The notes below the pieces were generated by a model, which had not been told where the DNA came from, did no database searches, and worked only from the letters and a program-made list of their open reading frames with translations. The position numbers were made by a program, and so were the translations under genes. From Candidatus Latescibacterota bacterium (lineage in GTDB: Bacteria; Latescibacterota; UBA2968; UBA8231), in contig OZ253462.1 of NCBI GenBank assembly GCA_965261395.1, forward strand, positions 480,001 through 544,000: 64,000 nt of DNA. Reading direction: 5' to 3'. How positions within the stretch are numbered: the stretch's first letter is position 1; each line of letters starts with the position of its first letter. Below, piece after piece: positions 1-64,000 of this stretch.

Positions 1-474
1 CGCAGGAGGCTGCATCAATGGCGCAAAAGGAAGCAAGCCCGAATGCCCCTCGTCGAGAATGCGTTGACCGTCTAGTTCAACCAGCCGAATCACTTGGTAT
101 TGCACCAACACTCGGAAGCCGTGCCGCTCTTGGGTATAGTGCCCCGGATCGGTGCGGCCGGCGTCGGGACGCAAATAGATGACGCTGGAGTAGATCGGTA
201 GGCCGTGCTGCTCAATGCCGCGCCCGATATAGCCGGCCATGCGGCGCGGCATCGGCGGGGTGCTCTCGGTGGTTTGAAATTCGTGATGAACCAACGCCTC
301 CTCATCGCCGATGCGCACGCGGATGAGGCTATCGGTGCGATGGGCTTCAACGGTGGGTTGCTCGGTGTCAATCACGCCGAGCACCTCAAGGTCGTCGTGC
401 TGAAGGGCGAAGCGGGCAAAGTCGTGGGGGTAGGTGTGGATGAGATGTTTGGAGATGGTGTCAAATTCGGCCAT
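1..474 (-). CDS. Rpn-family (recombination-promoting nuclease / putative transposase) PD-(D/E)XK protein, 3' end runs off the window
   Basis: Not in the ORF track. Manual translation from ATG 474: MAEFDTISKHLIHTYPHDFARFAL...HRTDSLIRV...LVHHEFQT...MPRRMAGY...PIYSSVIYL...GLLPFAPLM, open to base 1. D-S-L, H-x-E-F-Q, RM-x-x-Y and LLPFAPL are typical Rpn-like motifs. Confidence 0.75.
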   Translation of the reverse strand, partial: MAEFDTISKHLIHTYPHDFARFALQHDDLEVLGVIDTEQPTVEAHRTDSLIRVRIGDEEALVHHEFQTTESTPPMPRRMAGYIGRGIEQHGLPIYSSVIYLRPDAGRTDPGHYTQERHGFRVLVQYQVIRLVELDGQRILDEGHSGLLPFAPLMQPPA

Positions 475-551
475 GAGCAATGCCTTGGACGGTTGAGACG
501 ACGGAGGCGTTCTAGTGGGGAGCCCACCGCGTAACGTCCGCTCCTAACAAT

Positions 552-568
552 CGCAATATCCATGCCAA
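552..568 (-). promoter_or_regulatory. Putative sigma-54 (-24/-12) promoter for the Rpn gene
   Basis: Minus strand TTGGCATGGATATTGCG matches TGGCAC-N5-TTGC with correct GG/GC spacing, about 80 bp upstream of the ATG. Confidence 0.5.
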
Positions 569-740
569 GGCGGCAGCACAGCGGGGAGGACGGGGCCGTG
601 CGGGGTTCGACTGTATCGGGCACAACCCATGAATGAAACCTTTAGGGACTATACCGACCCAGAAGTCCCAAAAATTTCGGGTCGGGACGCACGCGGCCCG
701 AGCAAGTCGTGGTTCATCGTTTTACGATGTTACGCACGGG

Positions 741-863
741 GGTATGGGATGCTGTTCACGCCTGAAGGCGAGGTGAAACAACTACGCTTCGCTCCGCTCA
801 GCATGACAGGCAAAGAAAAGGGCTAACCCTTGTCATGCTGAGCGAAGCGAAGCATCCCATACC
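741..863. repeat. Inverted pair of REP-like elements (TGTCATGCTGAGCGAAGCGAAGCATC type), left copy interrupted
   Basis: 831-863 TGTCATGCTGAGCGAAGCGAAGCATCCCATACC; its reverse complement (one mismatch) lies at 741-808, split by a ~35-bp insert. Confidence 0.75.
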
Positions 864-925
864 TAGAGGCCTAGTAACATCCGTTATTCTTCTAACAGTT
901 CCTCTGGGGTTTAGAACCTGTCAAG

Positions 926-2904
926 CTATCGCAGCAGGATGAGCTTGCGCGTCAAGACAACCTCGTCCGTCACCAGTCGATACAGGTACGCACCGCTGGC
1001 CACAGGACGACCGGCAGCGTCCCGACCGTCCCAATGCAGCCGGTGGAGACCGGCTTGCTGCGGCCCTTGATGCAAGACCGCCACTCGTTGACCGCTCAGC
1101 GCGAACACTTCGAGGCGCGCCGAACCCGATTTTAGCAGGAAGTAGGACAAGATTGTCTGGCTGTTGAACGGATTGGGCGCGTTTTGCAGCAACTGCGGGC
1201 CCTCCAATGCTTGCCCCGCCAACTTGCCGCTTGAGAAAAAATCGTCGAAGCCAGCTAAGTCCGTCTCTTGCCCGGTCGCACTAAAGGTCACCCCCACATC
1301 AAGCCCCGCGACCGTCGCCTCAACCGTGTTGTCCCCCGGAGTGCTGCCCAGCCGCAGGGTGGTGGCGGCGCGGCCGTTGGCATTGGTGGTGGCCGTGGTG
1401 GCCGTGAGGGTTCCCCCGCCAGCGGTGACCGAAAAAGAGACCGCCGCCCCGGCAAAGGCCGCGCCGTTTTCATCCGACACGGACACCACAAACGGCGCGT
1501 CCAGTTGGGCACCGGCTGGTCCTTCTTGGCCATCGCCGGAGACTATGGTCAGGCTATGGGGCGTTGTGTACCCGGTAGCGGTGAAGGTCGCCGACCCAAG
1601 CCCGGCCACCGTCGCCGTGACGGAATTCGACCCCGGAGTGCTGCCCAGCGTCAGCGTGGTGGAGGCTTGGCCGCTGGCATCGCTGGTGGCCGTGGCCGCC
1701 GAGAGCGTCCCTCCACCAGCGGTGACCGAAAAAGAGACCGCCGCCCCGGCAAAGGCCGCGCCGTCCGCATCCAGCACCGAAACCACAAACGCAACAGCCA
1801 ACGTAGCGCCGGCCGGGCCTTGTTGGCCATCGCCGGAGACTATGGTCAGACTATGGGGCTGGGGAGCCGCCGGCTCGTCACCGGCAGAAGTACCGCGCGG
1901 GGTGTCGCTACCGGCTCCCGAATCGTCCGACGATTCCTCCGACTTCGCCTGCGGGGTGTCGCTACCAGTGTCCTGATCGTCCGATGAGTCATCCGACTCC
2001 TCTTGCGGGGAGGTCTCCTCGGCACCTCGACCTACACCAACACCATCATGGGAAAGCTGGTCGGGACCATGTTCGTGGTGGACGTGCTCGCCGGGCGGCA
2101 GGAAAAAATCGTGATAGACATGGCTATGGGACCGATGTCTATGGAATACATAGCCATCATGCTCGTGGTTTATCTCAGCATGACTATGTACATCATCAGG
2201 ACCATACCCCTCTAATGGGCCAGTATTTGGTGGATCCTGTGTTGCTACCCCGCTGTGGCTGGTTCCAAATTGATCTCCCTCTGGATTATGTCTGTGATTC
2301 ACATACCATTCACCATCCCCACCATTGACGCGATGTCCGTGTGCCAGGACATCTAAGTCAGAATGAGAACCGCGGCTATACAGCCCATCATCGTCATAAT
2401 CATAACTACCGAGGTCATGACGATGACGTTCATACTGTAATGGAGAATTGGATCCAACTGCGTGGCCATGCCACGGGCCCAGTCCGCTTTCAATGGTGCC
2501 TTCCTGACCGACTTCGGGTCTGTCTACGCCTGGATGCTCATAGTTCCAATGAATATGTGGCATATACCAGGTTTGTTTTACCCTTCCGTCACCATCCTCG
2601 TTGTAGATCGGGCTGCCTTCTAAGATCGCGTCTTCGTCTTCTGGGGCGTTTGGGTCGCGGTCTCTCCAGCGGTCGAAGGTTCTGTCGTTACCGTCACGCC
2701 GTCGTCATCACCAATAGGGTTTATAATCTCAGAAGCAAAATTGAACCACATCGTATCACTATCCTTATCGTGGTCGTGCCATCGGTGACTTATACTTGCT
2801 GCGTGAGAAGTTCTGGCGTTGTGTCCGCTTGTGTCGTGTGCGCCAGCGTAGTTGGCGACGCAGAGCACGGCGATCGCTAAAGCGATAGAAGCTAAGTTTT
2901 TCAC
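926..2904 (-). pseudogene. Secreted His-rich protein with two Ig-like (Big_1-type) repeats and FlgD/T9SS-type C-terminal domain; 1-nt frameshift near 2698 (real or sequencing error)
   Basis: GTG 2904 with AAGGAG RBS encodes a signal peptide (MKNLASIALAIAVLCVANYAGA). The frame of ORF 926..2563 stays open upstream to ~2700 (RDGNDRTFDRWRDRDPNAPEDEDAILEG...). C-terminus LLQNAPNPFN...WDGRDAAGRPVASGAYLYRL. Confidence 0.75.
1270..1860 (-). repeat. Tandem 297-bp (99-aa) intragenic repeat encoding Ig-like domains
   Basis: GACTATGGTCAG at 1541 and 1838; PHSLTIVSGDGQ..GPAGA.L...FVVSV.D..GAAFAGAAVSFSVTAGGGTL occurs twice. Confidence 0.9.
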
Positions 2905-3263
2905 GATAGGTCTCCTTCTAAAGAGAGGTTTGTGGAGTGATTCCCCTGATCTCAATCTTGCGACAAATTTCAGGGGGTAGCGTGTCAAAGAGGCGGCAAA
3001 CGTGTTCAGACAGGCGCAAAAAGAGGCGGCAAACGTTTGTAAATAAAGGACAAACGTTCATAGCAGGTCGCACGACCAAGGACCGAGCAGGCGCGGCCAA
3101 ACAGACGTTGGCCGCAGTATGGAGAGAGTGGGTCTTAGAGAATTAGGAGGCATAAATAATTGTTTTTGAACGACTTATACTATTATTTCTGTCGTCCAAA
3201 GCTCGGGACCGGACGCTACATGAGGCCACCGCACCAGCCGCTGTCTTATCATCGGAAAGGGAA

Positions 3264-3333
3264 AGGAGGATATGAGGAGGATATGAGGATATATTGATTA
3301 TAAGGCAATCACAACTTATAAGGCAATCACAAC
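3264..3333 (+). repeat. Two short tandem duplications upstream of hicB
   Basis: AGGAGGATATG x2 (3264-3285) plus a partial third copy; TTATAAGGCAATCACAAC x2 perfect (3298-3333). Confidence 0.85.
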
Positions 3334-3363
3334 GAAAAAACGTTCCCCCGGAGGATAAAGAGT

Positions 3364-3552
3364 ATGATTAAATTGACTGCTGCTATCGAAAAAGAGCAAG
3401 AGACAAGGCTGTTTGTGTCCTATTGCCCTCAGGTAGGTATAGCCAGTCAAGGAAAGACAATGGGAGAGGCAATGGACAACTTGAAAGAGGCCGTGTCCCT
3501 TTATCTCGAAGAAGTTACGGAAAGCCATCACAGGGAGCTACACCTTGCCTAA
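3364..3552 (+). CDS. hicB: HicB-family antitoxin (short form, no DNA-binding domain)
   Basis: FVSYCPQVGIASQGKTMGEAMDNLKEAVSLYLE is the HicB signature; GGAGGA RBS. Confidence 0.85.
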   Translation: MIKLTAAIEKEQETRLFVSYCPQVGIASQGKTMGEAMDNLKEAVSLYLEEVTESHHRELHLA

Positions 3553-3777
3553 AATCCCATCAGGAATATCTTCGGAGAAGGCCCTGAACGCCCTTGTGCG
3601 TTTGGGGTTTTCTCTGTAAGACAGAGGGGGAGTCACATGGTACTTAAAAGATCCTACCCCGAAGGCGGGCACGATACCATGATTCTTATAGAGGGAAACG
3701 AAATGGCTATATTCACCCTTACAGCCAACCTACGGAAAGCCAACGTCGAAATAGACGACTTTCTTGAGGCTCTTTAG
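3545..3777 (+). pseudogene. hicA: HicA-family mRNA interferase toxin, frameshifted
   Basis: TTG 3545: MPKIPSGISSEKALNALVRLGFS, shift near 3612-3617, then VRQRGSHMVLKR...TLTANLRKANVEIDDFLEAL*. Length 233 nt, one base short of a whole number of codons. GSH catalytic motif present. Confidence 0.75.
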
Positions 3778-3933
3778 GACCATGATCTGATTCCGTCTTT
3801 TTTATAGCGCATTTTTATTTAGCTAGCAGCATAAAGATTTCTCTGTTCTGATTGGGCTTATTCCACAGTAATCCAATGGACGTTGCCCATGGCAGCTCAT
3901 ACTGCTTCTACTGTCGTGTACTCAGGGCAATGG

Positions 3934-6459
3934 CTAAAAGTTGTAACTGACTTTTGAGTACCAAAATGCCCCATTAAAACCAAATGGGGTGTACTCGCTG
4001 TACTTTTCACCCACAGAACCTTTGTTCCTATTTTCTTCTGGAAAGGTATTGAGCACATTGCGGGAGCCAAGCGTGATCCGCATTTTTTCATTCAGTTTGA
4101 TACTGGTTTCAACATCAAACAACGGCCATACCGCGGGATATGTTTGATCGTTATCTCTGTCCCACCAGGAATCGTAATAGCTCATGCGAATCAAGGAATC
4201 CCACCTATCGTTAAAAGATTGCGTCAGAGTCGCGTTGGCGCGGCTTTGGGGCAGTGCTTCCTCCAGTTGCCGCACGCGAGTCTCGCTCAATGTCTCCGTG
4301 AGTTTGGTTACTTCTGTGTCTGTGAAGTTGTAAACAAAGCTGACATCGCCATTGCCCACAGGTGTGACAAAAACGATGTCAACGCCAAGGGTTCTGGTTT
4401 CGAAGTCGTTGATGAAGAAACGAAAGGTTTGGATATTTCTCGCGCTCGTTATGCCCGAAGCGATCAATTGGTCGCGCTGGGCATCGGCCAGAGAGTAGTC
4501 CGTTGAAATACCGAGGCGGTCCTTCAGGTCAATTAGAAACCCATCAACGGTTAAACTGAAGTTGGCTCTGTCCACAATAAAGCCAGCCGTGAGGTTGTTC
4601 GACTTTTCAGGGTTGAGAGGCTTGCCACCCACCAGTTCGGCCGTGGCGTGGGTTGACGGAATGGTACCTATGTTGACCAAATCATTTAACGCGGGATCGA
4701 ATCGAGTTGATACGTTAAAAGAATTTTGTTGACCGGGTGTGGGTGCTCTGAAACAGGTGCTGAAACTGCCGCGCAATTTCAGGTCTTCGGTGATGCTGAA
4801 GTTGGTAGCTGCTTTGTAGTTGAGGGTCGAACCAAAGTCACTGAAGTTTTCATAGCGCAGCGCGAGACCGAGCAACCAATTGTCCGACGGGGTTAATTCG
4901 GCATCCCCATAAGCCGCATAATTGGACCGACTCCAGTCGCCGGCAGCAATATCGCTAAAGCCGGAAAATCCATTGGACGCCGCACTAAATCCCTGAGAGG
5001 CCAAAGGACCCATTTGATAGGACTCGGGTTGTCCCTGCACAACTTCGTATTTTTCATTTCTGTATTCGAGACCCGCGGCCAAGAAGACCTGATCGCTTAC
5101 CGGAAATGTAAGGTCGAGATTTAAATTGAGGTCTTTTTGGATATAAGTTCCGGGATCAAATTCCGTGGGGGTATTGCGTCCCAAAGAGGCATTTACCGTG
5201 TTCTTGATCGCGAAGTCGGCTTCGTGGCTTCCGTAATAAGCACTGAGGTCCCATGTCCAGAGCGGGTCAAAATTTGCGCCTTTAACCCCCACGAGCAGGG
5301 ACTGATCGGCGGTGGTGCCGCCAAATCGGGGGGTGAAACCGCCGGGAAAGAGTTCGCGGAACGTGAAATAGTCGTCTCTATTATCTAAAACCTGTTGTAG
5401 CGCGTCCGGGTCTGCCACGTTGTCGGTTATGGCGACTACGGGAGGATCGGGCGCATCGGGGTCCAATTTGCCCACGAGCAAGGTCTCACCGCCATCGGCA
5501 CTAAAGACGCCCCCGCGCGTATTGGGATTTCTGAAGAAGAATCCGCCTTCCACTTCTTTGCTCGCATAGTTGGCATAGCCATAGAATTTGGTGTTTTCCG
5601 CCAAGTTCCCGCCGTAGTTGGCGAAGAATTTGAGGTCGTTCCTGATGATGGGCGAACCCCAAATTTGGGCGGGATCGGCCACATCGGTATTGCCGGCGGC
5701 AATGAGTGCTTTGGCGTCATCGCGTTGTGCCGATCGATCCGTCTCATCTGCGTTGCCATATTCCAAGCTGAGGTTGGCCCACGCATTTTCTCTTCCCAGA
5801 CCGATATTGCCAGCGAAACTGTGCGTAAAACCATCGCCGGCCTGATAGATACCGGGTTTGATTTCAATTGAGCCGCCTCGGTAGTGGTCTTTGAGTTGGA
5901 AACTCATCACGCCGGCAATGGCGTCAGAACCGTATTGTGCGGAGGCACCATCGCGCAGGACTTCCACTTGTTTTAGAGCAATCGCTGGAATGACCGATAG
6001 GTCGGCCCCTTGCGCGCCATCTGATACGCCATTGCCATGCCAAACGACGAGAGAGCTGCGATGGCGGCGTTTGCCGTTGATGAGTACCAGCGTGTGGTCG
6101 GGGGCCAAGCCGCGCAGATTGGCAGGACGGACAAGCGTGGAGGCATCACTGATGGGTTGGGTGTTGACATTGAAGGAAGGCACAACCGTTCTCACCAGAT
6201 TTTGCAAATCGGCTTCGCCTTGTTTGCCGATCTCTGCGCTGCTGACCACATCAACGGGCACGGCCGATTCGGCGACAGAACGCGGTTTTGCTCGGGAACC
6301 AATGACCACCAATTCTTCGAGGATAACCACTTGGTCAAGGACAGATGTCGTATCCGTGCTTTCGGAACGCGGCGTTTCCTGCGACGCGGCAGGTCCATAC
6401 GGAATGAGCATGGCAGCCATGCCGAGTACGAGAGACAAAAAACGAGATTTGTGTTGCAT
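3934..6459 (-). CDS. TonB-dependent receptor
   Basis: Signal peptide, EELVVIGSR, plug motifs LRGL...LVLINGKR and VEVLRDGASAQYGSDAIAGV, C-terminal YNF. Confidence 0.95.
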   Translation of the reverse strand: MQHKSRFLSLVLGMAAMLIPYGPAASQETPRSESTDTTSVLDQVVILEELVVIGSRAKPRSVAESAVPVDVVSSAEIGKQGEADLQNLVRTVVPSFNVNTQPISDASTLVRPANLRGLAPDHTLVLINGKRRHRSSLVVWHGNGVSDGAQGADLSVIPAIALKQVEVLRDGASAQYGSDAIAGVMSFQLKDHYRGGSIEIKPGIYQAGDGFTHSFAGNIGLGRENAWANLSLEYGNADETDRSAQRDDAKALIAAGNTDVADPAQIWGSPIIRNDLKFFANYGGNLAENTKFYGYANYASKEVEGGFFFRNPNTRGGVFSADGGETLLVGKLDPDAPDPPVVAITDNVADPDALQQVLDNRDDYFTFRELFPGGFTPRFGGTTADQSLLVGVKGANFDPLWTWDLSAYYGSHEADFAIKNTVNASLGRNTPTEFDPGTYIQKDLNLNLDLTFPVSDQVFLAAGLEYRNEKYEVVQGQPESYQMGPLASQGFSAASNGFSGFSDIAAGDWSRSNYAAYGDAELTPSDNWLLGLALRYENFSDFGSTLNYKAATNFSITEDLKLRGSFSTCFRAPTPGQQNSFNVSTRFDPALNDLVNIGTIPSTHATAELVGGKPLNPEKSNNLTAGFIVDRANFSLTVDGFLIDLKDRLGISTDYSLADAQRDQLIASGITSARNIQTFRFFINDFETRTLGVDIVFVTPVGNGDVSFVYNFTDTEVTKLTETLSETRVRQLEEALPQSRANATLTQSFNDRWDSLIRMSYYDSWWDRDNDQTYPAVWPLFDVETSIKLNEKMRITLGSRNVLNTFPEENRNKGSVGEKYSEYTPFGFNGAFWYSKVSYNF

Positions 6460-6704
6460 TGTACCCCCCTGTGATAAATCTCAGTTCAGTTACGGACACG
6501 ATTGCATTTCACAGAATATGTAGAAGTCAGCAGCAATGCAAGAGATACGTTATACAGACAAAGATACGCTTCAAGCGGACAGAGAATGTCCATTGCGTAA
6601 AAAAATTTAATGGTTGGCTTTTTTGCCCCCACGTACCCCAAGTTTGCCCCAGCCTATACCACCTCATACATTCCCCGCATAGACCCCCACTCAGGAGCCT
6701 ACCT

Positions 6705-8591
6705 ATGAAACGCATCACTACCACCGACTTCCGCGACTATCGCCGCGACCGCTTCATCGACACCCAAACCACCCCCGCCGCCCGCCTCGCCCCCACCTAT
6801 ATGATCACCAACGAAATGGGCGTTGACGGCGACATTTGCGAGGAACTCACCCCTGCTTCTTGTGCAAAAGTCGAATTCGACATCCCCTCGGCTAATCTCA
6901 AAGGGGCCGAACTGCTCTTTTACGTCAACGCCGACAAATCCACCGCCGACAAACCCATGCGGCTCCAAGTCAACGGCCATGTCCTCACCCACCGCCAGGA
7001 CCGTGAGCGCATGCTCACCGGCGGTTGGGACCGCAAGAAAATCGCCGCCAAATACCTCAAAGACGGCACCAACGAATTCGTCTTTTCGCACAGCGGCGTG
7101 TTGCACATCGACCCCTTTCCGGGCGGTCTGGCCGACGCGCCCTCAGGCCGTTCGAGCCGCAGCTTTGACGGCGGCAAGACTTGGCACCAAGGCACTTTGG
7201 GCGAAGCCCGCGCCATCGAAGGCGAGTACCTAGTGAGGTTGCGCATCAAGGGGCACCCGCCCCAAGGGACGCTCTGCTCGCCGGTCATCGACCTCGCCGA
7301 CGAAGAGGGCAGCGGCCGCATTGCCCCGAGGCTGGGAATTCGCCGCCTGCACCTGAAAGCGCGGATGCGCCAGCCGCAGGGGACCCAGATACACTTCGAA
7401 CTGCGCACGGGTTCGACGCCTTCCTTTGATCCGCGCACTTGGACAGCTTGGGAACGATCCACCGCCTTGCAGTGGTCCGGGCGCTTTGCGCAGTGGCGCG
7501 CTGTCCTTGAAACCGATTCGGCCAACAAGACCCCGACGCTCCAGGCCGTCACCCTCGAAGCCGATATCGAGGAAGACGCCCAAAGCCTCGTGCCCTTCAA
7601 GCGGGCAGAATTCGACCAACCCGAGCTCGTGTACAGCTCGTACCCCTTCGCCTATATGGGGCTGCATCCGCACCAAGAGCGACTGCGCAAGCAGTACCGC
7701 CTCGACGAGGTCATCGCCGCGGGCAAAACCGAACTCGAACAACTAGCCCTGTTGCGTGACTGGGTCCACAGCCAGTGGCTAGGCTGGCAATCCGACAAAT
7801 ATCCCCATTGCCCCTCCTGGAATTCGCTCGAAGTCCTCGACACCACCAAAGGCGACTGGGGCTTCGGCATGTGTACCCACTACGGGGCGGTTTTCGCTGG
7901 CTGCGCCTCATCCCTAGGGTGGGTGGCCCGTTCAATCGTCGTCGATCACCATTGCTTGGCTGAGGTCTGGTGCGAAGAGTTGCAAAAGTGGATCCTCGAA
8001 GACGCCGGGCCGAGCCGCGAATTCGACGCCACCTACGAAATCGACGGTGTACCCCTCAATGCCTTGGAGCTACACGAGGCCGCGGCGGACGAGCGGCGCG
8101 AAAAGATCATGGCCAACAAGCTGCCGCAAAAGATCGTCGAACAGATGAGCAGCTATATCGACGTCTTCTGCCGCTTCGGCATTCCGCTGCGCAATACGCA
8201 TCTGATCTTCTCCGAGCCAGCCGAGCTGCGCCACGGTGCCGGGCAGTACCACTGGGACGGCTATTTGTGGTGGTCGGACGATGTCGATCCCCGCTACGCC
8301 GAATACTCCTTGCAGACCTCTCGCACCGGGGACTTCTACTGGTCGGTCAACCAGACGCGGCTCTACCTCCAAGTGGCGGAAAAGGCGCGTACTCTGCAGG
8401 TCGATCTAGAGCACACCGCGCCCAACTTCTCGCACTTCTTGGTGCGCCAAGACGGCAGCCCGTGGCTCGAAGAGCGCGAGGCTCGCTTTGAGTGGACGCT
8501 CACCGCGGGCGAAAACCTGCTCGAAGCGCGGGCGGTCAACGTCTTCGGCAAGAAGGGCCGCATCGCCAAAGCGCACGTCGAAGTGTCGTGA
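6705..8591 (+). CDS. Transglutaminase-like (Cys-His-Asp) domain protein
   Basis: AGGAG RBS before ATG 6705; LRDWVH...GMCTHYGAVF...HHCLAEVW...KWILEDA fits the transglutaminase-like triad. Confidence 0.7.
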   Translation: MKRITTTDFRDYRRDRFIDTQTTPAARLAPTYMITNEMGVDGDICEELTPASCAKVEFDIPSANLKGAELLFYVNADKSTADKPMRLQVNGHVLTHRQDRERMLTGGWDRKKIAAKYLKDGTNEFVFSHSGVLHIDPFPGGLADAPSGRSSRSFDGGKTWHQGTLGEARAIEGEYLVRLRIKGHPPQGTLCSPVIDLADEEGSGRIAPRLGIRRLHLKARMRQPQGTQIHFELRTGSTPSFDPRTWTAWERSTALQWSGRFAQWRAVLETDSANKTPTLQAVTLEADIEEDAQSLVPFKRAEFDQPELVYSSYPFAYMGLHPHQERLRKQYRLDEVIAAGKTELEQLALLRDWVHSQWLGWQSDKYPHCPSWNSLEVLDTTKGDWGFGMCTHYGAVFAGCASSLGWVARSIVVDHHCLAEVWCEELQKWILEDAGPSREFDATYEIDGVPLNALELHEAAADERREKIMANKLPQKIVEQMSSYIDVFCRFGIPLRNTHLIFSEPAELRHGAGQYHWDGYLWWSDDVDPRYAEYSLQTSRTGDFYWSVNQTRLYLQVAEKARTLQVDLEHTAPNFSHFLVRQDGSPWLEEREARFEWTLTAGENLLEARAVNVFGKKGRIAKAHVEVS

Positions 8592-8604
8592 ACCTACCCT
8601 GCCT

Positions 8605-10044
8605 GTGAGCGCCTCGCTCTCCCTGGCCACGCGCGCCCTGCGTGGCTTCCTCTGGAATGGCAGCGCCTCCCTTATCCAGCTCGGCGTCATGCTGGTGCTC
8701 TACAAGCTCTTGCCGCTCGACGAGCTGGGCCATTTTGAGTGGGTACTGGCGCTGATAATGCTCCTATCGCTGGTCGGCGACTTAGGTCTGGGCGCAGCCC
8801 TAGTTCAGCTATCAGACGCGGGCGAAGAGTACTTCGACACGGCCTTCTGGACTTGCTTGAGTTGGGGGCTGCTGCTCACTGCCGTGGTCGTCGCCGCATC
8901 CTCTTGGCTGGCCTCTTTTTTAGGGGGCGAAGACCCACACACCTTCGGCCGCGTCTTGCGCACGTTCTGCCTAGCGATCCCCTTCGCCTCATTGGCCGGC
9001 CTATTGCGAGCCAGACTACAGCGCGCCCTCGACTTCCGCGCCGTCGCCCTTTCCGAACTTGTTTCGGTCCTGACCTTTGCCTTCGCGGTGACACTCCTGC
9101 TTTTCTGGCGACCCGAATTGGGCGTCCTAGTCCCGGTCGTCGGATCAGTCGTGCGCGAACTAGGTCTTTTTAGCAGTCTCGCGCTTTCCACCCGCTGGCT
9201 TCCGCGCCGGCGCTTCCGGCCCCAAGCCCTGCGCCAGATCCTTGGCTTTGCCCTGAATCTTACGGGTTCGCGCGTGGTGGCCCTGCTCAATGGCAAGATC
9301 GCTTATCTCTTTATCTTCATACCGCTGGGAGCCACTGCCCAAGCCTACTACAGTTTGGCCGAACGATTGACCTTGCAGCCTTTGACCCGGCTGGCTACGA
9401 CCATCCAGCGCGTCTCCTTTCCGACCTTTTCGACGATCGTGGACGACGACTCGCTCCTGCGTCGTGGCTATTTGTCCTCGGTACAGGGCTTCGTGCTAGC
9501 GCTGGGTCCGGCCCTTACGGGAATATTCGTCTTTGCGCCGGAGATTGCCGCCTTGGTCAACACCGAGCCGATGTGGATGGTGCTGCGCCTGTTAGCCGCA
9601 GCCACGCTTTTGAAAGTAGCCGGCTCCTTGGTCGGCTCGATTTTTATGGCCAAAGGCAAGACCAACTGGGCTTTCTATTGGTCGCTCTTTAGCATGGGGG
9701 TGCTGATCCCGGCACTGTACTTCTATGGCCTGCCGCGTGGCGTCGAAGGCGTGGCCAGCGTCATCGCCGCCGCGGCTTTGCTGTTTTTGCTGCTTTCGCA
9801 GTATCTCGTCAACCGCTTGATCGGCTTGCCTTTTGCAACCTATCTCGCCGCGCTCAGCCGTCCCGGTTTGGTGGTCGCCTTCGTCTTCACCGTTCTCTTG
9901 CTAGCCCGCCCCCTACTGCCTTGGTCGCCGCTCGCCGTCCTCGTTGTCGGTGCGGCCCTCGGCGTCGGCGCGACCTCAGCGGCCCTCTTCCTCTTCGCCC
10001 GCGACCTTTGCCGCACCTACTGGCAGAGCCTGCGCGGCACCTGA
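8605..10044 (+). CDS. Wzx-type oligosaccharide flippase / polysaccharide biosynthesis protein
   Basis: Multi-TM protein with DLGLGAALVQ, LQRALDFRAVA, RVSFPTFS; start approximate (GTG 8605). Confidence 0.85.
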   Translation: MSASLSLATRALRGFLWNGSASLIQLGVMLVLYKLLPLDELGHFEWVLALIMLLSLVGDLGLGAALVQLSDAGEEYFDTAFWTCLSWGLLLTAVVVAASSWLASFLGGEDPHTFGRVLRTFCLAIPFASLAGLLRARLQRALDFRAVALSELVSVLTFAFAVTLLLFWRPELGVLVPVVGSVVRELGLFSSLALSTRWLPRRRFRPQALRQILGFALNLTGSRVVALLNGKIAYLFIFIPLGATAQAYYSLAERLTLQPLTRLATTIQRVSFPTFSTIVDDDSLLRRGYLSSVQGFVLALGPALTGIFVFAPEIAALVNTEPMWMVLRLLAAATLLKVAGSLVGSIFMAKGKTNWAFYWSLFSMGVLIPALYFYGLPRGVEGVASVIAAAALLFLLLSQYLVNRLIGLPFATYLAALSRPGLVVAFVFTVLLLARPLLPWSPLAVLVVGAALGVGATSAALFLFARDLCRTYWQSLRGT

Positions 10045-10122
10045 TTCTACCCCGGGCAAAAATTGCGCAGGGGCCTGTTTTGGAATATGTTTTTAAGGAA
10101 CTACTCTAAAGGAGAGTGCGCT

Positions 10123-11022
10123 ATGAGCGAGATACAAAACGGCCAGACTGGCACCCTGCGCCTCAAGACCGGCCTCGCCGAAATGCTCAAGGGTGGGGTC
10201 ATCATGGACGTCGTCACCGCCGACCAAGCCAAGATCGCCGAAGACGCTGGGGCAACCGCGGTCATGGCGCTGGAAAGAGTGCCCGCCGACATCCGCGCTG
10301 AAGGCGGGGTGTCGCGCATGTCGAGCATCGAAAAGCTGCGCCAGATCATGGAGTCCACCTCCATTCCGGTCATGGCCAAATGCCGCATTGGTCACTTTGC
10401 CGAAGCGCAGATACTCCAAGCCCTCGGGATCGACTACGTCGACGAAAGCGAGGTTCTGACCCCAGCCGACGAGCACTATCACGTCGATAAGTTCGCCTTT
10501 GAAGTGCCCTTCGTCTGCGGCTGCCGCAACCTCGGCGAGGCCCTGCGGCGGATTGGCGAGGGCGCGGCCCTGATCCGCACCAAGGGCGAGGCTGGCTCGG
10601 GCAACATCGTCGAGGCCGTGCGCCACATGCGCTCGGTTACCGACGAGATACGCCGGCTAACGATCCTGCGTCCCGAACAGCTAATGACCGCGGCCAAAGA
10701 CCTAGGCGCGCCTTATGAACTGGTCTGCTGGGTCGCCGAGCACGGCAAGCTGCCGGTGCCCAATTTTGCCGCGGGCGGCGTCGCCACACCGGCTGATGCC
10801 TCGCTGATGATGCAGCTCGGCGCCGAAGCCGTTTTCGTCGGCTCTGGGATCTTTAAGTCCGGCGATCCGTCCAACCGCGCCAAAGCCATCGTCGAGGCCA
10901 CCACCCACTACGACGATCCAGAGGTTCTGATCCGCGTCTCTGAAAACCTCGGCGAGGCCATGGTCGGCATCAACATCGACACCCTCGAAGAGAAGGACAA
11001 ACTACAAACTCGCGGCTGGTAA
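10123..11022 (+). CDS. pdxS: Pyridoxal 5'-phosphate synthase, lyase subunit
   Basis: [44 protein letters not shown]; AAGGAG RBS. Confidence 0.98.
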
Positions 11023-11025
11023 GGC

Positions 11026-11134
11026 TCCGCACAGATGCAAACGGAAAACGCCCCGTCTCTGCTCTGTCAGGGACGGGGCAATTTTATGAAGCGTCATCCC
11101 CTGCCTCTGTGCTCATCTGCGTTCATCTGCGGAT
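11026..11134. repeat. Intergenic palindromic repeat element and hairpin between pdxS and pdxT
   Basis: TCCGCACAGATG at 11026 is loosely inverted against CATCTGCGTTCATCTGCGGA (~11114-11133); internal hairpin GCCCCGTC...GACGGGGC at 11050-11079. Confidence 0.55.
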
Positions 11135-11189
11135 ACTTTGTCGCCGCACACCCGCCGGGAATTGTCAGATAGCTTCTATGGTATAAACA

Positions 11190-11759
11190 ATGATTGGAAT
11201 TTTGGGATTACAAGGCGACTACGCGGCCCACGGCAAAATACTCGACGCCTTGGCAGTCGAATCCCGCGTGGTCAAAAAACCGGAGCAATTGTCCACGGTT
11301 GACGGCCTGATCTTCCCCGGCGGCGAGAGCACGACGCTAATTAAGCTGATGGACTCTTGGGATTTCTGGGCACCGCTGCGGGACTTTGCCGCGGCCGGCA
11401 ATCCCATTTTTGGTACCTGCGCCGGAATGATCCTGTTGGCCAAAGGCGTCTCCAACCCGCCGCAGAAGTCCCTCGGCCTGATCGACATCGACGTCGAGCG
11501 CAACAGCTATGGCCGCCAAGTCAATAGCTTTGAGGGGACGGGCGTTTGGGCGGCGGATGAGCAACCGCGATCGTTGCCGATGATCTTTATCCGCGCGCCC
11601 CGCATCGCGCGGTTGGGCGATGGGGTCGTGGCGCTGGCGACCTGCGGCGACGATGTGGTCGTGGCGCGCCAGGGCCAAATGCTCGTCGCCTCGTTTCATC
11701 CTGAACTGACTAGCGATTTGAGCATCCATCGCTATTTCGTCGCTATGGTTGGGCGCTAG
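11190..11759 (+). CDS. pdxT: Pyridoxal 5'-phosphate synthase, glutaminase subunit
   Basis: GILGLQGD, PGGESTT, GTCAGMILL, RNSYGRQ, FIRAP, FHPELT. Confidence 0.97.
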   Translation: MIGILGLQGDYAAHGKILDALAVESRVVKKPEQLSTVDGLIFPGGESTTLIKLMDSWDFWAPLRDFAAAGNPIFGTCAGMILLAKGVSNPPQKSLGLIDIDVERNSYGRQVNSFEGTGVWAADEQPRSLPMIFIRAPRIARLGDGVVALATCGDDVVVARQGQMLVASFHPELTSDLSIHRYFVAMVGR

Positions 11760-11819
11760 GCAGACGTGCTGCTGAGATCCGCATCGGATTGTGCTATCAA
11801 CATCTAAAAGGAACCGTCC

Positions 11820-12659
11820 ATGATCGTCGATACCCACGTACACATCTGGGAAATGTCAGAGAAATATCCCATCGGACCCACCGCCCCCAACTGGACCTCC
11901 GAGCCGGACGAACCCGCCACCGCCGACGAGTTAATCGAGGACATGGACCAAAACGGCGTTGGCCGCAGCGTCTTGGTGCAGACTAGCTGGTCCACTTGGG
12001 ACAACGGCTACATCGCCGATTCGCAGGCCCGTTTCCCCGACCGCTTTATCGGCCACGGCATGCTCGACCCGCAAAACCCAGACAACGCTGCCCAAGCGCG
12101 TTACTGGATGGAGGAACGCGGTCTGCTCGGTTTTCGCTTCCACCCCATGTACTACCCAGACGAAAAAGTCCTGACCATGCCCCAGAACCGTCCCCTGTGG
12201 GAAGTCCTATACGCAATGGGTGCTGTCATCCAGTTCCATCTCAACGCCGCTTGCGCCGATCAAGTAGCTGAAATCTCCCACCGCCACCCACAGATGCCCC
12301 TGCTATTGGACCACATGGGCTATCCCAACCTCGACGAGCCAGCCGAGGCTTTCCAGCCTATCGTCGAGCTGGCTGGCTTCGACAATGTGGCAGTGAAAAT
12401 ATCGGATGTTCACGGCCGCTCGCGGCAAGATTTTCCCTATGCCGACGTGCATCCCTTCATCCAGCGTCTGCACCAAGCTTTTGGGGCCGAGCGCATGTTG
12501 TGGGGCACCGGCTATCCAGGTCACCATCGCACCAAGCACAACTGGCCGACCCTAGCCGAGGAGTTGCGCCTAGTGCGAGAGGGTTTCGACTTTCTCAGCC
12601 AGCGCGAAAAGGACCAGATGCTAGGCGGTACGGCCGGCCGTATATGGGGACTGACCTAA
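11820..12659 (+). CDS. Amidohydrolase_2 family protein
   Basis: IVDTHVHIW, LLDHMG, FGAERMLWGTGYP. Confidence 0.9.
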   Translation: MIVDTHVHIWEMSEKYPIGPTAPNWTSEPDEPATADELIEDMDQNGVGRSVLVQTSWSTWDNGYIADSQARFPDRFIGHGMLDPQNPDNAAQARYWMEERGLLGFRFHPMYYPDEKVLTMPQNRPLWEVLYAMGAVIQFHLNAACADQVAEISHRHPQMPLLLDHMGYPNLDEPAEAFQPIVELAGFDNVAVKISDVHGRSRQDFPYADVHPFIQRLHQAFGAERMLWGTGYPGHHRTKHNWPTLAEELRLVREGFDFLSQREKDQMLGGTAGRIWGLT

Positions 12660-12702
12660 CCTTTGTAAGTTTGCTCATACATAATCCACAAGGGAGGCCC
12701 GC

Positions 12703-14220
12703 ATGACATTGGACACCAGCGACCAAAACATATACCAAGCCATCGGCGTCGAACCCATCATCAACTGCCGTGGCACGTTTACCATCATCGGCGGCTCCGT
12801 CGAACTCCCCGAAGTTGTGGCGGCCATGGAAGCGGCCTCGGGCTATTTCGTCCAGTACGACGAACTCGCCGATGCCGTCGGTCAAAGGCTGGCTGAAATC
12901 ACTGGGGCCGACTGGGGGCTGATTCCGGCGGGCTGCGCCGCTGGCCTCAAGCACATCACTGCGGCTTGCGTCACCGGCGGCAATCCCGAAAAGCTGATCC
13001 GCATCCCGGATTTGACCGGCCTAGACAAAACCCAAGTCATCATCCCCCGGTACTCGCGCAACGCCTACGACCATGCCGTGCGCAGTATCGGCGTCGAAAT
13101 TGTCATGGTCGAAACCCAAGCCGAACTTGAGCGGGCCATCAATCCCCGCACCGCCATGATCTACATAACTACGGGGGCAGGCTCCGCCACCGGCCAGCCG
13201 CTTTCCCTAGAGGTCATTGCTGACGTGGCCCGCCCGCACAAAATTCCCATCCTCGCCGACTCCGCGGCCGAAAACCTCACCATTCCCAATGTCCACTTGC
13301 AAAGGGGGGCCACTGTCGTGGCCTACAGCGGCGGCAAAGCCCTGTGCGGGCCCCAGTGCGCCGGCTTGGTGCTGGGCGACAAAGCCTTGCTGCAGTCGGC
13401 TTGGCAATTCAGTGCGCCGCACCACGGGCCGGGCCGCGACGATAAAATCGGCAAAGAAGAAATCATGGGGATGCTGGCGGCGGTGGAGGCCTGGGTGCGC
13501 CGCGACCACGACGCTGAATGGCAGACTTGGCTGTCCTATCTCGACTATATCGCCCAGCGGGTGCGCGGCATTGACAGCGTATCGACCGAGGTCAGAGACC
13601 CCACCGGCCTGTCCAACCGCGCCCCGGTCCTCACCATTAGCTGGGACCCAGCCGTCTTGCACATTACCGGCGCAGAAGTCGCCGAGGATTTCGCCCGCAA
13701 GACACCCCGCATCGCCGTGGCCAGCGGCGGTGCCAACGGCCGCACCTCCATCGGCATCACGCCCAATCAGATGCAGCCGGGCAACGACCAAGTAGTCGCC
13801 GACCGAATCCACCGCATTTTATCCGCGCAACGCAGTCCCCAATCAACGGAGCTATCCCCTCCGGCAACCGATGTCAGCGGTGCTTGGGACCTCACCATCA
13901 ACTATTCGAGCAGCAGCAGCCAGCACCAGCTATTCCTCGAACAGGAGGGGCATTGGATCGGCGGCACCCATATAAGCGATTTTTCCCAGCAGCAAATCGC
14001 CGGCGTCATCGAAGACGATCAGGTAAAGCTGCGCAGCCAAGTGAGTCGCCCAGGCGATACCATCCCCTTCCTGTTTTCCGGTCGCGCTGCGGAAGACCGC
14101 ATTTCGGGCTCCATTCACCTAGGCGAATACCGCAACGCCGATTTCACCGCCTGCCGCTCCCAGTACGCAAAATCGCCGATCTCTATTGCCATACCTCGCG
14201 GAGCGCCGCTGGCTACCTGA
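12703..14220 (+). CDS. SelA-like / DgaE-like PLP-dependent enzyme with C-terminal extension
   Basis: PIINCRGTFTIIGGS, YSGGKALCGPQCAG (PLP lysine), GRDDKIGKEEI. Confidence 0.8.
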   Translation: MTLDTSDQNIYQAIGVEPIINCRGTFTIIGGSVELPEVVAAMEAASGYFVQYDELADAVGQRLAEITGADWGLIPAGCAAGLKHITAACVTGGNPEKLIRIPDLTGLDKTQVIIPRYSRNAYDHAVRSIGVEIVMVETQAELERAINPRTAMIYITTGAGSATGQPLSLEVIADVARPHKIPILADSAAENLTIPNVHLQRGATVVAYSGGKALCGPQCAGLVLGDKALLQSAWQFSAPHHGPGRDDKIGKEEIMGMLAAVEAWVRRDHDAEWQTWLSYLDYIAQRVRGIDSVSTEVRDPTGLSNRAPVLTISWDPAVLHITGAEVAEDFARKTPRIAVASGGANGRTSIGITPNQMQPGNDQVVADRIHRILSAQRSPQSTELSPPATDVSGAWDLTINYSSSSSQHQLFLEQEGHWIGGTHISDFSQQQIAGVIEDDQVKLRSQVSRPGDTIPFLFSGRAAEDRISGSIHLGEYRNADFTACRSQYAKSPISIAIPRGAPLAT

Positions 14221-14295
14221 GTGGCTTCTTTTATCGGATTTCTAACACCAACAGGACTGACCACTAGAACGCTTCCTAATCGAGGCTAGTTAAGA

Positions 14296-17200
14296 ATGAC
14301 TGAGAATCGACTTTCAACACAGGTCGGACAGCGAATATTTCTCAAAGGACATTTCGACGTACCCGTCACCTTGGAAGATATCAGACCCCTCGGTACGGAC
14401 GGATCTGCCGGTTACGAGTGCCGCGTCCGACTGCCCGATGGCGAGCTTGAGGAGGCCGTCATCTCCTCTGAAGAGGCCGCAATCATTTCCGGCGTACAAG
14501 AGAAAGCAGCGGCTCAACCTGCGGATGCGGAAAGGCTGCGACTCCTGATTGAGTCTGCCCGTATCCATCTCGCCTACGCTTATGATCGCCAGTTCGCGGT
14601 CAGTCTGTCCGGCATCCGCACTCTGCCCCACCAGATCGAGGCGGTCTATCTTAAGATGCTGCCACAGCCTCGATTGCGCTTCCTGCTCGCCGACGACCCG
14701 GGCGCGGGTAAAACGATTATGGCCGGCCTCCTCATCAAGGAACTCAAGCTCAGAGAGGCCATCGACCGGTGCCTCATCCTCGCCCCTGCCCCGTTGACCA
14801 TTCAGTGGCAGGACGAGCTGCTCCGTTTTTTCAACGAGTCGTTTCAGATCATCCACTCCGCGAACGACCAGCAGCAGCTTCTGAATCTTTGGGAGCGCGA
14901 ATCCCTGGTCATCTCGTCCATCGACTACGCCAAGCAGGACGAGGTTCGGGAACGGGTCTGGCAGCAGCGGTGGGACCTCATCATCATCGATGAAGCTCAC
15001 AAGTGCAGCGCCTACACGAAGCGCTCGACTGGGCGCGACGACGGAATCGAGCGCACGAAGCGGTACCAGCTCGCGGAGCGGCTCTCGGAACACTGCGACA
15101 ACCTGTTGCTCCTGACAGCGACCCCCCATCACGGTGACGACGACCGGTTCGCGCATTTCATACGCCTCCTCGACCGCGACCTGTTTCCCGAGCCGCATCG
15201 CTCCGACCAAGATGGTCAAATCCGTCGAGAAATCTTGCAACTCGGCGAGAACTGCCCGTGGTCGCTTCGGCGACTGAAGGAGGATCTGAAGGACATGCAC
15301 GGTCGTCGGCTGTTTCCGGACCGCCATGTGCAGACCGTCAGCTTCAACCTCGGACCGGAGGAGTACGCCATCTATAAGGCGGTCACGGCGTACATCAACG
15401 AATACTTGCCGCAGACAACGGGACGTCGCAAGAACAGCGTTGCTCTTGCGCGGACGGTTTTCCAGAGGCGCTTAGCCAGTTCGACTCATGCGATTCACGA
15501 GTCTTTATGCCGCAGGCAGAAGAAGCTGGACGATCTTCTCAGGGAACTCGAAGACCTCCCGCCATCTCAGCGTTCAAGGCGCTTGGCGCAACTGCAAGGG
15601 CGATTGTCCGACGCCGAGCAGGACGAAGACGATCTCGATGAAGCAACCCGTGACGGCCTCATTGACGAGGCGACGGCCGCGGCCGAACTGGATCAACTTC
15701 GGGCAGAGATCGCCGAGTTGGGCGATCTAGTTGCGCGTGTGGGGCGCGTTCGCGAAAGCGGCCGCGACTCTAAGCTGGTCGCGCTACGCAACTGCTTGCA
15801 ACGAGCGGAGTTCGATGAACTGAAGGACGGGCGGGGCAAGCTCCTCATTTTCACCGAGCACCGAGATACGCTGAACCATCTACGGGAGAATATCGAAACG
15901 TGGGGTTACTCGACCTGCGAGATCCACGGTGGCATGAACCCGCGTGAGCGCAAGCAGGCTCAGGAAGATTTCCGGACGAGCCGCCAGATCTGCGTGGCGA
16001 CCGAGGCAGCGGGCGAGGGTATCAACCTTCAGTTTTGCCATCTGATGGTCAACTACGACCTGCCCTGGAACCCGACCCGTCTTGAGCAGCGTCTAGGCCG
16101 TATCCACCGTATCGGACAATCTCGTGATGTATATGCGTTCAATTTCGTCGCAACCTCCTCGGAGGACGGGCAGCCGGTCATAGAGGGCCGCATCCTGGAA
16201 CGGCTCCTGAGCAAACTGGACCGTATGAGGACCGCGCTCGGGGATCGCGTGTTCGATGTGGTCGGCGAAGTGCTTTCCCTCAATAAGGTCAACCTCCCAG
16301 ACATGCTCCGTGAAGTGGCATACGAGCCAAGGCGTCTCGACGACTATCTCGACGTAATTGAGCAAATCGACCCAGAACTGCTTGAGCGTTACGAGGACGC
16401 GACCGGTATCGCTCTGGCACGAGCGCACGTGGATTTCTCCGCCTTCGCGCGGGCGAATCTGGAAGCGGAAGAGCGACGACTCATGCCGCGTTATGTCGAG
16501 TCCTACTTCTTGGACGCGGCCAAAGCCGTCGGGCTTCGCACCGAAGCGAGAGCGGACGGACTCTGGCGGATCGAGCATGTACTTGCCGATCTCCGGTCCG
16601 AGCGTCTCGCCGCCGTCAGGCGACTCGGGAAGCCGGACACAAGCTATCGCAAACTGACCTTCTACAAGGAGCATCTGGAGCAGGATCAGCATTTGGATGC
16701 CGTACTTCTCGGTCCCGGCCACCCGATCTACGCCGCCGTGGACGAGAAGCTGAAAGAACTCCTCAAAGACATTGTGGGACAGACAGCAGTCTATGTGGAT
16801 TCGGTGACCGAGGTACTTTACCGGCTCCACTTCTACGAGATCCTAGTACGAGGCAAGACGACCAAAGACGAGGCAACTACGATTCACGCCGAACTCGTAG
16901 GCGTACGAGAAGAAGTTGGCGAAGGTGTCGCAGCTTCCGACCGTTACAGTATCGTTCCGGCGGATGTGCTCATCGATCTGCCGGCGCATCCGCATCCTCC
17001 CGAGACGTTGTCCGAAATCGACCACAGTCCCGTTAGCGATTACGTTAAGACGACGGTGCAGATGGAACGGCGACAGGATGCCCAAAGTGAGCGGGGCCGC
17101 TATGCCGATGTGGCGCATGATTACCTCAAAAGATCCTTCGAAGCGCGCGTTCGTGCAGCGCAGGACAGGATAATGGCGTTGCGGGCCCGCGAGCCCAAGG

Positions 17201-17838
17201 AACCAGAGGTGTCCCTAGCTCGGCAGCGGGCGGAACAGGATCTGGCCGATCTTGAGCGCACTCGGGAGGAGCGCCTTGTTGGCGTTGCCAGACTTCGTGT
17301 CGCCCGACACGGACCCTTGCGTCACGTCGCAAGCTGCCTTGTGATGCCGCCCGACACCACAGCGGACCGCTTCCCCGAACTTGCCGAGGAACTGGATGCG
17401 GGGTTGAAACGGCGTGTTGAGCTTGCCGCCGAGGACGTCGTCGTTGCTTACGAGGAGACTCAAGGACGCGAGTGCGAACGCGTCGGCCATCTCAAGATCG
17501 GCTTCGATATTCGGAGCTTGGCTCCGCCAAATTCGCAGACGGGCTACCGTGACCCCGTGACCGGGGTGCGGCGCATTGAGGTCAAGGGCCGCAAACAAGG
17601 CCAGCCGGTCAGGCTAACCACAAACGAGTGGTATAAGGCGCAGCAGCTTGGCGACACCTACTGGCTGTACGTGGTTTGGGACCCTTTGGACAACCCCGAC
17701 CCCGTTCCGCTCATGGTCAAGAATCCGGCCAAGCATCTGGACTACGCCAAGAAGGAGGTTGTGGCTGCGCGCTACTACGACCTACCTGCGAACGCTGTGG
17801 AGCAAGCCGCCCGCGATCAGCGGGATGATGGAAAGTGA
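14296..17838 (+). CDS. SNF2-family helicase with C-terminal DUF3883 (PD-(D/E)XK-like) domain
   Basis: LLADDPGAGKT, DEAH, LLTATPH, ATEAAGEGINLQ, DLPWNPTRLEQRLGRIHRIGQ; C-terminal GFDIRS...IEVKGR...LTTNEW...YWLYVV. Confidence 0.93.
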   Translation: MTENRLSTQVGQRIFLKGHFDVPVTLEDIRPLGTDGSAGYECRVRLPDGELEEAVISSEEAAIISGVQEKAAAQPADAERLRLLIESARIHLAYAYDRQFAVSLSGIRTLPHQIEAVYLKMLPQPRLRFLLADDPGAGKTIMAGLLIKELKLREAIDRCLILAPAPLTIQWQDELLRFFNESFQIIHSANDQQQLLNLWERESLVISSIDYAKQDEVRERVWQQRWDLIIIDEAHKCSAYTKRSTGRDDGIERTKRYQLAERLSEHCDNLLLLTATPHHGDDDRFAHFIRLLDRDLFPEPHRSDQDGQIRREILQLGENCPWSLRRLKEDLKDMHGRRLFPDRHVQTVSFNLGPEEYAIYKAVTAYINEYLPQTTGRRKNSVALARTVFQRRLASSTHAIHESLCRRQKKLDDLLRELEDLPPSQRSRRLAQLQGRLSDAEQDEDDLDEATRDGLIDEATAAAELDQLRAEIAELGDLVARVGRVRESGRDSKLVALRNCLQRAEFDELKDGRGKLLIFTEHRDTLNHLRENIETWGYSTCEIHGGMNPRERKQAQEDFRTSRQICVATEAAGEGINLQFCHLMVNYDLPWNPTRLEQRLGRIHRIGQSRDVYAFNFVATSSEDGQPVIEGRILERLLSKLDRMRTALGDRVFDVVGEVLSLNKVNLPDMLREVAYEPRRLDDYLDVIEQIDPELLERYEDATGIALARAHVDFSAFARANLEAEERRLMPRYVESYFLDAAKAVGLRTEARADGLWRIEHVLADLRSERLAAVRRLGKPDTSYRKLTFYKEHLEQDQHLDAVLLGPGHPIYAAVDEKLKELLKDIVGQTAVYVDSVTEVLYRLHFYEILVRGKTTKDEATTIHAELVGVREEVGEGVAASDRYSIVPADVLIDLPAHPHPPETLSEIDHSPVSDYVKTTVQMERRQDAQSERGRYADVAHDYLKRSFEARVRAAQDRIMALRAREPKEPEVSLARQRAEQDLADLERTREERLVGVARLRVARHGPLRHVASCLVMPPDTTADRFPELAEELDAGLKRRVELAAEDVVVAYEETQGRECERVGHLKIGFDIRSLAPPNSQTGYRDPVTGVRRIEVKGRKQGQPVRLTTNEWYKAQQLGDTYWLYVVWDPLDNPDPVPLMVKNPAKHLDYAKKEVVAARYYDLPANAVEQAARDQRDDGK

Positions 17839-17886
17839 AACGGCCGGAATCGTAGATCTCGGAGGCTTTCGATAACCCCACGCCGG

Positions 17887-17915
17887 TTGACGAGAATTCT
17901 GTGGTTCACTATGCT
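17887..17915 (+). promoter_or_regulatory. Sigma-70-type promoter inside the defence island
   Basis: TTGACG-17 nt-TATGCT in the helicase/DUF932 gap. Confidence 0.6.
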
Positions 17916-17969
17916 GCGCCATGAAAAACGCTACCGTAAGCCGCTTGGGAAACATTCCAAAGAGAATGA

Positions 17970-18956
17970 ATGATGCCCGCAAGAGTCCAGACAATCGCCT
18001 ATTACGGTGACGTACCGTGGCACCGCTTAGGGAAGCAAGTGCCCAAGTGGATAAAGGCTAAAGAGATGATCCAAGCTGCCGGACTTGACTGGCAAGTCAA
18101 GTTGCAACCGGCGCGGGGTGCCCGAAAGATCAACAGAAAGGGCGAGTTTTCTCGGTACGAAGTTTTACGTGTACCACGGCCAAATGAAGGAGAGACAGAA
18201 GTCCTTCTTGGAGTTGTGAGTCGCCGGTATCAGCCTCTTCAGAACAGTGAAGCCTTTTCATTCTTTGATCCTATCGTCAGCGAGGGGCAAGCATACTTCG
18301 AAACGGCAGGGGCACTCGGCGAGGGCGAGCGAATCTGGGTTATGGCCAAGATGCCTGATGCCATGGAAATCGTTCGAGGCGACGAATGTTTCAAATATCT
18401 CCTCCTCTCCAATACTCACACGGGCGAAGGCTCCGTGATCGTCAAATTCACTTCGGTGCGTGTGGTATGCCAGAACACGCTGATGCTCGCCATGGACGAT
18501 GGACAGAAGGCATACCGCGTTAGGCATAGCAAGATGATGCAGTTCCGTTTGGATGAGTTGTCTAAATTTTTGGCAATTACACAGCACGTATTCCAGAAGG
18601 CAGAAGAGGAATTCAAGCATCTGGCGAAGGTGCAAATGAAGGGGGATCGGTTGCAACACTATCTTGAGGCGGTATTTCCTCGAACAGAAAAACAGAAAAA
18701 GGAGAGGGTAATACCTCAGCGCTGGCAGGATGTACAAAAAATGGTCGAGCGCCAACCAGATCTGCAAATTACTGGTGTCCGGGGTACGCTATGGGGTGCG
18801 TACAACGCGATCACACGTTTCGAGGATTATAAGAAGCCAATGCAGGAAGAAGTGGCGGATCAAAGACTGGAGCGGACTTGGTTCGGTTCAGGTGCCGACA
18901 TCAAACTGCGAGCGCTTGATCAGGCTTTGATGCTCGCCAAGTCGTGGTTGAATTGA
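17970..18956 (+). CDS. DUF932 (LGT_TIGR03299-like phage/plasmid) protein
   Basis: PWHRLG, AGLDWQV, LGVVSRRYQPLQNSEAFSFFD, ETAGAL..GERIW, RVVCQNTL, GTLWGAYNAIT. Confidence 0.88.
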   Translation: MMPARVQTIAYYGDVPWHRLGKQVPKWIKAKEMIQAAGLDWQVKLQPARGARKINRKGEFSRYEVLRVPRPNEGETEVLLGVVSRRYQPLQNSEAFSFFDPIVSEGQAYFETAGALGEGERIWVMAKMPDAMEIVRGDECFKYLLLSNTHTGEGSVIVKFTSVRVVCQNTLMLAMDDGQKAYRVRHSKMMQFRLDELSKFLAITQHVFQKAEEEFKHLAKVQMKGDRLQHYLEAVFPRTEKQKKERVIPQRWQDVQKMVERQPDLQITGVRGTLWGAYNAITRFEDYKKPMQEEVADQRLERTWFGSGADIKLRALDQALMLAKSWLN

Positions 18957-19010
18957 TAATCGCGTGAATAGATTGAGTCACTTGGTGGTCGTGCAGAGAT
19001 AGGAGAAACA

Positions 19011-21791
19011 GTGAAAAACGAGGATCGCAGGCTGATCGAGGACTACCTGCCTCTGGATACTCTCAACGCTATAGCATCGAAAGAAAAGCTACATCCGCGT
19101 CACTATGTCTCATTGATTCACTATTGGCCCGCACGCCGCCCAACAACTGCCTGCCGTGCCGCGATCTATGCTGCGCTTGTTCCTGCTCCGAGCACTGATA
19201 AGGAACGCGAGGAAGCCGCATCCTTCGTCACCAAGCTAGCCGCGTTCAAACCAGACTCAAAGGCTATCAAAGAGGCAAGAGACCGTATCCAGAAACATCA
19301 TGGAGGTCTGGCCCCGAAGATTCTCGACATGTTCGCCGGCGGTGGAGCAATTCCGCTCGAAGCTGCACGGCTAGGCTGCGAGAGTCATGCCATAGACTAC
19401 AACCCGGTAGCGCACCTAATTGAGCTTTGCACGTTGGTGTATCCCCAGACGTTTGGACCAAGCCTCGCCGATGATTTCCAACGTTGGAGCCAAGTTGTCC
19501 TTGATCGGATGCGACAGGAACTTCGGGATCTCTACCCATCGGTTCAGATTCAGAAAAATAAAGAGGTGGTTACCCAGACGAATCTGTTCGGCGGCAGCAA
19601 GCCGCAGGTCGCCTGTCGCACTGAACCTGTGGCCTACATCTGGGCTCGTACAGTTCCCTGCCGCCGCCCCGGCTGCGATGCGCCAGTCCCGCTCGTCCGT
19701 CAAGCGTGGCTGCGAAAAAAGGGGGGAGCAATTGCCGCCGTACCGAGGATCGAAAACGGCTGCGATCTGCAATGGGAAGTCGTATCTGGTCGCTCCGTTA
19801 AGGAGGTCAGTACGCAAGAGGGCCAGACCCGCGCTGGACAGGCGGTCTGTGTGGCGTGCAATACACCGGTACCGTCCGACTATGTGAAGGAAATGTCCAA
19901 GGCCGGACACCTCGCCGAATCGCTTGCTGCCGTAGTCGTATATGGCAGACGCTCCAAGCTCTATCTGCCACCAAACGCCATAGTGCCGCCGGACAACAGC
20001 GAGTGCATCCGTCGGCTCACCAAATTGCTCGATAAGACGGGCCTCGCACCACTCGACGAGCAGATGAATACCTCTGATTCCACGACAGTAGCCGGTCGTG
20101 GGTACGGTATTTCACAATGGCACGAGCTATTCACTCCCCGGCAACTCCTCGTGCTTTTCACATTAATCAAGCATATTCGGCTGGCCCATGCCGAAATGCT
20201 CGACGCAGGGATAGCCGAGGACCGTGCCCTCGCTCTGTCAACGTATTTTGCAATGGCGTTTGGGCGCTTAGTCATCATATTCAACAAGTTTTCACGCTGG
20301 GAACCGAAAGACCAGATTACAAGAGGGGCTATAGGTGATCGGCAGGCTCTCAAAATGATCTATGACTTCTCAGACATCAACCCATTCGCGACGACCACAG
20401 GAAGTCTTCCTTTCGCACTGGAACGAGAGGCATACTGTATTCGTGAACTCGCCAAGATCACAAATACAGCAGTCGTAACGCGAGGCAACGCCGAGAAACT
20501 GTTCTACGACGATGAAACCTTCGACGCTGTTGTCACGGACCCGCCGTACTACAGCAGTATCTACTACGCGGACCTCTCGGCATTCTTCTACGTTTGGTTG
20601 AAGCGCATTGTCGGCGACCTCTACCCCGAGCATTTCACGCTGCCGGCACCACCGAAGCGCCGCGAAGCAGTCGCGCAACCGAGCGAGCACGAAGGCAATG
20701 CCCAGATGGCGAACGAGCACTATCAGAACCTGATGCGTCGTTCCTTTGTTGAAGCTCGGCGCGTCTTGAAGCCGGGTGCTCCGCTCGTGTGCGTGTACGC
20801 TCACAAGACGACAGAAGGCTGGGCAACGCTGATCCGAGCGCTGGTCGATGCCGGCCTCACCGTAACCGAGGCTTGGCCTGTGCAAACGGAGTCAAGAGGC
20901 CGAATGAACACACTGGATGCTGCCGCACTTTCCGACAGCATCTTCTTCGTGGCACGGCGGCGAGAAGATGCCGCGACGGGAGAATACGAGACCAATGTGG
21001 AGCCCGATCTCCACCGTATCGCACGCGAACGGGTGGTGACGCTGTGGGATGGGGGTAAAGGCATCGGTGGTGCCGATCTTCTTATGGCTGCTGTTGGTGC
21101 CGGGCTACGTGCGTACACAAGGTTTGCGAAGGTTGAGTATGCCAACGGCGAACCGATGCCGGCCGAGCAGTACCTCCGTGAAGTCGAAGGCGTGGTGCTC
21201 GACGTGATGCTCGAAGAGATTTTCGGCCTACGTGGTGCCGCTGTCGGGGCAGTGGATTCCATAACAGGCTTTTATGTCCTGTGGAGGTTCACCTACCGCG
21301 AATCGAGCATTGAGGCTGGAGATGCCTACGTCTTCTGCTACCCGCAGGGAATAGAGATTGACGGCCCTTTAGGCATCTCTGGCCCGTCTCCTTCATTAGT
21401 CGAGAAATCCGGCAGCAAGTTTCGTGTGCGCAACTACGAACAGCGCGGTGATGACGAGAAGTTAGGTATCGATACTAACGGTCAACCGGCACCGCTTATC
21501 GATGTTCTGCACCGCTTACTTTGGCTCATCGACAATGGGCCAAACGAGATCCAGGCCTTTCTCAAGGCAGCTCGCCCCAACGTGGAACAGCTTCGTCTAA
21601 TCACGCAGGCACTCTGCGCACCAGTTCTCGACCGTCCAGAAGCAAAAGACGCGATACTAACTACGGAGTTGAGTGCACTCTCGAAACTGACCGCGAACTG
21701 GCAAAACATCGTGGAGGAAGCCGCGTTCAGTCAAGAAACCGACCGGATCGTACAAGGGAACCTCGACCTGTTCTCCGGGAGCAACGAATAA
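19011..21791 (+). CDS. DUF1156-family adenine-specific DNA methyltransferase with Zn-ribbon
   Basis: RRLIEDYLP, HYWPARRP, DMFAGGGAIPLEA (motif I), CxxxxC and CxxC, VVTDPPYY (motif IV). Confidence 0.92.
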   Translation: MKNEDRRLIEDYLPLDTLNAIASKEKLHPRHYVSLIHYWPARRPTTACRAAIYAALVPAPSTDKEREEAASFVTKLAAFKPDSKAIKEARDRIQKHHGGLAPKILDMFAGGGAIPLEAARLGCESHAIDYNPVAHLIELCTLVYPQTFGPSLADDFQRWSQVVLDRMRQELRDLYPSVQIQKNKEVVTQTNLFGGSKPQVACRTEPVAYIWARTVPCRRPGCDAPVPLVRQAWLRKKGGAIAAVPRIENGCDLQWEVVSGRSVKEVSTQEGQTRAGQAVCVACNTPVPSDYVKEMSKAGHLAESLAAVVVYGRRSKLYLPPNAIVPPDNSECIRRLTKLLDKTGLAPLDEQMNTSDSTTVAGRGYGISQWHELFTPRQLLVLFTLIKHIRLAHAEMLDAGIAEDRALALSTYFAMAFGRLVIIFNKFSRWEPKDQITRGAIGDRQALKMIYDFSDINPFATTTGSLPFALEREAYCIRELAKITNTAVVTRGNAEKLFYDDETFDAVVTDPPYYSSIYYADLSAFFYVWLKRIVGDLYPEHFTLPAPPKRREAVAQPSEHEGNAQMANEHYQNLMRRSFVEARRVLKPGAPLVCVYAHKTTEGWATLIRALVDAGLTVTEAWPVQTESRGRMNTLDAAALSDSIFFVARRREDAATGEYETNVEPDLHRIARERVVTLWDGGKGIGGADLLMAAVGAGLRAYTRFAKVEYANGEPMPAEQYLREVEGVVLDVMLEEIFGLRGAAVGAVDSITGFYVLWRFTYRESSIEAGDAYVFCYPQGIEIDGPLGISGPSPSLVEKSGSKFRVRNYEQRGDDEKLGIDTNGQPAPLIDVLHRLLWLIDNGPNEIQAFLKAARPNVEQLRLITQALCAPVLDRPEAKDAILTTELSALSKLTANWQNIVEEAAFSQETDRIVQGNLDLFSGSNE

Positions 21792-21792
21792 T

Positions 21793-24696
21793 ATGAATAC
21801 AATGACAGTTCCTCAGTGGCTTGAGTCTGTAGAGCTTCATCCCGATGTCCTCTCAGAGGATTTCTCCGAAGATATATTCGCGCTAGACCTCGGTCCATTG
21901 TCCGACTACCTGATCGGGAGAGACCTTGGGTTGCCGGATTCGGAGTTGCCCCGTGTCCCCGCTGTTTACCGAGACCCGGACAGTTTCTTCCGAGCATCCT
22001 TTCTCACCAGCGGCCTGAAGTCCTTGCTGGACGATGTACTTGGGCGTTTGTCGGGATCTCAGGGCAATCGAGTGCTCAAGCTGGTGACTCCCTTTGGCGG
22101 CGGCAAGTCGCATACCTTGGCTGCTTTGCTCCACGGTGCCCGATCGCGGGCGGCACTAGACGCTCTGCCAGAAGCGACCGAGCTACCCCGCCCCGATGGA
22201 GTGCGTGTTGCTGCTGTTGATGGCCAGTTCTTCGACGCGACAACCGGCAAGCATGTACCAAAGGAGGACTTTGCCGCTAAGACCATTTGGGGCTGGATCG
22301 CGTGGGCGCTCGGCGGACGAGAAGGTTACAATATTATTCGAGGGCAGGATGAGGCCCGCGTCGCCCCCGGCGGTGACGAAATTATCAAGCTGCTCAAGCT
22401 AGGCCCAAGCCTGATCCTCCTGGATGAACTGTTGGAGTACCTCATCAGTGCAGGCGGAGTACGTGTAGAGCAGACTACCCTCCGCGACGAGACTCTCTCT
22501 TTTCTAAAGCGGTTGACCGTCGCGGTTGGCAACATCGAAGACGCTGCCTTGGTGTTCTCATTGCAGTCGAGCAAACGAGAGTCGCTCGATTATACAAATC
22601 TACTCCAGACCGTGGACCATCTTGCAGCGCGCGTGGATCAGCGACGCGAGCCGGTTGAAGGGAATGAGATTCTCAACGTAATCCAGCGCAGGTTACTGGC
22701 TAAGAGGCCGGATCAAGACGCCGCCACACGTGCGGCGGAAGCCCATAGCGATGTGTTTACTCAGATGTGGCGCGCTTATGCACCAAGTGACTCCGAGCGG
22801 CAACAGGCCGAGGAGGAGGGCCTAGTACTCCGAGACCGCATCAAATCGTCCTATCCATTTCATCCCGATCTCATCGACATCATGCGGGAACGCTGGGCGG
22901 CGATTCCTGAATTTCAGCGAACCCGTGGTGCCTTGAGATTCCTAGCCTCCTGCCTCCGTTCCGCCCATGGCACCGGACACTCCCGGATGCTGCTGGGGCC
23001 GGGAGACGTTCCCATCCAAGACTCAGAAGTGCGCCTCTCTTTCTTCAAGGAAGTCGGGCAGCGGGAGGACTTCCAGCCTTGCCTAGAGCATGACTTTACT
23101 GGCGCGAATGCCCGGACGCGCCGGATTGATAAACGTCGGGCACAGGAGGTGACCTCCGAGGCCGGGAAGCGTCCCGCAACTCGTCTGGCGACGACCATGT
23201 TGATGTACTCCTTTGGGGGACTGCGCCGGTCCGGCGGTGGAGACGGCGACCTCCTTCCACCCGGCATAAGGGAAGCGGATTTACTGAGGACATGTGTCGG
23301 CCCCGATCTCGATAGCACGACCATTCAAGCGTGCCTTAAAGAGCTCAAGGAGAACTGCCTCTACCTTCATTTTGACGGCACGCAGTACTGCTTCAAGAAA
23401 GACCCCAACGTCACCCTACTCGTCGAACAGGAGGTTGACGCTGTCACTAGAGACGAGAGCCGCGTCCAGACCAAGATCAGGGAGCTTATCGAGGAACGAC
23501 TGGCAGGCCAACAGTCGGCCATAGTATGGCCGGCGAAATCCGCAGATGTTCCGGACAAGGAGATGCAGTTCCTGATCACCTACATGCCGCTTGAGTTGGC
23601 CGCACAGCCCGAAGCGGAGCAGCGCAATACCGCCCGCGAGATTTGCGAAAACTACGGCAACCGCACACGTGCCTTTCGGAACGCTCTCGGACTCGCTGTG
23701 CCGGCTGCTGACCAAGTCGAGGTGCTGCGACGGGCCGTACGTTATCTCCTAGCGATTGAGCGGGTCCAGGCCAAGTGGCGCGAGCTTAACCTTACGGATG
23801 TTCAGAAGGATCAGCTTAAGGAACGCAACGCCACCGAGAAGGCGGCGACCGAGTCGGCCTTGCTGAGGCTCTACAGCGAAGTGTGGTTGCCAAGATCAGA
23901 CAACGGCTCACTTTCCTTAGAGTCAATCAGCGTCGGAGGCCGTCCCCTCCAGGCCACGTTAGACGGGAAAAAGCGCGCTCAAATCCATCAACGGCTGATG
24001 GAACTGCTGGAAACTGTGCAGCGGAAAGTGTTCGGATCAGTCGCGCCGGGAAAGATCATCCAGTTGTTCAAGCTGGACGAGGACGACTCCGTCGAACCGG
24101 GTATTGCAACCGACAGGGTCGTAGCTGGATTCTTCTCGTTCCTCGGTTTTCCAAGGCTGCCCTCGAATGAGGTAGTACGCAAAGCAATCGCGCGCGGCGT
24201 ACAGACCGGCCTGTTTGGATACACAACAGGACGACCCAACCTCGGGGACGATGGGCGTTACCAAATCGACCACAGCCGAATAGCCTTTGAGAGAAATGTC
24301 GCCGACGACGAGATCGACCTAGATTCGGGCTTCCTTATTTTACCCAGAGCGATCCCAGAGAAGCCGGTCGAGCCAAGTAGCGAAACTGGCGGAGGAGATC
24401 AGACGGCCTACGAGACGGAACCCACAGGCGGAGCAAGTGAATCCCAAGAAACTACCGATCCTGCCGATGAGCCGTCTAGTGCCGAGGATGAACGTGAAGT
24501 CGCTTTATCGTTCACGGCCGACAGCCAAGCTCTATTCCACGCCTGGAACGCCCTCGCCAATCTCGCAGACTTGTCGGGGGAGGTCTCCATCATTGCTAGG
24601 GCGAAACCAAAAAGCGGGTTCGACAAGAACACGCTGGAGTACGGCGTCTTGGAACCGCTACGAGAACTCGGACTGATCGATGATGGTCAGGACTGA
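21793..24696 (+). CDS. DUF499-family AAA+ ATPase
   Basis: LHPDV...FALDL, LVTPFGGGKSHTL (Walker A), LILLDE (Walker B), YPFHP, FQRTRGALR. Confidence 0.92.
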   Translation: MNTMTVPQWLESVELHPDVLSEDFSEDIFALDLGPLSDYLIGRDLGLPDSELPRVPAVYRDPDSFFRASFLTSGLKSLLDDVLGRLSGSQGNRVLKLVTPFGGGKSHTLAALLHGARSRAALDALPEATELPRPDGVRVAAVDGQFFDATTGKHVPKEDFAAKTIWGWIAWALGGREGYNIIRGQDEARVAPGGDEIIKLLKLGPSLILLDELLEYLISAGGVRVEQTTLRDETLSFLKRLTVAVGNIEDAALVFSLQSSKRESLDYTNLLQTVDHLAARVDQRREPVEGNEILNVIQRRLLAKRPDQDAATRAAEAHSDVFTQMWRAYAPSDSERQQAEEEGLVLRDRIKSSYPFHPDLIDIMRERWAAIPEFQRTRGALRFLASCLRSAHGTGHSRMLLGPGDVPIQDSEVRLSFFKEVGQREDFQPCLEHDFTGANARTRRIDKRRAQEVTSEAGKRPATRLATTMLMYSFGGLRRSGGGDGDLLPPGIREADLLRTCVGPDLDSTTIQACLKELKENCLYLHFDGTQYCFKKDPNVTLLVEQEVDAVTRDESRVQTKIRELIEERLAGQQSAIVWPAKSADVPDKEMQFLITYMPLELAAQPEAEQRNTAREICENYGNRTRAFRNALGLAVPAADQVEVLRRAVRYLLAIERVQAKWRELNLTDVQKDQLKERNATEKAATESALLRLYSEVWLPRSDNGSLSLESISVGGRPLQATLDGKKRAQIHQRLMELLETVQRKVFGSVAPGKIIQLFKLDEDDSVEPGIATDRVVAGFFSFLGFPRLPSNEVVRKAIARGVQTGLFGYTTGRPNLGDDGRYQIDHSRIAFERNVADDEIDLDSGFLILPRAIPEKPVEPSSETGGGDQTAYETEPTGGASESQETTDPADEPSSAEDEREVALSFTADSQALFHAWNALANLADLSGEVSIIARAKPKSGFDKNTLEYGVLEPLRELGLIDDGQD

Positions 24697-24735
24697 TATA
24701 TACCAAACGTGCATTGTGCAAAACGCACTTGTGAT

Positions 24736-25845
24736 TTATCCGTCCGGCGTGACCGTCTTCCGGCGCAAGGTCTGCGCCGCCAGCAGCTCGACGTCTGGCG
24801 TCGGCAGATCGCCGACCGAGGGCTTGAAGACGCAGCCCTCGGCGAGCTCCAGGGGCGGTTGCGACAGGTCGCGGCGGTAGAAGCGGGAGGAGGGGAACAG
24901 GTCGCCTGGGTAGGTGAAGTTCTCCAGCGTCGCCAGCTCCACGCAGATCGATCCCCCGAGGGCGCTTTCGAGCATGCCCCCGACCCACACCGGCACACCG
25001 GCGTCCCTGGCCATGTCATGCACGGCGAGGGCATTGGTCAAGCCACCGATCCTTCCCGGCTTGATGTTGATGTAGCGACAGGCGCCGATGCGAAGCGCCT
25101 GCTCGGCGGTGCGCGGATCGACGATGCTCTCGTCGAGACAGATGGGCGTACCGATCTGTCTGGCGAGCTCGGCGTGATCGAGCAGGTCGTTGTACGCAAG
25201 AGGCTGCTCGATGAAGGCGAGCCCCATGCCGTCGATGGCCTTGAAAAACGGCAGGTCGTCGAGGGTGTACCCGGAGTTGCAGTCGATGTGGAAGGTGGTG
25301 TCGGAGAAGGTGCTGGTGACGATTTGCAGCATTTCCAGATCCCAGCCCGGGGCCGCTTTCAGCTTGATGCGCGGGAATCCGGCGTCGACGGCCTTCTCGA
25401 TGTTCCCGAGGAGCATGTCGTAGGAGTCCTGGATGCCGAAGTCAGCGCCGGCCGCCACGTCGCGGGTCCGGCCGCCGAGAAGCCGGTGCAGGGGGGTCCC
25501 GGTGATGCGGCTCTGCAGCGTCCACCAGCCGATCTCCACGGCCGCCTTGGCGAAGCTGTTGCCCTTGAAAATCGCCAGCCGCTGGTCGAGCTCGGCGGCC
25601 GTGTCGTACTCGCGCCCCACGACCCAAGGCCCCATCACCTCGGAGACGTGGTAGAACGCGGACCCGGCGCTCTCGCTGAGATAGGTGGGCGCGAAGAAGG
25701 GGGTGCTCTCCGACCAGGCTTCGTGCTCGCCACTGGTCAGCTTGACGAGCACCGAGTGGATGTCGGCGTCTTCCCCATACGCCGTGCGCCAGGGATAGAT
25801 GAGCGGCATCACCACGTAGTACACGTCGAGTCTGTCGATGCGCAT
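24736..25845 (-). CDS. o-succinylbenzoate synthase / N-acylamino acid racemase (enolase superfamily)
   Basis: RIKLK, IDCNSGY, FIEQPL, CLDESI, NIKPGRIGG, WVGGMLE, PGDL. Confidence 0.88.
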   Translation of the reverse strand: MRIDRLDVYYVVMPLIYPWRTAYGEDADIHSVLVKLTSGEHEAWSESTPFFAPTYLSESAGSAFYHVSEVMGPWVVGREYDTAAELDQRLAIFKGNSFAKAAVEIGWWTLQSRITGTPLHRLLGGRTRDVAAGADFGIQDSYDMLLGNIEKAVDAGFPRIKLKAAPGWDLEMLQIVTSTFSDTTFHIDCNSGYTLDDLPFFKAIDGMGLAFIEQPLAYNDLLDHAELARQIGTPICLDESIVDPRTAEQALRIGACRYINIKPGRIGGLTNALAVHDMARDAGVPVWVGGMLESALGGSICVELATLENFTYPGDLFPSSRFYRRDLSQPPLELAEGCVFKPSVGDLPTPDVELLAAQTLRRKTVTPDG

Positions 25846-26985
25846 CTATCGCTTCGCCTCTCCGGCCAGCGTCGTCACCGCTTCGACCAGCGTGTCCAGC
25901 TCCGCGTCGCTGGTGTAGAAGGCCACCGAGATCCGCACGCCGGTCGGATCGGTCAAGTACGTGCCCCGTTGGATGATCTGCCAGCGCTGCCTGAGGGCAG
26001 TGGAGACCTCGCCGCCCTCCATCCCTGCGATGGCGAATGTGACGATGCCGCTCCGGGTCTCGGGGCGGCGTGAACTGACGACCTGCACACCGGGAATGGC
26101 GTCGAGACGCGCCCACAACCCCTCCGCCTTGCGGCGGGCCTCCGCCGCGATGGCCCGAGGCCCGCCGATGCGGGTCATGAAGTCGAGGCTGGCGCCAACT
26201 CCCGAGTAGAGCACGCTCGCCGGAGTCCCCATCTCGTACTGTCGCGCTGAGGCGGAGGGATCGTGCGGACGCCGCAACGGCTTGAGAGCCTGCTGCGCAT
26301 CTCCGCGGACGTAGAGGAACCCAGTGCCGATCGGCGCCAGCAGCCACTTGTAGCAGTTGGTAGCGTAGAAGTCGCAGCCCATGCCATGGAGGTCCACCGG
26401 CAGCTGACCCACCGCCTGACAGCCGTCCCACAGCGTGAGGATTCCGCGGGCCCGAGATAGGGCGCAGATCTCCTCAGCCGGCAGCAGGGTGCCCGAGTCG
26501 GTGGTGACGTGACTGAAGCAGATCAGCCGGGTGCGTGGCGTGATGGCCTGTTCCACCCGTTCCAGGATCACGTCCTTGTCATGGTCCAGCTCGACCTCCT
26601 TGACGACGGCCCCCTCCCGGTCGGCCAGCCCTTGAACGGACTGAAGCGGTACCGGATGCTCCTCGCTGGTGATCAACACCTCGTCACCCGGTTCCCAGCG
26701 CAGCCCCCCCAACACCATGCCAAAGCCGTCGCCGGTGCTCATGGTCAAGGCGATCTCTGTCGCGTCGGCCCCGAAGAAGTCGGCGATCTTCGCAGGGATC
26801 TCGGAGGCGGCCTTGCCCATCGCTTCATACCAGTCGATGGGACTCAGTCTGCCATCGGCCATCGGCCGGTAGCCAGCGGTGATCGCCTGACTCACGCTGG
26901 CGGGCGCCTGGCCGACCCCGCCGGTATTGAGATAGACGCCGAACCGCAGACCCGGGATCTGATCTCGAATCTCAGCGACATCCAT
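25846..26985 (-). CDS. Class V aminotransferase (cysteine desulfurase / isopenicillin-N-epimerase-like)
   Basis: YLNTGG, EHP, FSHVT, DGCQAVG, NCYKWLLAP; start ATG 26985 with GGAGG RBS. Confidence 0.88.
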   Translation of the reverse strand: MDVAEIRDQIPGLRFGVYLNTGGVGQAPASVSQAITAGYRPMADGRLSPIDWYEAMGKAASEIPAKIADFFGADATEIALTMSTGDGFGMVLGGLRWEPGDEVLITSEEHPVPLQSVQGLADREGAVVKEVELDHDKDVILERVEQAITPRTRLICFSHVTTDSGTLLPAEEICALSRARGILTLWDGCQAVGQLPVDLHGMGCDFYATNCYKWLLAPIGTGFLYVRGDAQQALKPLRRPHDPSASARQYEMGTPASVLYSGVGASLDFMTRIGGPRAIAAEARRKAEGLWARLDAIPGVQVVSSRRPETRSGIVTFAIAGMEGGEVSTALRQRWQIIQRGTYLTDPTGVRISVAFYTSDAELDTLVEAVTTLAGEAKR

Positions 26986-27010
26986 TCGCCTGTTCCTCCC
27001 CCTGTGCTGA

Positions 27011-28273
27011 CTATTGAACGCGCACCCCGGCCTGGAAAACCGCCCTGACGTCGCTGAAGGCGGCCACGTCTGCCGTCGGATCGCCCCCAAAGGCGGCAAG
27101 GTCCGCAGATTTGCCGACCTCGATGGTCCCCACCTCATCGGCAATACCGGCCGCCTCGGCCGAGACCCGGGTCGCCGCGACGAGGGCTTCGGCCGGGGTG
27201 AAGCCGCATTCGACCAGCAGTTGAAGGTCGTAGTCTAAGTGGCCGAATTCGAGGCAGCCCACTCCTGAGTCCGTGCCGGGCACCACGCGCTCCTTCAGGC
27301 AGTAGTCGAGCATCTTCCGCATCACGTCCAGCCGCTTCTCCGCTCGTTGTTCGAGATGGGTGAGCGCTGCCTCCTCTGCGGCGCCCATAGCTCCCTCGTC
27401 GCGCAGCTTGCGCAGGCGCACCATCTCCGGGTAGTTGGTCCACGCCTGCAGCGTGGGGCTCAGCCAGATGCCGGATTTGGCCAACATCTCGGCTACTTTC
27501 GGGTCGAAGCGCATCTCGTGGTCCGGTTCGAGAAACTCGACGTGCTCGATCAGGTCGATGCCGGCCTCGACGGCCCGCACCATCGACTGCTTGGCGCGGC
27601 AATGGGCGACAGTGAGGCGGTGAAACTGGCGCGCCTCGCCCACCAGGGCCTGCAGTTCTTCAGTCGAATAGGAGGCCAACCCCGGAATCGTGCCGGTCGT
27701 CCCTCCACCGGAGGCCATTACCTTGATGTAGTCGGCCCCCTCGTGCACGAGCCGGCGCACTGAGCGGCGGATCTCTTCCACTCCGTCGGCGACCTCGTTG
27801 CACATGTGGAAGTGGCCACCCGTGCAGGTGATCGGGCGACCGCTGACGAGCATCCGCGGCCCGGAGATGTAGCCGCGTTGCAGACCTTCCTTGAGGATGA
27901 ACCCAACCCTGTTGCGGGCGCCGTGCTCGCGCAGGGTGGTGATGCCGGCGCACAGGTGCTTGCGCATGTTCATGGCCCCGATGAGCACCATGGTCTCATC
28001 GCTCTCCCGGAATGTCAGATCGTAGCGAAGGCCGTCTCCCGGGAGGCTGAGGTGGGTGTGGCCATCGATGAGACCGGGTGTCAGGCAGCAGCCGTTCAAA
28101 TCGACGGTCGGGGTATCGGGAGGCGTCTGCTGCTCCACCTGTGCCAATGGTCCGATCGCGGCGATCGCGCCATCTCGTACGAATACCGCCTGCCCGGCCT
28201 TGGCGCTGCCGCCGAGGCCGTCGGCGAGCAGTACCGGGCGAATCAGTACCGTCTGTAAATTCGATTCAGACAT
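27011..28273 (-). CDS. Metal-dependent amidohydrolase (Xaa-Pro dipeptidase-like)
   Basis: TPGLIDGHTHL, TGGH, GADYIKVMASGG, IEH, GTDSG, GTIEVGKSADL. Confidence 0.9.
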   Translation of the reverse strand: MSESNLQTVLIRPVLLADGLGGSAKAGQAVFVRDGAIAAIGPLAQVEQQTPPDTPTVDLNGCCLTPGLIDGHTHLSLPGDGLRYDLTFRESDETMVLIGAMNMRKHLCAGITTLREHGARNRVGFILKEGLQRGYISGPRMLVSGRPITCTGGHFHMCNEVADGVEEIRRSVRRLVHEGADYIKVMASGGGTTGTIPGLASYSTEELQALVGEARQFHRLTVAHCRAKQSMVRAVEAGIDLIEHVEFLEPDHEMRFDPKVAEMLAKSGIWLSPTLQAWTNYPEMVRLRKLRDEGAMGAAEEAALTHLEQRAEKRLDVMRKMLDYCLKERVVPGTDSGVGCLEFGHLDYDLQLLVECGFTPAEALVAATRVSAEAAGIADEVGTIEVGKSADLAAFGGDPTADVAAFSDVRAVFQAGVRVQ

Positions 28274-28453
28274 AGTTTGTCTCCGTTGTCGCGCTCAATA
28301 TAGAAGCCCTTGCAGAAGCCGCTCTGCGGGAGAGGTGATCCCGATTGTGCATCGGTCAAATTCGTCTCATATTCTTCGCGGGGCCTACTCAATATAGAGC
28401 CTTTCAGGCTTGGTGGTAAACCTATAGGCCCGTCCTGCACTGGAGAACCTGCC

Positions 28454-29281
28454 ATGCTTTTCACCGACGCCCAGATCGAACACTACAAAACCGAGGGCTA
28501 TCTGTCCGGCCCGCGCGTTTTATCCGCTGAGCAGATCAGCGCGCTCAAAGAACGCATCGACGACATTCTCCACGGCCGCATTCCTTTCCCCAAACACCTG
28601 ATGGGCGAAACCGTCGAACAGTCCCGCGCCAAGGGCCAACTGCCCTCGGTCAAAGTGGTCAACATCTTTCGCCGCGAGTCCGTCTTTGCCGCCCTCATCG
28701 ACAACCCGACCATCAGCACCCTAGCGCACCAGCTCATGTCCGGCCCAGTGCGCATGTGGGAAGACCAAATGATCTACAAGCCGGCCTACGACGCGGAAAC
28801 CGCCTTGGCTTGGCATCAAGACTACACTTTTTGGGATCACGTTGGACCAGCCGACATGGGCACCTGCTGGATCGCCCTCGACGACGCCACGGTCGATAAC
28901 GGCTGTATGCACGTCATCCCGGGCAGCCACCTATGGCCGATGCGCTATGACCGCGAAGACGCCGTGGTTGAAGACCCGCACTGGCTGCTGCAACAAGAGG
29001 GGATTCCCGCCGGAGCTGACCTGACACCCGTGCCCTGCGAGGTCAAAGCCGGGCACTGCCACTTCCACCACTGCCGCACCTTCCACGGCTCGTACGGCAA
29101 CAAAACCGACAACCCACGGCGCAGCTATATCATGCACCTCATGCCCGGCCACACCCGTCGCTTAGGCGACAATTGGAACGAACGCATGGGCAATGTCGAA
29201 ACCGTGGACGTGGGCGAAATTGTCGAGGGGCCGGACTACCCAGAGCTGGTCAAGGTGCCGACTCCTCCCAACCGAATGTAA
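28454..29281 (+). CDS. Phytanoyl-CoA dioxygenase (PhyH) family Fe(II)/2OG enzyme; island insertion target
   Basis: AWHQDY, WIALDDATVDNGCMHVIPGSH, TFHGS. Confidence 0.9.
   Translation: MLFTDAQIEHYKTEGYLSGPRVLSAEQISALKERIDDILHGRIPFPKHLMGETVEQSRAKGQLPSVKVVNIFRRESVFAALIDNPTISTLAHQLMSGPVRMWEDQMIYKPAYDAETALAWHQDYTFWDHVGPADMGTCWIALDDATVDNGCMHVIPGSHLWPMRYDREDAVVEDPHWLLQQEGIPAGADLTPVPCEVKAGHCHFHHCRTFHGSYGNKTDNPRRSYIMHLMPGHTRRLGDNWNERMGNVETVDVGEIVEGPDYPELVKVPTPPNRM
29057..29248 (+). repeat. 192-bp direct repeat, left copy (phyH 3' end)
   Basis: Aligns ungapped with 33017-33208 (offset 3960) with 5 mismatches at 29104, 29150, 29162, 29182 and 29208. Confidence 0.97.
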
Positions 29282-29410
29282 CCTCGATTGACAGACCAAT
29301 AAAAAATGACTTATTACTGACGATGTGCACCAAGCTACTACGAGCGCATAGGCATTTCTTGGGTGAATCGGTTAGTTTAGGTCATCTTACTCCGAGCAGG
29401 AATATTGCAA

Positions 29411-30514
29411 ATGAATGACCTCAACAAAACTCAGCTTATCTCCGTGGAAAAGCTGCTGTTGGATGACAAGAACCCAAGACTTCCTGAACGGCTTCGCGAG
29501 ACGTCTCAATCGGAGATACTCCAGTATCTCTATAATCACGCGGCATTGGACGAACTTGCGCAGTCCTACCTCGATAACGGCTTCTTTGACCACGAACCGC
29601 TGATCGTTCAGAGAGGCGAGGATGAACGATATGTCGTCGTTGAAGGCAATCGAAGACTCGCGGCGCTCAAAGTCTTACACCATTCGTCTGAAGATGACGA
29701 ACTCTGCTTTGGTACCATCGATCCATCCAAAGAGGAACTGGACGGACTTCGTGAGATCCCCTGCTGTCTCATAGCGGATCGCGATGCGGTCCACGCTTAT
29801 GTCGGATTCAGGCATATCGGTGCGCTCAAAACATGGCCCCCCGAGGCAAAGGCTCGCTATCTTCTTTCAGAGGTGAATCAACTCAAAAAAAAGAACGTCG
29901 CCAATCCGTTTCGTGAACTCGGTCGAAGGGTCGGCAGCAATGCTCAAGGTATCAGAAATTCTTACCTTGCAATTCGCATCTTGCTACACGCAAGAGAAGA
30001 ATTTGGGATGGACGTCAGCTATGTCCAGGAAAGCCGATTCGGAGTCTGGCTTCGTTGTATGAACTCAGCGGACATAAGGAAGCATATTGGACTCGGTCAA
30101 ACACAAACCTACAATGATATCGAGCAGGCTCTTTCAGGAATCAATGAAGCACATCTCGCAGAAGTACTACGCGATCTCAAGATCGAGCCAGGCGAGGGAC
30201 GTGCGGTGCTAGGAGACTCGCGTGACGTTACCGTCTATGGGAGAGCTCTCATGGATGAGCGCGTGCATGAAACGCTACGTCGCACGAGAGACCTAGGCTT
30301 GGTCAAGCAGATCATTGAGGAACTAGACTTGGATGTACAAGCTAGACGACTAGTGCAGAGAGTGCAGCTATTCCTAGATATTCTTCATCGGGCGGATATG
30401 CCGCAGATATCGAACGATCTGCTCGCAGCTACGGAGACTCTTTCCTCGGTTGCTCGCTCTGCGCTCGCCATCGTCAAAGACCGGGTGGAGGATTCTCGTG
30501 ATAACAAGCCCTGA
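29411..30514 (+). CDS. ParB/Srx N-terminal domain protein
   Basis: LLLDDKNPRL...ELAQSYLDNGF...EPLIV...YVVVEGNRRLAALK. Confidence 0.82.
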   Translation: MNDLNKTQLISVEKLLLDDKNPRLPERLRETSQSEILQYLYNHAALDELAQSYLDNGFFDHEPLIVQRGEDERYVVVEGNRRLAALKVLHHSSEDDELCFGTIDPSKEELDGLREIPCCLIADRDAVHAYVGFRHIGALKTWPPEAKARYLLSEVNQLKKKNVANPFRELGRRVGSNAQGIRNSYLAIRILLHAREEFGMDVSYVQESRFGVWLRCMNSADIRKHIGLGQTQTYNDIEQALSGINEAHLAEVLRDLKIEPGEGRAVLGDSRDVTVYGRALMDERVHETLRRTRDLGLVKQIIEELDLDVQARRLVQRVQLFLDILHRADMPQISNDLLAATETLSSVARSALAIVKDRVEDSRDNKP

Positions 30515-31433
30515 ACCTGACACTTACGGGCAGTATGCACGAGCCTCCCTAATCGCGGATTACGTAGAACTGCTTGCGCTGAAACATCCGGTTAGACGCG
30601 GGATCGTGGAGGACTTCTTTGCTGATAACCACTGGAATCTTGAGTTGCTTCAGCCATCTGAAGGTGATTTCTCACATTACCCTCGGGAAACGCTGGAGGG
30701 GCGCCTTGACGAGGCTCATGACTTAGCTTCTATCGTTTTCGGGCAGATAGAGGAGCGATGCCGCCTGTTATCCCGTCGCTATCCCTTTGCGATCACGGAG
30801 GGTTTAGTCTCATTGAAACCTGATCTTGATCGTGAATCATGCCCGTATGTAGCAATGCTCTCACTTACCGTTGCCCATGCGTTCAATGTGGGCTTATCGC
30901 ATAAACCGGAAGAACTGTTTGAGCATATAGTGACAAAGATCCTAAATGACCGCGGGTTGTTATCTGCCGGAGTCGCGACGCTTCGCAGGTCGAGAGGTTC
31001 CTTTGAGAAAGCATTATGCGCAGCGTGCAATCAGGTTGGGCTCAAGTCAGTGCCGAATGCGGCACCGAGATATGAAAAAGGGCACGACGAAGGCGTGGAC
31101 GTTCTTAGCCATATGAGTTGGGAAGAAGATCCACGATCGAGTGCTTGGGTATTCATCGGTCAAGCCACAGTAGGGAGAAGCGATATCTGGTCAAAAAAAA
31201 TCAATGAGCCGAACCCAGGGAGATGGGCTCAATTCATTTGCATTAGGAATCGACCATTGCCATTTCTGGCCGTGCCTCATCATGTAGAGCGACAAATGAT
31301 GGAGAAGCTAGCCTTCGACGGCGTAGTGCTGGATAGAATTAGGCTGGTGAGATTCAAAAACGAGAACGACCGTGAGGAGCGCGAGATCATCAGAGCCGTA
31401 GCCCAAGAGTGCGTCGAACCACTCTCAGGTTAG
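30498..31433 (+). CDS. Hypothetical protein with restriction-endonuclease-like (PD-(D/E)XK variant) C-terminal half
   Basis: GTG 30498 with GGAGG RBS, overlapping the ParB gene; [20 protein letters not shown]...FIGQAT...WSKK resembles a D-x-G-x-D...Q nuclease core, but the usual Lys is absent. Confidence 0.55.
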
Positions 31434-31477
31434 AATTGACTATAGGCCAGAGGCTCGCAAGTATAACGGAAAATCGA

Positions 31478-32755
31478 ATGTATAAACCGTTGCGCTTTAT
31501 TGACCTATTTGCAGGACTCGGAGGCTTTCATATTGCGCTCAATGAGCTGGGGCATCGCTGCGTCTTCGCCTGTGAGGTTAATGAGGATCTCGCTGCTATT
31601 TACGAGAAAAATTTTGGAATCCGTCCATTCGGTGATATCCGCACTCTTGATATCTCCTCGTTGCCCGCTCACGATATTCTCTGTGCCGGATTTCCCTGCC
31701 AGCCATTCTCCAAAGCCGGTAGTCAACAAGGTCTCAAATGCCCTCATTGGGGGGATTTAATCGACTACGTCATCCGCATTCTTAGGACCCACACGCCACG
31801 CTACTTCATCATGGAGAATGTTCCTAACCTCATACGGCACAGGCAAGGGAGGACTTGGAGCGAGATCGAGGGCAGGCTCCGCCGAGCCGGCTACAGCGTC
31901 CAGGATCGAGTACTATCACCGCATAGCTTCGGCGTACCCCAGATTCGCAAACGGATGTTCATCGTTGGCCAGCGTGGTGGCCTAAACGGGTTTTCGTGGC
32001 CATCTCCATCACAAAAGCATGAGCTTTCCATAAGCTCAGTTTTGGATGAGAATCCTGAGGATGCTCGGCCGCTCCCTAAACGCTTCGTATTGTACTTGAA
32101 GGCATGGCAGCAATTCCTAGACCGCTTTCCCAAAAAAGAGGAGTTGCCATCCTTTCCCATTTGGGCGATGGAGTTTGGAGCTACCTATCCGTACATTAAC
32201 AAGTCACCCGCTGGAGTAGGGTTCTCAAAAATAGGCTCATTCAAGGGCAGCTTTGGGGTCTCGCTTCGCGATATAAACGCAGAGAATATTCGTGCGGCGT
32301 TGCCCGGATATGCCCGTGATTCGGCGCTTTGCTTTCCAAAGTGGAAGGTCGACTTCATACGGCAGAACCGAGCCTTTTACAAACGCCATAAGTCATGGAT
32401 TAACAAATGGCTCCCCTCAATCCGTAGTTTTGACCCGAGCTTTCAAAAGTTTGAATGGAATTGCAAGGGAGAGGAACGGGACATCTGGAAGTACGTCATT
32501 CAGTTTCGTGCTTCAGGCATTCGTGTTAAGCGTCCGACGACGGCTCCCTCCCTCGTCGCCATGACAACAAGCCAGGTGCCCGTTATTGGATGGGAATGTC
32601 GGTATATGACAGTTCAGGAAAGTAGCCGCCTTCAAAGCATGGGGCACTTGCCGCATCTTCCGTCAACCCAGACGGCTGCATTCAAAGCTCTTGGGAATGC
32701 GGTCAACGTTTATGTAGTGCGAAAGGTCGCTGAACAACTACTGATGAATGAATAG
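31478..32755 (+). CDS. DNA (cytosine-5) methyltransferase with large variable region
   Basis: [44 protein letters not shown]. Confidence 0.95.
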
Positions 32756-32757
32756 CT

Positions 32758-33015
32758 ATGGATATTTGTTTGGTGGCGATGCCGTACGCAAGTGTCGAAC
32801 GACCTTCGATTGCGCTTGGCTTGCTGAAGGGGAAGCTAGGAGAGACGCAACTGGAAACCACGTGTCTCTACGCGAATCTGACCTTCGCCGAGAGAATCGG
32901 CGCAGAAAACTATAACCTGCTCCAGTTTATAAAACCCAAAGATCTAGCCGGAGAGTGGACTTTTTGCGATGCTCTATTCGGGTCTAATCGGCCCGAAGAC
33001 GACTACCTCGATTGA
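32758..33015 (+). pseudogene. N-terminal fragment of a RiPP-maturation (B12-type) radical SAM protein
   Basis: MDICLVAMPYASVERPSIALGLLK...LYANLTFAERIG...LAGEWTF...LF; stops at the island junction after 85 aa, with no CxxxCxxC. Confidence 0.75.
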
Positions 33016-33016
33016 G

Positions 33017-33220
33017 TGCCACTTCCACCACTGCCGCACCTTCCACGGCTCGTACGGCAACAAGACCGACAACCCACGGCGCAGCTATATCATGCACCTC
33101 ATGCCCGGCTACACCCGTCGCCTAGGCGACAATTGGAACGAGCGCATGGGCAATGTCGAAACCGTGGGCGTGGGCGAAATTGTCGAGGGGCCGGACTACC
33201 CAGAGCTGATAGCCGTGTAA
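33017..33220 (+). pseudogene. Orphaned phyH 3' end (right copy of the 192-bp repeat, ends PELIAV*)
   Basis: Near-identical to 29057-29248; stop at 33220 is 8 bp from the convergent gene. Confidence 0.9.
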
Positions 33221-33228
33221 AAAGTTCC

Positions 33229-33951
33229 CTAGACAAAGGGAAAGGTGCCGTTGTACCCCCTAGGCCGCGACACGTGCCAGATACCCTCGTACATCGGCGT
33301 CATCTGGTAGTGGCATACCACATTGCTGCGCTCCATATCGTCGCGCTCTTTGGCCCCTTGGTGCGGTATGTGGCTCAGAAAGACGACGCAATCGCCCGCC
33401 TTGGGGTAGAGGACGACGTGCTTCTGGGCGTCACACCAAGCCTCGAATTTGGGGCGGTCCATGGGGTAGAGATGGGGAGGCTCCTGCAAATGGCCGTTTT
33501 CGACGTATTTGAGGTGGCCATCTCCCGGCCCGTTGTCCTGCAGGTAATAGGTCACATTGACCCCTACGGGCTGGGCCGCCAAGCGGTATTGCTCGACTTG
33601 GCGCTTTTCCTCCCAATAGCCGTAAAAATCCATGTGCCACTCTTGCAGGTAGGGTCCTGGATTGATGTGCGCTCGCAGGCTGCGTAGCTGGCATTGCTTC
33701 CCCATCATGCCCTCCAAATAAGGGCGCACGCTCGGATGGCTCACTAAGGGGACGAAGGTTTCAGGCTCGCGGTCCAAGAGCGAATCAAACCACATATTGC
33801 CCACGGCGTTCAAGCCTTCCTCCCAGCCCATCTTGCGCGCGTGGTCCACCCGCTGACGCACCAATTCCGTCTCTTGAGGACTCAAGGCCCCTTCGATCAA
33901 GACATAGCCGTCGCGCTCCAATTGATCCAGCTTATCCGCCATATCCTGCAT
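33229..33951 (-). CDS. PhyH-family dioxygenase
   Basis: LERDGYVLIEGALS, EWHMDF, KAGDCVVF..HIPHQG. Confidence 0.85.
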   Translation of the reverse strand: MQDMADKLDQLERDGYVLIEGALSPQETELVRQRVDHARKMGWEEGLNAVGNMWFDSLLDREPETFVPLVSHPSVRPYLEGMMGKQCQLRSLRAHINPGPYLQEWHMDFYGYWEEKRQVEQYRLAAQPVGVNVTYYLQDNGPGDGHLKYVENGHLQEPPHLYPMDRPKFEAWCDAQKHVVLYPKAGDCVVFLSHIPHQGAKERDDMERSNVVCHYQMTPMYEGIWHVSRPRGYNGTFPFV

Positions 33952-34010
33952 TGTTTTTAGTCTCCTTTTCCAGATACTAAAGAACCGGCCTGCTCGTGCC
34001 CATCACTTTC

Positions 34011-34913
34011 TTAGCAGACGGTGGCGGTTTGCATGGCCGCAAGCAAGTCGGCCGGGCTCATCAGCACACCCAAAATGGAGTGCGCGCTACCCAGTGGTAT
34101 TTCCAGCCCCGTGGCGGTAGCCGTTATGCCGTCAAAGTCGCGCGTGGGGTGTACGGGGATCTTGCGATTGGGTCGATCGATGCTGAGCTGGGCATACAGG
34201 GTGATCCCCAAGGGGTTTTCCAAAATCACTTTATTAGGGTTCAGGTCGAGCCTAATCTTGCCCGTGGCTCCTGCGTCACTCGTCCTGAACCCGTCGAGGA
34301 AGAGACCGATCGGATAGCCCAGTGGACCGTCGAAGAGGTAGCCTCGCGTGGCGCTGTCCGGGAGCAGAAAATGGGTCACCAACTCCGCTTTGCAAAGGAG
34401 GCGTTGGTCTGGCACCGTCATGTCAAAATTGTCAAACGCCGGAGTCTTGAGATCGAGCTGTCGGCCAAGTGCGGTGCCGTAACCGTAAACACATCCAGTG
34501 AATGACTCGCCCCACAACTCCAGCTCGGTGGTCTCGCAATCGAGGTGATGACCCTTGTCGGCTAGCTGCGACGAGAACGAGTCGGTCAGGTCCTGCCTGT
34601 ACTGCTCGGGGTCGATCCCGTCATACCACTCGGCGCGGGGCTCGAGAACGCGGTCGTCACCGAGTTGTTGCCTAGCGTAGGCGAGGATTTCCCGCCCCCC
34701 GTCGAGCTGGGCGTAAATCGCATCCGGCTCCAGTTGACGGATCGCCGCGCGCCAACGTCGTTCGCACAGCAACTCGCGCTCGAGATAGATCCCGGCGTTC
34801 GTGTTGCGCAGGGTTTTCGGATCGGTGACGGCCAGGTCGCTGTAGAGCATTGAGTGAATCAGATAGACGATCTTTCTCACCTTCATTGGCGCACCCTCAC
34901 TGTCTTGACTCAA
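34011..34913 (-). CDS. Hypothetical protein
   Basis: 300-aa ORF filling the gap; true start may be MKVRK; no recognised motif. Confidence 0.65.
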   Translation of the reverse strand: MSQDSEGAPMKVRKIVYLIHSMLYSDLAVTDPKTLRNTNAGIYLERELLCERRWRAAIRQLEPDAIYAQLDGGREILAYARQQLGDDRVLEPRAEWYDGIDPEQYRQDLTDSFSSQLADKGHHLDCETTELELWGESFTGCVYGYGTALGRQLDLKTPAFDNFDMTVPDQRLLCKAELVTHFLLPDSATRGYLFDGPLGYPIGLFLDGFRTSDAGATGKIRLDLNPNKVILENPLGITLYAQLSIDRPNRKIPVHPTRDFDGITATATGLEIPLGSAHSILGVLMSPADLLAAMQTATVC

Positions 34914-35016
34914 TTATCGCTAACACCGTCGCTTACCCTCTCTCACGCCCGCCAGAGTTTATTCGCCATGTTCCGCATTATTTCCAGTCTCCTTTTCCAG
35001 TGGGTCGGCACTATCC

Positions 35017-35472
35017 TCACTCGCTTCGACGGTGGATTGGTTGAGGGGGGGTTGAGGCGTCTTCCCAAGGGTTGGTGACGTCCACGTCTAGGTCTGCGAA
35101 GTCCCCGACGTTCCGCGTCGCAACAGAGAGGCCATGAACTTTGGCTGTCCCGGCGACCAGCGCATCCCCCAAGTCCAGCACGCGACCGGAGCGATGCGCC
35201 TGCGCCCGGAATTGGGCAGCCCGCTCTGCCCCCGTCCTCTCCAAGGGCAGGATGCGGTCCTCATACGCCGAAATGAACTCTGACAGCACCGACCGCAACC
35301 CGTCGCGACGTGGTCCCGGCGGCAGCAGTTGCAAGCCAAACTCCAGCTCATGCAACACTATCGCGGATAACCACAAGTCGTCTTGTTCGGTCAGGAATGC
35401 GAGAACCCGCGGATTTGGCGCGTCTTTTGTCAACTCCGAGACCACATTGGTGTCTAGAAGAAACCCGCTCAC
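35017..35472 (-). CDS. vapC: VapC PIN-domain toxin
   Basis: FLLDTNVVSE, ELEFG, DALVAGTA, ATRNVGDF. Confidence 0.92.
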   Translation of the reverse strand: MSGFLLDTNVVSELTKDAPNPRVLAFLTEQDDLWLSAIVLHELEFGLQLLPPGPRRDGLRSVLSEFISAYEDRILPLERTGAERAAQFRAQAHRSGRVLDLGDALVAGTAKVHGLSVATRNVGDFADLDVDVTNPWEDASTPPQPIHRRSE

Positions 35473-35753
35473 CCTGTGTCTTCAGACGCGAATGGGATTT
35501 CCCGCCGGGATTCTCTATTTCTGGTGATCTCGAGGTTCGCGCCACGGGGCATGTTGGCTACCAACCACTGGCCCATGGGTTGGCGCTGCGACTCTTTCTC
35601 GGCCCATACGTGGGCGGGGACTACAACGAAGGACTTTCGCATGCCGATATGTTGAGGCCCTTCCTCTTCGGCGCGACGCAGGACTTCGGACAAACGCGCC
35701 TTGGCCTCGGCGACGGTCCAAACGCGGTGGGATTCTGAGTGTCGGGCGGTCAT
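35469..35753 (-). CDS. Phd/YefM-family antitoxin
   Basis: WTVAEAKARLSEVLRRAEEEGPQHI; 4-bp overlap with vapC; GGAGGA RBS. Confidence 0.88.
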   Translation of the reverse strand: MTARHSESHRVWTVAEAKARLSEVLRRAEEEGPQHIGMRKSFVVVPAHVWAEKESQRQPMGQWLVANMPRGANLEITRNRESRREIPFASEDTG

Positions 35754-35778
35754 AGCTCCTCCAGCTAGGTTGTCGTTA

Positions 35779-35795
35779 TAGTCCAATATAGACTA
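35779..35795. promoter_or_regulatory. Palindromic operator candidate for toxin-antitoxin autoregulation
   Basis: TAGTC-CAATATA-GACTA about 25 bp upstream of the antitoxin start. Confidence 0.45.
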
Positions 35796-35840
35796 GCTTG
35801 GCCGCCGCATCAATGGATGAAGTTGAGCTTTTCCCCTAGG

Positions 35841-37241
35841 TCAGAGAAGCGGGCGCTCGTGGCTCCAAGGGGCGAGTTGCTCGAAGGCGCGGGCGGCGCG
35901 CAACACGGTGCGATCCTGCCGCCAGCCGCCGATGATCTGCAGGCCCACGGGCAGGCCATCGACGCGGCCGCAGGGCACGCTGGCAGCGGGCAGGCCGGTG
36001 AGATTCACCGGGTAGGTGAAGGCCGTCCAGCTCAGGTAGGTGGTGGCGCGGCCGGCGATCGAACCGGGGTGGTCGTCGCCAGCGGCAAAGGCGGTGACCG
36101 GCAGCGTCGGCGTCAGCAGCAGGTCGTAGCGCTCGTAGAACTCCCGCCATTGGTGGTAGTACGCGTTGCGCTCTATATAAGCATTGGCCACGTCCGTCCC
36201 ACGAAACTCGAACCCCTCTTCGACGACGGCGCGCAGGCCCGGATCGAGGCGATCGGCGATCTGGTCGAACTGGTCGCGGAAGGAAGCGGCGAAAGCCGTT
36301 GACCACAGGACGTGGATGAGACGCCACGGATCTTCGCCGGCCGGGTGCGCCTCCTCGATGGTGCAACCGAGATCCGCGAAGCGACGGGCCGCCGCTTGTG
36401 CAGTCTCAACGACCTGAGCATCGACGGCCGCGTACCCTAGGTCGGGCGACCAAGCCACGCGTAGCCCATCCACGCCAGCCTCGATCTCATCAAGCGCCAA
36501 CGGTTCGGCTGGCATCGAGGTGCGATCCCGCGCATCGGGACCGGCCATGACCTCAAGCATCCGCACGGCGTCGCCGACGGTGCGGGTGATCGGCCCAGCG
36601 TGGGACAGGGTCTCCACCACGCTGGCCGGGTACTGAGGCACTCGTCCCCAGGAGGGTTTGAAGCCAAAGGCACCCGAGAAGCCAGCCGGGATGCGGATCG
36701 AGCCAGCACCGTCCGTGCCCTGGGCCAGCACGCCCATGCCAGCGACCACGGCCGCCGCGGCTCCGCCGCTAGAGCCGCCCGGCGTGCGTCCGTGCCGCCA
36801 AGGGTTGTGGGTTGGTCCAACGACGCGATTGCCCGAATCTCCCTTCCAGCCGATCTCCGGCGTATTCGTCTTGCCGAGCAACACCATGCCGGCATCGCGT
36901 AGACGTTCGACAAGGGGCGCGTCAAAGTCCGGGACCCAGTCGGCGGTCAGCAGCGACCCCCGGGTGGTGCGGATCCCACGCGTCGCCGTCAGATCTTTCA
37001 GCGAACCGGGTATGCCGGCTAGGGGAGGCGGATCTTCGGCACCGGCAAAGGCGGCTTCGGCGGCGCGTGCCTCGGCCAAGGCCCGCTCCGGCGTGACCGT
37101 GACGAAGGCGTTGAGCCTTGGGTCGAGCGCTTCGATTCGGCGCAGCACCGCCTCGGTGACCTCCACCGGGGACAGCTCGCGGCGCTCGTACAGGCGGCGC
37201 AGTTCAACGCCAGAGAGATAGCACAGCTCGGTATCGTTCAT
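35841..37241 (-). CDS. Amidase signature family protein
   Basis: KDL, GKTNTPE, PGGSSGGAAAA, GTDGAGSIRIPA. Confidence 0.95.
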   Translation of the reverse strand: MNDTELCYLSGVELRRLYERRELSPVEVTEAVLRRIEALDPRLNAFVTVTPERALAEARAAEAAFAGAEDPPPLAGIPGSLKDLTATRGIRTTRGSLLTADWVPDFDAPLVERLRDAGMVLLGKTNTPEIGWKGDSGNRVVGPTHNPWRHGRTPGGSSGGAAAAVVAGMGVLAQGTDGAGSIRIPAGFSGAFGFKPSWGRVPQYPASVVETLSHAGPITRTVGDAVRMLEVMAGPDARDRTSMPAEPLALDEIEAGVDGLRVAWSPDLGYAAVDAQVVETAQAAARRFADLGCTIEEAHPAGEDPWRLIHVLWSTAFAASFRDQFDQIADRLDPGLRAVVEEGFEFRGTDVANAYIERNAYYHQWREFYERYDLLLTPTLPVTAFAAGDDHPGSIAGRATTYLSWTAFTYPVNLTGLPAASVPCGRVDGLPVGLQIIGGWRQDRTVLRAARAFEQLAPWSHERPLL

Positions 37242-38227
37242 GCTTCAAGCACCACTTCTCTGCCGAGGCGGGACGACTCCATGCACGCCGTCAGGACCGC
37301 CACCAGATGGCGGGCGTATTCAGTCGTCACCGGTGGCTCCGTTCCCGCGTCAATCGCCTCGACGAACGCGCCCAACTGCCGCGTCGTGGTGTCGTGATTC
37401 TCGGCTACCTCGACCTGTTCCCAGTCCCCGTCCCGGCCGATAAAAAGATCGTCCCTTCTCGATTCGATCCCCTTGCGCAGTTGGATCATGCCGTCCGTGC
37501 AGACGAATTCCGTGCTGTAACGCCGCCCGCCCGTCCTCCACCACACGTGAATCAGGGTCGAGTACACGCCGTTGTCGAATTGCAAAAGCGCCATGGCCAC
37601 GTCGTCCGCTGAGAATTCGAAGAAACGGCTGTCGATCAAAGCCTTGACGGCGACGACGAGACTGCCCGTCCACCAGCAGGATCGATCAATCAGGTGGATG
37701 CCATTCTGATACCACACGCCCCCGTGCGTCGCCTTGTCGAGGTACCAAGCCGGCCTGTTGGGGCCGAAGGGGCGGTAGGCTTCGTCACAGAGACAAACCA
37801 AGTCTCCCACGGCCTGCTCGCGCAGCAGCTTCTTCACGGCCCGGTTCGTTGGCGAGAAGCGGTGCATGTGGCCGACGGAGAGCTGTTTGCCTGCTCGCCG
37901 CGCGGCCGCGATCATGGCGTCACATTGCTCCACGTTGACGGCCATCGGTTTTTCCACCAGCACGTGTTTGTCGGCCTCCAAGGCGGCTACGGTCCCTTCG
38001 CAGTGCAGGCCGTGGGGCAAGCAGACGATGACGAGGTCAACCCGCTCGTCCGCGAGCAGATCCTCATAGGAGGAGTAGCCTTGGCAACCGTGCTCCGCGC
38101 AGACGCGGGCCAAGCGTTCCGCGTCGGTGTCGGCGACCGCCCGCAAGTGCGTAGATTCAAGGGCCGCCACCGCTCGCAGATGTCCCCTAGAGACGCTGCC
38201 AGCACCGATGATTCCAACTCCGTGCAT
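37238..38227 (-). CDS. Gfo/Idh/MocA oxidoreductase
   Basis: GIIGAG, HVLVEKPMA, GIHLID. Confidence 0.93.
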   Translation of the reverse strand: MHGVGIIGAGSVSRGHLRAVAALESTHLRAVADTDAERLARVCAEHGCQGYSSYEDLLADERVDLVIVCLPHGLHCEGTVAALEADKHVLVEKPMAVNVEQCDAMIAAARRAGKQLSVGHMHRFSPTNRAVKKLLREQAVGDLVCLCDEAYRPFGPNRPAWYLDKATHGGVWYQNGIHLIDRSCWWTGSLVVAVKALIDSRFFEFSADDVAMALLQFDNGVYSTLIHVWWRTGGRRYSTEFVCTDGMIQLRKGIESRRDDLFIGRDGDWEQVEVAENHDTTTRQLGAFVEAIDAGTEPPVTTEYARHLVAVLTACMESSRLGREVVLEA

Positions 38228-38325
38228 CTCATCCTCGATTCAGAAGGATAGGAAGTTAAACGGGCCTTTGAACCTTGGTCAACTCCGCTGGGCGGGCTTC
38301 TTGCCCAGACCAAGAGATGGGGGCT

Positions 38326-39267
38326 CTACGGTTTCTGAGCCCCGTTCGTCTCGACGTACACCGAAAACAGCGACTGCGAACAGGTTATGAACAGCCTGTT
38401 TTTCTTAGCACCGCCAAAGCAGAGGTTAGCGCAGGGTGCTGGCAGGTGGATCTTGCCGATCAAGGTGCCGTCGGGGGCAAAACAATGCACGCCGTCGTAG
38501 CCCTCGCCCGCCCAGCAGGCCCCCGACCACAGGTTGCCATCCACGTCGGTGCGGATACCATCCGACGAGCCAGGCCCCATGTCAGCGAAGACGCGCCCGT
38601 TTGTAATGCGGTCGCCATGGACGTCGAAAACGCGGATGTGAGTGGGGTATTCGGGGCCGTCGGAGCGCCCGGTATCGACGATGTAGAGCAATGACTCATC
38701 CGGGCTGAAGCAGAGGCCGTTGGGCCGCTGGAAGTCGCCTGCCACCACCGTTGCTTGCCCAGTGTCCGGATCGAGACGGTACACGTTGGCGACATTCTCA
38801 AACTTATCCCGATGCCCCTCGTAGTCCATCAGAATGCCGTACCCGGGGTCCGTAAACCAGATCGATCCATCCGACTTCACCACGATGTCGTTGGGGGCAT
38901 TCAACGGCTTGCCCTCGAACTGGTCCATCAACACGGTGATTGAACCGTCGTATTCCGTCCGGGTGACGCGGCGCGCGTCGTGTTCGCATGACAGCAATCG
39001 TCCCTCGCGGTCGCGCGTGTTGCCGTTGGTGTTGTTGGATGGCTTGCGGAAGACCGAGACGGCCCCGGTCTCTTCTTCCCACTTGAGAATGCGGTTGTTG
39101 GGGATGTCGCTAAACAGTAGATAGCGGCCGTCGCCAAACCACACGGGGCCTTCAAGCCAGCGCCCACCGGTCCAGATCATTTCGAGGGCGGCATTGGCCA
39201 GCTTGTACTTGGCGAAGCGCTCGTCTAGCACCTCAAGGCGGCGGTCTGGATACCTCACAAGTTCCAT
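38326..39267 (-). CDS. SMP-30/gluconolactonase family protein
   Basis: EGPVW, FSDIP, LNAPND, FTDPGYG, PNGLCFSPD, DGIRTD. Confidence 0.93.
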   Translation of the reverse strand: MELVRYPDRRLEVLDERFAKYKLANAALEMIWTGGRWLEGPVWFGDGRYLLFSDIPNNRILKWEEETGAVSVFRKPSNNTNGNTRDREGRLLSCEHDARRVTRTEYDGSITVLMDQFEGKPLNAPNDIVVKSDGSIWFTDPGYGILMDYEGHRDKFENVANVYRLDPDTGQATVVAGDFQRPNGLCFSPDESLLYIVDTGRSDGPEYPTHIRVFDVHGDRITNGRVFADMGPGSSDGIRTDVDGNLWSGACWAGEGYDGVHCFAPDGTLIGKIHLPAPCANLCFGGAKKNRLFITCSQSLFSVYVETNGAQKP

Positions 39268-39296
39268 ATCATCTTCCTGATTAAAATTAGTAGTCC

Positions 39297-40145
39297 CTAA
39301 ACGCGGCGGAATTTCTGCACCCTATCGTGCAGGGTAGCTACTTCACCGATGTACAGCGAGCCTTCCTCGTCCACCCAAATGCTGTGCGGGGAGTCGGCGA
39401 ATTGACCCGGGGCCGAGCCGTCCTCGCCCCAGCGAGCCAGCAGGTGCCCTTCTAGGTCGAAGATGCTGACGCGCGACGGGGCTTCGACTATGTACACTGT
39501 ATCGTCCGGGGTGATGAAGAGATCCATGGGCATTACCAAGTCGGTCCATTCGTCCAAGTAGCGGCCCCCGGAGTCAAAGCGCTGGATGCGGTTGTTTTCG
39601 CGGTCAACGGCCCAGACCCGCTCGTCGCGGTCAACCCACAGGCTGTGGGGCAGGGCGAATTGACCCGGACCAGTGCCCCCGGATCCCCACGAATGGAGCA
39701 GTTCTCCCGCAGCCGAAAAGCGGTGGATGCGAAACTGGCCGTACCCATCGGCCACGTACAAATCCCCAGAAGGGCCGCGCATGGCTTTAGTGGGCTGGTT
39801 AAAGGGCTGATCGGGTGCGCCCGGCACGCCCGGCGTACCCCAAGTATGGACCACTTCCCCCTGCGGATTGAAGCAGCGGATGGTGTGGGTGTCGGTGTCG
39901 GCCGCGTACACTTGGTCCTCGCCGTCAACCCACAGGAGGTGGGGGTTCCCTAGCAGATCGGCTCCCCAAGTGTCGAGATAAGTCCCGTCGCGGTCATAGA
40001 CCAGCAGGGCAGGGGGATGACGGCGAGCCACAAAGACCCGGCCCTGGCTATCGGCAGCCACTCCGGGCACCACGCCGCCCATGGGGCGGCCTTGGGGCCC
40101 TAGGCCCCAGTGTTCGACGACTTCGTAATTATAGGTAGCGCTCAT
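39297..40145 (-). CDS. NHL-repeat peptidyl-alpha-hydroxyglycine lyase (PAL)-like protein
   Basis: FNQPT, YVADGYG, GPGQFALPHSL, VDRENNRIQ, GQF..SPHSI. Confidence 0.85.
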   Translation of the reverse strand: MSATYNYEVVEHWGLGPQGRPMGGVVPGVAADSQGRVFVARRHPPALLVYDRDGTYLDTWGADLLGNPHLLWVDGEDQVYAADTDTHTIRCFNPQGEVVHTWGTPGVPGAPDQPFNQPTKAMRGPSGDLYVADGYGQFRIHRFSAAGELLHSWGSGGTGPGQFALPHSLWVDRDERVWAVDRENNRIQRFDSGGRYLDEWTDLVMPMDLFITPDDTVYIVEAPSRVSIFDLEGHLLARWGEDGSAPGQFADSPHSIWVDEEGSLYIGEVATLHDRVQKFRRV

Positions 40146-40269
40146 GGCATTCCTCGCGGTTAGGGGAAAATATCAATGTATATTGGTAATACGGACAGCG
40201 GCCTGCAATAGGCACGGAGCAGCTTTGACTGTATAATCCAAGCGGAAATAAAAACGCGGAGGAGGGAGC

Positions 40270-41076
40270 ATGAAACTAACAGACGATCATTTGCAGACTT
40301 TTGTAGAACAGGGCTTCGTGGCCGTAGAGAATTTCTATCCAGAACAACGCCGGGCCCAGATCGCCGCGGCCATCCGCCGGACCCTCCTCCCTTGGGAAGC
40401 ACTCGCCGACGACCCGCCCGCAGATCGGCTCCTGAGGGACGACTTTCCCTACGCCGATACGTTCTTCAATGAATTCATCATCGACTGGGACCTCATCGAG
40501 TTCGTCCAGCGGGTACTCGACACCGAGGACATCCACTTTCGCTATGCCCACAACTGGGCGCGCTACCCCGACCCCGGGGCCGAGCAGCCGGGCCTGCACA
40601 TCGACAATGGCAACAACTCGCTCCTGCCCCCCACATCCGATCGGCGCTACGGGCAGATCAGCACCTGGTACTTTCCCGAAGCTGTGGACGAAAACCAAGC
40701 GCCGATGCAGATCGTGCCCAAGCCCTATGGCCAGGATCTGAGCAAGCGGGTTTTGCTGACGGTGCCGGCAGGCACGATCATGATCTTCAACACCCATCTC
40801 TGGCACTCGGCGACCGTGTTCAAGGGCTGCGCGGGGCAGCGCTATTCCGCCACCCGGATCTACGGTCGCGCCGATCACTACTGGGAGGGCGTGAGCAGCT
40901 TTACCAACCTAGGGATGAACGAGCACTTCAGGGCTTTTATCGGCCGGCTTTCGGCGCGCGAACGAGCACTTTTCCGCTTTCCGCCCGCCGGCCACGAATA
41001 CTACACCCAAGAGACGCTAGCCCGCCTCGAAGAGCAGTATCCGGGCTGGAATGCGCGCGGAGAGTACAACTTATGA
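40270..41076 (+). CDS. PhyH-family dioxygenase
   Basis: FVEQGFV, LHIDNGN, VPAGTIMIFNTHLWHSA. Confidence 0.82.
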   Translation: MKLTDDHLQTFVEQGFVAVENFYPEQRRAQIAAAIRRTLLPWEALADDPPADRLLRDDFPYADTFFNEFIIDWDLIEFVQRVLDTEDIHFRYAHNWARYPDPGAEQPGLHIDNGNNSLLPPTSDRRYGQISTWYFPEAVDENQAPMQIVPKPYGQDLSKRVLLTVPAGTIMIFNTHLWHSATVFKGCAGQRYSATRIYGRADHYWEGVSSFTNLGMNEHFRAFIGRLSARERALFRFPPAGHEYYTQETLARLEEQYPGWNARGEYNL

Positions 41077-42143
41077 ACGACGAAAGATCCGATTTTCCCA
41101 CCGCGGATATCACCGCACTGCGCACCGTAGTCCGCGACGGCTGGTACAACGCCTTTACGGATCTGGCCCTGTGGAAGGATATGTACTGGCTGTGCTACCG
41201 GCGGGGCACCGACCACGTTGCCGGCAACAGTGTTGAGGTCGTCCTCCGCTCTAACGATCTGCGGCGGTGGCGTCCGGTGATCGACTTTGAATCGCCCGCT
41301 GGCGTCGCCGATGGCTGCGCGGCCGCAGACGGGCACTTTTGCACCACGCCAGACCGGTTGTATCTCTTCATTGGCACGCGCAACCCGATCCATTCCTATG
41401 TCTCTTGGACCGACGACGGCGTCCACTGGTCTCGGCCCGCACTGCTCGCCCTCGGCGACGATCATCCCTACACTTGGCGGGTCCGCTGGCGCGAGGGGCT
41501 ATTCTACTCGGCCATTTGCCACCTCCACCACGAGGAGCGGCCCTTTGAGTTGATCGTCAGCGAGGACGGGGTCCACTGGACCCGACGGGCCGAAATTGTC
41601 ACCCGCGCCGAACTGCCGGAGTTCACTGAAGAGTCGGAACTCTACTGGCGGCCCGATGGCGAATTGTGGTGCATAGTCCGCGCCAACAACGCCTCAATGT
41701 ACTGGTCTCAACCCCCCTATACGTCCTGGGAAGGGAACGACTTGCAGGTCAAATGCGACGCCCCGGTAATTTGCCGAACCGCCGGCAGGGAGTACCTGGC
41801 CGGCCGCGTCCGCCTTCCCAGCGCAGGGTCCAGCGACTATCCAACCCAGTTCCAAGGCGGCGAGTGGGGAGGAGTCGGCAACGGCACCACGGGCCTCTAC
41901 TACCTCACCAAAGGCAAGGCCGAACTGATCCGCTACTTCCCGCAGGGTGGCGACGCCTCTTATCCCGGTCTGGTCTCCCCCGAGCCCGGCAAGTTGGTGA
42001 TCTCGTTTTATTCCGATGTCGCCTATTGGACGGGTATGGTCAAGCCCCGGCATTTTGCCGAGTTCCGCTACAAATCCTCGGAAAGCGATATCTACTTGGC
42101 CGAAATCGAGGTACCTACTACCCGCCCCCAAACCCGTAAGTAA
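41073..42143 (+). CDS. BNR/Asp-box beta-propeller (sialidase-like) hypothetical protein
   Basis: YNAFTDL, SNDLRRW, TDDGVHWS, SEDGVHWT, GDASYPG. Confidence 0.7.
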   Translation: MNDERSDFPTADITALRTVVRDGWYNAFTDLALWKDMYWLCYRRGTDHVAGNSVEVVLRSNDLRRWRPVIDFESPAGVADGCAAADGHFCTTPDRLYLFIGTRNPIHSYVSWTDDGVHWSRPALLALGDDHPYTWRVRWREGLFYSAICHLHHEERPFELIVSEDGVHWTRRAEIVTRAELPEFTEESELYWRPDGELWCIVRANNASMYWSQPPYTSWEGNDLQVKCDAPVICRTAGREYLAGRVRLPSAGSSDYPTQFQGGEWGGVGNGTTGLYYLTKGKAELIRYFPQGGDASYPGLVSPEPGKLVISFYSDVAYWTGMVKPRHFAEFRYKSSESDIYLAEIEVPTTRPQTRK

Positions 42144-42204
42144 CCGCCAGCTTGAACCGCCGGCCTTTGGGATTGTGCGTCAAGCCGTCGACGCCAGTGC
42201 TTCG

Positions 42205-43761
42205 TCAGCGAATCCGTTCGCTGCGCAGCCCTATCCAGACGCAGACAGCCATTCCCAAGATGACAATGGCGAACGGGAGGCCGGTTGCGAGCGAGGCTGC
42301 CTGCAACGAATTCAGCCCTCCGCCAAGTAGGAGTGCTATAGCGACTAACCCTTCGATAGTACACCAGAAGACGCGTTGCGCTACTGGGGCGTCAACTTTG
42401 CCGCCGGCTGCGATGGTGTCAAGAATCAACGAACCGGAGTCCGACGAGGTGACGAAAAATACAATAGTCAGCAGGATCGCCACCGATGAAAGTAGCTTCG
42501 TCAGCGGGAGTTGGTCGAACATTTTGAACAAGGCGATTTCCAGCTTCCACGCCGCAACATTCTCCGTTACACCGGTATAGCCCTCAACGGTGTGCTGATA
42601 GAGAGCCGTGCCGCCAAAGGTCCCAAACCACAGCAAACACAACACCATCGGCGGGATGAGCACGAAAATTATGAATTCGCGCACTGTGCGGCCCTTGGAA
42701 ATGCGGGCGATGAACGTGCCGACAAAAGGGGCCCAGGCAAACCACCAGGCCAAGTAGAAGGTCGTCCAACCGTGCAGGAAATCCGTATCTTCGCGCCCTA
42801 CCCAGTTACTGAGCGGCACAATCTTGACGAGATAGCTACCGAGCGCAGCGAACATACTGCGGAAAATATAGAGCGTCGGCCCCAGAACAATAATCGCCAA
42901 CAGCAACAACAACGCGAGAATTATATTGAACTGGCTGAGGCGCTTGATCCCGACATTAATACCCGCCAGCACCGATGTCAGCGCGATGGACGTAATCACC
43001 ACAATCAGCACTACCATGGTGGTGTTATTCGCGGGAACACCAAACAGATAATTCAAACCGGAGGTTACCTGCTTGACCCCCAAGCCGAGCGAGGTTGCAA
43101 GCCCGAACAGACCGGCGAAGATGGCGAACGTATCGATGATATGGCCAGGCCAGCCCCAGATGCGGTCGCCAAACAAGGGATAGAACGCCGAGCGGATGGT
43201 GAGCGGCAGTCCCCGGTTGTAGGCGAAGTACGCGAGCGCGAGCCCCACGAGGCCGTAAATGCCCCAACCGTGTAGCCCCCAGTGAAAAACGGTTGCCGCA
43301 ATGCCGACGGCAGCGGCTTCTTCTGTTCCGGCGGGGATGCCAAGCGGCGGCTTTTGGAAGTAGTAGAGCGGCTCTGCCACCCCGTAAAACAGCAGACCGA
43401 TGCCCACGCCGGCCGCAAAGAGCATGGCAAACCAAGTTGCGTTGGAGTACTCGGGTTTTGCATCGGCCCCCCCGAGGCGCACCTTGCCGAGAGGCGAACA
43501 TGCCACATATAGGCAAAAGAGCAAGGTGAGGTTGGCAGCAATCAAGAAAAACCAATCGAGGTTTATCGTGATCCACTCGCGGGTATTTTTGAAAACTTCC
43601 GTCGCGGCTTCCTGGAAGACGAGTGACCCGACGACAAAAACGACGATGGTAATACTGGAGATCGAGAACACGGGAGTCAGATAGATATCTAAACCGAATA
43701 GCTTGCGGTACTCCTCGTCATGCGGCAGTTGTGGCTGTTTTTCTTGTTTACTCATGTTCAA
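42205..43761 (-). CDS. BCCT family (betaine/carnitine/choline) transporter
   Basis: WFAMLFAAGVGIGL, FHWGLHGW, WTTFYLAWWFAWAPFVG.FIARISKGRT, TSSDS. Confidence 0.96.
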   Translation of the reverse strand: MNMSKQEKQPQLPHDEEYRKLFGLDIYLTPVFSISSITIVVFVVGSLVFQEAATEVFKNTREWITINLDWFFLIAANLTLLFCLYVACSPLGKVRLGGADAKPEYSNATWFAMLFAAGVGIGLLFYGVAEPLYYFQKPPLGIPAGTEEAAAVGIAATVFHWGLHGWGIYGLVGLALAYFAYNRGLPLTIRSAFYPLFGDRIWGWPGHIIDTFAIFAGLFGLATSLGLGVKQVTSGLNYLFGVPANNTTMVVLIVVITSIALTSVLAGINVGIKRLSQFNIILALLLLLAIIVLGPTLYIFRSMFAALGSYLVKIVPLSNWVGREDTDFLHGWTTFYLAWWFAWAPFVGTFIARISKGRTVREFIIFVLIPPMVLCLLWFGTFGGTALYQHTVEGYTGVTENVAAWKLEIALFKMFDQLPLTKLLSSVAILLTIVFFVTSSDSGSLILDTIAAGGKVDAPVAQRVFWCTIEGLVAIALLLGGGLNSLQAASLATGLPFAIVILGMAVCVWIGLRSERIR

Positions 43762-43779
43762 AAGGTCCTCTGTGGTAGG

Positions 43780-46158
43780 CTACTCCCCGACTATGGAGTA
43801 GTTGGCTTCGCCTTCGACAATGCGCAAGAGGCGGTTGACAGGCACTTCTTCCCAAATTTGGCCTTTGCCGCTGGGCCAGATAACCTCCAACCGCTCCACT
43901 TGGTTAGCCTGCCCCAACCCCAAGTGCAGAGCCAGAGCATTGCTCGAACCAAAACCGTAGCCGCTGGCCACTTGGCCATGGACTTGTCGAGCACCGCAAT
44001 AAACTACGGCCCGCGCCCCAATGGCGTCGCGATTGCTAGCTGTACCCACCAGTTTCAGCCCCAGATAATTGCCGACGGGGCCGTCGTTGCGGTAGAGACT
44101 ATTGGGCCAGACATCGGCGTCGTAGTGGCCGCCCAAACCTGCGTATAGATCCAGATCGCCATCGGCATCAAAATCGGCAAAGGTGGCACCGTGTCCCTTA
44201 CCTAGATTGCCGACTCCGGCGGCGGATGTCACTTCGACAAAACGACCGTCCCCCTGATTGAGAAAGAGAGCATTAGGTTCGAGCCGGTACATCTCGGGCC
44301 CACCATTAGCCAAGTAGATGTCCGGAAAACCATTGTTGTCGACGTCGCCTAGGCCAATGCCCATCGAGCCGAACGAGCGCCCCAAACCCGCTGGGACTGC
44401 AATATCCGTGAACGTTCCGTCGCCGTTATTGAGGTATAGAAAGGGTCGGTTGGGTTCAATTGCGCGGCCTTCTACCCAGCTATTGAGCACATCCTCGAAA
44501 GCACTCATAGTCGAAGCGAAAAGGTCGAGTTGGCCGTCGTTATTAAAGTCGAAAAAAAAGGTTACGTAGCCACCGTCCAAGGGGAAGATTACCCCTGCTT
44601 GGTCCGCTCTGTCCACAAAAGCACCATCTGTCTCATTGTGGTAGAGCCGATTGGGCGTGCCAATGTTTACGACATAGAGATCCAAATACCCATCTCCATC
44701 GTAATCGCCAAAGGCCGTGCCGATGGTCTTGCTCGAATCCGCTGTTCCCGATGATTGGCCAATATCTGCAAACGTCCCATCTTGCTGGTTATGCCACAAA
44801 TTATTGCGTCCACCATCTCCAATGACCCCATTGGCTACATAGAGGTCCAAATACCCGTCTAGATCTACATCGCCCCAAGCGGCAGTAAAACTGGCCTGGG
44901 CCTCGTCTAGGCCCGCTCTTTGCGCCACATCGACAAAGTGGTCGTCCTCGTTGCGATAGAGGGAATTGGCGGCTGCGCCCTCCCAAGCGTCTCGGGTCAC
45001 AAAAAGATCGGCGTCCCCATCGTTATCGAAATCGGCGGCCGTTCCCCCCCAACCACCTCGCGAATCGTCCAAGCCCCAAAGAGGGGCTACATCCTCAAAC
45101 CGGCCCCGCCCTTCGTTGCGGTAGAGGGCGTGGGTACTCTGGATACCAACACTAAAAATATCCAGATCGCCATCGCCGTCGAAGTCGAGCCAAGCACTAC
45201 CCCGACCCCGATCGCGTTTATCAACACCGGCCTGGAGCCCGATATCGGCGAAAACCACTGCTCGGCTGGCCGACATCTGGACAAAGGGATTGAAGCGGTA
45301 GCGCTCGGGCAAGTCCACCGGATAACCGCCCTGCCGCTCCCAAGCCAATCTAAGCAGCCACAGACTTTTGAGACGCTCGGGATAGTGGTCCAGATTTAGG
45401 TCCACCGCCTGCCGTAGCAGCGGAATAACGTCCCTATGGTCGCCCCAAAATGCGGCTGTGCCTGCCAGCAACGCAACATAACCGTCATCGGAGTAGACTT
45501 CGAGCAGAGAGCTAGCTACTTCGACAGCCCCATTAAATTCGCCTAGTCGTAGTTGAGATTCGAGCAACATCAAGCCCGCGTCTCGGTGAGTAGGCACCTG
45601 GAGCAGGATCTGGCGGCTCAGATCGCGGGCTTTGCCCAAATCCATAGTAGAGGCCGCTTTCAAAGCTAATTCGGCTAAGAGCAGGCGGGCATCCAGGGAC
45701 TGAGGGTGCTCGCTCAAAACCTGAGCGGCGATGGCTCGGGCTTCCAAAGCCCGGCCCTCAAAGGCCATGAGCCGCGCTTGGAGAATTCGCGCCTCGGGCC
45801 GTCCACGCAAATCGGGCGGAAGCTGTAGAAGGGTCAGACGGATGGGATCGGCTTGGCTCAGATCGCGGCTTGCACTTGGGCTACACAGCTCCCACAGGAT
45901 GTTCTGAGCCCGATTCTTGCGCCCCTGCTTGAGGCTGATTTCGCTCAAACGAACTAGCGCCACGGTGCTGTCGGGTGCCAGTTCCAATACTTTCTGGAAG
46001 CGTTCGCCGGCTAGGTCAAGGCGGTTGGTATAGAAGTAGCGCAGCCCTTCTCCGTAGAGCTGGTCGCTCTCTGACTTGGGCATTTGGGACTCGGAACAGC
46101 TAAAAAATGAAAGAAAAAAAACGCAGATGCCGAGGCGATTAATAAATCGATTGGACAT
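43780..46158 (-). CDS. TPR + FG-GAP + ASPIC/UnbV (CRTAC1-like) lipoprotein
   Basis: Lipobox-like FFSC, TPR-like N-terminus, many DxDxDGxxDL repeats, SNRDAIGA...LHLGLG...WPSG. Confidence 0.9.
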   Translation of the reverse strand: MSNRFINRLGICVFFLSFFSCSESQMPKSESDQLYGEGLRYFYTNRLDLAGERFQKVLELAPDSTVALVRLSEISLKQGRKNRAQNILWELCSPSASRDLSQADPIRLTLLQLPPDLRGRPEARILQARLMAFEGRALEARAIAAQVLSEHPQSLDARLLLAELALKAASTMDLGKARDLSRQILLQVPTHRDAGLMLLESQLRLGEFNGAVEVASSLLEVYSDDGYVALLAGTAAFWGDHRDVIPLLRQAVDLNLDHYPERLKSLWLLRLAWERQGGYPVDLPERYRFNPFVQMSASRAVVFADIGLQAGVDKRDRGRGSAWLDFDGDGDLDIFSVGIQSTHALYRNEGRGRFEDVAPLWGLDDSRGGWGGTAADFDNDGDADLFVTRDAWEGAAANSLYRNEDDHFVDVAQRAGLDEAQASFTAAWGDVDLDGYLDLYVANGVIGDGGRNNLWHNQQDGTFADIGQSSGTADSSKTIGTAFGDYDGDGYLDLYVVNIGTPNRLYHNETDGAFVDRADQAGVIFPLDGGYVTFFFDFNNDGQLDLFASTMSAFEDVLNSWVEGRAIEPNRPFLYLNNGDGTFTDIAVPAGLGRSFGSMGIGLGDVDNNGFPDIYLANGGPEMYRLEPNALFLNQGDGRFVEVTSAAGVGNLGKGHGATFADFDADGDLDLYAGLGGHYDADVWPNSLYRNDGPVGNYLGLKLVGTASNRDAIGARAVVYCGARQVHGQVASGYGFGSSNALALHLGLGQANQVERLEVIWPSGKGQIWEEVPVNRLLRIVEGEANYSIVGE

Positions 46159-46178
46159 AGTGTAAGAGTTTGTCTTTG

Positions 46179-47564
46179 TCAGAAAGACGCTTCCAACCAA
46201 GCCAATTTGGTCTCGGCTTGGGGATAGTCTGGATCTAGTGCCAGTACCTTCTTGAATAAAGTTTTGGCCTCTTCGTAATTCTTGAGCTGTACTTGGGTTA
46301 GGGCCAGAGCGTAATGGGCCTCAACATAAATGGGAAGATGTGTCGGGGCCCATTCCAGGGTCCGGCGCAGCGCGGCATCGGCTTGCTGATAATTTTTGCT
46401 CAATAACGAGGATCGGCCTAGGCCAAAGACGGCACGCACTGAAGTAGAGTCGAGGGCAATAGCCGCGACAAAAGATTTTTGGGCCGCGGCAAAATCCCTC
46501 TCGAGGAGATGGGTTTCCCCCAATAGCGAATGGGCTTCCACATGTTCGGGCGCTAAGCCGAGGATCTGTTCCAAGAGGTGACGAGCACTTTGCGGGTCGT
46601 TTACTTGTAAATGCACAATACACAAGCTGAGGTACGCATCAACAAAAGAAGAATCGATCTCTATAGCTTGGGAGAAAGAGGTGATTGCCTGCGCCTGTTT
46701 ACCTTTAAGCAGGTAGATTTGTCCCTGATCATAGTGGCGCTTGGCCGTGCTCAGGCGCTGGTAAATTTGCAGTGCTTTGGCCGCTTCGGCGGCTCTCTCC
46801 ATCCGGTTGAGGACTTGGTGATGCAAGTAGTGGGCCTGGGCGTGACGCGGTTCCCGCGCGATGGCTTGTTCTAGGGTAGACACGGCTTCTCGATGTCTCC
46901 CCGCTTGGGTTTGCAAGGTGGCTAAGGCGACGAGAGCGGCTACATGATGAGGTGCCAGCACCAACAGTTTTTTGTATCCAGCCTCGGCTTCGGCGGGTCT
47001 ATCGCTGCGCCCGAGCAATTCGCTGCGGTGGTAGAGGGCATCTACAAAATCGGGCTCCAAATCCAGTGCTGCTTCAAAGGCGGCAATGGCCCCGTCAAAA
47101 TCTGCCGTGGCTCTCAGAGATTTACCGAGTTGATAGCGATAGAGCGCCTCTTCTGGTTCCAACTCAATGGCGCGCTGATAATGGAGTATCGACTCGGGGT
47201 AGCGGTGTTCGGCGCTAAGAGCATTCCCCAAGACAAAGCGAAAAGAACCATTGAGCGAATCGAGTCCCACAGCCCGTTGCAGGAAGGGGATAGCCAGCCC
47301 GTACTCACCTAGACGAACGTGGGCTAGCCCCCAGTTAAAGTGGACTGAGGGGAGCTTGGGCACCCGTTTTGCGGCTTGGCGCAGAACGGTCAGAGCTTGG
47401 CGCGGCTGGCCCTGTTTTAAAAATAAAGCCCCTCGGTTGACCAACCGTACACCTTCTGGATCCTGCGCTAGTGGGCGTGCCTTTTCGAGAGGGGTATGGT
47501 CAGTGCTGCAAGCATACAGGAGTAGGACAACCCAAAAGGCGCTGCAGCAGCGGTGAATAGACAT
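46179..47564 (-). CDS. Tetratricopeptide-repeat lipoprotein
   Basis: LYAC lipobox; repeated TPR units (A..L.P). Confidence 0.88.
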   Translation of the reverse strand: MSIHRCCSAFWVVLLLYACSTDHTPLEKARPLAQDPEGVRLVNRGALFLKQGQPRQALTVLRQAAKRVPKLPSVHFNWGLAHVRLGEYGLAIPFLQRAVGLDSLNGSFRFVLGNALSAEHRYPESILHYQRAIELEPEEALYRYQLGKSLRATADFDGAIAAFEAALDLEPDFVDALYHRSELLGRSDRPAEAEAGYKKLLVLAPHHVAALVALATLQTQAGRHREAVSTLEQAIAREPRHAQAHYLHHQVLNRMERAAEAAKALQIYQRLSTAKRHYDQGQIYLLKGKQAQAITSFSQAIEIDSSFVDAYLSLCIVHLQVNDPQSARHLLEQILGLAPEHVEAHSLLGETHLLERDFAAAQKSFVAAIALDSTSVRAVFGLGRSSLLSKNYQQADAALRRTLEWAPTHLPIYVEAHYALALTQVQLKNYEEAKTLFKKVLALDPDYPQAETKLAWLEASF

Positions 47565-47664
47565 CGCGGACTCAATCCAGTTGTCGCGGTCCCTTTTTTC
47601 TTTTTACCATACATAGGGTTACGGCAATATAATCCCCGATCTAGAAAGCAGCAATGCACCTACT

Positions 47665-50475
47665 ATGGCTACAGGCGCTCGTACTGTGCAGCTTCTGATT
47701 GCGCTCATCTGCTTTTTCCTCTCTGGATTTGCGGGCCTAGTGTACGAGGTGGTCTGGATCCGCCAAGCTTCGTTGCTATTCGGCTCCACTACCTTTGCCC
47801 TCAGTACGGTCCTAGCGGTTTTCTTCTTAGGCCTAGCCTGCGGTTCGTACTTCTTCGGCCGCCACGGTCAGCGGACCGGCCATCCTCTGCTCGTTTTTGC
47901 TCTGGTTGAAATCGGCCTAGGGCTTTTGGTGCTAGCCAATCCCTATGCCTTCGAATTGGTAGACTCCCTCTACGGCACCGTCTACCAATCCCTGGCTGGG
48001 CACGCCATTTTGCACTTCCTGACTCGGATTGTTCTAGTGGGATTCGTGATCTTGCCGCCGACGGTTCTCATGGGCGCCACCCTCCCTCTCTTCTGTCGTC
48101 AGTTTGTGCGCAGTGATGCCAAAATCGCTCGTTCCGTCGGCTTGCTCTACGGCATCAACACCTTGGGCGCAGCCCTGGGTTGTGTCTGCGCCGGATTTAT
48201 CCTTTTGCCTGAGCTAGGCTTTCTGGGCACAGTACGACTCGGGGCAGTTCTGAACATACTCGTAGGCGTCATCGCAGGGTCTCTGCCAATCGCCAGAAGC
48301 GGACTGGCTCGACTCCAGCTTCTAGGGACGGAAGAGAGAGGTCATTGGGGTGTATTTGCGCTGTTTTTTGCCGTTGGCTTTGTAGCGATAGGAGGTGAGG
48401 TGCTGTGGACGCGCTATTTGGGACTTTTGATCGCCAATACAGTGTACACCTATACGCTGACCTTGGCCGTAGTGCTAGTAGGTTTAGTGTTGGGGAGCAT
48501 GCTTGCCTCCCTGTTCTTTGATGGGACGATACATAGAGCACGGTATTTCGGCGTTATCCAGGTGCTCTTGGGGCTGGTAGTACTCCTCCTAATGATGCTC
48601 CCGTCTGACATCTGGCGGCGTCTGGGGGAGGAGTGGTGGATTTATGCAGTTTTACTGCTGCCTCCTGCTGTTTTAGGAGGTGCGTCTTTTCCGCTGGCGG
48701 TGAGAATGGTGGTCGAGGACGCATCCGCGGCGAGCAGTGGCACGGGGAAAATCGCCGCAGTCAACACATTGGGGGGGATCGCAGGATCATTGGCGATCGG
48801 CTTTGTGGGCCTGCCATTCTTCGGCCTGGAGAGCAGTCTCCTCTTCATCACGGGCACGAGCTTGGCTGTCGGGTTCGCTGCGTGGATCTGGCTCGACCGC
48901 ACATCTACCCTAGCCGTTAAAGCGGCATTCATAGTGCTCTCCTCGTGCGTATGGCTCGGAGTTCCCTATCTGATGGCCACCCGTATTCCCGCCGACTTTC
49001 TGGGCGAGCGAGAAGAGCTTGTCGACTTCCGCGAGGGTTATGGCTCCAACTTGGCGGTCATCCGCCAAGATCAAGGACTTCAACTCGAGATCAACCGCTG
49101 GTGGCAGGGCAGGGACCGCAAGACACACCAAGTAATGGCAGCCCACGTCCCTATGTTGTTGCATCCCGATCCCAAGCGGGTCCTCTTGGTGGGCGTCGGC
49201 ACCGGCCAGACCGCGGCTCGCTTTCTGCTCTACTCTATTGACCACCTAGAGTGCGTCGATATCGAACCTACCATCTTCGGTTTTATCCGCTCCCATTTCG
49301 ACTCCAGTTGGATGGCAGATCCCAGAGTCGAGCTAATCGGTGCCGATGGCCGCAACTATTTGCGCCATACCCCTTCGACTTACGATGTGATTTCCCTCGA
49401 ATTGGGCCAGCTTTCCCGTCCCGGCGTGGCGTCTTTCTACACGGCCGACTTCTATCACCAAGTGCAAAAACGGCTGCGTGCTGGCGGTTTTCTGGTCCAA
49501 TTTATCCCCTTGTCTCTTTTGACCGCCGACCATTTTCGCAGCACCGTGCGAAGCTTTCTAGAGGCTTTTCCCCATAGCCTGTTGTGGTACAATACTTCAG
49601 AACTGCTGCTCATCGGTGGCGGACGGGATTTCGCCGTTGATCGGGCCGTTGTCGAAGGACGTCTGTCCAGCGAAAAAATTCGCCGCGATCTGGAGTACAG
49701 CCACTGGGGAGGCCCCCTCTACTGGCTCAACCGACCACAGGTCTTTTTGGGCAGCTATCTGATGGGATCCGCTGGTTTGGCCAAACTGGCGAATGAGGCC
49801 CCGATCTACAGGGATGATCGGCCCGTTCTCGACTATGCGGTCGCCCGCGCCTTTGCAAATCGGACAAACGCGCTCGCGACGCTCGATCTTCTGCAAAAGC
49901 ATTTGGAACCCTTCGCCACCTTGATGCCTATTGGACCAGATGAAAATAGGACCCTTGAGGAAATACGGACCAAAAACTTGCGGGAAATTGCCGCTAGCGC
50001 CGCCCTCCGGCAAGCTAAAGCCCTAATCGCCGTCCGAAACTATCTGGACGCCTCGAGACTGTTGGCAGGCACCCTAGACCAACTACCCGAGCACCTAGTG
50101 GCTAGGCGCACTCTAGCGGATGTACTAATGCGCTTGGGCCGCTTTGAAGAAGCGAGGGCCCATTACACCCAAGTCGTAGAAATCGCCCGGGGGGATGTAC
50201 AGGCCTTGGACGGCTTGGCTCTGGCATTCCACCAATTGGGGCGTCTCGACGAAGCGATCCACCACTACAAGGCTGCGCTACGGCTACAGCCCGACCGGGC
50301 GGCAACCTGTAGCAATCTCGGCGGAGCACTAGCTCGGCGAGGAAAGCTAAAAGAAGCCCAATTCTATCTCGAAAAAGCACTCCAGCTCAAAACTGACTTC
50401 GCCGATGCCAAACGCAACCTCGCCCAAGTACAAGCGGCCTTACAGCGCAGGGAGCAATCGCGCCCTTCACCGTGA
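47665..50475 (+). CDS. Fused multi-TM / spermidine-synthase-like protein with C-terminal TPRs
   Basis: SGFAGLVYEVVW, PTVLMGATLP, LYGINTLGA, VLLVGVGTGQT, DGRNYL, TPR tail. Confidence 0.9.
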   Translation: MATGARTVQLLIALICFFLSGFAGLVYEVVWIRQASLLFGSTTFALSTVLAVFFLGLACGSYFFGRHGQRTGHPLLVFALVEIGLGLLVLANPYAFELVDSLYGTVYQSLAGHAILHFLTRIVLVGFVILPPTVLMGATLPLFCRQFVRSDAKIARSVGLLYGINTLGAALGCVCAGFILLPELGFLGTVRLGAVLNILVGVIAGSLPIARSGLARLQLLGTEERGHWGVFALFFAVGFVAIGGEVLWTRYLGLLIANTVYTYTLTLAVVLVGLVLGSMLASLFFDGTIHRARYFGVIQVLLGLVVLLLMMLPSDIWRRLGEEWWIYAVLLLPPAVLGGASFPLAVRMVVEDASAASSGTGKIAAVNTLGGIAGSLAIGFVGLPFFGLESSLLFITGTSLAVGFAAWIWLDRTSTLAVKAAFIVLSSCVWLGVPYLMATRIPADFLGEREELVDFREGYGSNLAVIRQDQGLQLEINRWWQGRDRKTHQVMAAHVPMLLHPDPKRVLLVGVGTGQTAARFLLYSIDHLECVDIEPTIFGFIRSHFDSSWMADPRVELIGADGRNYLRHTPSTYDVISLELGQLSRPGVASFYTADFYHQVQKRLRAGGFLVQFIPLSLLTADHFRSTVRSFLEAFPHSLLWYNTSELLLIGGGRDFAVDRAVVEGRLSSEKIRRDLEYSHWGGPLYWLNRPQVFLGSYLMGSAGLAKLANEAPIYRDDRPVLDYAVARAFANRTNALATLDLLQKHLEPFATLMPIGPDENRTLEEIRTKNLREIAASAALRQAKALIAVRNYLDASRLLAGTLDQLPEHLVARRTLADVLMRLGRFEEARAHYTQVVEIARGDVQALDGLALAFHQLGRLDEAIHHYKAALRLQPDRAATCSNLGGALARRGKLKEAQFYLEKALQLKTDFADAKRNLAQVQAALQRREQSRPSP

Positions 50476-50500
50476 AGCTGGAGTTTGTTGAGCCTGCTTT

Positions 50501-51397
50501 TTACCGCACGAGCGTCATCTTGCGGCTCTCTGCTCTCTTGCCGCTCTTCAAACGGTAAAAGTAGATGCCGGAGGGAACCGGCTGCCCTCCGGCGTCCCGA
50601 CCTTCCCAATTCACCCTATAACGACCGATCTGCAACCGCCCAACCACCAGATTGACCACAGGCCGTCCCAGTACATCAAAAACCTGTAAATGCACTTCTG
50701 TTTCACTGGACAAGCTAAAAGGGATGACTGTGCCGCTGTTAAAGGGATTGGGGTAATTACTCTCCAACTCAAAATTCCTTGGTTGCCCCTTCGACATCTC
50801 CAGCCCTGCGGTCGCCTCTAGCTGTTCCCGTTCCTTATCGCCAGCCAAAATCGCCGCGCCCAAATTATCTAGCGCCTCCTCAATGTGCTGGCGGATAACC
50901 TGTTCGTTGAACCGACGGGCAACAGCGCCCACCGAACGATAGCGCAAAATCCCCTCGTGGTCGATCACCGCATAGTTATGCTGGGTAAAACCATAGAGGG
51001 ATCCTACTGTACTGGCTTGGAGAAGAAGAGGGTAGGTCGTTCCTGTTCTCTGGCGAAAACTCAAGTCCACCTGTTGGCTGATGCCGTCCGCTACATCCAC
51101 GCCAATTAAGACGAATTCCTCCCCTTTAAAATCCTGCCAAATCTGCTCTATCTTCGCGGCCTCCGCGAGACAGTGACTTCAGATAAAACCGAAAAAGTTG
51201 ATAAGGACCACCTTGCCGCGAAAATCGCTCAGAGATACATAGTCGCCCTCTAGCTGCTGCAAAGTGAAACCCGGCGCTAGCTTGCCCGCCTCGGGCACTT
51301 GCCCCATCGTCCCTTGGACGCTTAACAGCAGAGCGATCAGTGGTCCCCAAACAACACCTCTGCTCGCCTTCACACGGTAGTTCATCACCTTGACCAT
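50501..51397 (-). CDS. Probable selenoprotein: secreted TlpA/redoxin (UxxC) with FlgD/T9SS-type C-terminal domain
   Basis: ORFs 51179..51397 and 50501..51100 are in frame, separated only by TGA 51181-51179: SLSDFRGKVVLINFFGFI-U-SHCLAEAAKIEQIWQDFK...; C-terminus NYPNPFN...WEGRDAGGQPVPSGIYFYRL. Confidence 0.85.
51148..51173 (-). promoter_or_regulatory. Bacterial SECIS-like hairpin
   Basis: Starts 6 nt after the UGA: CUGUCU-CGCGG-AGG-CCGCG-A-AGAUAG, an 11-bp stem with one bulge and a G-containing apical loop. Confidence 0.65.
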
Positions 51398-51497
51398 TTT
51401 GATATATTTTATCTATTCTTCTATGTTCACCTTGCACTATTTAGCCCATAATTGGATCAATTGGAATTTTTGGTTTCCGTAAATAGAAAAAGATTAG

Positions 51498-53147
51498 ATG
51501 AAACATCTCCTACTGGCCTGCTTAGTTCTTTCGCTTAGCTGCAAAAGCCCCCCTCAAGAACCTCTCGTGGCGGAAGTTGGCCCGCACCAGATCAATGCAC
51601 ACCTGTTGCGCCTCTACGTGGAGGAGCTACCCGACGGGCTACGGACCCAAAAGACAGGCGAGGAGGCCCTCCGGTACTACCTCCAAGCCCTGATAGATCG
51701 CCGACTTTTGCTGATAGAGGCCCGTTCCCGAGGATTCGATGCCACTAACACCTTTCAAAATTCAGTCCAAGACGCCGTCAATTCTCGGGTCAGGTCAGTA
51801 TATAAAGCACAGGAGATAGCTTCTAAAGTCAAAATATCAAATGAGACAGTCCATCGCTATTTTGAAAAGGAAGGCTACAGCCGAGAGCGCCTGCTCAATG
51901 CCATCAAAGCAGGGAGCCGGGTTGCCATAGACACCGTTCTTCAGGAACTGAGGGCGGGCCGCTCCTTCGCGGAGGTCGCCCGGGCTCGCTCTCTGGACAA
52001 GCGCTCGGCCGAACGGGGTGGCGAGTTGGGCTTTATCGGCCGGGACCAGCTCGAGTCGCTTCACATCCCACCGGAGGTCTACAAGACCCTGCCTCAAGAT
52101 CAGCTGTCAGAGCCCCTGCCCGCGGGTTCTGCTTGGCATATTCTGCGCTTTAGTGAAGACCGGCCGGCCTCTTATGAGAAATATCAAGCGAAGATTGCCA
52201 GTTTACTCTACCAAAAGCGCCTTGCCCAGGTAGAGGCCGAGCACTTGGAGCAACTGCGCGATTCCTTCAACGTGCGCCTGAACCCGTCCGGTCTGCGCAA
52301 GTTGGTCAACGCCTATAAGGCAAAGCAACCCACGCGCATAGAGGGAAATTCAACGGCTCTATATACCTACAAAGGCGGCGAAGTAACCCTAGGTCAGGTC
52401 CAGGAATTTTTGCGTCAGAGGAACATCAGTTTTGGCCTTGCCGACAGCGCCCAAGCTGTGGTCACCCTGAATCGGTATTTTTTGGAGGCCCATCTGATCC
52501 AGGAAGCAGCCCGGGAAAGCGGTTTTTACCAAATGCCCGAGATTCAGAAGTTTGTCGAGCGCACCACGAACGAAAAACTTCTTGAAACCGTGAGAAAGAG
52601 CGTCATAGCCGACCTAGTTGACCTCTCCGAAGAAGACGTGCGCCACTATTACGACACCAATTTGGAGACCTTCCGCCACAGCGAGGCCATATGGGTTGAG
52701 GAAGTGCTGCTCCCCACTCAGACCGACGCCCTGCAGGTCAAAGCCCAAATAAAAGCCGGGGCACCCTTTGATCAATTCGTCGATAAGAGCTTGAGGGCAG
52801 ACGCACAAAAATACAATGGGCGATATCATTTCCACATGCTGGGAAAAGTCCGCTATCCCGTGCTTGTACCCGCTGTTTTCCAAGCCCAACAGGGCCTACT
52901 TGAAGGTCCTTTGCAAGTAGAGGGAGGCTACTCTGTATTCCGCGTTATAGAACGGGAAGAGAGCAGCATCGAACCTTTTGAGACCGCTCAGCGACAGGCC
53001 TGGGCACTGGTCCGTCTAGAGCGGGAGACCCAAGCGCTAAATGCCTTTCTGGTGCAACTGAGGGAGAAATACGCCGACCAGATCAAAATCTACCCCGATC
53101 GCCTCAAGGAAGCAGTGCCCGACTCCCTATTACTGGCCCAAAACTAA
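51498..53147 (+). CDS. PrsA/SurA-like peptidyl-prolyl isomerase lipoprotein (two parvulin-like domains)
   Basis: LSLSC lipobox; FAEVARARSLD..SAERGGELGF; GPLQVEGGYSVFRV. Confidence 0.88.
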   Translation: MKHLLLACLVLSLSCKSPPQEPLVAEVGPHQINAHLLRLYVEELPDGLRTQKTGEEALRYYLQALIDRRLLLIEARSRGFDATNTFQNSVQDAVNSRVRSVYKAQEIASKVKISNETVHRYFEKEGYSRERLLNAIKAGSRVAIDTVLQELRAGRSFAEVARARSLDKRSAERGGELGFIGRDQLESLHIPPEVYKTLPQDQLSEPLPAGSAWHILRFSEDRPASYEKYQAKIASLLYQKRLAQVEAEHLEQLRDSFNVRLNPSGLRKLVNAYKAKQPTRIEGNSTALYTYKGGEVTLGQVQEFLRQRNISFGLADSAQAVVTLNRYFLEAHLIQEAARESGFYQMPEIQKFVERTTNEKLLETVRKSVIADLVDLSEEDVRHYYDTNLETFRHSEAIWVEEVLLPTQTDALQVKAQIKAGAPFDQFVDKSLRADAQKYNGRYHFHMLGKVRYPVLVPAVFQAQQGLLEGPLQVEGGYSVFRVIEREESSIEPFETAQRQAWALVRLERETQALNAFLVQLREKYADQIKIYPDRLKEAVPDSLLLAQN

Positions 53148-53325
53148 AATTTGCGCCGGGAGTGCTGTCCGCCTTGCCGGCAAGACTTCGTAGTCTTTCG
53201 AACGGACCTAATAATTGACCAACCAAGCAAAGGTGCGTTCGACCACCTAGCGGCGCTTCGCCCCTTGACCTTTTTGCTGGCGTCGTATTCAATGGTTTTG
53301 CCCTGCCCGTTTTACCTTGCCTTGC

Positions 53326-53420
53326 GGTTTTGACGCTCTACTCGTTGACGACCCCATCCGCAGGGATGGGTCGACGGCCCTGCCGGGTTCGATCCTGTTG
53401 CGTTAGAGCGTCCAAAATCC
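53326..53420. ncRNA. Candidate structured RNA (three-way junction)
   Basis: Outer stem GACGCTCTA/TAGAGCGTC, extendable; inner hairpins CGACCCCATCC-GCAG-GGATGGGTCG and CGGG-TTCGAT-CCTG. Confidence 0.4.
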
Positions 53421-53607
53421 TTTCCCTATGGCCTTGTCGGCCCCAAAATGTGTTTTAAAAACGGTAATAAAAAATAAATATTGTTTACAATACTATATGT
53501 TCCTTAACATAAGTAGTACATTTCTCGGCCCTGACATCGTAGTGCTGAAACACAATGCTGCAGATCTTGCGCGGTTGATGCGTTCGATATGTGCACAGGA
53601 GGCCCCT

Positions 53608-56600
53608 ATGAGACTCCCGAGTCACCCCTCGCCCTGCCCTGCCCTGATTCTCATCTTTTTGCTCGGTCTGAACCTCGTCTCACCCCAGCCTACTGAAGCT
53701 CAGAAGCAGGGATACCGGATCGTCGGCAACCAAATCATTGTCAACTCCCCAGCCCATTGGGAGCGTTGGAGCATGCCCGGGCATGCCGTGAACATACTCT
53801 CCTCCGGCGGCGTCCACCCCCACTTCTCCCGCTCCCGATTCAATGTCCTAGACGACCTGGAAACCTATACTCGCCGCTTGTTAGATTTTAGGCGCAAGAA
53901 GAATCAGACCGCCGTCTTAAATATCGACAGCACCGAAACGCTGGATGTCTTCGGCAATATCATACGCGACCGCAAGGACAACCCCCTCTACACCTACCTA
54001 TCCCGCATAGGGATCAGCCGCGTCGGATCCAATCCTAGGGCGGCGGCCAACATTCTGGACGGCGATCCCAGCACTTTCTGGGAACCCGACTTCAACGACC
54101 CCATAGAGGACTGGTGGGTCGAGGTGGACCTCGGCCGGAGCCTGCCCGTCGACGAGTTGGTCTTAAATTTTGTCGATGAGTCGTTGGGCGACCCCTTCCG
54201 CCAGTTCAGAATATTGAGCGCTCCTTTCCAAAAGGTTATCAACCAAGAGGTGAACGAAATCCCCTTTCGCCGCGAAGGTGGGACCAAAGGCTCCAATCAG
54301 GACCAGCGGGTGTTCTCTTTCCCGTTGGACCAATTCCAGGCCGATCCCAACTGGATTGGGGAAACCATCCAGATAATCCGCATTGTAGTAACCGATTCCA
54401 AATTCGGCCGGGGCAAATTGATTTCAGAAGAGGAATGGTCTGCTCTGAACTCGGCGGATCGAGGAGATGTGGTCTATTTTATTAAGAACCGGCAGGGATT
54501 CGAAGAACCAGTTGAAAAATCTGTCTACGACGGTCTGTCGCCCGAACGCCAAGGCAAGATAGAGCACTACATCCGCGAACGGCCCCGGCTGGCCGACATC
54601 CAAGTCTGGGGATTTGGGGACAATCTCAGCCCGGGGCTCGTAGCAGGGGGCGGCTCAGCCGCCTTCCTGGGGGCCAACGATTCCTTTTCTCCGGCAACGG
54701 CATTTGACGGGGATGGAGGCTCCAATTTTATCCACCTAGTCTGGTCTCCAACGGTGGACCGGGGGGTTCTGTTCGTGGATATGGGGGCTACTTTCTGGTT
54801 GGACACCTTCCGCATGTCCTCCTCCCTGCCTCGACTTTTGATCGATGGCTATATTCTTCGCGGCTCGGACGGATCGCGTGATTCTAGCGGCCGGATCAAA
54901 TGGCGACGCATAAGTGCCCCGGCCCGAGAACACAACATGACAGATCGGTTCGAGCACCTGATGGACGTGTACCAGCCCCCTCCCAAAGTGCGATTTCTAG
55001 AAGTAATCATCGTCTCCGATGATCCCCGCCGCCGGGGCGGTTATACCGCCGGTCCGAATGTTTCCGAATACCAACTCTTCTCAAGTGGCTATCCGGCTGC
55101 CGTAGAGTTGGTCTCAGATCTGATCGAACTGCCGGGGACGCGGAATTTTGGCGGTATCACTTGGGAAGCAGAGACTCCGCCAGAGGCCACGCTGGAGGTG
55201 CGCACCCGCACTGGCGATCTGCTGGCCAAGGAAATCCGCTATTTCGACAAAGGTGGTACGGAAATTACCGCCGCCGCTTGGGGTAATCTCATCGGCAGTT
55301 TCAAAGGTCCGGCGGATACCACCCTTATCCCGACGAGAGGTTGGAGCCCTTGGAGCCGGGCCTACCAGAACCCGGGAGACCCGGTGACCTCCCCTGGGCT
55401 GCGAAAGTTCATGCAGATCCAAGTCAAAATGATCACGACCGACCGCAATGTTGCCGCCGCCATACAATCCATTGGCATTGAGATGGCCACCCCTGTGGCC
55501 GAACTCATTCTGGCCGAAGTGTGGCCCGTCGATATTCCTACTCCGGGCATCGTCGATACCTTTGAAGTATTTATCCAACCCAATTTTATCGAAAGTCCCT
55601 CTAGATCGCGCAGTACTGGGTTCGATGAAATCCTGCTGACCATGCCCGCTTCCCAAAGCATGGAACTCCTCGAAGTGGGCCTAGACACCGATCCCCAGAC
55701 CGATGGGGAAGATCAAGTTTTCCTTCCCATTGAAGAGGGAAGTTTCGTCGACGAAAACGGTGGGTTGCTCCGGTTCTTGGGTCCTACCACTGGCTCCGAT
55801 TCCATCTGGGTGCAACTACCCACCCCACTCCATAGCCTCTCCGATTTGCCCAAAATCTATAACAAAATCACCACAGAAGGGGATCAAGTCCCGGTAACAG
55901 GGGACGGCTTGCTGCTTTCGGGGGATTCTTACGGGCTGCTCGAAGACGAGGAAAAGGGAGATATTCTCTATTTCGATGCAGAGGGCAACTCCATCGATCA
56001 GGCCTCCTACCTTGCCCTCGAAGAGGAGGAGCAAGGCTCCGTGCGCTTCTTTAGGCTGCTGAACGGGGCGGGGGCTCAGTTCCCCTTCGACGAGGTGGGC
56101 GATTCCCTCGATGTTGCCGCCTACAACCGCCTCTCCAGCAGGATAAAAGGCAACATAGTCGGCCGAGGTCCGCTGGTACGGCTGCGCTATAGGGCACCGG
56201 TCTTTCTCAATGGCACTACTCTGCGCCTAGCTGTACGCAATACCAGCAGTGGCGCTGATGCTCCATGGCAGAGCATCGCTGCCGGCGATGCGACCCCTTT
56301 GGTGGGGAGCAATTCCCTTTCTATCAATGTGCCGTTAGAGAGTAAGCCCATCGATAAATTTAGTCTAGACCCCAATCCCTTCACCCCTAATGGGGATGGC
56401 ATCAACGACGAGGTGGTGATTCGCTTCTCCATCTTCAAAGTAACTGCCAGCCGCCAAGTGAAGGTGAAGATTTTCACTTTGGCTGGCCGCTCGGTATGGG
56501 AGACGACGCAGATGCTCGACAGCGGCCACGTTTCAATTCGCTGGTCTGGCGAAGACCGCAACGGCCAAAAAGTGGCACCCGGGCTCTACCTCTGCCAGCT

Positions 56601-56667
56601 AGAACTGGATGTAGACAACCAAGCAGACGGGTCCACCCAAACCCGTCTGCTTTCCGTCGCCTACTAG
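53608..56667 (+). CDS. Large secreted protein with discoidin-like segments and FlgD/CHU_C-like C-terminal domain
   Basis: AGGAGG RBS, signal peptide, NILDGDPSTFW..WWVEVDLGR, PNPFTPNGDGINDE...WSGEDRNGQKVAPGLYL. Confidence 0.85.
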   Translation: MRLPSHPSPCPALILIFLLGLNLVSPQPTEAQKQGYRIVGNQIIVNSPAHWERWSMPGHAVNILSSGGVHPHFSRSRFNVLDDLETYTRRLLDFRRKKNQTAVLNIDSTETLDVFGNIIRDRKDNPLYTYLSRIGISRVGSNPRAAANILDGDPSTFWEPDFNDPIEDWWVEVDLGRSLPVDELVLNFVDESLGDPFRQFRILSAPFQKVINQEVNEIPFRREGGTKGSNQDQRVFSFPLDQFQADPNWIGETIQIIRIVVTDSKFGRGKLISEEEWSALNSADRGDVVYFIKNRQGFEEPVEKSVYDGLSPERQGKIEHYIRERPRLADIQVWGFGDNLSPGLVAGGGSAAFLGANDSFSPATAFDGDGGSNFIHLVWSPTVDRGVLFVDMGATFWLDTFRMSSSLPRLLIDGYILRGSDGSRDSSGRIKWRRISAPAREHNMTDRFEHLMDVYQPPPKVRFLEVIIVSDDPRRRGGYTAGPNVSEYQLFSSGYPAAVELVSDLIELPGTRNFGGITWEAETPPEATLEVRTRTGDLLAKEIRYFDKGGTEITAAAWGNLIGSFKGPADTTLIPTRGWSPWSRAYQNPGDPVTSPGLRKFMQIQVKMITTDRNVAAAIQSIGIEMATPVAELILAEVWPVDIPTPGIVDTFEVFIQPNFIESPSRSRSTGFDEILLTMPASQSMELLEVGLDTDPQTDGEDQVFLPIEEGSFVDENGGLLRFLGPTTGSDSIWVQLPTPLHSLSDLPKIYNKITTEGDQVPVTGDGLLLSGDSYGLLEDEEKGDILYFDAEGNSIDQASYLALEEEEQGSVRFFRLLNGAGAQFPFDEVGDSLDVAAYNRLSSRIKGNIVGRGPLVRLRYRAPVFLNGTTLRLAVRNTSSGADAPWQSIAAGDATPLVGSNSLSINVPLESKPIDKFSLDPNPFTPNGDGINDEVVIRFSIFKVTASRQVKVKIFTLAGRSVWETTQMLDSGHVSIRWSGEDRNGQKVAPGLYLCQLELDVDNQADGSTQTRLLSVAY

Positions 56668-56817
56668 TGGGGACGACTCAAGGCTCATAGTCCGCTACCG
56701 ATGTGTTGGAAAGAGCTTGACAATCTGTCCAACTTAGTATATCTCTACGCGCTAATAATTCGAGTATAGGATCAGAGTACGATCCCGCTGAAGTTAAAGA
56801 CAAGACAAAGGAGGCAT

Positions 56818-59505
56818 TTGGTGATTACAGGGAGATCAGCTTTTTGCCTCGTTTGGGGCGTAATCTGTCTGAGTTTGAGCCCATTTCCCGCCCTAGCTCA
56901 AGAGTACGGAGGCCGTCTCGGCACGGTCCAGAGAGGGGGAGAAGTATCCTTCCATCCCAAGGGCCCAGGGGTGCTCTTCGGTGCCTTGGATCCGGCCCAG
57001 AAGAAATGGTATGTTCCCCAGGAACTCTTCAATGAGTACCGGTGGCGCCAGTGGGAGTACTCCAACTATGCCCGGGAATATTTTCAGAGGTATGTCGATA
57101 TCGTCCAAGAAGGCGATTCTTTCTACGACCTCTACGGCAACTATATCACCCGGGGTTGGGTTATCTTCAATAATTCCCAAACCCAGCCGCAACAGTTTGG
57201 CTCTTCCATCCTCAAAGCCAACAGGTTTAGGAATTGGTTCAACGGCGTCCTCATCTCGGCCGATGCCAAGGGCCAAAACTACTATGCCCTGACCATGGGT
57301 GCCGCCCTCCGCACCACCCTCACCCCCATGACCTTTTCCAAACCTCGCTGGGACGGAATCCAATTCGACTACGCCGCCGACAAGTACCAGGGGACTATAA
57401 TCTACTCTCGCATCAGCCAGCCCGGCGGCACTTCTACCAACGATATTGAGACTCTGGCGACCAATACCACATCCCTCATTGGCGGGCGCTTTACCACCCA
57501 CGTCGGCGATTTTGCTACCGTTGGTCTCACCAGCGTCAATAGTCACCAGGCCAATACCATCATCGATGGATTCGCTGGCAATCCCATCACCGGCGAACTG
57601 ACTCTGGACCAGAACAACACCATTTCTGCCATTGAAATTGTCCTGCGCGATGACTCGCCTGAAGACGGTGTGGGAGGTGCCGCCTTCTTCCCGGCCGGTT
57701 CCGATATTATCATCACCTACCTAGACGGTACAGTGGACCGGGGCAAACAAATTCGCTTTGAGCCCGTTATCGAAGGAGGTTTTGTCCGCGAAGGCTTCCT
57801 CTCAGCCGATGGCACCGAGGAAATCCGCCTGCGTTACGACTTTGACAGCCCGGCCTTTATCAGCCGCGCCAGTGCCTCCAAGGAAGATATCAAAAAGGTG
57901 AAATTCCGTCTGGTTCTGGGCAACGATTACCAGGTGTGGGTGACCTCGGATCGGCAATTGAACCAATCGGACGTTTCGGTTTTGATTCTGCAGGCCCAGG
58001 CCGAGGGCAATGTCCAAGACAATACCAACCTGCAGGTAGTCAGCTTCGAGTATGGCCTGCCCACGGCTACCCAGATCTGGGGCGGCACCCTGGAGTTGAA
58101 TAAGGTTTTGGGCTTCGATTTCTACGGCGAATACGATCTGAGCTATTCCTATACTAAGTACCCCAATGTCAGCATCGACGCCACTGAGAAAGACCACTCC
58201 ACTTGGTCGGGCATCCAAGGAGATCGAGCGGCTCCGGCCTGGATAATCAACCTGTCGCGCGCCGCTTACCCTTGGTTCGTCTTTGCCGAAGCCTACAGCA
58301 TGGACCCGCGCTACAACACGCGGACCTTCACCACCCTCAGTTCCGGCTTTATCGATTATGAGGACAAACGCGCCCATGTACTAGAATTGGTGGAGGACAA
58401 CGACGATCAGGACCAATTCCCCGATACGGTCCGCAAGGACTGGAGATCGGGCGACCAGCAGGTCTATCCGGGTTGGGATGAGAACGGCGACTTTATATCT
58501 GACTTCAACCAAAACGACAACCGCTCGTTGACCAACTCCATTCCCGACTACGATGAGCCTTTTCTGCGCCACAATGTGGATCGTCCCGAGTTTCTCTTTG
58601 GGGTCGATATGAACAACAACGGCTGGATCGATCGCTTTGAAAACGACGAACTGCCCGATTATCCCTACAAGAAGGATCACCGAGGCTACAACATCTATCT
58701 TGGCCTCCATCTGAGCCCAGAGATTCGCGTCACCCTTGGAGCCCTGCGCGAGGCTCTGATTTCCTCAAACCAAAAGAACCAGTCCAGGTACGCTCTCTTC
58801 ACCTTGGACCGCGATACGGCCACATGGGGCCATTGGCGTCTTTTCAATATGCTCAAATCGGTGGAAGACGATATTCCCGACGATTTACTGCAGTGGCTGC
58901 CCAACGCCAATATTCGCACCGGCGAATCCACCAAAATTGAAGATCCTCTCATTGGGCGCGACACCTGGATCAATTCCCTTTGGCTAGGCAATGACTACAA
59001 ACTCAGCGGATTTAAGGTCAGCAACTACCTGAAGTACGATTTCTACCATCAGCGGCTTAGCCAAAATGAGCGTGCTCCTCTGGGTTTACGCGAACGAGAT
59101 TTCTTCTTTGGCTTTATCAACAAAGCCAGTTACCGCTTCGACTTGGGTAGGCTGTGGATCGAACCGCGCTGGAAAAGCGAATTCCGCTACCAGAGCATCG
59201 ATCTAACCTCTACCGATAAACGCCGAGAGCTCACTGAGTTGGGCGGCCTTATTTTGGGATTTCCCCTACTAGCCCATACTGGTGTCCAGGCCGGTCTGGA
59301 GTTTTCCCGCTTCGACGATTTCGAAAACGACATCAACGACTTCAATGGCGTGGTGAGTGCGGTGCAATTTAGCAATGATTCGGCCTACCTAGGCTACCAG
59401 TTGACTACCCAGATGGGCTTGCAGATAGATCGACGCAAAGCCAAAGGGAAGAGCGCGAGCATCATCACCCAAAGTTTCCTCACGGTCTATGCCGGTATAC
59501 AGTAA
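56818..59505 (+). CDS. Secreted / outer-membrane hypothetical protein with Ca-binding-type motifs
   Basis: GGAGG RBS, signal peptide (PALA-Q), DENGDFISD and DMNNNGWID, amphipathic strands at the C-terminus. Confidence 0.75.
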   Translation: MVITGRSAFCLVWGVICLSLSPFPALAQEYGGRLGTVQRGGEVSFHPKGPGVLFGALDPAQKKWYVPQELFNEYRWRQWEYSNYAREYFQRYVDIVQEGDSFYDLYGNYITRGWVIFNNSQTQPQQFGSSILKANRFRNWFNGVLISADAKGQNYYALTMGAALRTTLTPMTFSKPRWDGIQFDYAADKYQGTIIYSRISQPGGTSTNDIETLATNTTSLIGGRFTTHVGDFATVGLTSVNSHQANTIIDGFAGNPITGELTLDQNNTISAIEIVLRDDSPEDGVGGAAFFPAGSDIIITYLDGTVDRGKQIRFEPVIEGGFVREGFLSADGTEEIRLRYDFDSPAFISRASASKEDIKKVKFRLVLGNDYQVWVTSDRQLNQSDVSVLILQAQAEGNVQDNTNLQVVSFEYGLPTATQIWGGTLELNKVLGFDFYGEYDLSYSYTKYPNVSIDATEKDHSTWSGIQGDRAAPAWIINLSRAAYPWFVFAEAYSMDPRYNTRTFTTLSSGFIDYEDKRAHVLELVEDNDDQDQFPDTVRKDWRSGDQQVYPGWDENGDFISDFNQNDNRSLTNSIPDYDEPFLRHNVDRPEFLFGVDMNNNGWIDRFENDELPDYPYKKDHRGYNIYLGLHLSPEIRVTLGALREALISSNQKNQSRYALFTLDRDTATWGHWRLFNMLKSVEDDIPDDLLQWLPNANIRTGESTKIEDPLIGRDTWINSLWLGNDYKLSGFKVSNYLKYDFYHQRLSQNERAPLGLRERDFFFGFINKASYRFDLGRLWIEPRWKSEFRYQSIDLTSTDKRRELTELGGLILGFPLLAHTGVQAGLEFSRFDDFENDINDFNGVVSAVQFSNDSAYLGYQLTTQMGLQIDRRKAKGKSASIITQSFLTVYAGIQ

Positions 59506-59517
59506 TTGCACCCCGGC

Positions 59518-61797
59518 ATGACCGCACCTTTTGCCCCAGGCGGCTGGCATCGCCTGGGGCCTGCTCTTTTGTTGGGCCTGTTGGCGCTAATCCTCCGCCT
59601 TGTCTACTTAGAGCAAATTCGGGAGAGCTTATTCTTTAATATCCCGATCATAGATGCCAAGACCTACGTGGAGGATGGACTTTACCTAAGCAGTCAGTCC
59701 TGGACCGGCCGACCGACGCCCTTCTGGCAGCCGCCGCTGTACCCCTACGCCCTGAGCCTCTTCTTCTGGTTCTTCGGTCAAGACCTCTACTTGCCGCGCC
59801 TATTCCAAGCTCTACTCGGAGCGGGTATATGCGTCTTTATCTACATTCTCGGTCTCCGCGTTTTCTCCTTCCCCGTGGCTTTTGGGGCCGGATTGGCCGC
59901 TGCTTTTTACGGTCCGCTGATCTACTTTGGCGGCGAGTTGCTGCCCACTATTCTGGCCATTTTCCTCAATCTGCTGTTGCTGTTACATCTGAGCCGCCAG
60001 CCCAGCCCCGCTCGCTGGCCCTATCTGGTCTCCGGACTCTTGCTAGGTATATGTGCCTTGGCCGTAGCCAATATTCTTTTGTTCCTTCCCTTCCTGCTTT
60101 TCTGGCTGTGGTCCACTAGTAAAAGAGCACATATTGTCCCCCCTCGCATCCTGCAACAGGGCGTCCTCCTGCTTTTGGGATGTGGCCTTATTATCGCTCC
60201 CGTTGCGCTGCGTAACTATCTAGTTGGCGGCGACCTAGTGCTGATTTCCCATAATGCCGGCATCAATTTCTATATCGGCAATAACCCCGACTACGATCAC
60301 ACGGTCAATATCCGCCCAGGGCAAGACTGGATTGACCTAATTGAAAGCCCCGAAAGAGAAGCAGGTATTGAACGTCCTTCGTCAAAGTCCCGCTTTTTCT
60401 TTGCACGCTCATGGGAGTATATCACTAGTGCTCCCCTAGATTACCTGAAACTTATGGGGCGCAAACTCTATCTTTTTTGGCACGGTGACGAAATCCGGCG
60501 GAACCTCGATCCCTATTTCGCCCGCCGCGATTCGACCTTGCTCCAGGTCTTACTGTGGAAGTTCGGGCTGGCCTTTCCCTTTGGGCTAGTGGGACCTTTC
60601 GCCCTGCTCGGGCTGGCGTTCTTCTGGTGCAGCAAAGAAGGCCGTTCCCCCCAGGGGCGTCTGCTGTTGTTTTTTATTTTCGCCTACATGCTCTCGGTGA
60701 TTCTCTTCTTCGTGACTGCTCGCTATCGTCTACCTGCCGTGCCTATTCTGTTGCTCTTTGCCGCTTTTGGCCTGTACAGACTCTGGCACACATCTCATCT
60801 CCCTTGGGTCCTAGTGGGGGTAGTCGGGGTCATAGCGATGACCAACTTGGGGGCTGGTCGAATGGATATGGCAGGGGACACTCAGCAGCGCTTCTGGATG
60901 GGCTACGCCTACGAGAAAAAGGGCATGGTCGCCAACGCCATGCGGGAATACCACGCCGTGATTGAGGACCGTCCCGATCACCAGAATGCCCTGTTGAGCT
61001 TGGCCAATCTCTACAACGCAAAAGCACAACACGCCGACGCCATAGAACTCTACCATCAATATTTGCGCTTTTATCCTCAGACCGTTCCTACTCGTTTCCT
61101 GCTGGGCAATACCTATCTGGGCACCCAGTTGTATCAGGAGGCCATCGCCGTCTACTCCGATCTAGTTCCGCTGCAACCCCAATGGGCCGCCCTCCACGGC
61201 CGCTTGGGCTACGCCTATCTAATGGCTGGTCAGCCCCAGCGCGCCGTCCAAGCCTATCGCCGAACCCTTGACCTCCGGCCTGATTCGAGTCTAGTGCGCT
61301 ACCAGTTGGCCCGGCTCTACCAAGAGACCGGCGAGACAGATGCAGCCGAAAAAGAGTGTCGCATCCTGCTGGACCAAGAACCGGAAAATCCCCAGTACCA
61401 CACCCTTCTGGCCAATCTTTTGATCAAACGCGAAGGAGTTGAAAAAGGGACAAACCCGCTAAGTCGGTCTCCTCAATTGCTTGGAGCAGAAGACCTTCTG
61501 CTCCAAGCCGTCAGCTTGGATGCCAATTCCGTCCAGACCCGTTGGAGCTTGGGTCTACTCCTGGCTAGGCAGAAGCGCTATAGCGAAGCAATCGAGCACT
61601 TCGAGAAGATCCTGCTATTAAGTCCTACAGACTTTGAGGTACACAGGCACCTAGGCAATCTCTACAAGCGCGCCGGAGACCTCAAAAAGGCCGACGAACA
61701 CTACGGTCTTTATAGTCTTGCCGAACAACAACAAAAAATGCAGCAACAAGCCGAAACCTCGATAAAAGAACAATTGACAAGAATCATAGGGAAATGA
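59518..61797 (+). CDS. GT39/PMT-like membrane glycosyltransferase with C-terminal TPRs
   Basis: IDAKTY, QPPLYPY, LRNY...NAGINFYIGNN, RYRLP, TPR tail. Confidence 0.88.
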   Translation: MTAPFAPGGWHRLGPALLLGLLALILRLVYLEQIRESLFFNIPIIDAKTYVEDGLYLSSQSWTGRPTPFWQPPLYPYALSLFFWFFGQDLYLPRLFQALLGAGICVFIYILGLRVFSFPVAFGAGLAAAFYGPLIYFGGELLPTILAIFLNLLLLLHLSRQPSPARWPYLVSGLLLGICALAVANILLFLPFLLFWLWSTSKRAHIVPPRILQQGVLLLLGCGLIIAPVALRNYLVGGDLVLISHNAGINFYIGNNPDYDHTVNIRPGQDWIDLIESPEREAGIERPSSKSRFFFARSWEYITSAPLDYLKLMGRKLYLFWHGDEIRRNLDPYFARRDSTLLQVLLWKFGLAFPFGLVGPFALLGLAFFWCSKEGRSPQGRLLLFFIFAYMLSVILFFVTARYRLPAVPILLLFAAFGLYRLWHTSHLPWVLVGVVGVIAMTNLGAGRMDMAGDTQQRFWMGYAYEKKGMVANAMREYHAVIEDRPDHQNALLSLANLYNAKAQHADAIELYHQYLRFYPQTVPTRFLLGNTYLGTQLYQEAIAVYSDLVPLQPQWAALHGRLGYAYLMAGQPQRAVQAYRRTLDLRPDSSLVRYQLARLYQETGETDAAEKECRILLDQEPENPQYHTLLANLLIKREGVEKGTNPLSRSPQLLGAEDLLLQAVSLDANSVQTRWSLGLLLARQKRYSEAIEHFEKILLLSPTDFEVHRHLGNLYKRAGDLKKADEHYGLYSLAEQQQKMQQQAETSIKEQLTRIIGK

Positions 61798-61801
61798 CCC
61801 A

Positions 61802-61830
61802 TTGACATTCAAAACTATTTCGCGCATAGT
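61802..61830 (+). promoter_or_regulatory. Sigma-70-type promoter
   Basis: TTGACA-17 nt-CATAGT upstream of the GAGGAG RBS and ATG 61875. Confidence 0.6.
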
Positions 61831-61874
61831 TCAGCACTAGGCCACTCAGTTCCAAATGTCGTTGAGGAGATGCC

Positions 61875-63992
61875 ATGCTCAAGAATACAGTATCCTCGAG
61901 ACAGGTCATTTTAGTTGGGGTTGGTATCCTGTCCCTCTGCCGTTGGGCGGTGGCGCTGGAGACAGTGAGTCTTGGAGGGAACGGCTCGCTCAACTGGCGC
62001 GGTGAAGGTTCGTCCTCGGTGGAGACTATCGAGCCTCAGTACCGATCTCTTTTTCAAGACAAAAATGTGCCGGGTGTGGAACTACTGGTGGGCAACTCGC
62101 CCGGCAACTTGATCGAGTTTGAGAGCGACGAATTTCCTGGTAGTATCCATCCTCTGCGCATTCCAGATGGCGAGAATATCGCCAATACCGCACTTCGACG
62201 CGGGGGTGGTATAACCGCACCCAATGTCTTTGACTTGGGCGGCTTCGCCGCCGGCATTTTTGACGCCAACGACCTACGGCTCACCTTGGAGGAACTCATC
62301 GAAACGAAGGATGGAGGCGAAATAAAAGCGTTCGGACGCAAGAATTACAATGCCTTGGGGACCCTAATATTCGTCGAGTTGGGAGGACTCTTTGGGGTAA
62401 ATCGCGTTCGCTTCTATCCCCGCAATACGGTTTTCCCATCGCCTACCACCCCATTCCACAACGATTTTTTGCGGGCCTTTGAACTGTTCACCAACGACGG
62501 CAGCCAGACCGAAGGAGGCAATCTCATCTGGGAGCCACTGCTCCTAGAACCCGATAACGAGAATCCAGTTGTTGATGTAGTCATGGATCCACCGCGCCCT
62601 GTCAAAGCCCTGCGCTTGCGGGCGACGACCACGGTCAACTACGAAATCGACGAGTTTGAGGTATTCGGTACGGGCTTTTTGTCCAACGCCGAGTATATTT
62701 CACCTATTTTCGATGCGGGCCAACCTGCGGTGTGGAACATACTCCGCTGGCAGGAAGAAGCAATTGGCGATCCTGCCTTTTCCAATATCCAGATTCGCAC
62801 CCGCACAGGTAGGGATACTAACCCACTTGTCTTTACTCGTCTGCTCTACGGCCAGCGCAATCCCACAGAAATTTCGCTCTCGGTAAATAACCCGGAACAG
62901 GAAATGGATTTGGAGGAGTACATGTCCCTGCCGCTCGACGACGAATTGGGGCGCCGATGGGAGCACGGACCGGTTCGGGAAGATCTAGTCAACTGGAGTC
63001 CGTTCAGCACGCCGCTTCCCGCCAGTGCAGCCAACGATTCAGCAGGCTCGCCCATTACCTCACCCGGGCCGCGGCGCTATTTTCAGTTTCGAGTAATTTT
63101 CAACAGCAGTGATCTGGATGCAGGGCGGGTGCTCAAGAACTTGAGTTTTGACGTGCTGGCACCCCCTCTAGCCGATGCTGTCATCGGCGAAATTTTTCCC
63201 CGGGATGTGCCGGTTTCCCAGAGTACGTCCTTCACCTATGCTTTGCGCACCGTGGCTCAGTCCGACGGCCTGCTCGGTTTTGACACAGTGAAGATTTCCA
63301 CAGTCGGCCAAGTAGAAAGCATCGACAGGATAGAAATGAGGGATTCCAGCGGCCAGATCATCGCTGAGCGGGCTTTTTCTGGTCTAGATGATTCGTCTAC
63401 TGAGGAGGGCTTCCAGATCGTCTCGGTATCCCCTGCCAGTTTTTCGGTGCGTCTGCCGCCGGTGCGAGAAGACAATATTGTGGTTCTTCTCCGCTTCCAG
63501 ACCGGAGTTTTGACCTATAGCACAAACTTCACTGGTTCGATCCAGCTCTCCACCGAACCAGGGGCCTCACAGGCCATTATTCCGGGCGATGCAGTTTTGT
63601 TGGGTGAAGGAGACGAGGCCGATTTATCCGGTACCACGGTGCTGAGTCCCTTGGTGCTCGAAAAGACCCAACTGCTCGACCAGGTACTTATCGAGCCCAA
63701 CATCTTTAGCCCCAACGGAGACGGAGCTAATGATGTGATGGGGATGAGCTACAATCTGCTATCCCTGAGTATCGTCCGACCCGTGGCAATTGGGGTGTAC
63801 GATTTAAGCGGACGCCAGATCCAGGTCATCCACGACGGCCCTGAGTCCAATGGACAGTACACGGACAAGACCTGGGACGGCCGCAATGAGCATGGGCAGC
63901 TAGTGCCGGCGGGACTCTATGTCGTGCACATCAAAGTCGAGGGAGACGCCAAGGTCGAGAGAAAGGCCCACCTTGTGGGAGTGGTCTACTAA
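61875..63992 (+). CDS. Secreted protein with FlgD/CHU_C-like C-terminal domain, paralogue of 53608..56667
   Basis: Signal peptide, IRTRTG, WSPFS, ITSPGPRRYFQ, PNIFSPNGDGAND...WDGRNEHGQLVPAGLY. Confidence 0.85.
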   Translation: MLKNTVSSRQVILVGVGILSLCRWAVALETVSLGGNGSLNWRGEGSSSVETIEPQYRSLFQDKNVPGVELLVGNSPGNLIEFESDEFPGSIHPLRIPDGENIANTALRRGGGITAPNVFDLGGFAAGIFDANDLRLTLEELIETKDGGEIKAFGRKNYNALGTLIFVELGGLFGVNRVRFYPRNTVFPSPTTPFHNDFLRAFELFTNDGSQTEGGNLIWEPLLLEPDNENPVVDVVMDPPRPVKALRLRATTTVNYEIDEFEVFGTGFLSNAEYISPIFDAGQPAVWNILRWQEEAIGDPAFSNIQIRTRTGRDTNPLVFTRLLYGQRNPTEISLSVNNPEQEMDLEEYMSLPLDDELGRRWEHGPVREDLVNWSPFSTPLPASAANDSAGSPITSPGPRRYFQFRVIFNSSDLDAGRVLKNLSFDVLAPPLADAVIGEIFPRDVPVSQSTSFTYALRTVAQSDGLLGFDTVKISTVGQVESIDRIEMRDSSGQIIAERAFSGLDDSSTEEGFQIVSVSPASFSVRLPPVREDNIVVLLRFQTGVLTYSTNFTGSIQLSTEPGASQAIIPGDAVLLGEGDEADLSGTTVLSPLVLEKTQLLDQVLIEPNIFSPNGDGANDVMGMSYNLLSLSIVRPVAIGVYDLSGRQIQVIHDGPESNGQYTDKTWDGRNEHGQLVPAGLYVVHIKVEGDAKVERKAHLVGVVY

Positions 63993-64000
63993 TCGATCCG

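What the first reader, a model, noticed from the sequence alone, without database searches (positions are those of the whole stretch)
50501..51397. Hidden selenoprotein: exported UxxC redoxin fused to a secretion C-terminal domain
Seen: an in-frame UGA falls exactly at the first Cys position of the thioredoxin-fold CxxC (INFFGFI-U-S-H-C), and the frame continues through the rest of the fold into a FlgD/T9SS-type tail. The N-terminus is signal-like and a hairpin follows the UGA. Established: UxxC with a downstream SECIS is the bacterial Sec signature. Inference: a cell-surface selenoenzyme of ~295 aa that gene callers split in two; I do not know a described example of this architecture.
Basis: partly seen in the sequence, partly recalled or inferred. 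Interest (0 to 1): 0.85.

Follow-up and report, generated by a model that had tools for sequence, protein, structure and literature searches.

The report
Hidden exported selenoprotein with T9SS tail
This is a real but mis-annotated gene for a selenium-containing redox enzyme that carries an export signal and a cell-surface sorting tail, conserved across an uncultured bacterial phylum; the enzyme type is known, but its pairing with this secretion tail appears undescribed.

Summary
Window 51397..50501 is one 298-codon frame with a single in-frame TGA (51181..51179) at the first Cys position of a CxxC motif (INFFGFI-U-SHC).

The genome is a 6.55 Mb Candidatus Latescibacterota MAG. It has tRNA-Sec, SelA, SelB and a SelD that is itself Sec-containing.

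- The TGA sits at the same codon in 35 of 35 distinct homologues.
- 89 of 95 phylum-wide matches carry one in-frame TGA.
- Cys homologues align Cys to the U.
- A 6–7 bp hairpin starting 10 nt after the UGA is conserved, with compensatory changes.
- Both halves are under purifying selection.

The protein is a signal-like N-terminus, a TlpA/ResA-like redoxin (AhpC-TSA Pfam), a disordered linker and a T9SS type-A C-terminal domain. PorU, a PorV-like gene and SprA are present. GldK and GldM were not detected.

Public databases hold only the 199–202 aa piece after the TGA.

UxxC AhpC-TSA-type redoxins are already a listed predicted selenoprotein family. The new elements are the T9SS-tail fusion, its modular variants and a phylum-wide Sec-dominated clade. 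Surface location and substrate are inferred, not shown.

The parts
50501..51397 (-). Whole gene: 298 codons with one in-frame UGA (Sec73), plus the TAA stop at 50503..50501
   Evidence: Orthologues at 86-92% identity in 10 same-genus genomes, all with 1 TGA.
51395..51397 (-). Likely ATG start (MVKVMNYRV...). A later start (M5, or a GTG) is not excluded.
   Evidence: One orthologue (L034) has an upstream stop that forces a later start.
51302..51397 (-). Signal-peptide-like N-terminus (about residues 1-32): basic n-region, hydrophobic core, small residues before Q
   Evidence: Read from the sequence. Paralogues and Cys homologues have typical short signal-like N-termini ending ...A-x-A-Q. pLDDT below 50 for residues 1-4 and 13-31. 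No predictor was run.
51179..51181 (-). UGA codon read as selenocysteine (U73), the first position of the UxxC motif
   Evidence: TGA at the aligned codon in 35 of 35 distinct homologous sequences. Aligned to Cys in 13 Cys homologues.
51170..51172 (-). TGT codon for Cys76, the resolving Cys of UxxC
   Evidence: Invariant column in the 33-sequence alignment.
51154..51168 (-). SECIS-like hairpin: UCGCGG (51168..51163), loop AGG (51162..51160), CCGCGA (51159..51154). It starts 10 nt after the UGA.
   Evidence: Core pairs (alignment columns 23-27 with 33-37) are paired in 35 of 35 sequences. Compensatory changes: UA to AU, CG to GC, GC to UA.
50843..51289 (-). TlpA/ResA-like thioredoxin-fold redoxin domain (about residues 37-185)
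   Evidence: Pfam AhpC-TSA and Redoxin. PDB profile hits 2ls5 at 1.9e-24, 3kcm, ResA. AF2 pLDDT mostly above 90. Foldseek target TM-score 0.77-0.88 to 2ls5, 4nmu and ResA.
50756..50842 (-). Linker (about residues 186-214): variable, predicted disordered, low-complexity and of very different length in paralogues
   Evidence: pLDDT below 50 for residues 187-204 and 215-218. Repeat-rich linkers in L040 and L043.
50504..50755 (-). T9SS type-A C-terminal sorting domain (residues 215-298; NYPNPFN...RKMTLVR), a beta-sandwich
   Evidence: TIGR04183 41.2 bits (cut-off 23) and PF18962 29.1 bits (cut-off 27). AF2 gives six strands, pLDDT 86-91. The same tail ends within 5 residues of the stop codon in 67 of 110 carriers in this genome.

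Best explanation
Window 51397..50501 (minus strand) is one gene for a 298-residue selenoprotein.

Shown by comparison: the UGA at codon 73 is decoded as selenocysteine by the genome's own SelA/SelB/SelD/tRNA-Sec system, guided by a small conserved hairpin that starts 10 nt downstream.

Inferred:
- The precursor is exported through the Sec translocon by its N-terminal signal peptide and folds in the periplasm into a TlpA/ResA-like thioredoxin-fold domain.
- Its C-terminal type-A sorting domain is then recognised by a type IX-like secretion system (SprA translocon, PorV shuttle, PorU sortase). This passes it across the outer membrane and either anchors it on the cell surface or releases it.
- The exposed U73 is the attacking nucleophile. 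It forms a selenenylsulfide with a substrate thiol/disulfide, or a selenenic acid with a peroxide, and C76 resolves it. The enzyme would therefore be an extracytoplasmic thiol-disulfide reductase and/or thiol peroxidase.

Substrate and electron donor are unknown.
For: Sec trait:
- tRNA-Sec 70 bits (gathering score 47), and ARAGORN calls tRNA-SeC(tca).
- SelA 562.8 bits, SelB 345.8 bits, SelD 374.9 bits, all over their cut-offs.
- SelD has its own in-frame UGA in the N-terminal ...ACGG-U-ASKL motif.

Conservation of the UGA:
- All 10 same-genus orthologues (86-92% identity) have 1 TGA.
- 35 of 35 distinct sequences have TGA at the aligned codon.
- 89 of 95 listed matches in 168 genomes of the phylum have one TGA.

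Cys/Sec pairs:
- 13 Cys homologues align Cys to U, and 9 of them have the same redoxin+CTD architecture.
- A tandem Cys form (GYS-C-KYC) and Sec form (GYT-U-TYC) lie on one contig.

SECIS: helix 87.3% paired, 4 pairs with changes on both sides, 0 of 500 shuffles reach the observed values; versions with partners slid by 1-3 columns are 34-46% paired.

Coding on both sides: dN/dS 0.25-0.55 before the UGA, 0.15-0.46 after it and 0.12-0.40 in the CTD, in 8 orthologue comparisons.

TGA is an ordinary stop here: several orthologues and paralogues, and selD, end in TGA.

Fold.

Tail and machinery:
- Tail calls in 6 and 7; it is C-terminal in most carriers.
- PorU 618.4 bits (cut-off 420), an adjacent PorV-like gene at 150.1 bits, SprA 594.9 bits summed.

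Expression hint: RNA-library contigs from two studies (X12/X15 and X17) bridge the UGA, with no listed difference at the codon or hairpin.
Against: - No protein-level evidence exists for Sec insertion or for secretion.
- The hairpin is not significant on the single sequence (z = -1.31). It matched no Rfam family. bSECISearch was not available.
- T9SS motor/ring genes were not detected. GldM had no match, but the control rang nowhere, so that result is uninformative. GldK gave only partial hits of up to 70.1 bits against a cut-off of 350. PorV is below its cut-off (150.1 against 250).
- A surface-located redoxin would be out of reach of the usual inner-membrane electron donors of TlpA-type proteins (established knowledge of CcdA/DsbD, recalled). 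The catalytic cycle outside the cell is therefore unexplained.
- By alignment, the family lacks both the cis-Pro of TlpA/ResA and the Arg of peroxiredoxins before the VIDxxG strand (compared with recalled motifs). The chemistry is therefore not pinned down.
- RNA-library contigs can contain DNA, as the tool itself warns.
Confidence: 0.8

Rival explanations
1. The redoxin is a genuine selenoprotein but stays in the periplasm, like classical TlpA/ResA/CcmG. Under this reading the Ig-like C-terminal domain is a structural or binding module rather than a working secretion signal, and DsbD/CcdA-type donors supply the electrons.
For: - The closest solved relatives are periplasmic or extracytoplasmic thiol-disulfide oxidoreductases.
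- GldM and GldK were not detected.
- The tail also matches FlgD_ig.
- Some clade members lack the tail altogether: L070, L076 and L080 have a short tail, and L068 has other repeats.
Against: - The tail passes the curated T9SS type-A model.
- It is carried by more than 100 other ORFs of very different sizes in the same genome, mostly at the extreme C-terminus.
- PorU and SprA are present over their cut-offs, with a PorV-like gene next to PorU.
- The variable, disordered linker is typical of a cargo-tail arrangement.
Confidence: 0.17
2. There are two separate genes, as public annotation implies. One would be a 72-residue exported peptide that ends at the TGA. The other would be a 199-residue 'T9SS sorting-domain protein' that starts at GTG 51100.
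For: The table-11 ORF list gives exactly these two ORFs. Databases hold the 199-202 aa form.
Against: - Neither piece would be a complete thioredoxin fold, because the active-site helix and the first strands would be separated.
- The stretch between the TGA and the GTG (codons 74-99) is conserved as in-frame coding sequence and holds the invariant C76.
- Full-length Cys homologues are single proteins.
- The 199-aa form would have no signal peptide.
Confidence: 0.02
3. The TGA is a nonsense mutation, a pseudogene or an assembly error.
For: None beyond the stop codon itself.
Against: - The same codon is TGA in 35 of 35 distinct sequences from many genomes and assemblies.
- dN/dS is below 1 on both sides of it.
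- RNA-library contigs of two studies carry it unchanged.
Confidence: 0.005
4. The UGA is read through as a standard residue (Trp, Gly or Cys) by a variant genetic code or by near-cognate suppression, not as Sec.
For: The frame is open under any code that reads TGA as a residue.
Against: - TGA ends many genes here, including orthologues of this gene and selD.
- A complete Sec system is present.
- The codon sits exactly at a redox-active Cys position and has a conserved downstream hairpin.
Confidence: 0.01

Closest known systems
Prx-like thiol:disulfide oxidoreductase selenoprotein family (pfam00578 AhpC-TSA; UxxC/UxxU), a predicted prokaryotic selenoprotein family listed in Table 1 of PMC9312934
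   Same: The same Pfam family passes its cut-off. It has the same UxxC motif with Sec in the first position, Cys homologues, and a SECIS-type hairpin after the UGA.
   Different: - The review passages seen mention no secretion tail, and 'secret' and 'extracellular' occur 0 times in its text.
- This clade has FFG(F/Y)x-U-xxC rather than the W-C-xx-C context of the classical TlpA-like proteins seen.
TlpA / ResA / CcmG (DsbE) extracytoplasmic thiol-disulfide oxidoreductases; solved relatives 2ls5 (Bacteroides thetaiotaomicron), 3kcm, and ResA 1st9/4nmu
   Same: Thioredoxin fold with the TlpA-type insertion. The active-site dyad sits at the start of the first long helix. It has an export signal. 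Profile E-values are 1.9e-24 to 5e-17, and Foldseek target TM-scores are 0.77-0.88.
   Different: - Sec replaces the nucleophilic Cys.
- It is far below the curated cut-offs of ResA (51.6 against 170), DsbE and TlpA.
- The cis-Pro position before the VIDxxG strand is not conserved (the ResA motif is recalled).
- It carries a T9SS tail instead of a membrane anchor.
T9SS type-A CTD cargo proteins of Bacteroidota (for example gingipains and gliding-motility adhesins; recalled)
   Same: N-terminal signal peptide plus a C-terminal beta-sandwich of about 80 residues that passes TIGR04183 and PF18962. PorU and SprA are in the genome. There are many cargo genes per genome.
   Different: The host is Latescibacterota, not Bacteroidota. 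GldK and GldM were not detected with the Bacteroidota-built models. The cargo is a selenoprotein, for which searches of the library found no description.
Cys-containing redoxin + Por_Secre_tail proteins in public databases (for example P0114 'redoxin domain-containing protein', Candidatus Marinimicrobia; P0076 'peroxiredoxin')
   Same: The same three-part architecture at 33-38% identity over 88-100% of the length, with CxxC aligned to UxxC.
   Different: They have Cys instead of Sec, so they are annotated full-length. They come from other phyla.
NCBIfam NF041054, ResA-like WAxxUGC motif-containing selenoprotein
   Same: It is also a ResA-like redoxin that contains Sec.
   Different: The score is only 19.7 bits against a cut-off of 300, and the motif differs (UGC against U-S-H-C). 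The target is not a member.

Membership tests
Bacterial selenoprotein gene (Sec-decoded UGA) | The genome encodes tRNA-Sec, SelA, SelB and SelD | tested here: met
   All are over their curated cut-offs. ARAGORN calls tRNA-SeC(tca).
Bacterial selenoprotein gene (Sec-decoded UGA) | The in-frame UGA is conserved in orthologues and aligned to Cys in homologues | tested here: met
   35 of 35 distinct sequences. 89 of 95 phylum matches. 13 Cys homologues. A tandem Cys/Sec pair.
Bacterial selenoprotein gene (Sec-decoded UGA) | A SECIS stem-loop lies shortly downstream of the UGA within the coding sequence | tested here: met
   A hairpin 10 nt after the UGA, supported by conservation and covariation. 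bSECISearch was not available, there was no Rfam match, and the single-sequence z-score is only -1.31.
Bacterial selenoprotein gene (Sec-decoded UGA) | Selenium is present in the protein | not testable with these tools
   Needs 75Se labelling or mass spectrometry.
Prx-like thiol:disulfide oxidoreductase selenoproteins (pfam00578, UxxC) | AhpC-TSA domain over its cut-off, with a UxxC motif | tested here: met
   55.3 bits against 26. Motif U73-S-H-C76.
Prx-like thiol:disulfide oxidoreductase selenoproteins (pfam00578, UxxC) | Orthology to the family's published example | not tested
   The example's sequence was not retrievable with the tools. Only the table entry in PMC9312934 was seen.
TlpA/ResA/DsbE thiol-disulfide oxidoreductases | Thioredoxin fold with the TlpA-type insertion and the active site at the helix N-terminus | tested here: met
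TlpA/ResA/DsbE thiol-disulfide oxidoreductases | Score over the curated equivalog or subfamily cut-offs | tested here: not met
   ResA 51.6 against 170. DsbE 30.6 against 123. TlpA 30.1 against 230.
TlpA/ResA/DsbE thiol-disulfide oxidoreductases | A conserved cis-Pro loop opposite the active site | tested here: inconclusive
   The column aligned to the recalled ResA cis-Pro varies (H, D, Q, E) in the 33-sequence alignment. The closest solved relative, 2ls5, also lacks Pro there in the printed alignment. Model coordinates were not inspected.
Peroxiredoxin (AhpC/BCP type) | The PxxxTxxC peroxidatic motif and the conserved Arg | tested here: not met
   There is no T three residues before U73 (G-F-I-U), and no conserved Arg before the VIDxxG strand. 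The motif definitions are recalled.
T9SS type-A CTD cargo | A C-terminal domain that passes TIGR04183/PF18962 and lies at the extreme C-terminus | tested here: met
   41.2 bits against 23, and 29.1 against 27. It ends at the stop codon. AF2 gives a beta-sandwich.
T9SS type-A CTD cargo | An N-terminal Sec signal peptide | tested here: inconclusive
   Signal-like by eye, and conserved in kind among homologues. No predictor was available.
T9SS type-A CTD cargo | T9SS machinery in the genome | tested here: inconclusive
   PorU 618.4 bits and SprA 594.9 bits are over their cut-offs. The PorV-like gene scores 150.1 bits, below 250, but lies next to PorU. GldM had no match, and the control was silent. 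GldK gave only partial hits of up to 70.1 bits. GldL, GldN and PorP were not searched.
T9SS type-A CTD cargo | Secretion and CTD cleavage | not testable with these tools
   Needs fractionation or a reporter assay.

The most novel reading that the evidence does not exclude
A phylum-wide family of selenoenzymes is delivered outside the cell. In this reading, the Sec-redoxin module of Latescibacterota is a surface or extracellular selenium-based peroxidase or disulfide reductase. It is exported by a type IX-like system and shuffled among different extracellular anchors and partners: the T9SS tail, a beta-lactamase-family hydrolase plus tail, calcium-binding-like repeats, and a short SWGxIK tail. 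It would work beyond the reach of the usual membrane electron donors. That would make it the first T9SS cargo selenoprotein and an example of selenium chemistry used at the cell surface.
Probability: 0.5. Interest if true: 0.62.

Novelty: new variant of a known kind. Interest (0 to 1): 0.5.

Why it matters
- It corrects a systematic annotation error. Dozens of database entries named 'T9SS type A sorting domain-containing protein' are the back two thirds of a selenoenzyme.
- It shows that Latescibacterota, an uncultured phylum, use selenocysteine widely. Sec forms of this clade occur in 4 families of one class, and 69 of 168 genomes have a match.
- If the tail works as in Bacteroidota, this is a selenoprotein sent through a type IX secretion system to the cell surface. 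I found no description of that in the searchable literature. It also raises a concrete question: what re-reduces a Sec-redoxin outside the outer membrane?
- The modular variants give natural experiments on what the redox module is used for.

Tried and rejected
- Single-sequence folding of the hairpin is not significant.
- An Rfam scan of the locus gave only two chance-level lncRNA matches and no SECIS family.
- My own genome-wide scan for TGA + open frame + hairpin gave 404 candidates, almost all off-frame noise. It was abandoned as a route to the selenoproteome. It recovered the target and one other UxxC redoxin.
It found 0 papers.
- The search for related loci with the 33-sequence alignment failed because no stretch was conserved enough. 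A tighter 12-sequence redoxin-only alignment worked.
- The GldM search gave no match, but its control rang in no genome, so this is no evidence of absence.
- X19's RNA contig ends 7 nt past the UGA, so it does not count as bridging. The parts of the stretch that the RNA runs leave uncovered carry no meaning.
- The 'dockerin-like' reading of the DxDGDG...FFLFA repeats was not confirmed by Pfam, which gave only a sub-threshold EF-hand_8 hit.
- In a screen of 110 CTD hits for an upstream in-frame TGA with at least 45 further open codons, 15 cases came up. By eye, only the target and its paralogue have a redoxin UxxC context. The other 13 look like neighbouring genes in the same frame and were not tested.
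- Supplementary files of papers were closed. The selenoprotein lists in supplements of the studies cited by PMC9312934 could contain members of this clade.
Full report
**1. What is in the sequence**

The feature lies on the minus strand. Read from 51397 down to 50501, the frame gives 298 residues and a TAA stop, with one in-frame TGA at codon 73 (window 51181..51179)...GKVVLINFFGFI-U-SHC-LAEAAKIEQIWQDF.... Under table 11 the ORF list shows the two pieces a gene caller would report: 72 aa (51397..51179) and a GTG-started 199 aa (51100..50501).

Domain calls on the read-through protein (P0001, with U written as C):
- Pfam AhpC-TSA over residues 38-153 (55.3 bits, cut-off 26) and Redoxin over 37-162.
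- Por_Secre_tail over 215-294 (29.1 bits, cut-off 27) and FlgD_ig over 230-284.
- NCBIfam's T9SS type-A sorting domain TIGR04183 scores 41.2 bits (cut-off 23). ResA, DsbE and TlpA match only far below their cut-offs.

**2. Is the genome able to make selenoproteins?**

Yes. The window is G000:C1:480001-544000 of a single-contig 6.55 Mb genome.
- tRNA-Sec scores 70 bits (gathering score 47), and ARAGORN calls it tRNA-SeC with anticodon tca.
- SelA scores 562.8 bits, SelB 345.8 bits and SelD 374.9 bits, all over their curated cut-offs.
- SelD carries its own in-frame TGA in the N-terminal ...ACGG-U-ASKL... motif. The organism therefore depends on Sec decoding to make its own selenophosphate synthetase.

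TGA is otherwise a normal stop here. selD ends in TGA, and so do several orthologues and paralogues of the target gene.

**3. Is the UGA conserved?**

- A read-through search of 41 related genomes found full-length orthologues at 86-92% identity in 10 other genomes of the genus, each with exactly one in-frame TGA. It also found paralogue groups at 37-49% identity, again with one TGA.
- The window's own genome has a second copy at G000:C1:2949350-2950150 (38% identity, GYS-U-GVC).
- I extracted the frames and mapped the codon aligned to residue 73 in 51 loci. This gave 35 distinct 75-nt sequences, and all 35 have TGA at that codon.
- Across the phylum (168 genomes), 69 have a match to the redoxin domain at E <= 1e-15. 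Of the 95 matches listed, 89 contain one TGA (one of them also a TAG) and 6 contain none.
- The Sec forms lie in four families of one class. The two hits from another class are Cys forms.

**4. Cys/Sec pairs**

The 5.8-billion-protein collection holds the orthologues only as fragments. The 68 best hits (P0002-P0069) are 195-203 aa, cover 67-68% of the query at 80-96% identity, and the named ones are called 'T9SS type A sorting domain-containing protein'.

Further down the list are full-length Cys proteins. Nine have the same redoxin + Por_Secre_tail architecture (33-38% identity; one example is a Candidatus Marinimicrobia 'redoxin domain-containing protein'). Four have no tail (41-46% identity).

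In a 33-sequence alignment (20 Sec forms, 13 Cys forms), the U column is Cys in all 13 Cys forms. The second Cys, three residues on, is invariant. So are G38, A41, F44, L56, G61, G70, T121, P123 and L125.

On one contig of another family (G026:C178), a Cys form (GYS-C-KYC) and a Sec form (GYT-U-TYC) sit in tandem.

**5. The SECIS element**

Ten nucleotides after the UGA lies UCGCGG-AGG-CCGCGA (51168..51154). Alone it is unremarkable: MFE -18.4 kcal/mol for the 66-nt stretch, z = -1.31, and 19 of 200 shuffles fold as well.

Across the 35 distinct sequences it is remarkable. The core GCGG-AGG-CCGC is nearly invariant at the nucleotide level, synonymous sites included, in proteins that are only about 40-55% identical.

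Where the sequence does change, pairing is kept:
- One paralogue group has CUCUCG-CGUGC-CGAGAG in the same register (GC to UA).
- L078 has AGGCGG...CCGCCU (UA to AU and CG to GC).
- L070, L076 and L080 add a C-G pair.
- L042 keeps the pairs through G-U wobbles.

Formal counts on the named helix:
- 87.3% of cells are paired.
- Columns 23-27 with 33-37 are paired in 35 of 35 sequences.
- Four pairs change on both sides.
- 0 of 500 shuffles reach any of the five measures.
- Versions with partners slid by 1-3 columns are only 34-46% paired.

Position and form fit what is established for bacterial SECIS elements, namely a stem-loop shortly 3' of the UGA with G in the apical loop. That definition is recalled; bSECISearch was not available. 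Rfam has no matching family.

**6. Both halves are coding**

In 8 orthologue comparisons, dN/dS is as follows:

| Region | dN/dS |
|---|---|
| Before the UGA, signal peptide included | 0.25-0.55 |
| Redoxin part after the UGA | 0.15-0.46 |
| Tail (CTD) | 0.12-0.40 |

Metatranscriptomic libraries of two studies hold contigs that bridge the UGA: X12 record 2 (50602-51291), X15 record 6 (51012-51353) and X17 record 10 (51121-51376). No difference is listed at the codon or in the hairpin. This is only a hint of transcription, since such libraries can contain DNA, and two further differences were not shown.

**7. What the protein is**

*Redoxin domain.* A profile of the family finds TlpA/ResA-type thiol-disulfide oxidoreductases best among solved structures: 2ls5 at 1.9e-24, 3kcm at 5e-21, ResA at 7e-19 to 5e-15. 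Peroxiredoxins score weaker.

*Fold model.* AlphaFold2 with the family alignment gives mean pLDDT 80.8:
- A confident redoxin domain (blocks from residue 41 to 180 mostly above 90).
- A disordered linker (residues 187-218).
- A six-strand beta-sandwich tail (residues 223-296, pLDDT 86-91).

Foldseek puts 2ls5, 4nmu, ResA and 3kcm on top, with target TM-scores of 0.77-0.88.

*Active-site context.* Sec occupies the first position of the dyad, which is the nucleophilic one. The family has neither the T-x-x-C/Arg signature of peroxiredoxins nor a conserved Pro at the ResA cis-Pro position (the motifs are recalled). I therefore call it TlpA-like, and not a member of ResA, DsbE or TlpA, nor a peroxiredoxin.

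*Distribution in other phyla.* A scan of the named species-genome collection with a redoxin-only alignment gave 80 loci. Of these, 72 have TGC/TGT in a classical W-C-x-x-C context. Five are this clade with TGA, one of them labelled Gemmatimonadota. Three are other TGA-bearing TlpA-like genes in unrelated lineages. Sec in TlpA-like redoxins therefore recurs, and this clade, FFG(F/Y)x-U-xxC, is a distinct and unusually Sec-fixed branch.

**8. The tail and the secretion system**

The same tail is found on more than 100 other ORFs of the genome (148 matches to P0001, nearly all to residues 190-298). Of 110 tblastn hits that reach tail residue 75, 58 end exactly at a stop codon and 67 end within 5 residues of one. 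That is what a C-terminal sorting signal should look like.

Machinery in the genome:
- PorU: 618.4 bits (cut-off 420).
- A PorV-like gene directly beside PorU: 150.1 bits, below the cut-off of 250.
- SprA/Sov: 594.9 bits summed (cut-off 200).
- GldM gave no match, but its control rang nowhere.
- GldK gave only partial hits of up to 70.1 bits.

Export across the outer membrane is thus well motivated but not shown.

The gene stands alone. It is convergent with a spermidine-synthase-like TPR membrane protein. It is divergent from a two-domain PPIC-type isomerase, across a 100-bp AT-rich spacer. No redox partner lies beside it.

**9. Mechanism proposed**

Shown by comparison: UGA is read as Sec through a conserved SECIS, and the protein is a single polypeptide of three modules.

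Inferred:
- Sec-translocon export, periplasmic folding, recognition of the tail, passage through SprA, and PorU processing to a surface-bound or released enzyme.
- U73 attacks a disulfide or peroxide, and C76 resolves the intermediate.

Unknown: the substrate and the electron donor. A surface location would put the enzyme beyond the inner-membrane donors that serve TlpA-type proteins (recalled). This is the main weakness of the surface reading, and the main reason for giving the periplasm-resident rival 0.17.

**10. Novelty**

[quoted passage not shown] The preprint 10.1101/2022.07.06.499078 (passages seen) describes selenoproteins exposed to the extracellular milieu. Neither the catalytic kind nor extracytoplasmic selenoproteins as such are therefore new.

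Full-text searches gave:

| Terms | Papers |
|---|---|
| selenoprotein + type IX secretion | 1, unrelated by title and abstract |
| selenocysteine + T9SS | 2, judged unrelated from title and the start of the abstract |
| selenoprotein + C-terminal sorting domain | 0 |
| selenocysteine + Latescibacter | 4 (3 listed); in the one checked, both passages naming the phylum are only MAG lists |
| Latescibacter + type IX secretion | 0 |
| selenoprotein + bacterial + signal peptide + thiol disulfide | 0 |

I rate the finding as a new variant of a known kind: a Sec-fixed TlpA-like clade fused to a T9SS sorting tail, widespread in Latescibacterota and systematically truncated in databases.

**11. Verdict**

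It is a genuine selenoprotein with confidence about 0.95. The whole proposed pathway, including secretion, has confidence 0.8 as stated, with the secretion step the weakest. Interest is 0.5.

Noticed in passing
G000:C1:2949350-2950150 (-), outside the window (locus L044): A second Sec-redoxin + CTD gene in the same genome. It is 38% identical, has the motif GYS-U-GVC, and has its own hairpin CUCUCG-CGUGC-CGAGAG. It belongs to a paralogue group found across the genus.
   Followed up: partly
L069:1438-3354 (+) and L072:88-2004 (-) (genomes G140, G139): Two 639-aa members of the clade carry a Beta-lactamase-family (PF00144, 216.6 bits) serine-hydrolase domain with an SxxK motif between the Sec-redoxin and the CTD. 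This gives a three-enzyme-module cargo.
   Followed up: partly
L105 (G026:C178) about 1130-2416 and 2429-3124 (+); L068:1327-2115: A tandem Cys form and Sec form of the redoxin lie on one contig. These, and L068, end in paired DxDGDG...DFFLFA repeats (dockerin- or EF-hand-like by eye) instead of the T9SS tail. Pfam gave only a sub-threshold EF-hand_8 hit.
   Followed up: partly
L070, L076, L080; proteins P0074, P0075, P0116, P0119: A subgroup of Sec and Cys forms lacks the CTD and ends in a short conserved tail (...APASWGGIKSxxLVH, or ...W..(I/F)KGLYR). This may be another sorting signal. No family match was found.
   Followed up: no
G000:C1:167936-168962 (+) (locus L021): selD of this genome is itself a selenoprotein, with an in-frame TGA at C1:167966 in the motif ACGG-U-ASKL.
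   Followed up: partly
G000:C1:5393292-5393633 (-): Another thioredoxin-fold ORF has an in-frame TGA in a UxxC context (FYRGFF-U-SVC) followed by a hairpin. It is a likely further selenoprotein.
   Followed up: no
G000:C1:2059017-2060366 (selA) and 2065172-2070727 (sprA): selA lies about 5 kb upstream of the T9SS translocon gene sprA on the same strand. This is probably coincidence.
   Followed up: no
window 53428-56667 (+); also window 929-1195 (-) and 63693-63968 (+): Other T9SS-tailed ORFs lie in the window. One is a 1079-aa protein with CHU_C and a weak F5/8 type C hit, two genes from the target. The genome holds more than 100 such cargo genes.
   Followed up: partly
L088, L090, L111 (public records labelled Gemmatimonadetes/Gemmatimonadota): Records labelled Gemmatimonadota carry this gene. 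L088 and L090 are orthologues 86-88% identical to those of Latescibacterota genomes, and L111 is a 55%-identical clade member. The taxonomic labels look inconsistent.
   Followed up: no
G000:C1, many sites (for example 2744887, 2760766, 5595979, 1497050; and 4094130/4094985/4095840/4096695): The noisy TGA scan turned up identical short contexts at many places. One (...KGSGRRCWIG*PSG) occurs in at least 8 copies, and another (...PNLRPEESRA*SAV) in several. There is also a run of four copies spaced 855 bp apart. These indicate repeated elements and a tandem repeat.
   Followed up: no
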